The notes below the pieces were generated by a model, which was not told the DNA's origin, did no database searches, and saw nothing but the letters and a program-made list of their open reading frames with translations. Position numbers and translations under genes: made by a program. A DNA stretch of 64,000 nt from Eledone cirrhosa (Eukaryota), in assembly GCA_964016885.1 (NCBI GenBank), contig OZ024740.1, forward strand, positions 128,092,001-128,156,000, read 5' to 3'. The first letter of the stretch is position 1; the number at the start of each line of letters is the position of its first letter. Below are positions 1 through 64,000 of the stretch, in pieces.

Positions 1-238
1 CATGCTCCCTGGCGTGTGCACCATTCGTATTTGTCGATGTCCTGTCCTTGGCCCCAGTTGTCGTGGAGTATGCAGTGTCCGTCCTGTGTCATTAATGCTA
101 GTTGTGTGGCTATTTTTGTTCCTGGATACTGGTACCGGTTCATTTCTTATACCTAAGGAGGCACCCCTGCTATTGGCATTTCTGCACGCCTTATCACCTG
201 GCTCTACTCTGTCCGGGGTATATAGGATGGTGTCTTTG

Positions 239-2014
<1,776 letters not shown>

Positions 2015-2042
2015 ACATATATATATATATATACGTATATAT

Positions 2043-2097
<55 letters not shown>

Positions 2098-2100
<3 letters not shown>

Positions 2101-2220
2101 CGAAGGAAATTTGGTAAGGAACCAGGTGGACCATAACGCACCAAAGTACTCAATACTTAGGGTAGTAGAGTGGGAAATAGGAACGAGTGGGACCCCGTCG
2201 GGATCCCACTCGTTCCTATA
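2098..2220. mobile_element. short TA-embedded element ending in a 20-bp fold-back hairpin; second copy at 23728-23900
   Basis: The first ~80 bp are nearly identical to 23728-23810; arms 2177-2196 / 2200-2219. Confidence 0.8.
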
Positions 2221-2575
2221 TATATATAATTAATACAATAACAGAGATAGTTTAAAGCTAAACTCTGACTGGTATCCATCTCACTCAACAAACATTAGGT
2301 TATATTTAAATATAAACCCAATTTAAGTGTTTGGGGTGCTAACAATATGTATAATGTGGAAAAACCAGTTGTATTATTTTATGAGATATAATTAAAGTTA
2401 AAATACATCTCTCTTTCCAAACAATTGTTTCATTATAAGTTTTCTACAAGTTGGGAGAATATTTCCAGTTTATGTAGAAGCCTAATATATATTCATATAA
2501 GAATATATTTAGGTGGGCGTTTATAAATCATCAGTGGAAGCCCATTAAACTTTCATATAAGAAAGAAATTCTTAC

Positions 2576-2705
2576 CGCAGTCAAAAATCGTGTCTGTTAA
2601 GTTGCTCCTTCTGGCATCAAATGACCGCCAAATTTGAAATTCCAGCAGTTCTTGACTGAGGAAGTATCATAGCGACACGAAGCGGGAAGGGGAGACAACT
2701 ACGAT
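2576..2705 (-). other. putative non-coding (5'UTR/lncRNA) exon in a CpG-richer island
   Basis: Minus-strand acceptor tttttttcctcctttcgtAG and donor GCG|GTAAGA; all three frames contain stops. Confidence 0.35.
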
Positions 2706-2894
2706 CTACGAAAGGAGGAAAAAAATAATAATATACACGCGGGTTAATTAGTTTTTTCGAAAACATTATCAATCCAACGTGTTAAGAACTCAATTGAAAA
2801 TAAAAAAAAATAAATATATGCGTGTATAAATTACACACGCATATAGATATTTTCTTAGGCTAATATATATATATACGTATATATATATATATAC

Positions 2895-2927
<33 letters not shown>

Positions 2928-3445
2928 ACCTGCTTGAACTTCTGTACCTGCTTCAGTGAAACTCCATTTACATGTAGAGTGAACTGCGCAGACTCCTTTG
3001 AAAGACATCTGCGTGTCTGTTCTGTACAGAATGAATATTACTGATTGACATAAATAAACCATAAAGTTAAATCTATCGGGGCGATTTCCTATCATTTGCA
3101 CTGAGAAAATGTACTTTTTTTATTTTTCAAAGATATGTATACATTCATATATACTACATCGTGTATCCAAAATACACTATCGGTGTATCTCTGTCTCAGT
3201 CCTATATGAAGTAAATATTGTTTAAATAATTCATACAAACCAGAAAATCAAATATCTCTGTACAAGTTCGTATCATTCGAACAAGAAAAATGTAGTTTTT
3301 TCCGTTTCATACATTTGTTTGATTGGACTAGGAAAACGCCGCCAGGATTTCAATGCTTTCTTTATATAGTTTCCTGAATATAAAATATAATTGTATCAGT
3401 TGCTCACGGATCATTCAGCAGTTATTGGTTTGATGTATTTAGATA

Positions 3446-3635
3446 AATAATTGTTTCTACATTTGGCACAAGGCCAGCAAATATCAGTACATTACTGGTA
3501 CTTTATTTTATCGACCCCGTAAGGATGAAAGGCAAAGTTAACCTCGGCGGGATTTGAACTCAGATGGTAAAGGGACGTAACTCTTCTGGAAAGCATGGCG
3601 TCCGACCCTCTACCGATACTGCCAATCCACCGCCC
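3446..3635 (-). mobile_element. tRNA-derived SINE, Octopus-type with Nin-like core (family B)
   Basis: Reverse complement of 7291-7475; core GCCTTTCATCCTTACGGGGTCGATAAA; B box GAGTTCAAATCC. Confidence 0.9.
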
Positions 3636-3985
3636 TTATTTATAAATAATGTATTTAGATAAATAATGCCCTCTTCTTCCACAACGCAATTCAGATACGT
3701 CATATTCTTTATTTTTGCCAAACCAGCAACGGGCTGTTGGACCTTTTAGAAATAGCAGCCAAATCTTTCTCAAATTATAAGCTATAGTCTTGGGAATGAA
3801 AGGACACATTGAATGATATATTCCTAGATATGCAGTGCCCCAGAAATGTAAATCTGAAATATTTTTAAACAGAGGTTTGTTTAGTACAGTTTGACCAGTG
3901 GCTAAACAACAGCAGATAAAATTTTAAATTGAACATTTACGTCACTAAATTCACCAAATATTCATTTATCTCCTATCTCTTCCAG

Positions 3986-4033
3986 AGGGTTTTTACTACG
4001 AACAGCTACCAGCCACATTGGTGCCAGACTTGT
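3986..4033 (+). CDS. putative internal exon (48 nt) of an unidentified micro-exon gene; xGFYYEQLPATLVPDL
   Basis: Polypyrimidine tract tctcctatctcttccAG and donor GTAAGT; frame stays open when joined to the candidate exons at 38789, 39577, 46669 and 50520. Confidence 0.45.
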
Positions 4034-5233
4034 GTAAGTGGTTTTATCTGAAATTATTATTGTAGTTGAAAACCCAGTGATTAAATAATTCAGATAATGG
4101 GCTAAATATCAGTTTAGATTTCTGACATGGAGACAAACTATCTGTTGTCTTGTCATTCTGTTGACGGCTGCATATCACATAATCCTCTATCAATATCTTA
4201 TATAATATTATCAGGATTTAATTTAGTAGAGCTCATAAAAGACTTGTTTAAAGATTATTTATATTCAAGTCCTGAACGTAACGCTGAGAAAAAATCAATT
4301 CATGCTAAAATATATTTTATTTTTGTTAACTTAAAATATTTTATTTTCCAAATAGATTTTACATCACTATTTATTACTCTAAAATTCCAATACAAAATGG
4401 AAATATTGAAATAGTATTCATAATAACAATTATTCGTGGGAAGTGGGTTCAAAAATAATCCTTTATAAACAAGTTGGAAGTGAAAAAGAGAAAGGTATTT
4501 TTTTAATTTTTACACAGGATGGAATTAGATTTAGGTTTGTTAGGGCTCACCAAATTTTTCTAGAGCAGACCTAGACTTAGTTTCGTTCTGGCCACCAATT
4601 TTGTCATTTTGACACAGGGTGGAACTATAATAATTTATTCGACACTTGTGTGGTTACATTGTTTCCAGGCAGTGTGTGCAGAAAATCTATTTCTTGTTGA
4701 AACCCTTCTTTTGAATAATATCACATTCCTTATCCTTCATTTGATGATTGGTTCTCAACAAGGAGAGTATTTCAAGATGCTTATTCAATGCCAGCCATCT
4801 AACTGGCCTATTTATAAAGATTGATGCAGCAATTGTCAACAACTCAGGCATCACGATCTCTTTTCCACCAGCCACAACCAAGCCAAACATAAAAAGGTGT
4901 GAAATATCAAAGATGCAAAATAAAGCATAATCTGTTGACCACTTGCTGATTTGTGTACACCTTCCTTGTTTTTATCATTCTTGCTTTTATTCATGTTATC
5001 TTTCATCTATAAATACTAGCACACTGTATCATGAACACAAATCAGTATTCTGAAGTTTTGGTCGGATATCAATTGTAATTAAAATCGAGTGATGCAGCAT
5101 TTTGCGAACAACGGTTTTTAAACACACCTGACTAATGAAACATTTGTTAATACTTTGAATAAACCTTATTGTACATCCAATCCATGTTATTCTTCACTCA
5201 TTTACTATTAAATAAATAAATATATATACATAT

Positions 5234-5728
5234 ACTAGCCGAATTACCCGTGCCTTGCTGCATTTCACACATTTTTTTTTGTAAGAAAATGATGATTGAT
5301 TTTAAATCAGTGATATAATTTATGGAGAAAAACTCTGCATTTCAACATTACTCAATGTAAAATGTAATGCCTGAAAAATTTGAGAACATTATTTTTTGTA
5401 ATATATCAAATCAAAATTATATTATCAAATCTTATTCTTATTTGGTTTCTTGTAAATAATTATTTTCAAAATATTAATTCAAAACTGTTGTGAATAGGCA
5501 TCATATCTTGTCATTTACCTATGGTTTAAATTTCATATAAATCGAAGGGAAACATTTTTCAGCAGGGTTGTGCCCCTGGTGAACCCTTTGATTAAAATGA
5601 AATATACTTATCCAAGTACTCTGGGCAATTTAGTTTCAAAATATATAAGGTTATGGGGGTCTATCTCCAAAACCATAGGAGGAGTTCGTGAACAAACAGA
5701 CAGGAACTACAACTTCATATATATAGAT
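5234..5728 (+). mobile_element. non-autonomous Helitron-like (Lep1/Helentron-type) element
   Basis: Starts ACTAGCCGAATTACCCG; ends ACAAACAGACA...TATATATAGAT, the typical termini of this class. Confidence 0.6.
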
Positions 5729-6284
5729 ATATAATAATTAATTTGTGTGTGTATATTGGAAAATAAATGTCTTGTACTTCTCTATATAACCATACAATTT
5801 TAAAATGTAGACATTACTCCATAAATATCTGTTCCCATTAACGTTTGATCTTTTAGAAATAAAGAAAATATGTGTAAAATATAAGAACAAGAAAAAATAA
5901 AGAAAACTGATAAAATCAGAAATCAAATTAAGATAGCAAATTTCCAAAAGAAGTTAATATTTTTCAGCCTAACTTGCTTAATATTATATATTTCCTAACA
6001 ATTTATGTAATATTTCAAATAAGTATGTACATAGATATCACAAATAATAAAATTGGCATGGAATGTTATTAACTAACTACCATGGTTAATAAAAAAAATT
6101 AGAACATTTTTTTGCATGTAAATATTTGAAGTTGGAGCTGGCCAAATCATTAGCTTATTCAGACAAAAGACAGAGTGCCAGAGATTCATATCAGGTCAGC
6201 AATGCATCATTATGCAAGCAAGCAAAAAATCCTAAATCCTGACCACATTAATTTGTATATTTTATGAATATTTCTTTGCAAGAA

Positions 6285-6398
6285 ATGTAATGTATCCAAG
6301 GAAAAAATATGCATATTGACTTGAACTGTCCTCATTTCTTTGCAAGAATGAGGACAGTTAAAGTCAATATGCATATTTTTTCCTTGGATACACTACAT
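6285..6398. repeat. near-perfect ~50-bp-arm palindrome outside a TA tract
   Basis: atgtaatgtatccaaggaaaaaatatgcatattgacttgaactgtcctcatt versus its reverse complement with 2 mismatches. Confidence 0.9.
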
Positions 6399-7044
6399 GG
6401 AAACAATGTAAATAATGTTGTGATTTTCCTTAGTGTTGTGTATTGATGACAAAGTAATATACAGAAATGTAGCCTGCTGAAGATCTAAAGCTTACAGTTA
6501 ATTTGAACAAGCTATAGAATAGAAAGATAATTATGTATAAATAATAAACCAAAACAATTTGTGAGGGTGGATGAGATTTTGGTGATGAATTTTTTTTTAT
6601 CTCATTTGCATTTTCCACTAATGTTAAAAAACTGTTTTGGCTCAAACCAATGGCTGGTTCCCAAATGATGGATCATGACACAAATCAACTGAGATAATTT
6701 TGAAATGGTCATAAAGCCAAAATATTTTATTTTTCAGATATTTCATAAAATGGACAATGTCCATGAATATATATTTTCAATAAGCTATAGGCATGAAGGC
6801 TATAAAACAGTATTTACTGTAGACAAAAACTGACAAATATTTCCTCATGAATACTATCAACTGTTAAATAAGGCCCATTGCTTTTAATAGATATTTTAAA
6901 AGGTTGCAGAGGATTATTATTATGCCAAAGTATGTCAAAATGGTAGAATGATGGGAAGTGATACTGTATGTAAATTCTCATTAGCCAAATCTGTTTTAAA
7001 CTGCACATCATATTAAAGAGGGATATGATACAATGGAAAAGGTA

Positions 7045-7089
7045 ATCAAAGTGTAGTATTTGTTCCTATCAGTTTAATATCTGATATGT
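7045..7089 (+). pseudogene. U2: U2 snRNA fragment (branch-point recognition region and stem IIa)
   Basis: ATCAAAGTGTAGTATTTGTTCCTATCAGTTTAATATCTGATATGT matches metazoan U2 (GATCAAGTGTAGTATCTGTTCTTATCAGTTTAATATCTGATACGT) with a few differences; no 5' stem I or Sm site. Confidence 0.85.
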
Positions 7090-7290
7090 ATGTGTTAAAA
7101 TAAAATATGGTATGGACATACAAATATCTTTTTATATTCTCAACTAAGGATGACTTCGGACTAACCAAATGAAAAATAATTCATATCTTTAGATTTACAT
7201 TGTACATTAATTCATCAATGAGTTTTCTCATACTAGGTCTGAAAGAAATGTAGTCCCACAATCACTTAACATTATTTGTCATATAGATAG

Positions 7291-7475
7291 GGCGGTGAAT
7301 TGGCAGTATCGGTAGAGGGTTGGACGCCATGCTTTCTAGCATAGTCACGTCCCTTTACAGTTTGAGTTCAAATCCCGTCGAGGTTAACTTTGCCTTTCAT
7401 CCTTACGGGGTCGATAAAATAAAGTACCAGTGATGTACTGGGTAATTGCTGGCCTTGTGCCAAAAAGTAGAAACA
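7291..7475 (+). mobile_element. tRNA-derived SINE family B with a 20-bp target-site duplication
   Basis: A-box-like TGGCAGTATCGG, B box GAGTTCAAATCC, Nin-like core; TSD ATTATTTGTCATATAGATAG at 7271-7290 and 7476-7495. Confidence 0.92.
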
Positions 7476-7587
7476 ATTATTTGTCATATAGATAGAAACA
7501 AAAAAAAACCCTCAAAATATCTTGTTTTATTAAATACACTTGTAGGACTTGATGCATACAAAAAGAAGTCATCTGGATATCAACAAT

Positions 7588-7909
7588 CATCATCATCATC
7601 ATCATCATCATTTTACGTCCGCTTTTCCCTACTTGCAAGGGTGGGATGGGAACTGATTCTGGCTTGATTTCTACAGCTGGATGCCCTTCCTAACACCAAC
7701 CTCATTTACAGTGAGTGCTGGATGCTTTTTTTCCGTCGTGCCTACACATCCACTTTACAGTGTGGGCTGGGTGCTTTTTTGCAGTGGCACTTCCATGTCC
7801 ACTTTGCAGTGGAATGATAGGGGCCCCAGTCCCTATCATCTCATTTCTACAGCTGAGTAAGCTAGAGCAATGTGAAATAAAGTGTCTTGCTCAAGGACAT
7901 AACACAACA
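7588..7909 (-). mobile_element. CORE-type SINE (family A), 5'-truncated, with RTE-derived tail and (GAT)n end
   Basis: Minus strand GTCCTTGAGCAAGACACTT...ACTCAGCTGTAGAAATG; homologous to 17589-17892 and 27245-27654. Confidence 0.85.
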
Positions 7910-8063
7910 CAACAATGTATGCATAAATCTTACATAAATTGCTATACATCATGAGACATAGCCAATGGAGATGTGTCCAAATAGTGGCTCACACATCAAT
8001 CAGAAATTAATTAATTATTGTATTTTTCAACACAGAACGGCATGGGATGAATGTATTTATAGT

Positions 8064-8085
8064 ATAGCATATTGCCGTATCTATG

Positions 8086-8149
<64 letters not shown>

Positions 8150-8815
8150 CATAGATACGGCAATATGCTATTTTAAATCGATATGGACAAACTGTAGTAT
8201 AATAATTAGTATACTTCAATCTGGCTAGATTTTTCTTTTGCAATATATATACAGATGTGTTGGTATCTGTGTTTCATCACATACATATTAATTTATACAC
8301 TGCTCAGGGGATATTTTTCCTCATTCGAGCTGATTCCATTGTAAAAGAATTCATTACCTTATTAATTTTAACTGCTCCTAGTTTGAGCTGCAAGCCGCCT
8401 CATATATACGACTGTTATTTCTAGCAGTACGGTTATGAGACTAGTTAGATACTGTAAAGCCATGTGCGTCACGCAGTCTTTTAAATTATTTAGAAGTGAA
8501 GCATATCAATTTGTCTCTGGATGTTTACTGAGGAGAGCGGGACATGATATTCCTACACTTATTTAACTCGAAACATATTTGGATCTTAAAGTCTAAACTT
8601 ATCTACGGAACAGGTTTGATTTTGAAATTTAAATGTGTCTAAACATCACGGCCTTTTGGCAATACAGTTCGTCTCCGTTGATTTATTATTTTAAATCGAT
8701 ATGGACAAACTGTAGTATAATAATTATTATACTTCAATCTGGCTAAATTTTTATTTTGCAATATATATACAGATGTGTTGGTATCTGTGTTTCATCACAT
8801 ACATATTAATTTATA
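8064..8815 (+). mobile_element. retrozyme-like element: ~518-bp monomer with a ~128-bp direct repeat, preceded by a ~30-bp inverted repeat around (TA)n
   Basis: 8171-8297 is repeated at 8689-8815; degenerate hammerhead core CTGAGGA (8528)-gag...ctc-GAAA (8570). Confidence 0.65.
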
Positions 8816-8835
8816 TATATATATATATATATATT

Positions 8836-8880
8836 CTATCAAATTTCTTTTGTCGCACATCTGCAACATCATCAGTGGTA
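8836..8880 (-). ncRNA. degenerate hammerhead at the 3' end of the PLE
   Basis: CTGATGA-tgttgca gatg tgcgaca-aaa-GAAA-ttt; 7-bp stem II; element runs into (TA)n a few nt later. Confidence 0.5.
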
Positions 8881-9129
8881 CTATTATGTTTCCTCTCATT
8901 GTATTGTATTGTACTGTAATGTCTACGCCAAATTTATTTTTATTTATTTATTTATTTATATTTGGCTCTGTCTCTGCACATGCGTTTACGTGTGTTTATA
9001 ATGTTTGGTGCATTTGTTTTTCTATTTTCTATTTTCTATTTTCTATTTTCTATTCTATCTGTGTTCACTAGTGTGTGTTTATATGTGTTTGCTGTTATTG
9101 TACTTGTATATATATTTATTTATTTATTT

Positions 9130-9450
9130 CATCATCATCATCATCATCATCATCGTTTAACGTCCATCTTCCACGCTTGCATGGGTTTGGACGGGGAGCT
9201 TTCCCACTTGAGGCAAGATAGGACTGTCTGGCCGGTTTTCTACGGCTGAATGCCCTTCCTAACACCAACCACGTTTACAGTGTGGACTGGGAGGTTTTTA
9301 CCGTGTTACCTATACGGCCACATTACAGCGTGGACTGTGGGGTTTTTTTTCGTGACACCTACACGACCTCATTTATTTCGGCCTGGATGTTGTGGTACAA
9401 ACATAACTTTACATCGAAAGGGGTGGTGTGGATGGGGTGGGGTGGGGGTG
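9130..9450 (-). mobile_element. 3' UTR fragment of the RTE family seen at 34301-35740 and 62777-64000, (GAT)n tail
   Basis: Shared motifs gcccttcctaacaccaaccac and catcatcgtttaacgtccatcttcc. Confidence 0.8.
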
Positions 9451-9570
9451 TATTTTGTTATTTATTTATATTTCCCTTAAGTCAGTATTGTTTGTTTGGG
9501 TATGGTTGTTGTTAATATTCCATTCGTTCTTTCTGTTCAACTTTGGTCTTCATAGATGTATCTCAGCTGT

Positions 9571-9945
9571 TTATCTGATTTGCCTATCTGTTGAGTCATT
9601 TCTATGCTTAGATATTATTTTAATCTCTATGTTGTCTATATTACCATCATGTCTTTGTCTGGCATGTTCGTGGAGTACTGAACCGTTTTTTTGTCCTTTT
9701 AGTTCCCCCCAGTTTTGGTCTATTCTTTCTCCTATGCTTCGAGCTGACTCACCTATGTATGTCGTTGTCATGTTTCTGCAAGTACCCTCTGTATATCTTA
9801 TGCTATAGACTACATTTCTAGTTTTACAGTTTATCTGGGTGTTCATTTTACATATAACACATTTCTTATTTGTACAGTGGGTTTTCTTAAAGGGGTATGT
9901 CTTGCTGATCATGGATTTTATGGTAGTTCCTGGCTTTTTTACCAC
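9571..9945 (-). pseudogene. GIY-YIG endonuclease domain of the PLE ORF (disrupted)
   Basis: NVVYSIRY...TYIGESARSIGERI...LHEHARQRH; in-frame stops nearby. Confidence 0.88.
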
Positions 9946-10952
9946 CTTAATCTTTAAATGGGTCTTTCTTAGGCCCTTTCTACATTGCTAGCTAATTTCC
10001 CTCCAGGCGTAGCATCCACGAACATGACACTCTGGTATCTCTGGTTGTCATACCATGAAGTGGCTTTGCCTATCTTATGTTTAGTCCTATCTAAGCTTTT
10101 CCATGATTTGCTCCTGTATAATGGGCAAATTCCTTTCATGTCCATTTCTATGAGGGTATTATATTTCTCCGTGGCTCCTTTGTATACTCTTGTTCTGTCT
10201 CTTTGGTTCTAGCCAGAGAACTGCATGCGATTGATGAAGTGTAGGATGTCTTTCCATTTCAGTTGGGTCGCACATGCGGGACACATTCTTCATCATTCTT
10301 ATTCTTCATCACTCTTACCAAGTCTACGATCAGAATAATAAAATTAGCACTATTGGGCACTGCTGACATTTGAATATCAGGTATTTGGAGGCCATGGGGT
10401 AAGCATAGTGTGAGTGGAGAATTTTGGCCCCCTCGGTTATAGTGTTAATCCAGAGTTCCGTGTCTAATACTGGTAAATGATAAACAATTATTGCCAAATA
10501 AATTAACTATGGAGATATAAAACATACAGAAGTGAAAACCAACCAAATAGTAAGTGTGTTCTGCTATTATTTCTGGCAATATTATAACAATATGACCTTC
10601 CCCAAGTATAACAATATTTACTTCGACACATGATTTTGTATCAAAAACCTTGCAAAACAGATATATATGTATTTAAAGCTGAGTCTGTTAAATGTTGATA
10701 CTCATTGGTTCTCATTAAATATTCTCAGCTATGCTATACTATACATATCATAATCATTTAGCATACACTTTCCATACAAATGTTGGATGGGTCATCACAG
10801 ACAAAGTAATACTAAAGAGAGGCTAATAAACTCTTAGACAGTCCACAGTATGCAACTCACTTACATACAGCCTCACATTCTACCAGTGTATATATTCTGG
10901 CCCCCTAAAATAGAGAAGTTGTAAGGGTTTTTACACAACTGAAGGTTCCTCT

Positions 10953-10990
<38 letters not shown>

Positions 10991-10996
<6 letters not shown>

Positions 10997-11402
10997 TAAA
11001 CGGAAAAGTAAATGCTGACAAATTTTTCACAGTGAAAAATAGTTTAATTTGGAATAAGTGAGAATTAGTAATAGTATTGGTTAGTATTCAGTTTTGGTTT
11101 TAAGTTTTACCGGTTGCGCATTTCTAATGCTTTTCAAAAATAATTTTGAAATAGAGCGCCCGTGATGTTTGCTCTAATCTGATTAGAGCAAACATCACGG
11201 GCGCTCTATTTCAAAATTATTTTTGAAAAGCATTAGAAATGCGCAACCGGTAAAACTTAAAACCAAAACTGAATACTAACCAATACTATTACTAATTCTC
11301 ACTTATTCCTAATTAAACTATTTTTCACTGTGAAAAATTTGCCAGCATTTTCTTTTCCGTTTACCAATATATCATAACTTGTGTTTTACACCTCTATTCT
11401 TT

Positions 11403-11406
<4 letters not shown>
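10991..11406. mobile_element. TA-embedded giant palindrome (189-bp arms, 1-nt loop at 11180) with a variant hammerhead in each arm
   Basis: 10991-11179 versus 11181-11369, 3 mismatches; TTGAAAA-gcatt aga aatgc-GCAA-CCGGT-A-aaa at 11221-11255. Confidence 0.85.
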
Positions 11407-11463
<57 letters not shown>

Positions 11464-11471
<8 letters not shown>

Positions 11472-12264
11472 AATAACAGGAGGCTGGACTGGTGTAAATC
11501 CTTGGAAGGTTTATTATACTATGATCATTTCAATGACCGGGTTCCATATGAATCCGGTGATATCATCAGGTATTGGAATATAACAGAGGAATATGTAAAA
11601 AAACTATGGGTTCGAAAAATCAGAGTCAGAGACAAAGAGGACGACTGACCAACTAGCTGCCTTCACCTCGGCCAGTCGCCCTCAAAGTGATGTCAACTGA
11701 ACCTACTAATGACTATCTGGTGAGGGGGCGAAGGCTTATAATGCACTACCCCCTCTCCATCAAAGAAAAAGGGAAAGAAAGAAAGAAAGGAAGAAAGAAG
11801 AACAAAAGGAAGTAAGAAGTCAGCGTAAGGATCACACTACATTCATGCTGGAAAACGCTGCGAAAAATGCTACTCCAAAGAATCTATATTTAACAAAGGT
11901 TATTTTATTTATAATTAACTCCGTATTCGTACCACCAACTACACAAAATAAGAGGGGTGAACTGCACTACCTTGAGTACTCTCCACAATATTACACCAAG
12001 ATTGACCATACGGAATGACCAATTCTATCCAGTCGTGAACCAACAAACCTAAAGATATATATATATATGAGCATATGAGAACATTTTCGAAGATATAATT
12101 CTATTAATAATGGTTTTGTTCCTTTTAACAATTTAATAACATATTTTTCACATATGATGGATAGCTGCACAGCTATTATCAGGACTGAGAGAAGAAGAGA
12201 AATTGAAAGGGTTAAATTATAGAGCAACAGATTTATACACAAATGACACACAATATTTATATAT

Positions 12265-12270
<6 letters not shown>
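11464..12270 (-). mobile_element. TA-embedded PLE-type insert with a hammerhead near its 3' end
   Basis: Flanked by (TA)n; hammerhead lies ~50 nt from the left TA tract. Confidence 0.6.
11516..11573 (-). ncRNA. minimal type I hammerhead ribozyme, intact core
   Basis: atac-CTGATGA-ta tcaccgg attcatatggaac ccggtca tt-GAAA-tgatcaT-A-gtat: stem I atac/gtat, palindromic stem III ATGATCAT, AUA cleavage triplet. Confidence 0.8.
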
Positions 12271-12295
<25 letters not shown>

Positions 12296-12305
<10 letters not shown>

Positions 12306-12896
12306 GAATAGCTTTCACCGTAATTTTGACTAAAGGAATGTTAGCCTGATAATGGGGTTTAGAACCCTCAGATAAATGGAAAAAAAGATGAGTATTGACG
12401 TACATGGGACTCGAACCCACATCTTTGGTTATCCAGACCACTGTGCTACCATTAAACCAACACATCACCCATCTCCTCCCATTCAAATTAGAAGCTATAT
12501 TCTTAGCGAGTATAAATGACAAGTAAGTATGTTTTGAAACAGTGAGCAGGTTTGAAATTAGAAAATAGAATAGCTTTCATCGTATTTTTGACTAAAGAAA
12601 TTTTAGACTGATAATGGGGTTTAGAACCCTAGGATAAATGGAAAAAGATGAGTATTGACGTACATGGGAGTCGAACCCACATCTTTGATTATCCAGACCA
12701 CTGTGCTCCCATTACACCAACACATCACCCATCTCGAAAGATGTGGGGTCGACTCCCATGTACGTCAATACTCATCTTTTTCCATTCATCTGAGGGTTCT
12801 AAACCCCTTTATCAGTCTAAAATTCCTTCAGTCAAAATTACGGTGAAAGCTATTCTATTTTCTAATTTCAAACCTGCACATTGTTTCAAAACATAC

Positions 12897-12900
<4 letters not shown>
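12296..12900 (-). mobile_element. TA-embedded ~260-bp tandem unit containing a tRNA-like gene, with a fold-back arm at 12737-12900
   Basis: 12296-12475 is repeated at ~12558-12735; 12737-12900 is an inverted copy. Confidence 0.85.
12396..12466 (-). tRNA. tRNA-like cloverleaf (Gln-like scaffold, anticodon position GGA, U37), probably non-decoding; second copy at 12656-12726
   Basis: Acceptor GATGTGT/GTACGTC, A box TGGT(G/T)TAATGG, anticodon arm TGGT-CTGGATA-ACCA, T arm GTGGG-TTCGAGT-CCCAT, T6-7 run ~10 nt downstream. Confidence 0.65.
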
Positions 12901-12933
<33 letters not shown>

Positions 12934-12936
<3 letters not shown>

Positions 12937-13264
12937 GAAGTTATATTTAATTTTTTGGGATACAACAAGCAAATATTTTTATAACTGATATAAAGCACTC
13001 AACAAATTTTTGGAGTAAAAATACAGTATATTAATAAATGGAAACTATATTTCTAAAACCATATTTATTTCATTATACATATTTCAAGGACACCTTGAGT
13101 GCTTTATATCAGTAAAATTAGTAACCCCACTATCCGGGAGCTTCCAACCGACATGGTTGCATTATTTAAGGGTATGTCAATATTTTGCAATAATTTGCTT
13201 TGGTGTCCTTGAAATATGTATAATGAAATAAATATAGTTTTATAAATATAGTTTCCATTTATTA

Positions 13265-13268
<4 letters not shown>
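12934..13268. mobile_element. TA-embedded insert with two sets of inverted repeats
   Basis: 13028-13094 / 13202-13268 and 12984-13002 / 13095-13113 are reverse complements. Confidence 0.65.
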
Positions 13269-13357
<89 letters not shown>

Positions 13358-14301
13358 GAATAATCGAGTATCGAAAATTCGGCGCACGAGTTCACGATAA
13401 ACAAAATTCGAGATGAGCGGCAGAGGGCTCCATAATTCAGATAAATCAGAGCTATAACTATCGTTAAAATACCGTCACACGTAGAATATGTCTACAATCA
13501 ACCAAACGACCGAAAAATTGCGATATGGAAGATAAATTATCAATAAATCAATAAATCAAATGAATGTAAAAAGCATACCCGGACCCACTAGAGAGATGGT
13601 ATATCTAGATTCTTGGGTTTCTGTAAATCCTTAAACTGTCCCCTATCAGCTCACATAAAAATATAAGACTTATAGACGACGGCGGACTGGAGTTACTTCT
13701 TCAACGAGCTTTAGTCCGAACGAATGAAAAGACAAAACCCAGGCTGAAAATACGCACATGGATTTCAGCAAGGGAGATAACCTTTATATCCGCAAAAAAT
13801 ATTCGGGAAAATGTGGAATAACACATATCGAATAAGAGTGCTCAATAGACATATATATATATATATATATATGTATATATGCATATATATATGTATATGT
13901 ACATATATATATATTGTGTGTGTGATGTCCTGCCTTTATTTATATATATATATAACTATAAATGTAAGTGTATCTTATTATCATTTTGTCCCAACTCCCT
14001 TTTAGTCTAGTGAAATAGGCGAGTACTAGCTGCTTCTGCTAGCAAATATTTTACTCATCAAACGTCCAGCCTTTACCTCCATTCTGCAGTCATAATACAA
14101 CATTTAAAATACTACCTCCCAAGAATATTTCAATTGTAACCTACAGTTCAATTTAGGTTTCTCTTGTAAAGCCGATAGCCTAACGGCCCTAGTGCATGTG
14201 GGTTGCACTGTGGCTGCATACTAGTTGGTGTAACTGTGCAGTCAGGACTTTGAAGACAAAATTAGTTATATTTTCACTATTGTTCCTTCACATTTATAGT
14301 T

Positions 14302-14365
<64 letters not shown>

Positions 14366-14908
14366 TCACTTTAACTATCTGAGCAGCATCCTTGTAAATA
14401 ATGGTGCCTCGGTGCTTGACATCGAATGTCAGATCGGCAAAGGAGCCGGCAAAAGAGCCACAGTACCAAGAGCATCTTGCTGCCGACAGTGATTTACACA
14501 AGCGAAACCTAGAAGAGCACGGCAAAGATGGGGAGATGGCTGAAGGCATTACAACAGCAGTACCTATGAAGGATCCTTTGTGTCCTGGTCCTACCAAGTG
14601 TAAAATGAGGAAATCCTGTGAAAAGCCAAGTCGTCGGTGCTGCAGAAGGTCGTCAGAGAGCACCAGTGCCGCCTGACTGGCCATATACTCTGCCTGCTTG
14701 ATGAACAACACTCAAAAACTATGATGGACTAGACTCCATCTGGCAGCAAACGGAAGCAGGGTTGCCCCAGGATCACCTGGCGACGGACATTCCGAAAGGA
14801 CCTATTTGCAGTCAACATCACTTAGCATGGACGCAATAAAAGCTGCCGCTGATCATGATAGTTTGTGACCACACACTGCCAAAAGGCGCGGAAGAACCAA
14901 GACTAAGA
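14366..14908 (+). mobile_element. RTE LINE 3' fragment related to 23921-27138
   Basis: FNYLSSILVNNGASVLDIECQIGK; ends ...CCAAGACTAAGA into (TA)n. Confidence 0.85.
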
Positions 14909-14931
14909 TATATATACATATGTTTATATAT

Positions 14932-14994
<63 letters not shown>

Positions 14995-14995
14995 A

Positions 14996-15060
<65 letters not shown>

Positions 15061-15109
15061 CATGTATATATATATGTATATATACATAGAGAGAGAGATA
15101 TGGATATAT

Positions 15110-15183
<74 letters not shown>

Positions 15184-15650
15184 ATATATATGTGTGTATA
15201 TATACACACACGCACATAAATAGACCAAAGCTAGGGTGAATACTTCAAGCAGTATTATAGATTTTTAAAATATCATCATAAAAGATTAGGTAAAACCCAT
15301 AGCCATTAGAATTAGATGGTGAAAAAATTCATTCCATTAACTGTCCTAGGAACAATGCAAAGTAAGATTATTGATTTGAATTAATATACCATGTATACAA
15401 TGTTCTTTCCTTCAATATCTTTTACCAGACCCCAGTTTAAAAAGAAGTAACAATTACAGAAAATCACCTATGACACATAAAGGAGTAAATTTCTAAAACG
15501 TATTTTCTATAGATCATAAAAACGTGCTTCTTTTCTTTACTTATTGCAAAATTAGATTCATTGTATCAATATTCAAAACTACGTGGTTGTATGTATATAT
15601 GTGATAATGTGTTTGAGTATATATAAAGGCGTGCAACCAAACAAAGTCAA

Positions 15651-15771
<121 letters not shown>

Positions 15772-16239
15772 CATATATTATATGCATACACACACATATA
15801 TATATGTATATAATATTCAACCCATGCAAGGATGGAAAGACAGAGGCAAAACGATAATGACAATGATGATGATATCTATATACCCACATGTATATATTGC
15901 TATATACATAATTAGACACAAACATATATTTAGACAGTTGCATATATATATATATATATACATCGGCCTGAAATAAATTGAGATATATATATCAAACTAA
16001 ATATATATGTATTGTCTTTTGCCTGAACATAGTTTTGCTTCTAGTATACATATATTCATAAATATATAAACACACGTTACATTCTCCAGCAAACTGGGAA
16101 ATGAATGCTACTAAAAATACAGTTGTTTATATGGAAGTATACTGAATATAATACAAGGAGATATTTCATATACTACGTCAACATTTTATAAATTTGAGTA
16201 GTGTCTATTTGTATACTTTGCTTATCTCCTAAACTCGAT

Positions 16240-17262
16240 CACAACAGCTTCTTCTGATGTACATGGGGTGCAATGATTAATCTGTCTGAGACTGAGGCCC
16301 CAAGAGCAATTAAAAAGCTAAAATGTGGAGATGATGAAATTCAGCCTGTGATGTTAAAAAAACTTATATAGAGCAGGTATTATCTGGCTGACTCATGTGT
16401 GCTGGGTGGTTTGGATCTCTGGAAAGGCACCTAAGCATAGTAATCAGGAGTGATTATCCCAATTTTTAAAAGGGTCACAAGAGAGATTTCACCAATTATA
16501 GAGGGATCACATTGTTAAATTTCCTTGGTAAAGCCTATGCTGTGTCTGGAAAAGTGATGTAGGGATATTTTCTAGTCCCAGCTAGGTGATGAACAGTGGG
16601 GATTTTTGCCCAGGATGCAGCACAGGAGACCAAATTTTCACACTGTGGCAGATCTTTGAGAAATTGTGAGAATACAGCCAAGCGTGTATTCTTGCTTTGT
16701 AAACCTCGAAAAAGCAAATGACCATATTACAAGAGATCTGGCACAGAAGGTTCTGCAGGAGTATGGGATCAATGGTCAACTTCTTGTTGACCCAATGTCT
16801 CTATACAAATGCCTGAGTATTTGTGTTCCGATAGATGGTGCTCAATCGAAACCATTCAAGGTGTGTCTACTGTCATCACTCCTGTTCATTATTTTCATGA
16901 ACAGAATTGAAATATGCAGCCAGATTGGAAGTGGTATCACGACTGGAAGTTGTAAGATCAGCTGGCTGGAATTTGCAGATGATGTGGTATTAGTTAACTC
17001 GAAGGTGAGCTCTGACATGCACTAGATAGGTTTGATGTCAAGTGCTGTGTGGCTGGAATGAAAATCAGTGCTGCAAAGAATGAAACACTCATCTTTACAA
17101 GGAATCCTGCACAGTGCATACCACATGTGAAAGGATTTCCACATGTAGAATGTGGTGGAGATGTTTAAATATTTCAGAGTTGTATTCATGAGTGATGAAA
17201 GACAAGAGGCTTAAATAAGTGCAAGACTTGCATGAGCTGTTGCAGTAATGCATCACGCTTCA
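16240..17262 (+). mobile_element. degenerate RTE (Expander-like) reverse transcriptase fragment
   Basis: GVIIPIFK, NYRGITLL, FVNLEKAND, LLSSLLFIIFMN, LEFADDVVL motifs with frameshifts. Confidence 0.85.
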
Positions 17263-17588
17263 GCCTTCTGCTTACCCTAACATTTTTTTGTGTCTCTTTT
17301 TATCAAAAGGTAACTTGGTTTAACAGCTTCATATTAAATGATCAGTGTCTTACTATAAAAGAGTTGGTACAAGAAATAGTTTTTGGCCATAAACTCTTGT
17401 CCCACGCAATGCATACAACATGAAAAAAAATTAAAATACAAACATGACTAGATAAATTGAAATATATTTCTACATACATTAACAAATTTCTCCAGACACA
17501 TGGTTATTTCTGGCAGAAACACAACAGTGAAGTAAAACTGGTAGTGGCTAGCAAATAAATGGGTAGCTATAAAAACGTTCACCATATA

Positions 17589-17892
17589 TCATCATCATTT
17601 TTACGTCCGCTTTTCCCTGCTCGCAAGGGTGGGACGGGACTGATTCTGGCTTGATTTCTACAGTTGGATGCCCTTCCTAACACCAACCTCATTTATAGCG
17701 AGGGCTGGGTGCTTTTTTACCGTGGCACCTCCACGACCACTTTGCAGTGAAATGATAGGGACACCAGTCCCTATCATCTCATTTCTACAGCTGAGAAAAC
17801 TGGAACAATGTGAAATAAAGTGTCTTGCTCAAGGAAACAACACATCACCCGGTCTGAGAATTGAACTCACAACCTTTCGATTGCAAGGCCAA
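17589..17892 (-). mobile_element. CORE-type SINE family A
   Basis: Homologous to 7588-7909, and includes the B box (minus GAGTTCAATTC). Confidence 0.88.
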
Positions 17893-18347
17893 CCTTTCGA
17901 TTGCATATATATGTAAGGAATACAGAGAGAAATGATGAGAAGGTTATTCCAGTCTTTTATCAGTAAGAAAAAAAAATATATGGAATTCTCGACATCCAAA
18001 ATCAAGACATGAAATCTTACAGTTGTCATTCAATGGCTATGCATTTCAGGAGTGGATATAGCAGCTGCAATATTCTTACATCTACTGGATGAAGGGTAAA
18101 GCTTAAAGATTACAGTAATTACTTGATTTCATGTCTGGTATATGACAGATTATAGGGTTGATTTATATAGGTGACATTCCCATGTTATTCCTGTCTCTCG
18201 GGGTGTATATACCTAACATATTCAAATATTTCGTAGTTAAACGTGTGTTGGAGCGCCATACAATAAGAGGACATATATTCAAAGATTAAAGTTGCTTGAT
18301 AAAACGGCGGATTCTTTATATATGTGTGTAAGTAAAAAAAGAGGTAG

Positions 18348-18391
<44 letters not shown>

Positions 18392-19092
18392 TAATAATAA
18401 CGCTTCCGGAAATATAGGAATAATAGTGCACAGACAATTGGCTTTAGAATTGTCTTCCTATTTCTATAATTCCTATTAGTGGTTCATTAGTCCTATTGTC
18501 TGAAAAAAACTAGAAAGAAAAATCAAATCTGTCCAAAACAACTTTGTCAACATCGGAAATCAATCTCCCATCATTCTTCTTTCTCTTGTACATTCTAGTT
18601 TTACTTATCATATGTAATCTTCCAAACAAAAGTTTGTGAGGATGTATATATCTGCATTTACATGCAAGTGTATGTAATGGTAATTCTGTGTGAGCATGTC
18701 AAATTGCCTGTTTATATGTGTGTGTGTATATATATATATATTCTGTCAACATCCTTATCACTATCAAATGTTATAAAATGTGAACAAATTAGTATAGTTC
18801 ATATGAGGTATTGTGAGATATATAATAAATGATAAGTTTCAAAAAGCAGGCACAATGTTGTAGAAATATAAAAAGGGCAAAGGGTGAAAATAAAACAAAA
18901 CATGTAGACAAGTGAGGGAACACATTGATCGTTCACTTTTGTTTTGAAATGATTTAGATTCACATATGAAAAGACGGTTTAGCCATGAAATATGTTGAAA
19001 TATATTGGGTAAAACATTACTTTGCTTTGTTTGTGTGTCACACTTTTTCCTTTAAATAAATCTACTGCATTGCACTAGCGTTTTAGTATATA

Positions 19093-19223
19093 CTAGACTA
19101 CCCGTGACCCGTTGGGTCATGTTCACTTTAAAATAATTTCTAAAAAATTAAATTATACACTAACATGTATATAATGTAAAATCAAATGTTATATATAGGT
19201 CACAGACACCCACATATATATAA

Positions 19224-19255
<32 letters not shown>

Positions 19256-19436
19256 GTAGATATATATACATATATTTATTTACGTGTCCCAACGACTTTT
19301 TTTAGCCGCTGTTCGCACCAACCTGGGGTATATGGCCTTTAAAGTGATGAAATGCCTAGGACGGTTGGAAGGCCACTGATGAAGGACTTACTTTTTCATA
19401 TGTAACCCATGTGCAACGCCGCAGCTCCATTATTAT

Positions 19437-19468
<32 letters not shown>

Positions 19469-20358
19469 TAAGATAAATCAAATGAATTTAATCTAAATCA
19501 AAATGATGGGTGTCATGCCAGAAAGACATGCGCCATATCACCCGCAAAATAAGCTCTAAGATTCTAACGAGTAGGTCCAAGCATTTTATAATAACTAGAA
19601 ATTGATTAACATATAAATAAACATGAATAATCACAGGCGATAATTTTTACAAGTGTGTAACCACACATAGCTGGGTAGGTAACTAAATAAAGTTGACCAG
19701 AACTTCAAAAATAGATACCTTATAATATGATTAATCTTCCCTGTATATATTCCATTAAAGAAATATATTTCACCAATTAATCAAATGGTAAACCACGGAA
19801 GCGGATACTTGGATTTTCAACAAGGAAGAAGTTCCAGCGATCAGTGTTTACACTTCAAGTTCAAATCAGCGACTGGCCAGTAACACGTGCTATATCTATT
19901 AGAAATACACACATCATACTAGCATCGTCCCAGTGGCCTGAATAGGGTTATCGACAACTAGAAACAGCAGTCAAGTCCTTTCAACAGAGTTAGCTCTACA
20001 ATTAAGGAGCCGTATTTATATATCTATATCCAAAATTAAGATAAATCAAATAAATTTAATCTAAATCAAAATGATGGGTGTCATGCCAGAAAGACATGCG
20101 CCATATCACCCGCAAAATAAGCTCTAAGATTCTAACGAGTAGGTTCGAGCATTTTATAATAACTAGAAATTGATTAACATATAAATAAACATGAATAATC
20201 ACAGGAGATCTGTGATTATTCATGTTTATTTATATGTTAATCAATTTCTAGTTATTACATATATATATATATATACATATATATATCTATATATATGTGT
20301 GTGTGTTTTTATATAGATGCAGGTGTATAGATGCAGACATACACACACTCACATACAC

Positions 20359-20436
<78 letters not shown>

Positions 20437-20836
20437 ATTCAGATACACACTTAGAAACCCTTTCTATTTAGCAGGATACAGTAATGCTATATTCGTTTCT
20501 CTGAAGTCACCGATTATAATTTCATTCAACAACACCATAGGCTCTCTCTCTCTTCCATTTTCCTTCTCTCACTCACTCTCTCTCTATTTCTCTCTCTCTT
20601 TTAATCTACTCTCTCCCAACCACTATCTCTTTCTCTCTATCATTCTCTCTCTCTATTTATGAAAGTACCCGGAAAAAACCTGTATCTCGGAACCAATTTA
20701 CGTAAAACTTGTTTTATTCTATTTGTATTCCCATTTCAGGGTCAAACCTCTTTCAAAGTAGTTTCCCATTGTGCGCCATTTTGCTGTATTACATTACACA
20801 CAAGCAAGCAATCACAGAGTTTTAGTAGTATACTAG
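19093..20836 (+). mobile_element. Helitron-like non-autonomous element with nested TA inserts; related pieces at 21021-21090 and 27690-28100
   Basis: Starts ACTAGACTACCCGTGACCCGTTGGGTCA; 3' part (aatttacgtaaaacttgttttattc...caagcaagcaatc) is shared with 27930-28100, which ends TAATATATAGAT. Confidence 0.5.
19463..20257 (-). mobile_element. retrozyme-like element: 568-bp monomer, ~175-bp direct repeat plus ~50-bp fold-back; relative at 23230-23699
   Basis: 19464-19640 is repeated at 20032-20209; 20210-20257 inverts 20157-20204; possible degenerate hammerhead on minus (TTGAAAA-tccaa...ttggt-GAAATATATT). Confidence 0.75.
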
Positions 20837-20890
20837 ACCACCCAGATTTCTTTGATCTATATACACTGGTCATAGATACACATATACACA

Positions 20891-20962
<72 letters not shown>

Positions 20963-21144
20963 CTCACATATATATATATATACACAACAACAACAACAGC
21001 ATCTCTCTCTCTTCCAAAATCATGTTCACTTAAAAGTAATTTTTAAATAATTAAAATATACACAGACATGTATATAATGTGAAATGAAACTGGAAGGCCC
21101 ATATATATATACATGTGTGTATGTATATATATATAAGTGTGTGC

Positions 21145-21224
<80 letters not shown>

Positions 21225-21423
21225 TTAAGGATACTATTTATGGTTATGTATATACTAAAACCTTTTATAGTTATATATATTTTAAACCCTAAATGGTTAA
21301 AGACAGTAATTTATTACTATCTTATTACCAGTAAGATAAATAGCTCAATGTAACAACATCAGTTGTTTTACAGAGCAGTTATATAGAAATTACATGAATC
21401 AAAGTTCTCTTTAAATCATTTAT

Positions 21424-21472
21424 TTGCTTACAATTGTTTCTTCCAAACCGAGGTTTGGAGTCTTCGGAGCAA
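21424..21472 (-). ncRNA. minimal hammerhead ribozyme (CCGAAGA core variant)
   Basis: ttgct-CCGAAGA-c tccaaacc tc ggtttgga a-GAAA-caattgT-A-agcaa. Confidence 0.72.
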
Positions 21473-21953
21473 TTATTCAGTGATTCTTTAAATACTTGAC
21501 CTCCTTTTCAACACAAGGGACATATAGAAACATATGTATATATACACACGGGCTTCTATATCGTACAGGTGTGTGTGAAAAATGCTTTACCAGTACAGCC
21601 CCCATGATGCTCTTGATTGCCTGCTTTGACTGCTTGTTTTACATGTAACAATCTTCCGCACTATAATCTTGTATAAATAGGACACGCGTGCATGACTCAC
21701 GTGTGACTGTTGCATACACTGGCTACTCCAAATTATCCTCTTGCTTTATCTTCGTAAACTGCCAATGTTTTATTTTAATTTTAATTTTAACTTTAATTTT
21801 GTCCTTTAATATGACTAATCTTTGTATGTAAATTGCCATGCTATATTATTATAATGGATATCAACCCACTGTGGGTCAATATATATATACATATGTTTCT
21901 ATATGTCTCTTGTGTTGAAAAGGAGGTAAAGTATGTAAAAAATCACTGAATAA

Positions 21954-22002
21954 TTGCTCCGAAGATCCCAAACCTCGGTTTGGAAGAAACAATTGTAAGC
22001 AA
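21954..22002 (+). ncRNA. minimal hammerhead ribozyme (CCGAAGA core variant)
   Basis: 5-bp stem I ttgct/agcaa, stem II ccaaacc/ggtttgg, palindromic stem III ACAATTGT, GUA triplet. Confidence 0.72.
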
Positions 22003-22035
22003 ATAAATGATTTAAACAGAAATTTGATTCATGTA

Positions 22036-22076
<41 letters not shown>

Positions 22077-22079
<3 letters not shown>

Positions 22080-23208
22080 TATTAAAAAAATAATGAATAA
22101 ACAAAGAAACAGTTCCTTATATTAAACAAAAAACGTTCATTATTTTACGATCGTTTCTAGGACATATATGTGTTAGAATTGGTATGCATATTCAAAAGAT
22201 CTATGTACAAAATTATACAAACTATCAGAGAGAATATACATACCTTCACATATATATGCTGTCTTCAGAAATAATGATGCTTGTTTATTGATAATAACAA
22301 CAATTCAAAATAATAGGTCTGTTTGGGAACAGATTTTGAATAGACCAATGAAATAAAGATTGAGATACATAAAAATTTATCAAGAAAATACAGTTAGGTG
22401 TGTATATATGTATGTAAATACGCTCACAGATGTGCATAAAAGTGTATGCTCATATGTATACGTATAGTGAAAAAGTGTATGTAAATATAAAATTTAGGGC
22501 TAATGTATCTGTATGTCTGTAATCAACAGACAGAATATATATATATATATATATATATCATAAGTATATGAATATTGAGGCGCTCAGATAAACACGCCCA
22601 CACACACTTACATTTAGATGCGGAAGTAAAAGAGGTAAGGGAGTATAGTAATTAGAGGAAAGTGTCAATCTCGACATACTTATAAAAATGTATCAATAAA
22701 TTAGAAATAAAAAAAAATGTTTATAGAAGGAAAAAACTCAAGAAAAGAAGACAAAAAAAGACAAAAAAGGGGGGGTGGTACGTACATACACAGACACGCA
22801 TGTCTCACAAAAGAAACATAAAAAAACATAAAAGAGAGACATAAAATATACATGGTTAAATACACACGCACATTTACACATCCATACGTTCGATATATAT
22901 GTGAAGGTATGTATATTCTCTCTGATAGTTTGTATAATTTTGTACATAGATCTTTTGAATATGCATACCAATTCTAACACATATATGTCCTAGAAACGAT
23001 CGTAAAATAATGAACTTTTTTGTTTAATATAAGGAACTGTTTCTTTGTTTATTCATTATTTTTTAATAATTTATCTTGACTCTGTTTTCCGTTTATCTTT
23101 CACCGAAAGTGATTTTTGAATGCATCTCTTCTTTTCATGATATCCGGATTACATTGAGTTCTTCATACGGATTGGACACTACCGTAAACTTTTGGTAGAT
23201 TTATCTAC
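22077..23208. mobile_element. TA-embedded fold-back element with ~180-bp arms and a degenerate hammerhead
   Basis: 22077-22257 versus ~22894-23072; TTGAATA-tgcata...tatgtccta-GAAA-cgatcgT-A-aaat at 22952-23008. Confidence 0.8.
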
Positions 23209-23229
23209 ATATATATATATATATATATA

Positions 23230-23692
23230 GCCGAAATAAATTTAGTTAAATTAAATTAAAGGAGTCATGTCCGAGACATGCGCCATATCCACTGTAGAAT
23301 AAACTCAAGGATTCCAATGAATAGATCCGACCATTTTATATCAACTAGAAATTGATTGACATATATATATATATATATATAAAATAAACACATGAAACAA
23401 TCACAGGGGATAATTTGTAAAGTCTGTAATCACATACAGCTAGGTAGGTAACAAATTAAAGTTTAACTATATCTTCAATTATTACCTTTTAAAAATTTAT
23501 TAATCCTCTTTGTATATATTTCATTACAGAAATATATTTCACTAAAAATCTGTAAAGTTATTTGAAGATCAAGTTAAACTTTAATTAGTTACCTACCTAG
23601 CTGTATGTGATTACACACTTTACAAATTATCCCCTGTGATTGTTTCATGTGTTTATTTTAAATATATATATATATGTCTATCAATGTCTAGT

Positions 23693-23699
<7 letters not shown>
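23230..23699. mobile_element. diverged relative of 19463-20257 with a ~140-bp fold-back
   Basis: Shared agacatgcgccatatc, actagaaattgatt and gtaggtaac; 23562-23699 inverts ~23337-23478. Confidence 0.8.
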
Positions 23700-23727
<28 letters not shown>

Positions 23728-23730
<3 letters not shown>

Positions 23731-23900
23731 CGAAGGAAATGTGGTAAGGAACCAGGTGGACCATAACGCACCAAAGTACTCAATACTTGAGGTAGTAGAG
23801 TGGGTAATAGGAACCAGTAAGACCCCGATAGCTATACCCCGACAGAATTAGCCGTCGAAACGGCTTGAGCTCAGCTGTCGGGGTCTTACTGGTTCCTATA
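23728..23900. mobile_element. second copy of the 2098-2220 family, with 27-bp fold-back arms
   Basis: Arms 23807-23833 / 23873-23899. Confidence 0.8.
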
Positions 23901-23920
23901 TATATATATATATATATATA

Positions 23921-26900
23921 TCTTAGTCTTAGTTTTAAATTCTTCCCCACAGTTCGGCGCATCGAGCAGTTAGTACTCGCCAACGGTCACGATCAGCGGC
24001 AACTTTTTCGAGATCGTGCCAGGTGATGTTCGCTGCCATCAGGTCCTTCCGGAACGTTCGTCGCCAGGTGATTCTTGGGCAACCCCGCCTCCGTTTACCG
24101 CCAGGCGGAGTCCCAGTTCATCGCTATTTTCGAATGGCGTTCATTTGGCAGACGGAGAATACTGCCAGCCAGAGGACACCGACGCTCCGCGACCACTCTC
24201 TGTAGCATCCACGACTCGGCTCTCCGAAGGATCTCCTCGTTTCGCACTCGGTCACGCCAGGACACACGAAGGATCTTTCGCAGGCACCGCTGGTGGAATG
24301 CATTCAGCCGTCTCTCTATTGTTGCCGTACTCTTCCAGGTCTCGCTCGCATAAAGCACTCTCGGCAGCAGGATGCTCTTGTACAAGCGGAGCTTCATTTT
24401 GGTGTTAATGCATGAAGACGACCAGACTAGGCACAGCCGCTAGAAAACTGCAGCTCATTTGCCGATCCGACAGTTGATGTCGAGCTCCGCGTCGCCGCTG
24501 CCTGTCAGGATGCTGCCCAGATAGGTGAAGTGATCGACTTCTTCGAGGTCCTGTTGGTTGACTGTGATCACTGTACCTGTGTTGGTGGCTGTTCTCATTA
24601 CCTTGGTCCTTTTGGTGTTGATTCTCAGGCCGATCTTTTCAGCACTCTCTTGTAGGGATTTTGTTAGGGCCCGCAGATCTGCACTGTTTTCAGCGATCAA
24701 AGCGATGTCGTCAGCGAATGCCAGGTCCCTCAGCCTCGACTGCCCTCTCTATGGGATTCCTCGACCGGGTCCTTCATCCATTCGCCTTAGTACGAAATCG
24801 GCTGCCAGCAGGAACAATAATGGAGAGAGAATGCAACCCTGTCTGACTCTGGAGACAATGTCAAAGAACTCCATCACACCGGACTCAGTCCACACGCAGC
24901 AGCTGGAGTTTTCATACAGGGCCTTGAAAATTGTGATGAATCTTGCAGGAATGTCGTACAGTTGTGCAACATTCCACAGCGACTCCCGGTGTACACTGTG
25001 CGAATGCCTTCTGGAAATCAATAAAATTGACCGCCAAAGTCTGTTGTAGCTCAACGCATTGTTCGAGAATGTTGCGTAGTGTAAAGATCTGTTCTGTGCA
25101 AGATCGATATTTTGGAAGCCAGCGTGTTCCTCCCGGAGCACAGCCTGCCGGAGTTGACACAGCAGCACCGTGCAGAACGCCTTGCCTGGGAGTGACAGAA
25201 ATGTGATACAACACCAGTTGCTGCAGTCTGCCAGGTTTCCCTTCTTCGGCAGTTTGACGATGACACGGCGCTGCTACTCAAGGGGAACCCGACCAACACT
25301 CCAGCAGTGGTTCATCAAGTCTGTCAACGCCGTTATCGTGCTCTCCTCATCGAATTTGAGCAGCTCAGCAAATATCTCATCCAGTCCGCCTGCTTTGCCG
25401 TTCTTCAAGTCGCTAATCGCATCTCTCGTCTCTTGCTTGGTGATATGGTCCTCGCAGACTTTGAGTACCTCAGTGGTTGCTGGAGTCTCTGCGGTCAAGT
25501 CTATCAGGGCGACCGGAGTTGGTTGGTTCACCGTCTCCCGGAAGTTCTCCATCCATCTCTGCTCCTGTTCCACTCAAGTGGTCAACATCTTGCCATTTTT
25601 ATCCTTCACCGGTATGCTGGCACCGCTCGACATTCCCGTCAACTCCCTCACGATGCGGAACAGTGCTTTTGTTTCATTTCGACCTGCAGCTTCCTCTGCC
25701 TCAGCACCCTTTTTCTCCAGCCAGTCACGTTTGTCCCGCCGGCAGCTTCGCTTTACCAGTCGGTCGATTTGGCGGTATACGGCATCTCTTTTCTTTTGGT
25801 CTTCCTCCGATCTGGCAGAATCTCGCTCGACGTTTGCCTTTTTTCGTTGGTCAATCAAGTCCCATGTTGGTTCTTGGATCCATTTTTCCCCCCTCGTTCC
25901 TCGTCTTCAGCCAATAGTTTCTTGTGTTGCCTCATTCACCGCTATCGTGAACATCGTCCATTGATCTTCCAGATCTGCAGCCTCACTCAACTGCTGGAAT
26001 CGGTTGTGTAGCGCCAGTTGGTATAGTCGCGCTTGACCGGGATACTTCAGTTTCTCCACAGCATAGGGCCTGTCGTGTCCGTTTCTTCAGGCGCAGCTGA
26101 AATTCCGCACACAGTAGGTGGTGGTCTGAGCCCACGTCCGCACCTCGGTACACTCTGACGTCACGTACCGAGGACCACCTGCGCTCGTTGATGCAGATGT
26201 AGTCGATCTCGTTTCAGCTTTTCTGGTCCGGAGACTGCCAAGTAGCCTTGTGAATCGCCTTGTGTTTGAAATAGGTGTTGCTAATGCACAAGCTGTTGAT
26301 GGCACAAAACAACTGCAGTCTCTCGCCGTTGTCCGTGGTGACCGCAGCAGAACCGAATGTCCCAGTGACCTGTTCCAGTTCTTGTCTGTTGCAGCCAATC
26401 TGAGCATTGAAATCACCGATCAGTAGTTTGATGTCATGGCTGGGCAAGTTATTAAAAGTGTCCTGCAGCTGTTCGTAGAAGTCATCCTTGTCGATGTCGG
26501 TTGTGTCATGAATCAGTGCGTAGCCCTGAACAACAGTGATTTTTGCATGCCCACTTTGAAAACGGTAGGTTATGATGCGCTCGCTGACTGGCTCCCATCC
26601 GATAAATGCTCGAGTTGCTCGGGCGCTAAGCACAAGTCCACCGCCATGAATGTGCTTGTTTTAGTGTCCAGAGTAGAGTAGAGTTGTGTCTCCGCTGCCA
26701 TTCATCTTTCCGTTGCAGGTCCAGCGCATTTCTCTGACGCCCAGAATATCCAGCTGGTATTGGTCGAAATCGCGAAGTAAATGAGCCAGCTTTCCTGCCA
26801 GGTATAGTGTACGCACGTTCCAAGTTCCAATTCGTATCTTTGTTTTGGTGCTCAGAATCCGGCTCATCGGAGCCCCAACGTCCTTTCGGATTTGATTGAA

Positions 26901-27138
26901 GTACGTCAAGAGTGGAGTGTTTCCCACGCCTTCATCTTAACGCCGATCATTTTTTTTTGGGGGGGGGGGGGGCTTTTCTTGCTGTTTCTTTAGCGGTTAG
27001 AATTTTTACAGCAGTGCCGAGTTGCTAACCCGACGCCTGCCGCCTGTATTTGCCGATTCTTTGCCTACTGAGATTAGTGCTTGGCACCCCTTCGCCACGA
27101 TGAGGCATCCGGTGAGACCAGGGGACTCATCAGAGGGT
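23921..27138 (-). mobile_element. full-length RTE-clade LINE (APE + RT, single ORF broken by frameshifts and stops) inserted in (TA)n
   Basis: IGTWNVRTL, LLIGDFNAQIG, GKAGGLDEI, FIDFQKAF, VRQGCILSPLLF, DLAFADDIA (~24701-24727), LYASETW; (CTAAGA)n tail. Confidence 0.97.
27066..27138 (-). ncRNA. candidate (degenerate) HDV-like ribozyme at the RTE 5' end
   Basis: P3/L3-like GCC-TCATCGT-GGC, hairpin TGC-CAA-GCA, then C-TAA; P1/P2 pairing imperfect. Confidence 0.4.
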
Positions 27139-27153
27139 ATATATATGTATATG

Positions 27154-27244
<91 letters not shown>

Positions 27245-27247
<3 letters not shown>

Positions 27248-27650
27248 CATGGCTTAGTGGATAGAGCATTGGCTTGCAATCGGAAGGTTGTGAATTCAAT
27301 TCTCGGACCGGGTGATGTGTTGTTTCCATAATTTACTCAGCCGTAGAAATGAGATGATAGGACTGGGGTCCCTATCATTCCACTGCAATGTTGTCGTGGA
27401 GGTGCCACAGCAAAATAGCACCTAGCTCACACTGTAAAGTGGACGTGTAGGCGCCACGGAAAAAATGCACCCAGCACTCACTGTAAATGAGGTTGGTGTT
27501 AGGAAGGGCATCCAGCTGTAGAAATCAAGCCAGAATCAGTTCCTGTATGAGCAAGACAGGGTCAGCCGACCGGACACTGCCCACAACAGGACAACCCGTC
27601 TAACCCATGCTAGCGTGAAAGTACTGACGTAATGGTGATGATGATGATGA

Positions 27651-27654
<4 letters not shown>
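27245..27654 (+). mobile_element. CORE-type SINE family A, with tRNA head
   Basis: A box TGGCTTAGTGG, B box-like GAATTCAATTC, RTE-type tail ending (GAT)n. Confidence 0.9.
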
Positions 27655-27693
<39 letters not shown>

Positions 27694-28249
27694 GGTGTCT
27701 GTGATCTATACACTCTGGTCATAGACACACATATACACACACACACATATATACACACACACTCATATATATACACAACACCACCTCTCTCTCTCTCTCT
27801 CTCTCTTCCATTCATATTCTCTATCTCTTCTCCCTCTCTCTATGTCTCTCTTTCAATATATTCTCACGAACCGCTATTCTTCTCTCTCTCTGTTTATGAT
27901 GGTATCCAGAAAGCCCCCATATCTCGGGAACCCGTGCTTCAATTTACGTGAAACTTGTTTTATTCCATTTGTATTCGCATTTCAGGGTCAACTTCCTTTC
28001 AAAGTATTTTCCTATTATGCATGCACCCTTTTGGCTGTATTACATAACAGACAAGCAAGCAAGCAATCAATCGCAGATTTTTCGTAATATATAGATAGAT
28101 ACATAAATCATCCAGCCGTAGAAAGCAAGCCAGAAGCAATTCTGTATCAGCCAGACATGGTCATCTGACCTGTCTTCTCCCACAATTGGACAATTTGTCT
28201 AACACATGCTGCCGTAGATAAATAGACATAAAACGGTGATGATGATGAT

Positions 28250-29720
28250 AACAATGTGACCTTCTTCTCTACAGTTCTTCCTCCCCTTTCCCTCCGACCT
28301 TTACTGGCTACTGTCCTTGTTCTCGCCCCCATTGTAACATCTGTCCCCACATAAAAAGCCTCACCACTCACAGGCATGAACTAATCTTTTCGCATTCGCA
28401 ACTTCTTCACCTACCCTACACCCTCTGATGTTCTGTTTATGGGGCCATTTACATCAAACAGACAGGCCATCGTCCGGCAGACTGATTTGCCGAACACCTA
28501 AGGGACATAAAACTAGATAATGACACTCATGTGGCTCGTCCTTTCATTTCCCCGAACACTGTACTCAACACGATACTGTCTCAATCCTCTTTTTACACCA
28601 CAGATCTACAGCCAAGCGTACCAGGACCAAGCAGAACTTAATTTTCCACCTTGGAACCACTTCTTCGAATGGACTCAATCCTCCCCACTCCACAGTTCCT
28701 TTCAACCTTGCTCACTGAGAAACACACACATATATACATACACACACACACCACTCCAGCCACCACATAATACACATCTACATTTACAACATCCATATAT
28801 ACCATCCAACACACATCTATCTCTGCACACTCATAATCATATATCCTACACTTTCTGATGCATGAAAACGTATGTGCTCATGCTTGCATACACCACTAAC
28901 AAACATTCTAGTGCTCACACTCATGTGTGCTTGTATCTCTTACATGCTCAACTGAGTTTGCATGGCACTCAATGGTGCTGTCGGTGTTGAATGATTGCTA
29001 ACATTTATTATGTCCCCACCACTTCTCGGCTCTATCCACATCCATGCAGTAATGTATTCACAACTTGTAGCTTAGTCATTCACAATTTTACCACCATATT
29101 GTCGTATCTGAAGATAGCAGCTTCTCATACAACCATATCACATAGTGAAATGTACAGACTACAAACATTTTCACTACCTGCACTTTTCTACGCAGCCCTT
29201 CTCGGCTGCTCCTATGTGTCTCTGTATGTATCTATATGTAGAAATTCATATACATTGTACATCTCCTTATGTTGGTCAGTTCACTCAGACATCCAGACTC
29301 TCACAGCAGCCAGCCTGTTATGGTCCAATGCCCATTCTTCCAACATATGAACACACCTAGATGTGCACACACACCCACACATGCATGCACACACTCACCC
29401 ACAAACAGAAACACACATACACATACACACATATCCATCCCTCATATACATTGATTACCTCTCTTCCTAAACCTCTCTAATGCGTAAGATAGCCCTTGAC
29501 CAACAAAATTTCAAAATGGTTGATTGAATACACTCATGTTTTCCTCCCTGTTTTCACCGTTCCTTCATCTTCTCCCTCTTTTGGTTCTAACTCCATCTTC
29601 TGATGAAGGACTAATGTCCGAAATGTTAAGACTCTGTTCCTGCTATTTCAAGTTTTAAACTATATATTTCTTCAATGTACTGTATTGTTTGCTTTGTGAT
29701 TTCAGTTTACCTTTTACACA
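28250..29720 (+). mobile_element. highly degenerate Neptune-type PLE remnants
   Basis: YIKQTGHRPAD*FAEHLRDI (GIY-YIG, ~28448), PTTSRLY (RT N-terminal motif, ~29015), hammerhead at 29596. Confidence 0.6.
29596..29631 (+). ncRNA. minimal PLE-type hammerhead ribozyme; degenerate family copy at 44210-44245
   Basis: tctt-CTGATGA-a ggac taat gtcc-GAAA-tgT-T-aaga. Confidence 0.75.
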
Positions 29721-32179
29721 CAGAAACACATACACACATACACACACAAATGTATATATATATATATATATATACATATATATATAAATGCATGAAATGT
29801 ATTTATATAATACTGGTATTACACAACACTATATAAGGCTACTGGCTTGTTTTGAAACAAGTCAGTAGCTTTATATAATAGTGTCTTGTACCATTATTAT
29901 GTAATTATATAGCTCTTACACTTCTATAGACCTCTCCTCCCACTTATACTACAAGTATAAATATATGTATTTATGGATACACAATAATTAAAATAATTTT
30001 TTTGTCAGTTTTTCCATGCTTCCATAGATTAATCATATTTTCTGCTGCACATTTCCCCCACACTCACTTTTCTCTCTCCCTTGTGAACTTCTGCATTCTG
30101 TGATTAAATTCAACTGCTACTGCCTACAAATGTTTCTTTCAAGTAGAACTGCTAACACTTCTTCACACAGCAATTATCATTCATATGTGTTTTGTGTATA
30201 GAGCAATCTTTTTCACTTACCACTAAATTTGATACCTCTTATACCCAACTTTACACTCAACTTATATATGCTCTTCTGTTTAAGCACATAAACATTACAT
30301 ATACAATGAAGCACGGCTCAGTTCATTTGTTTCTCAACTTTGCATATACTCTGCATTCAAAGCCTACCTCTTAATATCAAGTACAATTTCTCCAAATTTT
30401 CCACAGATTCAGCTATAAGTATCAATTATTCAGCATACATTAGTTTCTGCAGGCAGCTGGTCTTAGATTCGTCTATTATAATCTGGAGAATTGTAATGAG
30501 AACTGAAACTTGATGAGCACCCTCTAAAGTAAGAAAACAAAGAGGGTGGTGCTTTCTAATGATGCACAGAAGATGTAAATTTCCTGGAAGTCAACATTAT
30601 CAAGAATCATTGCAAGAATGTTTAAAACAAGCAAAATGAAAAGAACTGGAAATAAAAACTATTGTTTAGAATATAAAAAAACTTGGAATTCATACGTTGA
30701 TGATCTATACTCTGCAGTGAGCTGAAAGAACAAAATTATGTTATAAGCAAAGTTTACTTGCGCAAATCTAATAATAATTTTCTTACAGTTTGTTGATTTT
30801 TTTTATTGCTATTTATATGAATTCTATCTCACTACAAGCTCGTGAGTAACAGAATATCTGCAGATCTATATAACGTATTCTACTGTGTTAAATCTGTAAT
30901 GTTTCATCTTCACAATACAATTCTTCATATTAAAATATGTTGGAAGTTTAGGAGAACTGAGCTCAACTTGGAATAGACTGATGCACAGTAGTCATAACAT
31001 TGAGTCAATGAAATACAGATATGGGTGTTAACATCTCCTAATGCTGGGCAATTTGATAAGTAACATCGTTCAGATGTTGATTTCTAAATTAATTTTCATA
31101 GCTTCCTTCTTCAGATCCATTGGAACACTATTAACTCAGTACTGTGAAATCACAGACATTGTCATCTAAACAATTATAATTTATACTGCAAGAAAATGTA
31201 CTTACTCATGGTATCTATTTAGAGCTAGATGGAGTGAGATAGTGAAGTTAAGTTGTATCTTGGCAGAATACTTGTATCGTGACTGGAATATTAATCATTT
31301 ACCAAGTAGTGTGTTATAGCTGCTTCAACAATGTTAAAACAATAATAATGTATTGATGAAATATATTAAATTACAGATTTATATTGAGGGTTTTTTTCAC
31401 TGAGATAGACTGGGACAGTCAACAATTGTTGAAGGTATGAAGAAGATTAAAGTTAAAGAAACAAAATATTCTGCTGTATTGAAATCATAGTAAAACAATT
31501 TTATAAGAGAAATAATTTTCTATACACATATAGCTATTAAAATATTCTGAAGGCTGTACTACTTCTGTAAATATCATTAAAGAAAATCCTGCTAACATCA
31601 ATGAATTGGACTCTTTTATATATCAAATAGACTACTTGTCTCAGTCTACTTAGATGTAAACTACACACAAGTTCTACTTCGAATGTTGATAAAACTTATA
31701 AAATACCTGCTCCAATAGTTTATAAGAAACAACCAATTCTATTAAAATACCAACATCTTATAATACAAAAATTATAATGTAAATGAAGATGTAAACATGT
31801 ATTATAAAGGTAGATATATATGCCAATGGATTAGTTATATAAAGCAGGGTGAATGTGTTAATGGTTCCCATGGTACAAGGCTGTGATTAAAAAAATTTTC
31901 TCTCTTTAGACCTAATTATGTTTTAACAATATTTTGGTATATTTCCTACATATTACAAGATCATTGATGATGCATGTATATATACAAGCAAAAGGTTGTC
32001 ATGTAGGAATTCCCAGTTGTCCTCTACATTATATGTACCTAGCTCATCACCGCTATTATCTCTGTGTAGATCCTTTGTAAACCTATATTTAACTAAAAGC
32101 TCCTTTAGCTTCCAAACTCTCCATCTCCATGATTTCCTGCATTTCTTGTACTGTCTTGTGTTTATTTTGATGTCACTAA

Positions 32180-32900
32180 TACCTAACTTGTGTTGAGCAG
32201 TTCATTCTTCACCAGAGACGTCCTTAATGTTTATTACATGCCATGAATCTCATTGTCTTAGTAATCAATTAGGCATGTGTGTTCACCTGAATCATATGAA
32301 ATCAGGTAGCTGGCACGCTGGCTGGTTTCCTGAAATTTGTGTTGCAAATGGTTAGTTCATTTGTGTCACAGAATGCCATGAGCCTCAATCCCCCTTCATT
32401 TCTTGAGCCATAACCATAGCCATTCTGAACTCTACAGAATCCATTTGGATAGTGTACCACATGTCCCTTATAGTACCCTACAAGAATGATGAGATCTCTT
32501 TCTTATGTACCTGAAGTTGTCTGTAAAAGTTCTTCATAGAACCTCTGCTTTTGGTCTTTACTTAGTACTGCCTATGGAGCATAGTTCGATGTAATTGTCA
32601 CTATTCTATTTCCTACAGCTATTCTCAGATTGATGATTCTGTCACTTACTGTATCTAATTCAATCACCTTATCTCTCCATTACTGAGCTAGTAAGATGCC
32701 TATACCTCCTACTCCATAGATATTTCCAACCCAGTAGAGCTTATATATCTGTTGTTTGCCTGTGATTGGTCTTGCTGAGACACTCCCTCCACCTCACTTG
32801 TTGTACACAGTATACATCTATTTCTCTTCTCTCTAACAGTTCCACAATTTCTCCTGATTCAATGTTTAGGGTGCCAACAGTAGCAGTCCTGAGATTTGTT
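32180..32900 (-). mobile_element. degenerate RTE apurinic endonuclease region
   Basis: TVGTLNIESGEIVELLERREIDVYCVQQVRWR. Confidence 0.8.
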
Positions 32901-33909
32901 ATTTGATAATTGTTGCTATTTACTGGGGTAAAGTTTCTATGTAGCTGAAAAGGAAAAAGGCTTTGCAATTTATTGATGACACTCGAGGGATTCTCCCAGA
33001 TGGCTACTCTAGCCACCACATTACTGTGTGCAGCACTAACATGACAAGTGTTAGCCCTGTATAAGAAATTGTGAAAATGATATTTGTTATTGTCATATTT
33101 TGCAGGGTTTCTCTGGCTGGATGCACTTCCTATCACTGAATACTTTACAACATGGACTGGATAAATTATTTCTTTCGCCAGCATTAGGGAGGTTGTCTTA
33201 CTGGATTAAAGTGTCATCTCCAGCCTATATCAGATTTTATTTGGGGTGTCTACCCTCCTAGATGGGCAGCCTTCACTGCGGTTAATGGAGTTCATGTCTG
33301 CTCTGTGCAGTCATTTTTAATTGGAATCACTGCTCTCCTAGAAGGATTGCTTTCACTATGGCTTTCTGAGTCTATATTTTAGCTGTGATCATAATATTAC
33401 TTTACTCAGGACAAGAACAGTCTGCAGAGTAGAAATTGATGATGTCAAAGGGTAAGTGAGTATGGAAAGCAATGGACGGGATTCAAGACAATGTCAGCTA
33501 AAACACCTGATTGGAAGGTGGTGGATAGGGGTTGGGTGGGTGTGATGCAGAAACGGCCATGAAGTAAGCAAATAACTTCAAAAAGGGAACGGAAAAACAG
33601 AGGAACAAATTTAACTGACTAGTGTAATTAATTCAAAATATAGGAAGAAATAAGAAAACTTATCTTTCTAAAGCTCTCCTTGAGAAGAGAATAGTGGGTG
33701 TTGCTTGTTGCATAGCCAGCTTGTTTAAAGTAAACAGAATCAGGCATTATATATATCATCATCATGATCACCGTTTAACATCCATTTTTCCCCACTAGCA
33801 TAGATTAGATGAGTTGTCACATTGGGAGCCAGATCAGATGACCATGTCTTGATTACTCAGAAAGGTTTCTGTTTGATTTGTATGGCTTGATGCCTTTCTT
33901 AATGCTAAC

Positions 33910-33953
<44 letters not shown>

Positions 33954-34300
33954 ATAAATAAATATTGACTTGGTCTGTCTAAGCCACATTACCATAGAAA
34001 AACATGTCAATTGAGGACGAGTATTTTTATGTCCATCTTGACAAGAGGTGGATAGTTGTCATGGTCTGAGATAGATGGGCCATAGAGATCTCATCTTTTT
34101 CACATATTCCATAATTGGCATGATTCTCATGACTGTATTTGCCCTTCGTAATATTAACCACTTTACAGTGTGGATTGAGTGCATATTATTGTAGCACCAG
34201 ACTAGAGAGGCCTCTCCACTCTCTATTGCCTCCATGTGATCACCAGCCACAATACAGAGTTTACAGGGTGCATTTTCTCAAGGAGCATTAAATTATATAT

Positions 34301-35740
34301 GTGAGGGCAGTTCAAGCAATGTATAGTAGAACAGCCAGCAAGGTCAGAATTAACAATGATTATAGAGAAGAAATTAGCATGCAGGTTGGTGTCCATCTGG
34401 GATCTGTTCTTAGCCCTCTCCAGTTTATTATCATTCTGCAGGCAATAACAGAGGAGTTTAAGTCTGGCTCCCCATGGAAACTTCTGTATGCTGAAGACCT
34501 AACACTTATAGCTGAATCTATAGACGAACTAGAGATGAAATTCCAAACATGGAAGCAAGGCCTAGAATTTAAAGGCCTTAAAGTCAACATAGCAAAGACT
34601 AAAATCCCAGTAAGTAGAAGGGAAAACAGGACCCAGATCTCCTCTGGGAAAATGGCCCTGCTCAGTGTGTAGAAAATGAGTAGGTAGAAATTCCATTCTA
34701 TGTACCAAATTCAAGCAATAGGTACACAAGAGATGTAGTGAGACCTTAGGCAGGCTACCAAAGAATGTAGTTTGATACAATCACCTTCAAATGCTCAGAG
34801 GGCTTGGTTGAAGTAGTAAATAGTTTCTGTTACCTGGGTGACCAAATCAGTAGTGGGGGTGTTCTGAAAGCACAATGACCAGAGTGAGATCAGGCTAGAG
34901 AAACATCAGGGAGCTACTGTTGTTACTAACTACAAAAGGTTTTTCCTTCAAAATGAAAGGCAGACTACATGTATACGAACAGCAATATTGCACAGCAGTG
35001 AGACCTGGGCTCTCTGTGCAGAGGACCTGTGAAGATTAAAAAGAACTAAAGCCTCCATGCTTTGCTGGATGTGCAATAGTAACATACGTGGATGGTGAAG
35101 TATAAATGTATTACCTAAGAAATTAGGCATAAGAGGGATCAGTTGTTTCATCCAGGAGAGGAGATTGCATTGGTATGGACATGTGATGTGTATGAAGGAT
35201 GACAGCTGTATAAAAAGGTGCAGAGCACTCAAAGTTGATGGTAGCCATGAAGTGAGTAGGCCTAGGAAGACTTGGGATGAAGTAATAAAAGCTGACCTAC
35301 TACAATTACACCTCTCCAAGACAATCACACAGGACCGTGACCTCTGGCGCTATGCAGTATTACAGAGAAAATACCCTTTATTATTCTCAGGCTGAAGCTT
35401 ATACCATCCTTCCCCTATTCCCTATGACCACAAATTCACCAAACTGCCTGCCCCTCCCTTGTTCAAAGAGAAAAGTGCCCAGTCCCCACTGTAAAGTGGT
35501 AGTGTCAGCAACACGACAAAAAGTACCCAGTCAACACTAATGTGGTTGTGTAGGTGGCATGACAAAAAACACCCAGCACACACTGCAAATGTGGTTGGTG
35601 TTAGGAGGGGCACCCACCTGTAGAAACCAATCCCAAAACTGCCCCGGGTGAGCTAAACATGGTCTTCGGATTTGACTTTCTCCGTTAGGGTCAATCTGAC
35701 CTACTCATGCTAGTATAGAAGATGGTCATTGGACGACAGT
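34301..35740 (+). mobile_element. degenerate RTE LINE 3' half (RT with internal PHD finger, plus 3' UTR)
   Basis: VGVHLGSVLSPLQF, LLYAEDL, KWPCSVCRK...VHKRCS, WYGHVM, RPRKTW. Confidence 0.9.
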
Positions 35741-36100
35741 GATGAGGATATTTATATGTGTGTATATGCATAGGTATGGTATATGTATATGCATGCAAAT
35801 ATATCATTATCATGATATATGTCTGTATATATGCATATATATATTATGTTGGTACCACAAAACCTCCGGTCAACACTCTAAATTGGCCATGTACAAGACA
35901 CGACAAAAAGCACCCAGCACATATTGTAAATGTTGTTGGCATTAGGAAGGGTATCGAACCATAGAAAACCGGCCAGAAACAGTATTATATGAGTGAGACA
36001 CGGTCACCCAACCTAACTTGCCTCTACATGGTACAAACCCATCTAACCCATGCTAGCATGGAAGATAGATGTTAAACGATGATGATGATATATATATATA

Positions 36101-36400
36101 CAGGGCCAGTGCCAGATAATCTGGCACCCTAGGCAAGAGTAGATTCTGGTGATCCACCACCATCTCCCACCAGGAAAATATCAATTTCAAAATTTATACA
36201 TCTTTAAATACATTTTTAAAAAGGAAATTTTCAGGATTTTTTTATCCCCGTATGAAATAAACCAGGATAAAAAAACACCGTCAGTAAAACTAAAATTTAT
36301 TTATTTTTCAAAATTGGTGTTGATTTGGAGAAATGCCCCCCCCCCCCCCCGAAATCAGTGCCCTAGGCAGCAGTTTGCCTATATGGTGGCACTGGCCCTG
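36101..36400. mobile_element. 300-bp hAT-type MITE
   Basis: 14-bp TIR CAGGGCCAGTGCCA/TGGCACTGGCCCTG; 8-bp flanks TATATATA/TATATGTA; subterminal CCCTAGGCA repeats. Confidence 0.85.
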
Positions 36401-38067
36401 TATATGTATGATACCTGTGGATAGTTAAACAAGCACTTTGAAGTCTGTTTCTGTGTACAATAATTACTACTTTAAAATATCTGCAAAGCTGAAGCATGTT
36501 TGTTAAACATTGATAGGTCAATCATTGATACTGCATTTCTAGAAACATATTGAAAGCTAACCTGAGTAGATTCTAACAATCCTTGAAAACCTAGCTTCAT
36601 TAAAGTGTTGTTTTGAAGCACTCTATCGAATTTCTAGATAATTATTATTCTTTGACCATGAATCTGTTTGGAAAGAATACTATGCTATTTGAATGGCCAC
36701 ATGTGATTATAATAATGAAATAACTCTGAAGAAAGATGATTTCAAAAGATTATGCTTACTATAACTGGTTTGATATTATTGGAGCATCTTAACCACTGGC
36801 TTTATATTAGTTTCTCAACATGTAAATTTAAACTAAATTCCAGGCAATTAGACGGATATTGTTGGTATGTGACAGACAAAGACAGGTATTGATAGTGATT
36901 AAGAACTTAAAGGTAGTTGTTTGTTTATGATGTAACTTTTTGTGAATAATGATGTTATGTCATGTGTAATGCTTAAATAGACTGGTGGAAAGTGCATACT
37001 TACCTCAGACTGCTCAGGTATAATAAAAACTAAGTAAATCTTAACATCTTTCAGGTTGTTATTATAAAGGAGATTGTGTCAGTTTGTGTGATGATATTGG
37101 GAATGCTCATACCTCCTCTGCTGCATTATTTTAAGATTCACTTAATTTGAACCAAGAACCTCAACCATCTCAGAATATCATATTTGCTTATGATTGAAGA
37201 TAAAATAATTAGCAATTATCATCTTTTATATTCTATTTTCTTCATAAATTACCTAAGCTTAACTTTAATATTCCAACATAAATATTCATAACAAAACACT
37301 TATCCATGATATTAAGTTTCAAGTTACAATAGTTAATGTGTTATATATCCAACAAAATATTACAAAACAGTTAGGTGTAGATTCTCTATCAATTAAAGGT
37401 AACTTGGATATCAGAACTGATTCGAAAACCAAAGCTGAATAGTATTCTTTTATTCGGTCCAATGCATACAAATGAATTGATTATCATTTCCTTAGCCATT
37501 ATCTACTCAGAAAAGACAAGTGACTGCTTTTGCATTAGATAAAGGAAACAAGCAACTCAACGGAAATTATGTGGAATAAGGTTGATATATTGCCAGAATA
37601 CTTACTACCATTGTGTTTCCTTTGATCATGACCTCACTCCTAAGGTACAAATCACAAAGACTAAAGTGAATAAGAACATTTATGATTCCAAACTAGCATC
37701 TTATACAAAACTAAGTACATTCTCTTTCAAATAACATCAAAAGATGATGTAATACGACTAAGAGTTTCTTAACTAGACAAATCAAGAAATTGAATAAAAT
37801 GAAAGCACTGCTTTATTGTGACAAGGATAAAGAGCAATTTCCTTATGGTTAACGCATTGAAATGAGTAAATAACAGTACATTACTGGTACAGTTTTTATT
37901 CATCTAGGTGGGTGCAGGTATGGCTGAGTGAGTAAGAAGTTCATTTTCCAACCAAATGGTCCTGGATTCCATTGTGGGCAAGTATTTTCTATTATAGCTT
38001 TAGGATAATCAATGACGAGTGAATTTGTAGGGAAAAATTCTTAGAAAGAATGACATGTATCATCAAC

Positions 38068-38725
38068 ATCATCATCATCATTACTATTTCACGTACATTA
38101 TTCCTTGCTAGCATGGGTTAGCTAAGTTGCCCCATTGTGAGACAAGCCAGGTCCAATTACTCTATCTTGCTCATACAGAACTGGTTTTCTAGAGCTCAAT
38201 GCCCTTCCTAACATCAACTACATTTACAGTGTGTGCTGGTTGTTTTTTTGTCATGACACCTACACAATTACTATACAGTGTGATCTGAGCACATTTTGTT
38301 GTGTTATCTACATGACCACTTCATAGTGTGGGCTAGCGACATGGATAGGGAGGAGGTGGAGTTTGGGGGAGGTATATCTAAGGGTATGTGTGTGGGGTGG
38401 AGTGTTTTGGCATTGATGGAATGTTAGAACATGGATGGATGGAGGAGTGTATGGAAGGAGAGAGGGAAGGTATTGCAGACAAGCTGTGTGCAGCCCACGC
38501 ACGTGACAAGGCGGGTCTTCTGCACAACAGCAGAGATTTCGATTCTGTCCCATCACCTTCGAGATGTGCAATTGTGCAAGGTCAGCTTTCATCACCTCAT
38601 TCCAAGTCTTCCTAGATCTTCCTACACCATAGCTCCCATCAAACTTGAATCCTCTACATCTTTTTATACAGCTGTCATCCTTCATATGCATCACATGTCT
38701 ATACCAACACATTCTCCTCTCCTGC
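38068..38725 (-). mobile_element. 3' fragment of the same RTE family
   Basis: CWYRHVMHMKDDSCIKRC...GRSRKTW followed by the shared tail. Confidence 0.85.
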
Positions 38726-38788
38726 TCTCACTCTAGCTACAGTACTTTTGGAGTCTGTATATATGTACTTCTTTGTCTCTTTTCTTAG

Positions 38789-38799
38789 CAGTTGATGAG
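38789..38799 (+). CDS. putative 11-nt micro-exon (SVDE)
   Basis: ttctttgtctcttttcttAG|cagttgatgag|GTAAGT. Confidence 0.45.
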
Positions 38800-39576
38800 G
38801 TAAGTGGTAATATTCATTTATATTCCACATGAACAAAAGTCCTCTACCTCAAACGTTAGATGTGCAATGATCTGTATTTCATTTAAAAAAAGTAAATGTT
38901 AGCACCAGGAACAGCATCCAGATGTAGAATTCTGCTTTGAACCAATCCCAAAATTTCATTCATACAAATAAGTGAGTTATATTATTCAGCCCTTACACAT
39001 CATAGCTATTTTCAAAATGATTTGAATATGATAGGTCTCTTTCATGACAAATATGGTAACAAAAAGGGTTAATAATTATATTCAAACTCAAAATTGCTAC
39101 TGTCAACATCATGTAGTTTTTTAGAAAGTGAAAAGTTCTGACTTAACTGGAGTAAACTGTAGAAAACAACAAATATATAGTATTTACTCTATTCTTAGAG
39201 CTTCATACCTAATTTGGAAAACACTTTATCACCACTAACTCACCAGAATTATATTTAAAGACTACGCTGGTGTCAGCAAGTTTTTAATTTATACAACATC
39301 GCATGACATCAGTATTATATGTCAACTTAGCTATACTATACACATGCTAATATAGAATATGCATAACTGATATTGTGCGACGTCTTAACAAAAGAATCAT
39401 TTCTACCTTCAACGTTATTTCTTCTTTGCTTGTTTGGAAAGAAAAAATTGTCCATTTGTTATCCACACTCTTCAGAAAGTTCCATAAATTTCCATATCTT
39501 GCCTCAAAGCATTGGAACATAAAGGAATTTTCATGGTTGAGTGTTTAATTTCAATGAATTCATTTTCTATACGTAG

Positions 39577-39598
39577 TCTGTGTCACTTTGTTCCATGT
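39577..39598 (+). CDS. putative 22-nt micro-exon (SVSLCSM)
   Basis: cattttctatacgtAG|...|GTGAGT. Confidence 0.35.
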
Positions 39599-39720
39599 GT
39601 GAGTATATAGCTATCTTTTCAAATACAGAAACTCAAAGATATATGTATATTTATATGTAAATATGTAAGCACACACACATTTATATGATATATATAATAT
39701 ATATATTATATATATATATA

Positions 39721-39758
<38 letters not shown>

Positions 39759-40204
39759 CGTATATATAGAGAGAGAGGGAGTGATTTATAGACATATATA
39801 TATGTACATACTTCTAAATGCTGAGCATAATATTCATACATATACATAATGATGTTTATGCACACACATACACACTAACATTGATATCTATCATATCTAT
39901 TTACCTATTCACCCCTTCTCTATATGTAGATATAGATATACAGGCATATATATATGTGCGCACACACACACACTCGCATGTATATATATATTATACACAT
40001 GTCTATATATAAGGTATTTTTAGTGATGTTGGCAATTTCCATATGCATGTCTGTATGTATACCTTTATCGCGTTTGTATATTATATCATATTATATTACA
40101 TCACATCTTATTGTGCATTGCAGCAGTCAAATGACTTTATTTAACCAGCTGAAGGCTTCCTGATAATACTTGCTTTTTGTTGCAAAAACAGAATCTATTG
40201 AATT

Positions 40205-40284
<80 letters not shown>

Positions 40285-43200
40285 ATAACACAGAACAATA
40301 AGTTTTTAGTATTATGCACTCACACAAACAAATACACACACAAATATGCATATATTATTCAAGACACTTTTCCAACAAAAGGCCAAGGTGTTTTTTCTGC
40401 AGAAATATCACATTTTCACAGATATACCATATATCTATACATAATTGTGTTGTGTGATTAATATTTTCTGGATGAGCAGTAGAAGTCACTGGTAGGACAC
40501 AAACATTAGACTACTGAATAAAATCCCTAGCAATATTTAATTCTAACCTCCTATCTTCTATGCTAACATCACATTTGGGATTGACACTGCAAAATAATTT
40601 ATTACTGGGCTCTGTATAGTATGTACCAAGCATATGATCATTGATCACATTCACTAAATCTTTCCATTCCAAATTGGTAATACTGTGCCAATGTAAATAA
40701 ATATTTTTAATCTTTTTGTTCTGGTTTTGTCATTTGAATACAGCTATGCCAGGCACCATGGTGATGGGATATTTTTGATTATATTGAATCAGTACTTATT
40801 TTCTTTTTTCAAGACTGGTAGCTATTCTCTTGATCTCTCTTTTCCTGAATCACTATTTTTGTCATACACAAACATTAAATGCACATAGAGACACAAGCAC
40901 ATACACACATATACAATAGGGTTCCACAGACTTCCATCAACCAAATTTCTCACACAAGGCATTGCTTAACCTGAGGGTAAATTAGGAGACATTTGCCCAT
41001 GGTAGTGTACAGTTGGATTCAACCAGAAATTATGGCTGGACTTATGACTCTTTACATGAGGAAATAATTGTTTTATTAGAAATATTGTATCATGCACTAG
41101 ATTCGATATATATTCTCTTTCGATTGTATCTACATATAGCTAAAAGCTCATTAGATTGATTTTTGTCTTTAACCATTTTAATGCCAAGCTGCCTAAGACA
41201 AAGTTTATCTAAATTGAAATTTTCCCCTTTAATTTTTTAAAAGAAACTTTTGTTAAGTTTTGTTAAAACTAAAAAACATTTTTCACAAATTTCTCTCAAT
41301 TATTATTTTTCTCAATTATTATTTCTCTCAAATTTGATCGAAATGTATTTCAGCAAAAATACTGTTACACAATGCTTGACTTATCTGGAATTGATAAAAT
41401 AAGTTTGATTTCATATAGTGTGTCCTGATCAGTAGAGCATATATCCTGTCACTTATTGCTTAGCTTTTCCTCTAACTCTTCATTGAAAGACATTGTTTGA
41501 AAATATTCATCATCTACTTTTTCTGAATATATTTATCAGGCACCTGGCTTTGTAACAGACATCACCCACAGCTTTACCATGAGTTGTCTCCAGCTGAGTC
41601 AACCCCTTTGTTCTATAATCATAGCAAATGATAGAATATTTCTCCTGGTGGTGTTATTGTCCTTACTATTTGTTGTATCATTTTTGTATTTAAATTATTG
41701 ATTCTAACAGATTTTTGCATCTTTTAATGTCTACTTTTGGAGCTCTCTCTACATATTTCATTAATAATTTAGGTGCTTGTGCGTGTTTTTTAAAATTAAT
41801 GCTTCCATCACCCTGTTACTTCTGAGATAAACATCTTTCATCATGAAAATATTGAAAATATCCAAACTGTAATAGTTTTGAAAATGTCTAAAGCAAGGAA
41901 GATTCCTACTGTAGATAATGAAGTAGGCATTTAAATGTTTCAGAAGCCTTAGATAGTAAAAGGAACAATAAACAATCTTTTTTGTATGATAATCTTAGAA
42001 AAAAACACCTTATAAGAAAAGCTTTATGACACAAGAGCCTTGAAACTGAACAATAACAACGATTGTTAGCCATGAACACTAATATGACAATTCTCCAATT
42101 GTAACTACTTTTAGTTTCAAGACAGATAATTATTGATGTATTTCTCAAGCCATGACTTATGGAATATAATATAATTACCTCCATTGATTTTGATCCTCGG
42201 TGTTCCAGTTGTTCATTTAATAGAACAGTCTGTTCATGAAATCAACATGCAGGTGACTGATTCTTCTACATATAAATGTATCCCCAACATAATTGTCAGC
42301 AGGATTCAGTGAGATAACATGTGTGACAAAGCTATCCATTTGAATTACAGGTACAGTGCATTTGACAAGGTTTCAAGCAATTTCTACTCAATACAATTTC
42401 AATCATAAAGCTTAGCTCAACTCAAAGCTGTGTTAACTGAGATTTTCGCAAGATGCGATACAGTTGGACCAAGTCAAAGACCATATGATGGCAAAGAAAA
42501 CTTCTTAGGCATTCAACCATGCTGCATCCACCATGAGGTATAAAGATAATAATAATGCATTAATTCTCTAGTGATAGATGGGAAAATCACAGCATCTCAT
42601 TTCACTGATATATTTTCATTGTTTAGAAGTTATGTTCATAATTAATTATAAACACCAGTTCAAGAGGTAAAATATTAGCAAATAAAATCTTCATTGTAAT
42701 TTGAGCTGCTAAATGAAGACATTTTACATCACTTTCAGTCAACAGAATACAATTCAAATATCAGAACTTACTATTGTTAATGTCGTTAAATATCAGTGTT
42801 ATGTGCCAATTAGAAAAGATACCAATATTTTTGTTTCATAGAGACAACTGAGACAGAAAAGAACTGCATTAGTAGATTGTATCACTATCTTAAAGTTTCA
42901 ATGAAGCTATTGTTGTGTTTTTTTTCTTGTTTTTCTTTGTCTGAAAGTATCATTTAAGTGCTTCTTAGTGTGGTGATTATGGTTATTGAAAATAATAGTA
43001 TTAAATACCAGTAACTATAACAGTGATTAAATGCTTTGCAATCTTTTGTTCCACCCCTTCTCATAGACAGAATCAGGATAGCACTAGAAAACTAGATGCC
43101 TGTGGCCTTCAGTTACATTCTTTTACATTAATAATTCAATGCCATCAAAATCAACTTTGTCTTTCATATTTCTGAGGTGTTAATAAAAGAAGCACTAATA

Positions 43201-43983
43201 TTAAGCTGTGGTAGATTTAATTCATTCTGCCCATCCTAAACTAGTGATGTTGTACCATCGTTAGAATTAACATTTTGTAACATCTCATAAAGTCTGAGTT
43301 CTAAACAAGCTATTATTATATTTAACTACTCTCTGTCCAGGTCAAATACAATAAAACATGATAATAATGATTCTTTTGACTGTATCACCGCACTAAAAAT
43401 GTTGCATACGTCTAAAATTATAACCATCAGGTATCACCTACTTTCAACAAGTTTAATGCCATAGACCCTACTAATACTACTTATGATTAACTACAAGTGT
43501 GTATATGGTGGGATTCAAATCCCTTTCATGATTACTGGTAGGTTATAATATGATTTCAATACAGAATACAAAGTATCCAAATAAATACCACAGAGCACCC
43601 AAACCACACTGTAATGATGTTGCCAGTACCCTACCTTACACTGATATTTTATTTAACCCCATAATAAATAAATAAACTCGGTATCAGTGAGGTGGAGATG
43701 AAAAGGCTTAAGGTAGGAATGACACACTTATGAACTGCATGAGTATTGTAGCTCACAAAAGTAGAGACACAACTCACAAAAGAAAGGATAACTTAGCCTT
43801 GTTGGGCACAAAGCAACTTCTCTGGTGTCTACGTCCAATGCATGCTGCATAGTATTTGGGAGTAGCAAGGGAGTAGCAAGGGATCCATGCAAAGAAACTA
43901 TGCCAAAATGAAATGTCTCTGAACTATTCAGGAGGGCAGTAACTCTGAATAAAAACTAAACATATCCCAGCATTGAAAATTAA

Positions 43984-44088
<105 letters not shown>

Positions 44089-44356
44089 CGTGTGTGTGGA
44101 TGGGTGTATCCAAAATAGCTGACTGAATACACATATGTTTTTGTTTCCTGTTGCTTCCTCTTCCCTCTCTTTCCATCTTTCTATTTTATGTTTTTTCTTT
44201 CTGATTCTATCTTCTGATGAAGGACTAGTGTGAGAAACATCAATACTCTTTTTCTACTATATCAAGTGTAAAACTAATATATTTCTTCATTGTAATGTGT
44301 CATTTGCTTCGTTATTTCTCTTTACTTTTGGCACACACACACATATATATACACAC

Positions 44357-44433
<77 letters not shown>

Positions 44434-45539
44434 TCTGTGTGTGCATATACTGAAACCATAATTGTCAAATGTTCCATGATAAATACAAAAGGACTCCAAA
44501 CATACTTCCATGCACAATGATAATTAAACCTATACTAATTACTAGTACTGATATAACAAACAACATTAATCCCTAACCATCATATTATGTGGAGGGAATG
44601 CCTAACTGGTGAAGGTGTTGAACTTTCGATCATAATCTCATGGTTCTTATGTTACCCCAGTATACTCAGCTGAAAATGAGTACAAGCAATTGCTGGAGGG
44701 TTAACCATGTGATAGACTGGCATCCTGTTCAGGGTTGAATCTTCATATTCATTTCATACCACAGAAACCAGTTTAAACAACAGCGTGATAAGCCTCGGCA
44801 TTCAAGACTGTAGACTTTTATACATCATATACGATTGTCATTGATTGAAACAATGGCAAGTAGAAAAAAAAGGATTTGTTTTCTTGAGTGAAGGTCATTG
44901 TCGTATTAGTTCAGTATGAAATTACAGTTACTTCCTTGCCACTCTTGGTTTCAGGAATGCTATGACACAATGATTTGGACAATTGGTAACATGCAACCAG
45001 CATCATTAATCACAATATATAATAAAATACATAAACTAGAGAAGAAGAAGTTTTGTGTAAGAGATGCATAGTTGACAGCATCCAATCCAATACATTATTG
45101 ATAGTGAGTTCATTTACCCATTAATATTTAAATTCAGAACATGGATGGGCAAAATAAAATATAGTAATACATTTAGTCCACAGATTTCACTATATCAAGT
45201 TAAAGAAAATTATGCATATTAAAGGGTGACTGTTCCCTGCTATATGAAAGGTATATTCTATAAGCTGTTAGCATAAACCTTTCAGAAATAATGACTATAT
45301 TTTACATATCACATGGCCAAATTTAATAGTGTATATTACTGATATAAGCCCAAAACAAAACCTTTGTGGTCACTCCATCTGCAAAAATTAGAAACAAAAT
45401 ATTCATCAACACACACATCATTGTAAAACTAGAAAAAGACACATCAAATGATTTAGTCCTAGATGCCCCTAAACATATAGGATAACCACAGTTGAAATAT
45501 ATTTTGTCATAGATCTGTTTGATCAGGGCTAACAGGGAA

Positions 45540-46325
45540 GTCCAGTTTGACGACACTGGATGGCAGCAGGCCACCTTACTCCTTATATTGTGGGCGTCAT
45601 CCTCCATTCTTACTGGCTCTGCCTAATTTCCTTTCATTGGTGATCTCTTGCCATGTCCTCATCAGCAGGGCTCAGCACAACTGAACCTACTGTGATTGGG
45701 AACAAGAGGCAGCCTACACAACATAGAACCAGCTCAGTCTACACCCTATGAGTGTCCATCCTCCTCTCCTCCATAGATGTCCAGTCTCCCAAAATAAATA
45801 GAATGCCATCCTTTGAAACCTGATTTCAGATGGACAAGTGTGCTGGCTCAACCAGCACCATCCGGCATGTTTCTGTTTGACCTCCCAACCCCACAGGGAT
45901 GCCTGGCTCAAAGCAGTTCCATCACTTGCTGGAATAAGGTGAAGGCAAAGTGCCAGGGGGCTTGACAATCTTCCTGTTCTGTGGGGGTAGGCCCCTCATA
46001 TGAGATGCTACATGCTGTGACAACCTGCTCTAGTGGCAACCTGGTGCATTCTGTGACCAACCAAGGCTCTGCTGTCCGCCAGGCCAAAGAGAGAAAACTG
46101 TCTAAGTATGGGTTGTCCACTTCTAGGTTTTTCCTAGAGCCTGTAGCAGTGATAACTTCTGGAAGTCTTGACCCCCAGAACACATCCATCCTCACTGTTA
46201 TCAGAGCGGAGATGGCTGCTCACAGGTTCTCATCCAGGCTCATCCAGAACATCTCCCTCACCATCCTCTGGGGCAATATATCCTCCATCTTGTGGGTTGG
46301 GAGCAAGAGGCAGAGATTAAGTTAG
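45540..46325 (+). mobile_element. CRE-like non-LTR retrotransposon remnant (restriction-like endonuclease)
   Basis: GKVPGGLTIF...GRPLI*DATC, KLSKY, FLEPVAVITSGS, LIQNISLTILWGNISSIL, resembling RPDG...WD.T...KY...F.P.A.E..G...QR.S...QRGN. Confidence 0.75.
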
Positions 46326-46668
46326 TTGGCAGTGGAAGGTACTAGTTCAAACATCACCAAGTGGTGCACACATACACAAAATAGATAAAAAGAAATATCT
46401 GAAGTACTATTGATTCAGCCTTGACTGTTACTGGTAAGACTTTTGTTCCAACTATGAAAGATAAAATATTTTTCAGGAACCAATTAGTTTTTATGATAAC
46501 TTTCTTGAAATTTTGAAAAGAAAGCTAACCTTAAACGAATTTGAACTGAAACATAGAGTACGAAGACTGAATATTGTGCTTCATAACTACAATATGTTCC
46601 AATCCTATTTCACTAAATACTGAAAATATTTATTTCCTTTACTTACATCTTTTTTCCGTTTCTAACAG

Positions 46669-46682
46669 CACAACAGATAAAT
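46669..46682 (+). CDS. putative 14-nt micro-exon (SQQIN)
   Basis: tcttttttccgtttctaacAG|cacaacagataaat|GTATGA. Confidence 0.4.
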
Positions 46683-47522
46683 GTATGACTTTATATTATA
46701 GCATATATTTTACCAAGTTGAGATGAAAATTCACCAGAATATTGTATTTTGGAAGTGTGTATGACAAACTTTTGGCTGGTTTCTATAAATAACTACAGAC
46801 TTCCAATGTTTGTTGAGAAATTGGTTAGTGAAAAAAGAGCAAATACAAAACTGAGGTGGAGAAAATAAAGAAAAGTAGAATGACATGGCTCAGAGCAAAT
46901 CAAGAAGCAAAATTTTCATTAACTAGACATAGAAATAAGAAGAGAGACAACTTGAGATGGTTTATTGCTCAGATGTGCACAACATATGTAAGTAAACATA
47001 AATGAAGAAAACAAAACTATTTCTATTAATGGATATATATTATTATGTCTGGTGCTATGATGTCATGGCATGTTTTCAAATCTTGCACATGTACATACAT
47101 ATATATGAATATAAATAGTTTAGATGTAAATGCTTGAAAATATGAATATATCTATCTTTCTAAATACAAGAATACTCACTCTGATCACTGTGGATTCAAT
47201 TACAGTGGTCCATGATATTCTCTGCTCAAAATTTGATATTAAAATGTGAATACTGAAGGTAATGATTCGATTTACTGCTCTAAGTGGTATACTCTTTTAC
47301 TGGGTTCCAGACAACAGACTGTTGCCATGTTGGGGCACCAACGTAAAGGGATTTAGTTGAACATATTGGCTTCAATCATTTCAAGTCTAGTAGTCATTTT
47401 ATCAATTTCTGTTTTGAACTGCTAAGGTACAGTACACAGATATGTACACATCTTACAGAAACACACACACACACCTATTAGTGTGAAAGATGGATGTTAA
47501 AAGATTATGATGATGATATATC

Positions 47523-47556
<34 letters not shown>

Positions 47557-47704
47557 ATAATAATAAATGTGAAGACTAAGATCCAAAGAGGGCTCGATAA
47601 GGATAAATATATATCAAATATATAAAAACCATAGATCCCATTAAGGGTGAAAGCAGCGATTCTTTGCTTAAACTTTAATCTGTTATTTTAATAAATATAT
47701 ATAT

Positions 47705-47736
<32 letters not shown>

Positions 47737-47738
<2 letters not shown>

Positions 47739-48335
47739 GGGGAGCAGTTGGAAATGTTCAAGTATCTCAGAGCTATGTACACAAGTGATGGAAGGCAAGA
47801 GCCTGAAGTAAGTGAAAGAATTGTAGGAGCTGGTACAGTAATGTACCAGCCTCAGCATTCAGTAATCAAAAGGAGGGAAATATGTTTAAAAGCCAAACTC
47901 ACTATCTTCAATTTGGTATACGTGCCAACCCTTACCTATTGCCATGAATCTTGGATATTGACTGAAAGTATATGATCACGAATAAACGTGGCTGAAATGG
48001 GTTCCTCCAAATTTTCTTTGGACTAATGTTGCTTGATCGTGTGCATAGCTTGGAGATCAGAGAGTCACTCCAGGTAGAGCTGCTACTTTATTGAATTGAG
48101 AGATCACAGCTCTGACACTATGGTTATGTGGTTAGAATGTACTAGGAAAGAATTGCTTGACAGATTTTACCGGCAAAACCAACCGATACGAGACCCAGTG
48201 GTAGACTTGGAGCAGGATGGTTGGATAACAGCCAGATCAATTGGAGAGGCTTGCTTCTGACAAGGCCCACTGGAAGAAGTGTTTGAGAATTTTTCCCCCA
48301 CGACCTTCTCAGGAATAAGTGGGCAAAGAAGAAGA
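47737..48335 (+). mobile_element. RTE (Expander-like) 3' fragment, same type as 16240-17262
   Basis: FKYLRAMYTSDGRQE...KAKLTIFNLVYVPTLTYCHESW. Confidence 0.85.
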
Positions 48336-48574
48336 AAAAAATAAGAATATATATATATAAACAAGCATGAAGGGCATCCATATAGCTTCTGTCAATCACA
48401 TTTTTCTCACAAGTCATTGGTTAATTTGATGCTATAGTATAAAACACATACCCGGTACTCTATACAATGGGACTGAACCCAAAATGATGAGGATGCAATA
48501 TCATACTTGATATGTATAAGAAGTGAAAAATAAAACAATTTCTTTTTTCATTCAATTGCTACTTCATGTATTGC

Positions 48575-49330
48575 TCTAGTTCTTTGTTTTAAATGCTGCT
48601 GGTTATTGAATGTAAAGCCGATGCTGATATATAGACCAGAAGACCAGATGACCAGAACACTCACATGCTCTTGAAGAGTTCATACAGAATATACCAGTTT
48701 ATAAAAAATGTAGAAAAGTTTGGGTTACAAACTTTTTACTTAGATTTTCTCAAAAACTATATCTCTAGAATGTAATATATAGTAGATCTATAAATTTAGA
48801 CTTTAAAATATTTTTTGTGCTTGATAATACTTTGGGGCCCCTAATATCACTCCATAACCCATGACTAAATGTTATTGTTGTATTTTACCACTGTGTATGG
48901 CAACAATGTTGCAATCAATGGAAACAGAGGATGACAGTAAGATTGAAAGTCGATTAATTGTGCAACCCATTTGTCAAGGCTATTGAAATAACAACAATTG
49001 AACTTGCACATTTTGAGAAGAATAACACAAAGTATGCATTGGAAAATATTAAAGCTACATTGCATAAGGTAATCGATAACAATATAAGAGCTGTTTTAGA
49101 AAATATAATTGCTCATTGTACAAATAATTATGGGAGATCTGTGACTAAATATACATGGGCAATAGCAGAACGCTGACAAAATTGAAAGACAAGCAGTCAC
49201 TGATGGCTTGTTGCAATGCGAACACAACTATGTGATTATGATAGGAATGCACCTCAATGAGAAGATATGAATTCGAGTTGCATTGGGTTTCATAATTTTC
49301 AAATTCTGTCATATGATTCTATGAGTACTC
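48575..49330 (+). mobile_element. very degenerate pogo/Tigger transposase remnant
   Basis: Scattered motifs NAAG..KPMLIYR, VLDN, NVIVVF, QPICQG. Confidence 0.4.
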
Positions 49331-50519
49331 TTTTTATAAGAATATTTTATCTTTGTTTCAAAATATAAGTATATCTTTATCATTAATATATTTCATTGTA
49401 CTGTTCAATGCAAATTGCAGGAAAATTTCTTAAGCGGGGTTTTATCAATTGGTTGAATTGTCACAATTTTCAGTCTTTAACTGAGCTGAATTTGAATCAA
49501 AGGATCTTAAAATACTTAGAAACCTAAAATAAATATTTTAATGTTGGAGATGTACTCTTGTCAAGGTCAGTATGCATATGTTATAGTAGTCATTACACAA
49601 TGAAGAGAAGTGTGTTCGAATGTCACCTAACTGAACTGTTTTCATTTTCTCTTATATGAGTATGATTTATATTAATGTTTCTCTTATATATAATGTTTAT
49701 TTATATTATCTTTTTTTTATATTAGGTATCCTTTACTTTTTACTTCCTCAGTATCTCTCTCACATATATTTTTTTGTGTGTATGTGCATGTGTGTATGAA
49801 ACATGCTCATACATGACCAGTGCACAAATATATATTTTATTTATATATGTAAGTTAGAAAGGAAACAATGCTATTTTCTATAGTGGAATTCTAACAAACA
49901 ACAGATTATTTAGAAGTTTAGACTATGCTAATATCTAGTTGCTGTAATTTTCTAATTCAGAAATATACTACCATTCATTCATATGTCTGTATTATATTTT
50001 GGATACTAGAAAAATATTTTCCTAAACTCGAATTAACTTTTACAATGTAATGTTCACAATTATTTTTGTAGCATGTAACAGATGAGAGATACATCTTTCA
50101 CTGGATACAATGTTAGACTTTTACAATTAATATTCCTGGATGATATGATACTTGTTCCCAACTTTCAAAGTCTGTTCAAATCACAGAGGTTCATCAGATT
50201 GGAGTTTACCCTAGTTTATATGGTGTACAATAACTGGAAATACATGACCTCCTCCTTGAACAAGATACCAGTCAATCAAAAGATTAAACTTGAACAAAAG
50301 CTACTACTCATTTTTTTTTCAGCTAAATGAACTGGTGTAATATAAAATAAAGTGTCTTACTCAAGGACACAACTTGCTGTCCTGTCTGAGTATTGAACCA
50401 ATGAGATTAGGAAAATGAGTACAATGGTCTTATTACTAGACTACATACATTAACAATATTTAACAGTACTGTAAATAGCCTAATATAATGTAGATATAAT
50501 TTGTTTGTTTTTTCCTCAG

Positions 50520-50549
50520 AAGATTCTTGCTGAAGATCCGAACTCATAA
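50520..50549 (+). CDS. putative terminal coding exon (KILAEDPNS*)
   Basis: ttgtttgtttttttcctcAG acceptor; AATAAA at ~50906. Confidence 0.4.
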   Translation, partial: KILAEDPNS

Positions 50550-52095
50550 AAACCTACAAACAACTTGTCCAGTAGAATACATCATCCATAGAGCAATTTC
50601 AGTTCTACCTATTTTTGTATATTTAAATTATAATTCAACTGATTAATGAAACAGGTGAAAAAAGTGTTGATCACATGCCAAAGCTGTGTTAAGTAGTATG
50701 TCAACATAAAAAGTCAATATAAGCTTTTGTCTCTGGAGAAATGAAAGAGGTCACATGTGTTATTCTCCATACATTTATTGCCAATTGTGTACTTATTGCG
50801 TTTGTGATCAGAGTTTTAATGATGATATATACATAATTAATGTCTGTTAATTTTAGGTGTGCTAGTGTTAGACATTTTATAAAAACTACATAGTTTTGAA
50901 CAAAGAATAAATCAGGTCAATTTGCATAAGAGCGCTGATGTTGTTGCTGTTGATTAAACAAACTTATGATCATAGGCATTCTATTTGTAAAAATCCTACC
51001 TTTGCTTTTAGAAATAGTGTATCTAGCACTGTAATATCTGATCATCATCAAAATGAATGCCATCACAACCACCATTACCACCACCAACATCACTGTCACT
51101 ATTGTATATTTGCCATGATTGCATGGGTTAGTGGCTATTAATTTTAGGTTTGCTACATAGTTTTGAACAAAAAATAAATCAGCTTGGTTCATATAATGGT
51201 TGTGCTGGTGTTTTTGTTTATGATCAAACAGGTCTATGATCATAATCATTGTAGTTGTAACCTCTAGTCTGTTTTTAGACAAGATACATCTAAAACTATA
51301 ACATCCAATACGACCTCTTTTAAAACTGCAGGAAATTATTTGAGGGAGACTTGACTCTTATTTCTGATATAGCAATCAATTATATAAAGGGTATCTTTTC
51401 AGTTCATACATGTATTGTTAACTTATCTTTTTCTCATGCATTTAAGACCACATAGCCAACATGCTCTTCTCACTTCAAGACTAGATTTTAAAAATGGAAA
51501 TATAGCTCTTGTATATGAGCTTCTTCTATGTTGAGTTCATTCTGTTGGTTATACTAATGTTTGGAGCATTCTCCTTTATCATATTGGGTCATTGTGTAGT
51601 GACTGAACAGTCTTTACATAATTATATGAAGAAGGAATTCAGGCCTACAGAATACAAGAAAATGTTAAGCTCAGCACATTAAAGACAAACAAAATATTTA
51701 TCAAAAAGGAGAGTGCTTCTGCTGACTAGAGTATTAAACTGTATCACCATACAGTCTTTACTTTATTATTGGTCAATTCAATAAGTGACAATTGATTGTT
51801 ACAGATGCTGAGCAGATGTAGTGATATAAATCCTATAACTCATGACTGGCAATCTAAGAACCTGCCAATATATCTATCTATACAATCTGCAAACTATGCA
51901 AAATATCTAATACTACAAAAAAAGAAATTCAATTATATTCACCTAAAACCACATCAATATGTTTCATAATTGAATGTGGGCATAAGTAAACAGAACAAAG
52001 CTAGAATTTTGTTTTAATTATTAGATAGCAATTGAACCCATATCTAATAAATAAGAAGGTGGGTTTGATTATTGCCAATACTTACAGCATCAAAA

Positions 52096-52277
52096 TAATT
52101 GTTTCTACTTTTTGGCACAAGGCCAGCAATTACCCCAGTGCATTACTGGTAGTTTATTTCATCGACCCCATTAGGATGATAATCAAAATCAACCTTAGAG
52201 GGATTTTAACTCAGACTATAATGGGCCGTAACTCTATGCTGCAAAGAATGGCATCTGACCCTCTGCCTATACTGCCT
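52096..52277 (-). mobile_element. SINE family B, older copy
   Basis: Homologous to 3446-3635. Confidence 0.8.
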
Positions 52278-52807
52278 AATGTGAACCTTTCAGCATCAAA
52301 TTAATGACAGCAGGGTTGAATAAATTAGTAGGAAAGATATTAGGGGCTAAATGAGATTATTTTCTGGATGTACTCTGAATATATATATTTTTTTCATTTT
52401 TAACCATCATCAGCAAAGATATAGCCTTCAGTCTCACTTTATGTCTGAAGTAACTTGGTTGTAATAGAAAAATATCTGTAAAAGCTATTGAGTATTAATG
52501 GGAAATGACATTTATTTATAAAAAGGTACTCACAACAAATTAAATAACACAATGATGGGTTTCCTTGTTTCCAATGTTTTCAGCATCCAAAATCGCTGTA
52601 TTAGGCTTTAATACAAAGGTCAAGAAAAATATTTGAAGGTAGCTAACAATATCTTCTGGTGGAGAAATCAAGGGAGACAACTCCAAACATTTTCGATTTC
52701 TTAGTCAGTGTTACCAAAAGAAGTATATTCTTCACGTAGTAGCCGTTAGAGTATTTAAACAGTCAAAACTTGAACTGTTTTAAGAAAGGAAGGACATATT
52801 AGATAAT

Positions 52808-53870
52808 AAGGCCTTCGACAGCATCGAAATCAATGCAGTGCTGAACTCACTGCAGAGGCAAGGAGTCGAGGTGCAATACGTTCACCTGCTCAAGGAGGCG
52901 AATTCCGGATGCACCACCAACATTGCTCTGCTGTCATCACCCGTACAAGTGCTAGTCGAGAAGGAAGTGAAGCAAAGTGATACAATCTCTCCAAAACTTT
53001 TCACCACATGTCCAGAGCAGATCATCAGAGGCATTGACTGGCAAGGCGGTGTCAACATCAATGGCTAGATACTTACTCACCTCCATTTAACTGATGACAT
53101 CGTACTCATCGCTGAAACCACAGATCAGCTTCAGACCATGCTGACGGAGCTCGACATCAAAAGCTCTGCAGTAGGCCTCAAGATGAACTGCATGAAAACG
53201 AAGTTCATGCAGTCTGACGACATACCAACAAGTCGAAGGGTGGTTGGCTGTGATGAAATAGAGGAGGTGGAGGAATACGTCTACCTAGGACAAGAAGTGA
53301 ACATGCACCGAGACATTGAGAGGGAGATCTCGCGGAGAGTAAGGTCCGGATGGAAGGCATTCAATGGCATAAGGGATGTGCTCAAGGGGAGGTAGGACAA
53401 GACCACCCGCGCCAACCTCTTCAATAGCACAGTTTTCCCTGCAATGTTATAATGCAGTGAAACTTGGGCTACAATGAAGAGAGAAGAGCAGAGGCTGGTA
53501 ACAGCTCAAAGAGCCATGGAGAGATCAATGCTAGGAATCTCGTTGAGAGAGCATATCAGGAGCGAAGTCGTCAGACAGAAGTCCGGTGTGAAGGATGTCA
53601 TCATGGAATATATGCGCAGCAAGTTCAGATGGGTTGGACACATCGCCCGGTTCAGCGATAATCGGTGGACCCATGCAATTGCCGAGTGCTACCCGCACGA
53701 ACGGAAACGATCACTTGGAAGGTCTCCACGGAGGTGGAGTTACGATTTTAGGAATATGATTGGGACTACATGGATGAGAAAAGCACGATCCAGAGAGGAA
53801 TGGACGGCGTGCTGTGACCAGCGGCACTGAATTGACTCCTGAGAGACTGGTCGGTCAAGGTGATCAAGGT
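52808..53870 (+). mobile_element. 5'-truncated RTE-1-like LINE
   Basis: KAFDSIE, VKQSDTISPKLF, YVYLGQ, RAMERSMLG, WVGHIAR; (CAAGGTGAT)n tail; possible TSD GATAAT. Confidence 0.93.
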
Positions 53871-54789
53871 GATAATCTAAGATATATATATATATGAAAA
53901 AAATGGTGAGATGGTCATATCACCAGGCTTTTTCTTAATAGGTCTGCTATATCAAGCTGACCAGAGATAAACAACACCAAATTGCTTACATTTTTTCCTT
54001 TTCCTGTTGTCATTCTATGTCGCTGCACACTCAGTTAAATATGTACAAACACATTACTAAAATACATTGCCATTTCAAAATTAAAATATGGACATATATT
54101 AATACACATTTACACACAAACACAAATACAAATGCACACATAGGCAAATAATTATACTGACATTTGTATTTTTTGTATAGTTTTTTCAATGAAAGCACAG
54201 TGGGACATTCAGATATTTCACCTGATGACTAATTATGCAATGAACCATGCAATACCTAATGTCTCTGTTGACAGCTCGGGAAACTGATGCAAACAGAGAA
54301 ATAAACACCAGTATAATTTCCTTGTCTATATAATTGACCAAATAGAGTTTCATATGAAATAGATACATAGACTGGAAAAGTAGTACATGATAGACAACAA
54401 ACAGAAGATCAATGAAAAGTCAAGCAAATGCTTTCTGAAGCAGGCAAACAGAAAAAGGAATATGTATGTATGTATATATACATATATACATACATATTCT
54501 ATATGTATATACACAGACAGACAACTACAACGACAGTGATTATTATGTACTTCACCATGAAGTATATGACATAACTGATTATATTCAAGGAAACATACTT
54601 AGTTTGAGGTGATAATTGTCCAATGTTAAACCCCAAGTTAATAAAAGCATGTAACTAAGAAATAGACATTTGTAATTTTATGTCTCTATAGCTTGGATTC
54701 AGGCCTAATATCGTTCAGGTGTTTGTGTGTGTTATTAATAGTGACAGTTTAATGTGAAGGTTATTTGAAACTGGGTTATCAAATCATTC

Positions 54790-55560
54790 TTGAGACTGTT
54801 TTGAGACGCCAGTATCGTCAACACTTCTAAGTAAACAGCCTATATCCATGTCAAGAGGTGATCTCAACAGGAAGCGTAAACAAATGTGGCTGCAGAGATG
54901 ATGATCAGGCATAATCTGGTTATTCCAGAAGAGATAACTGCTGAGTGCAACTTGTAGATGAGTTATTGATAGTCAACAGCACTGCATTTAATTCAGAGTT
55001 GCTGAAAGAAATGTTTCACAAGTGCAATATCAGCTGCTTATTCAGAGCTAGAAGAGACGATGTGCAGATGGCATTGTGAAAATACATCATGGCACAACCA
55101 AGGCTGTGATTGAGGCAGCGTTTTGATACACCTCTGTCAGGTCCAGCTAGAGTCAGTGTAAGAAAGAACAATATTTAGATATGAATGTTGACATCTGAGC
55201 ATTGTACCACAGTAACTTGAGGAAGAAGAAAAGCCTACATCCATTCAGATAGAAGACATGGTATATAAAGCCCCTGAATATATACTGCACCACTTAATAT
55301 GGAAGAGGAACAATGTTAGCTATGAATTTACAAGTCAATTTCATTTCAGGGAATGCCACGCCATATTTTCGGAATCTATATGGTTGTCAACGCATCAAAT
55401 GATAACAACGCCCTACAAAGTTCACAGAGCAAGCAACATCTGCCCAGATGGACAGCCAGCTTGGACATGGAGTAAGGGTGTATGAATGATATTCATATCA
55501 GAGGGATGTGTGACATAGGAGTTAAGTGAGGCTCTCCTTCACTCCTGAAAGAACAGGTTC
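54790..55560 (+). mobile_element. ancient BovB-like RTE remnant
   Basis: Only scattered, weak RT and C-terminal motifs. Confidence 0.35.
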
Positions 55561-57191
55561 AAAGTTTTGGGTGAATATGATTCTTGAGTAATGCAAATAG
55601 AGAGACTACTACTGAGCAACATAAGTGATTTGGTATTTTCTACCGCAATAGTTTTATATATAGCTACACAGTTATATGTTTGCTTTTATGCAAAATGTGA
55701 AAGCATACTGGGAGATACATACAAAAAACACCCACATGAATTAGGTATTAAAAAAACTAGTCAACAACAGAACATATACAGGGTTATTGGCCATACTAGT
55801 AATAGTAGCTAAACATACTTTTTCCATATCAAAAAAGGTAGAACATATATGATAGTATAGACGTAGGTGAACTTTACCTGAAATGATGTAATGGATATGG
55901 GTTCAATCGTAGGTCTGCTCTAACTCAATGCAGACATGTTACTAAACAAGCAGGACAGCATATTTAGAAAGCTATTTTTAACTCTCTATATAGCATTTTG
56001 TTCCTGAAAGTTCTTTTATATACATGCATATACACAATATGGAGATAAGAAGGATACATCACCACAAAATCCATATGCACATCCAGACATTACATTTACA
56101 TCTTTCTTCAAACCTTTCCAGACAAACCACTTGTACATGACAATGTTTCTAGAAAGAACACTCTTCTGCTTGCATGAACAACAAATAAACTTCAGGTAGA
56201 AGATTCATTCATGAATGGAACAACTGAGTTAGTCATTATCTTAATTTCCACTACTACTATACATTATCCAAGGCAATAACCATTGGAATCTGAAAATCAG
56301 GATTATTATTAAAATGTATTTTAAAAACATTTTTAATGAAATAAATAATATTGAATAAACTGACATTGAATAATAAATGTAAACATCATCATCATCATCA
56401 TTGTATATATTTTATATCAATGTCTGTGAGACTTCTAAATGTATTTGTATATACACATAATTATGTTTATTCATATTAGAAGAGTGTTTCTGAGAGACAG
56501 AGAGAGGTAGAAAGGAAGATAGATATTCTAAACTAAATTTCTGGTGTTTATCACAACAATATTATTTATTTTAAATATATTTTTACTGTGATTGATCAAT
56601 AAAAATTAAATCGATATATATTTCAACAAAGTAAGATAAATAGAGTCAACTACCTGACTGTTCTCATCAGTTGCAGCCATCAGAGAGTGATCAGATCTTT
56701 TGAATTTATGAGAGATTAAAAAAGTTAAATTCCTGGATAAGGAAAGAATATGGGCTTATCAAAAATTGCAATACTTTGATTGCTAACACCAGAAATATTC
56801 TGTTTAATATAACACACTCACACACATATACATATATGTATATCATAAGTTGACAGAACTAGCAGCGTACTCAATAGCTAACGTTAAGTAAACTCCCAGA
56901 GTAGACACATAGTTATTCGCTTCAATACAATACAATGCCAGACCCTTGATACTGACTCACCAGAGAAAGCACTGAGAGAAATGCAGGTAATTTGCAAATA
57001 AAAAAGGCTTTTTTATAAATATGGATAAATCAAACATTAACAATAGATCTGAGCTACATGGAGCCAATCAGCTTTTGTGACCAGTCGCATTTTAATCATG
57101 AAATAAATAGATTAAAACTATTGTTTTATTTTGACATTTTCATTTTACCATATTTTAGTTTCACCATTATATTTCCTAATGCTTTTTAAGT

Positions 57192-57335
<144 letters not shown>

Positions 57336-57830
57336 ATACCTCTTGAACCTACAATAATTTTCAAATAAAACAGTTCTTTTATTGACTCACGGATACCCTA
57401 TAGTCTAATGTGGAACACATTGCTTATAATTAAAAGGCAAAATTTCTTTCATCACAGGAGAATAACACAAGCTTGTAGCAAGATATTTGCTTTTGCTGTT
57501 TATTTACTTTAATACTTATGTAAAAATACTTATATTTGCCAAAGTCAGAAAGCTATGTGGATATGCACAATATATAAGACCCATAATTTTATTAAAAACA
57601 AAAGAGGTTAAAAAGAAACCCTATGTCCACTATATCCAACAGCATGGTATAGCACATTCCGACAAATACTGGATTACTCCCTTTAATATCCCTCAGGAGT
57701 AGAGATTTTGATCTCAAAATATCAGGACATATAAATAAATTAATATAAAGCACATAACATCTTGTTTCATCTGAATTTTTATTCCTCTATTTTGTGTTGT
57801 CGTCGCTTTTAAACATCTACTTCTATATAT

Positions 57831-57863
<33 letters not shown>

Positions 57864-57900
57864 TGCATATATATATACATATATGTACACACACACATAT

Positions 57901-58110
57901 ATCTATCTATGTAGGGCGGGTAAAATTCCCGAGATCCATGGACGAGTTCTCTCCAGCGGTCTCTGTCCCTCATTATCACTGCCATGTCATGCGTCTCCAA
58001 GAGACCAGTGTCTGTCCTTAGGGCATCAACATATTTTAACCTCGGTCTTCCTCTTCCAGTATGTCCATGCAGGGGCTACCACAGGAGCACCGAGTGCAGT
58101 GTCAACTCTG
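57901..58110 (-). mobile_element. RTE LINE extreme 3' end
   Basis: HGHTGRGRPRLKYVD...MRDRDRWRELV; (TAGA) tail. Confidence 0.75.
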
Positions 58111-61100
58111 GATGTCAGTGAGCATTTTCCATGCTAGCATGGGTTAGACAAGTTGTCCTGTTGTGAGAAATTTCAGGACAGGTGCCCAACTCTTGCAAAT
58201 AGAGAACTGATTTTGGCTTGGTTTCTACAGCTAGATGCCCTTCATAACATCAAGTGAGCATCTGCAGTGCTTTTACTTGGCATAAATCCAAACTGCATCT
58301 CATCTAGATTAACTTGGTCCCTAATCAGCTGTGCTATAACTCTTTCTGTTACTTTCGTGAACTGATCCATCAACTTGATATTTCTACAGCTTCATCTACC
58401 TAGTGCATCTCCTTTACCATAATAGCAGTTAACAATGATGCTGCTATGCTAATCACTTGGTATGACACAATTTAGTATTACTTGCTTTACAATATGTGTG
58501 AGCCACCAATCCAGATACTTTCAGCATCTCAACAGCTATCCTCGATGGACTGGCTGCTTTCCTGTTTTTCATATATATGCAAGCACGGAAAAGCAGACAT
58601 GAGATATGGACACACATTCTACTTTGTGGCAATGAAAATTTGAGCCAACAAAATTCATGATAACAAACACTTTCTAATAATTTAGCAACAAATAATATGT
58701 CAATGAAAGATTTTCTTTAAACAAATAATACTCAAAATAACAAAATTTACCACCGCTAAAGGAAATATATCTATCTACATTTACGTATAGATAGCCTCTG
58801 CACATCAAAACACTAGAATTTAAGGCTACCACATATATTCCTGCCAATTTTCAGCCTCATTCTGACTTGTTATTTCAGTTGAGATAGAAGCAATGGAATC
58901 TCTTTTTATAGAAATCAATGTTTTTGCCATGTATTTATGTTTTATAAAAATATTTGTCATACCCAATACAAAGCATGTATAAAAGAACCTTAATGTTAAA
59001 ATAGAAAAAAAAAACAATTCATTTCTAAGAGAGAAAGTGGCATCAACTTAAGTGTTTTTAATGCAGTGTATGGATTCCCTGTATGTGCAATCTATACCAT
59101 TTGAAAAAAGAAAACAAACTAGAATGTGGACAAAGGTATATACAAGCTTAATAATATTTGAGATATGTATACCAATGAAATAAAGCAGCTTTTATTAATG
59201 TGGTGAAAATAGAAACAATTAATTTGTGAATCAGTGAGTAAAACATGTGTTTGGAAAAAGTAAGTTATCTTTATGAACAACATGAGAGAAATGCTTCACA
59301 TACCAGTGTTGATAGTGATGCAACACCAGTAGAATTTAAATCTAACAACAGTTTGTTCAATGTTTTTGTAGTTTAGGTATCCACAGTGTTATGAGGCTTT
59401 GGTAAACTACCAGCTCAGACAAAGACACTGCAGAAACGTTCTGAGCCCAGAAAGGAAATAATTTTTATCCTCAGCAGAATTTTAATTACATTGGGAACTA
59501 TGGTAAGGAATATTACACAACATTAAATCAAAATGGCTAAATGTTAATGAATGTCACGCTAGACTTACACTTGGTTTTAGAAAACCCAAGGCCTACAAGA
59601 ACAAGAACAGGTGTGGTATTCAGTAAGTTGCTGGTTTTTTACTGAGAACTTATTTACTGAGTCACTGGTGTGTCTGCCTCTATTATATGTGACTACCTCA
59701 AGGAGATGTTTCTTCCAATTAAGTTATGCTTACTATCAACAAGCCATTCTAACCTCAGAAACCAAATGTTTGATTTTATCAAATTCTATGTCATATCTCT
59801 TAATAGATTTCCTTTGCTACAGTCCATATTTCAGTAGTTAAAGCTCATTTGTATAGGCAGCCTCTTATGAGGTTTCATTTTATAAGATGTTTTGGGGATA
59901 TTTTAATGATAAAGAATGCTGTGAAATTTTATATCACAAGACTTCCTTTAGTGTTGTAACAAAATGTTTTCCAATGAATCTTTTCAACATCTGCATTTAA
60001 TAGAAAAATGAAGTTGAAATCTTTTTTAAAGTGATTGAACTCTTCTTGGAGAATATTGTGACTTGATGCTGCTTATTCAATGCAATTGTGAAATGCGTGT
60101 GACAAAGATTGTAATTGGAAGAAATGTGTATTTAGGCAATTCCATGTGCCTAAGTGTGAATAATTATGTAAGCATGAATGAGAATCTGAGAAGTGAAAGG
60201 TTCACTGATGATCTGACAAAATTTTATTTGGAAGAGGCTTAACCCAAGCAATGATGACTGGAGTCAAAAGAGAAAGACTGAAATGAAAACAATAAATATC
60301 AGAAGAACTAATAAAGGCTTTTGGCTCTGGTATGAGCTCACAGAGAGAATATCCCACCCTTTATTATAAGTTGTTGAAGAAGGTGGTAATTATTCTTCTG
60401 ATAAAATGCTGCAATACTTTTCGACTGACAACAATCCACTCAATTGATTTTCTTTTAAATGTGACGCAAGAACATTTTACTTTTGATGTTTCTTCTTCAA
60501 TAACCAGAGGTTCTGATAATCACACAGTAGAAAATAATAGTCCTCCTAAAAGGCTTAGAAAAGATCAAAATGTTCCTCTCTTTCATAAATTCCTCCACCT
60601 ATAGCACCGTGCTGTCCTCACTTACCTCACTTACCACAACATGAGAAAAACCTGATTATATGACCTATCTAGTCTCAGAACATAATCTGTTCAACCTATG
60701 TCAGCTTTGAACACTCAAAGAGGGACATAAAATGATAAAGATGATGATACTAATGATATATATATTTAGATCAAGTTCTCACACAAGACTTTAACCACTC
60801 AACAGCCATGCTACTTTGAAGTAAAATGTAGCTTTAGGTAAGTTGTTCTTGTGAAATTGGATATTTTACAAACATAAAGACAATGACAATGATATTATCT
60901 AGACTGTAGACCTGTGTATACAATTGACAATTCATAAGATATTGGATACGATTAAGAAATAAATGGTCACAGCCCTGAACAACATCCTGTGTGTTCTTTT
61001 GATATATAGAACTAGTTTCACTACTTCTCTCTCTCTCTCCCTCTATCTCTATTTCTTTCTAGCTATCTTACTCCAGCTATCTTACTCTGTGTATATATGT

Positions 61101-61432
61101 AAGAAAAGAAAATGAAATACCTTTATGTTCTTCTTGCTCTCACCAGATAATTTGCAATTTGTTCCTCCATGATAGGTCTCTAAATTTCAATTAGATAGCA
61201 AAATAGAAAAGATAATGAAAAAATGGATATAAATATATAGCCTCCTTTTCTTTTCTTCCAATAACCTCAAGCTAGACATCTAGCATTTCTGTAATAAAAT
61301 CATTAATGTACATTTTGTTGTTTTATAACTAATTAACTACAGAGATAAATTAAAGAAACAATTTGAAGAGTAATGATTTTAGTGCTTTCTACATTTTCTA
61401 TCATTTTCTTACACTTTCTTTTTGTTCCCTAT

Positions 61433-61482
<50 letters not shown>

Positions 61483-61842
61483 CATTTGTGAATGTATAAA
61501 CATATGCCTATAGGCATCTAAATTCCTTCTTTTTCCATTTATCTCTTGTACTGGCTCAATCAAGTATGTAAATGCTTTTATTATTCTTTCAACTTATTCT
61601 ATTCTCCTTGTATATATGACACAAAGTCAAACAACATATGGTCTGGCTCTTTTTCTCTTTATTTCATATTTATGATGCACTCCACATAAGCCTGTGGCTC
61701 ATCTCTTATTTTCAATCCCACCCACCCCCTGTATTGCCATATCCCCTTTACTACTGTATACTTCTCAACCAATCAACCAATGATGGCACTAAAATGTCTT
61801 AACTCATAGACATTCACAATTACTACTGCTCCCACCACTATT

Positions 61843-62060
61843 AATATTTGTTTCTACTTAATGTAAAAGACCAGCAATTTTGGAGGAGAGGAAAGTCGAT
61901 TAAATCGACCTTGGTGCATTACTGGTGCTTTATTTTGTTGATCCCCTAAAGATGAAAGGCAGAGCTAACCTCAGCAGGATTTGAACTCAGACCGTAAAGG
62001 GCCGTAACTCTGTCATGCAAAGCATGGTGTCCAACACTCTACTGATACTGCCAATCCACC
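61843..62060 (-). mobile_element. SINE family B
   Basis: Homologous to 3446-3635. Confidence 0.82.
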
Positions 62061-62776
62061 ATATATTATGATTGTTATAGGCAGAGAAATTCTTAATTTT
62101 AATATGGACCCATCCTTTGTCTCCAGTCAACCTTACAAACTTACTCCTTTCTTTCAAATACAGAAAGACGAAGTCAACACCAATTCACCTCCCACCGATA
62201 CCCACATATTTACATCCTTCTTCCTCTTATGGTTAACTCCAAACTTTTAGAGCTGCCACAAGTGGACACTTTAGAAATGCTGGAGCAAAAAGAATATGTA
62301 TGTTTTGGGCAAGAGAGTAAGAAGAGAGAAGCATCAGCTAGGATCCTTGTGGACAAAAAGCAATTCTAAGAATGTTTCTGGATAGGTAACAAAAATATGG
62401 TGTCAATTGTATTATAAATTATTTGGAAGAATAGAAGTTTTCATAAAATGAATTGGAATTTATAGAGATTTAACAAAGCAATATTCATAGTAATTTAATC
62501 CAGATATTTTCATTGCCATATTAAATGACACTATATTATTCTGCTTACCCTCATTCATACTAACATTTGTATATTCAATTTTATAAGTGTGGCCCAACAG
62601 AGAATAAGCTTCATTATAATATAATGCATTTTGGTTAAAGACAGTTTTGTTACAAGATGAAGTACTAATTCTATTAGATATAACTTTAAATATTGTGTTC
62701 TACCAAAGTTGTTTGGAAGAATCTAATCAGACCAGCCTCCTGTCATTTTGTACAATAATATATGTATATATATACA

Positions 62777-64000
62777 TCATCATCATCATCATCATCGTTT
62801 ATCCATTATCATCATCCATCTTCCACACTAGCATGATTTGGATGGGTTTGTCCCATTTGAGGCAAGATTGGTCGAGTGGCCATGTCTCGCTCATATAGAA
62901 CTGTTTCTGGCAGGTTCTTTTATGGCTGGATGCTCTTCCTTACACAACCACTTTACAGAGTTCACTGGGTGCTTTTTGTTGTGTCACCTACATGGCCATA
63001 ATACAGTGTGTATTGGATGTTCTGTGGTACCAACATGACTTTACAGAGAAAGGGTGGTGTGGGCAGAAGTGGGTGGATGGGTACGGGTGTGGGATGGGGT
63101 GTATATTGAGTTAACAGATGCCTCCTGATTGTAGGTTTAAGTTTGTACACAAGGGAAGGCACGTTTTCTGCATTACTACATAGCACCACAGATCTTGATA
63201 CAGTGACTATGTCTTAGAGAGGTGTAAGTGAGCAAGGTCATTTTTTATCATGTTATCCAGGTTTTTCTGGGTCTACCCACTCCGTGGCTTCCATCAAATT
63301 TGATCGCCCTGCAATCAATTATACAGCTGTTGTCCTTCATACATATCACATGTCCATACCAACGCAACCCCCTCTCCTGCAAACAACATTTGATACCACT
63401 TATGCTTAGTCTATCTCTCAATTTGTTTATGCTTTGCTGTTCATGTACATTAATATTAGACATCCATCGGAGAATGCAAGCTTCATTTCTTTCTAATCTA
63501 TGCAAATCTTCTGCACACAACACCCAGGTCTCACTACCATGTAATATTGCTCTTTATATACAAGCATCATACAATCCGCCTTTCATTTTTCAAGAGAAAT
63601 CCTTTGTGGCCAACAGCGGTATTAGCTCTCTGAACGTTTTCCATCCCGTTCTAACTCTGGCACTGTACTTTCAGAATGCTCGCTTCTACTGATGATTTTT
63701 CACCCAGGTAAAAGAAAATGTCTACTATTTCTATAGACCCATCTGGGCAGTTGATTGAGCTAGTATCTAGTGGGCACTCACTACTTACTACTCCTGAGCA
63801 TCAACTACTCATAAAATCTACATTCTTAGGTATCTTGCCTGTGATCCCACTACATCTTTTATGTACCAATACTTTGCATTTGGGGCATAGAATGGAATTT
63901 CTACCTACTCCTTTCTTACACACTGAGCATGGCAATTTCCCAGAGGGCATGTGTGCCCTATTCTCCTTTCTACATATAGAACTTTAGTCTTAGACAAGAT
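62777..64000 (-). mobile_element. RTE LINE 3' part (PHD-containing family), continues beyond the window
   Basis: PCSVCKKGVGRNSILCPKCKVLVHKRCS, LRWYGHV, GRPRKTW, shared (GAT)n tail. Confidence 0.9.

Follow-up and report, generated by a model that had tools for sequence, protein, structure and literature searches.

A tRNA-bearing, hammerhead-free tandem element of Eledone cirrhosa with a Penelope-like insertion footprint and an A58-dependent pile-up of 5' ends

INTRODUCTION

In a 64,000-nucleotide stretch of the Eledone cirrhosa genome (contig OZ024740.1, positions 128,092,001 to 128,156,000; hereafter the window), a unit of about 260 bp that contains a tRNA-like cloverleaf occurs about 1.7 times and is followed by an inverted arm, all inside (TA)n. 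Partial tandems, inverted arms, a 30- to 40-bp tail and (TA)n targets are described for Penelope-like elements (PLEs) (Craig et al., PMC8557442). A sequence-only reading of the locus had asked whether a tRNA takes the place of the ribozyme here: RNase P/Z could cut monomers from read-through transcripts as a hammerhead does, or PLE machinery could be amplifying a Pol III small-RNA gene. We ask what moves this unit and what the tRNA does in it.

RESULTS

Architecture of the locus

The tandem and its inverted arm were present as previously read, with a spacing of 260 to 262 nt and 93% identity between units. The tRNA strand is the minus strand of the window. Positions are numbered from the first cloverleaf base (t1); in the T arm the tRNA position equals t + 2, hence A58 is t56, and the consensus position is t + 91. 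The left arm (441 nt, 12295..12735, minus strand) holds 1.7 units head-to-tail, its 3' end lying at PLE start site 1 (t170) next to (TA)n and its 5' end at t-8, at the inversion junction. The inverted right arm (12737..12899, plus strand) begins at t41 and has its 3' end at PLE start site 2 (approximately t200-203, the tail end), also adjoining (TA)n. The (TA)n target occupies 12253..12296 on the left and 12900..12933 on the right.

On the minus strand, the upstream cloverleaf copy lies at 12656..12726, with the A box in its D arm, the B box in its T arm and the anticodon GGA at 12692-12694; the downstream copy lies at 12396..12466, with its anticodon at 12432-12434. A feature absent from the earlier reading is a purine-rich leader (12467..12484) that pairs over 18 bp with a trailer (12374..12393, or 12636-12653 in the other copy) and lengthens the acceptor stem. 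The T run at 12380-12386, inside the trailer, is thus part of the extension helix. The structured 3' module (12493..12634, minus strand), a predicted PLE-recognition region, has hairpins at 12617-12629, 12590-12608 and 12494-12507 and a stem, 12577-12583/12539-12545, in which a T-A/C-G compensatory change was found; within it lie start site 1 (about 12557) and start site 2 (about 12511-12523).

A family with five subfamilies

The 260-bp unit belongs to a family of several thousand copies with five subfamilies. A search of the 3.0-Gb genome with the unit returned 2743 candidates. Exact searches gave 1073 matches for a D-arm/anticodon 23-mer, 2071 for an A/A2 motif, 3096 for a B/C motif that catches some A2 copies too and 356 for a D motif, with no match for any reversed control; each motif count refers to units or arms and is a minimum. 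Before counting, duplicate and overlapping loci were removed (10-11 from the 23-mer set, 6 and then 10 from the A/A2 set, 5 from the D set and 9 from the B/C set). The units are non-coding, in tandem and 258-290 nt long (A, 260; A2, 258; B, 271; C, 290; D, 273 nt plus a TA spacer), and their mean identity to their own consensus is 93-97% in A to C and, by eye, about 90% in D. Arrays reach 25 units; the 25-unit array (L234:1912-8830), with units 84-93% like the consensus and recurring short units, suggests satellite-like growth after insertion.

Origin and conservation of the cloverleaf

Each unit in the window contains a complete cloverleaf, as had been claimed: ARAGORN called both copies tRNA-Ser(GGA), and they scored 42.3 and 43.6 bits as tRNA in Rfam (E of about 1e-5). 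The other details of the earlier description were recovered as well, namely, a G-U-rich acceptor stem (3 of 7 pairs), a short variable loop (4 nt), the anticodon loop CTGGATA and an oligo-T terminator (a T7/T5 run approximately 10 nt past the discriminator). The D arm, described as tRNA-Gln-like, differs from that of host tRNA-Gln genes (73 motif matches) by the lack of a single T, and both have a 4-nt variable loop. Overall, the cloverleaf shared 45-49 identities with host tRNA-Gln over 75-77 columns, 36-40 with tRNA-Thr and 43-47 with the cloverleaf of an unrelated repeat; a Gln origin therefore rests on the D arm, and the comparison took in Gln, Thr, Ile and that one repeat's cloverleaf only.

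Several other tRNA-like sequences were seen in the genome. A repeat of about 1.8 kb, unrelated to the unit (L033, L035-L043; e.g., L038:1190-2960), contains an internal cloverleaf with mostly a GGC anticodon and a T run; (TA)n precedes the element, a short hairpin marks its start and a 160-bp inverted repeat lies within it, and we take it to resemble a Helentron-type non-autonomous DNA element. Clustered tRNA-Gln genes (L397-L416), 10 of them read by ARAGORN with a CTA (amber) anticodon, and tandem tRNA-Thr arrays (L032/L034) also occur, with overlapping loci inflating the counts of both.

A GGA anticodon on a short-arm scaffold had been judged not to be a normal tRNA, and the wider family agrees. 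The anticodon loop varies between lineages (GGA, CGA and GGC), another base stands in place of U33 in D and in 19 of 118 A/A2 units, and the anticodon stem carries a G-A mismatch in subfamilies A to C. With its anticodon loop drifting in this way, the cloverleaf does not decode. Stem covariation, proposed earlier as a check, was found only in its weaker form: among 21 cloverleaf pairs in the five consensuses, 15 were invariant, 3 had one-sided changes that still pair, 1 mismatch became a pair in D and the top 2 acceptor pairs were broken in C, so that pair-keeping changes were present and two-sided compensatory changes were not (0 of 21). One stem of the 3' module did change on both sides, from T-A to C-G in B and D.

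Relative to A, the cloverleaf is 87-100% identical and the remainder of the unit 64-93% (A2, B, C and D in that order: cloverleaf, 100, 100, 94 and 87%; 3' module, 93, 82, 84 and 64%), the sampling anchor accounting in part for the cloverleaf values of A2, B and C. All five consensuses retain the A box, with a 1-nt D-loop insertion in B, and the B box of D lacks A58. The 18-bp helix is kept in all subfamilies, and its length changes in D are matched. Fold z-scores (40 shuffles) were -1.4 to -2.4 for the sense strand and +1.3 to -1.8 for the antisense strand, and the cloverleaf is not the minimum-energy fold (-37.7 versus -40.1 kcal in A and -35.8 versus -44.2 kcal in D).

Search for a hammerhead or other ribozyme

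The PLE hammerheads of this genome have degenerate cores and a palindromic stem III, and the descriptor was relaxed for them. It matched the sense strand in 9 of 30 PLE loci and the antisense strand in 2, and a variant matched 35 of 57 oriented loci. On both strands of the five subfamily consensuses it found none, in agreement with the earlier remark that no convincing hammerhead was visible. An antisense near-match with one change per core motif was rejected; it has neither a stem III nor a cleavage triplet, and it corresponds to a sense hairpin read in reverse. An Rfam search of a four-unit array at E of 10 or less returned only tRNA and no ribozyme, a search that misses minimal hammerheads, since those of the window itself went undetected at the gathering score. 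A mascRNA hit was discarded at just 14.7 bits (E of 9.5).

Within the window, a perfect fold-back at 10988-11372 is the 3' end of a Neptune-type PLE family (L073, L075) and carries a degenerate hammerhead on each arm, and a fold-back/tandem element at 911-1829 has a canonical minimal hammerhead core at 1579. Elsewhere, putative PLE hammerheads (L047-L076, L163-L166 and L235-L276) often have U for C3 and A for G8, and one PLE family has GCAA instead of GAAA.

A Penelope-like footprint

The tRNA-sense 3' end adjoins a TA-type repeat in 235 of 300 arms. In A, 3' ends cluster at two sites, approximately t157-170 and t204-216; the two start sites lie 64 nt apart in C, about 52 nt in D and about 37-46 nt in both A and B, and in 46 of 53 two-arm A/A2 loci one arm used the first site and the other arm the second. 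Two-arm fold-backs made up 38 of 61 unbiased loci, the others being single-arm (17) or three-piece (6), and 31 of 65 loci in subfamily D. These features match what is described for PLE protein, which cuts and extends both strands (Frangieh et al., PMC11167929) and starts at two internal sites bounding the tail (PMC11167929). A 6-nt motif that lies immediately beyond the first start site was also noticed, by eye and post hoc, in four PLE families.

The sequence-only reading had set the element apart from a normal SINE and had counted monomeric SINE copies with LINE tails and TSDs as a refutation. The copies are tandem, permuted and folded back, with the T run right after the head and no LINE or A tail. 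A broken LINE reverse-transcriptase remnant, which we take to be RTE-like by motif, lies in the window at 24749-26011 (minus strand).

PLEs with the same TA footprint are abundant in the genome, which has 10596 GIY-YIG candidates; the 3' ends of those sampled abut TA, and going by the CxxC motif we take most of them to be Neptune-type. No significant match to the unit was found in 76 of the 150 listed GIY-YIG loci (two overlapping pairs among the 76), drawn from the 10596 candidates. One strong match, at L246, was an insertion of the element and not a partner PLE. PLE dependence is therefore argued from architecture, and the (TA)n target, fold-backs and two-site ends together support the proposed mobilization by PLE machinery.

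Copies break off at the T arm

For unbiased sampling, the anchor was placed downstream of the tRNA. Of 111 5' ends, 60 fell at consensus positions 151-160, 38 of these being at 152-153; positions 131-146 and 91-100 had none. With overlaps removed (57 loci, 103 arms), 56 ends were found in 569 arm-positions at t53-66 and 30 in the remaining 5647, or 9.8% per nt at the T arm versus 0.53%. A complete cloverleaf is lacking in 46 of the 57 unbiased A/A2 loci (about 80%) and kept in just 11, which places the window copy in a read-through minority. In its downstream cloverleaf, the family-wide stop zone (T-loop and 3' T-stem strand, t52-66) corresponds to 12401..12415 on the minus strand, with A58 at 12411 and the palindrome CATG at 12403-12406; in the upstream copy it lies at 12661-12675.

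Fold-backs are mostly joined at CATG (t61-64). The stop is nevertheless independent of inversion, since 9 of 16 single-arm loci also end in the T-arm zone. It does depend on A58: on first reaching t66, 56 of 71 A/A2 arms, 11 of 21 B arms and 14 of 27 C arms stop, all in subfamilies with A58, compared with only 7 of 81 arms in D, which has T at 58 and G at 59 with the T stem and CATG unchanged. Fisher tests of D against A/A2, B and C gave p values of 1e-19, 3e-5 and 6e-6, which are optimistic because arms of one locus are not fully independent. CATG or the T stem alone was rejected as the cause, because D retains both; for CATG, single-arm loci stop too and nine other 4-nt palindromes are little used. 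Two end groups in D were also set aside, those at t10 (a possible m1G9) as microhomology and 21 "ends" at t-42..-46 as the edge of the reference, at the internal TA spacer. Contigs of runs X1 and X2 contain the same T-arm joints, and these runs may be the source sample itself.

Nature of the stop

A methyl group on A58 (m1A58) is a known stop for reverse transcriptase (RT) (PMC8599865) and is put on precursors before processing (bioRxiv 10.64898/2026.05.17.725798). The A58 dependence, the sharp inner edge of the pile-up and junctions at tRNA positions 58-60 (L085, L210, L219, L112, L125, L518 and L525) are likely signs of this modification. Against it, D has other differences and a greater age (about 90% identity to its consensus), and the A58T change disrupts the T-loop fold as well. 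The same PLE passenger could instead carry an RNA 5' end, or a structure or protein block, at this place, A58 being needed for the T-loop fold only; a nuclease might cut the T-loop (tRF-3-like), an exonuclease might stall or an elbow-bound protein might block RT.

The fine structure of the ends bears on both explanations. Genome-wide patterns for ends at t58, t57, t56 and t55 had 373, 97, 141 and 192 matches, and in samples of 30 the cases scored as true ends numbered 7, 13, 8 and 6, respectively; by eye, three t57 "ends" and one t56 "end" were divergent read-throughs and seven more t55 cases were junctions with GAC microhomology. The stops are therefore spread over positions 57-60, some passing A58: T-loop ends there include A58 in some cases or run 1 nt beyond it, partly via the GAC microhomology. 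Most junctions resolve at CATG, 4-5 nt before the T-loop ends, so that the true stop is not read directly. A cut or block accommodates such ends, spread over positions 57-64, and A58 is not over-substituted in read-through copies (2 of 128), leaving no misincorporation trace. A cut or block also fits the far weaker stop at a second encounter with the T arm (9 of 37 and 0 of 5, versus 79% at the first) if there are two RNA classes; however, all-or-none modification of each molecule, or a circular template, would predict the drop just as well. No direct sign of a T-loop cut was seen, and the sharp edge near 58-60 coincides with a modification known to stop RT. We consider m1A58 the probable cause of the stop and a cut or structural block a somewhat unlikely one. 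As a whole, a passenger RNA whose copies end at a cut or block appears unlikely to us, and we lean slightly towards a ribozyme-less PLE passenger whose copies end at the T arm, likely through A58 methylation.

RNase P and RNase Z cutting and the template

Cutting of monomers from read-through transcripts by RNase P, RNase Z or both, in place of a hammerhead, gets no support from the insertions, in which neither site shows an accumulation of 5' ends. For RNase P, arms ending within t-5..6 numbered 0 of 17 in the unbiased A/A2 set, with 0 of 8 in B, 1 of 10 in C and 3 of 35 in D (t3..-6), and the 19 of 154 ends within t-5..6 in the tRNA-selected sets were diffuse. At the RNase Z site (t68-76), 8 ends in 741 arm-positions compare with the 56 in 569 at the T arm, and B and C had 0 of 21 and 2 of 31; a hint at t72 (3 of 53) in a full-unit-biased set was gone in the unbiased sets. 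These counts do not support the cutting claim. They do not refute it either, because the T-arm stop hides the 5' end of the main template class and an RNase P end there would be invisible.

Other observations fit such cutting: a full cloverleaf that shows pair-keeping changes, an 18-bp helix that persists in every subfamily, its length changes in D being matched, the seamless tandems and the spread of D although its B box is damaged. For ligation into a circle, the two ends of an RNase P monomer would be kept together by the leader/trailer helix, and rare variants are shared by tandem units (12%) and opposite arms (15%) far more than between loci (0.9%), which indicates a common template without giving its shape. 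Read-through copies mostly run on into the upstream unit (16 of 17; 77 of 119), so that templates are multi-unit, circular or end-jumped. However, the top two acceptor pairs are broken in C, and PLE insertion in vitro goes ahead without hammerhead cleavage (PMC11167929), so that there need be no replacement cutter. We find RNase P/Z cutting improbable, and a little less so a retrozyme in which the host tRNA pathway has replaced the ribozyme, its RNA methylated at A58, cut by RNase P and circularized by the leader/trailer helix, which we consider doubtful.

Why the tRNA is kept

The proposal that PLE machinery amplifies a Pol III small-RNA gene fits in part. PLE mobilization is suggested by the footprint, but 46 of 57 unbiased A/A2 loci are without a complete cloverleaf, and subfamily D has spread with a damaged B box. 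An internal Pol III promoter, as proposed for Sm-alpha (PMC6765202) and TRIMp3 elements (PMC10886601), is the simplest and most likely reason for keeping the tRNA. This step has evidence against it: a T5-T7 run precedes the 3' module in all five subfamilies and would need read-through, D spread with a B box lacking A58, and the read-through copies (77 of 119) mostly pass any plausible start site. The fold itself may serve stability, processing or circularization.

The tRNA could also be a functionless passenger, an old tRNA or SINE head in a degenerate PLE pLTR repeat, with host read-through transcripts spreading the unit. Its absence from most products, its lowering of full-length copying and a cloverleaf without two-sided covariation would all agree with this. 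However, the cloverleaf is less diverged than the 3' module in four of four comparisons (A2, B and C partly anchor-forced), its stems persist beside a drifting anticodon loop, and a block with such a cost would be expected to disappear; we regard a functionless tRNA as highly improbable.

DISCUSSION

Insertion into (TA)n, fold-backs, two 3' start sites divided between the arms and 5' ends that pile up where A58 is present allow the unit to be placed in a proposed PLE cycle. A PLE dimer would nick both (TA)n strands and prime two cDNAs in the 3' module. Host enzymes would methylate A58 as in a real tRNA, and the reverse transcriptase would stall there. On modified RNA, both cDNAs would stop in the T-loop and be joined to each other via CATG or to the AT of the target, giving headless arms of 100-180 nt, and only unmodified templates, whether multi-unit, circular or end-jumped, would let complete units spread. 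The tRNA would persist as an internal Pol III promoter reading through its own T run, which is the weakest step.

The element points to a SINE-like passenger class for PLEs that needs no ribozyme. It also offers a readout, from sequence only, in which RNA modification likely limits retrotransposition: in the youngest lineage, about four-fifths of the cDNAs reaching the T arm stop there, and the lineage without A58 escapes. Since the stopping point of both arms is known, the formation of fold-backs, an open point of the PLE mechanism, can be read from the junctions as the joining of two cDNAs through microhomology. The element is also short and could go directly into the in vitro PLE assay that already exists. 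If the ribozyme was indeed swapped for the tRNA pathway, modified circles would yield headless dead copies and unmodified circles tandems, and thousands of insertion junctions would be a fossil record of tRNA modification.

A hammerhead-free, tRNA-bearing PLE passenger is undescribed in the literature searched (including PMC7229834 and PMC13282606), and repeat databases or supplements may list the family. No paper on a modification stop fixed in insertion ends, or on an A58-dependent stop of this kind, was found in our search, outside which most subscription journals lie.

The closest systems differ in instructive ways. Animal non-LTR retrozymes, proposed to be non-autonomous partners of PLEs, are alike in their non-coding tandem units of 170-400 nt and structured RNA (PMC7229834; bioRxiv 10.64898/2026.07.22.740005). 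The unit described here has a tRNA cloverleaf and no type I hammerhead, and the word "tRNA" occurs nowhere in the main text of the latter report (bioRxiv 10.64898/2026.07.22.740005). Sm-alpha and Sj-alpha of Schistosoma are likewise tRNA-Gln-related, SINE-like and tandem (PMC2770079; PMC6765202), with a tRNA-Gln origin (PMC2770079) and a proposed Pol III promoter (PMC6765202) for Sm-alpha. However, a hammerhead frees Sm-alpha monomers and the element here has none, and the passages on these elements in PMC2770079 and PMC6765202 do not describe PLE-type ends or a T-loop stop. Neptune-type and Poseidon PAc PLEs and the non-autonomous Chlamys MRC1 have the same partial tandems, inverted 5'-truncated arm, tail at one end, AT-rich target and two RT start sites (PMC8557442; PMC11167929), whereas the element here has an internal tRNA and neither an ORF nor a hammerhead; MRC1-type elements share 3' ends with their partners, while here no shared sequence was detectable in the loci compared.

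The TRIMp3 elements Helenus, Ajax and Cassandra are comparable in that a small-RNA gene was captured in the repeat of a non-autonomous retroelement, where it is proposed to act as a Pol III promoter, the tRNA being non-functional (PMC10886601). They have LTRs, PBS/PPT and 4-5-bp TSDs and depend on LTR elements (PMC10886601), in contrast to the variable 5' ends, fold-backs and microsatellite flanks found here, and the structure of Helenus is reported not to support tRNA function (PMC10886601), whereas the cloverleaf stems of the present element are kept. tRNA-derived SINEs also have a tRNA head with A and B boxes and thousands of copies, and differ in having LINE or A tails; in the present element the tRNA lies mid-unit in a permuted tandem that forms fold-backs. 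Overall, the footprint suggests that the element is a variant among the non-autonomous, PLE-dependent tandem elements, one that carries a tRNA.
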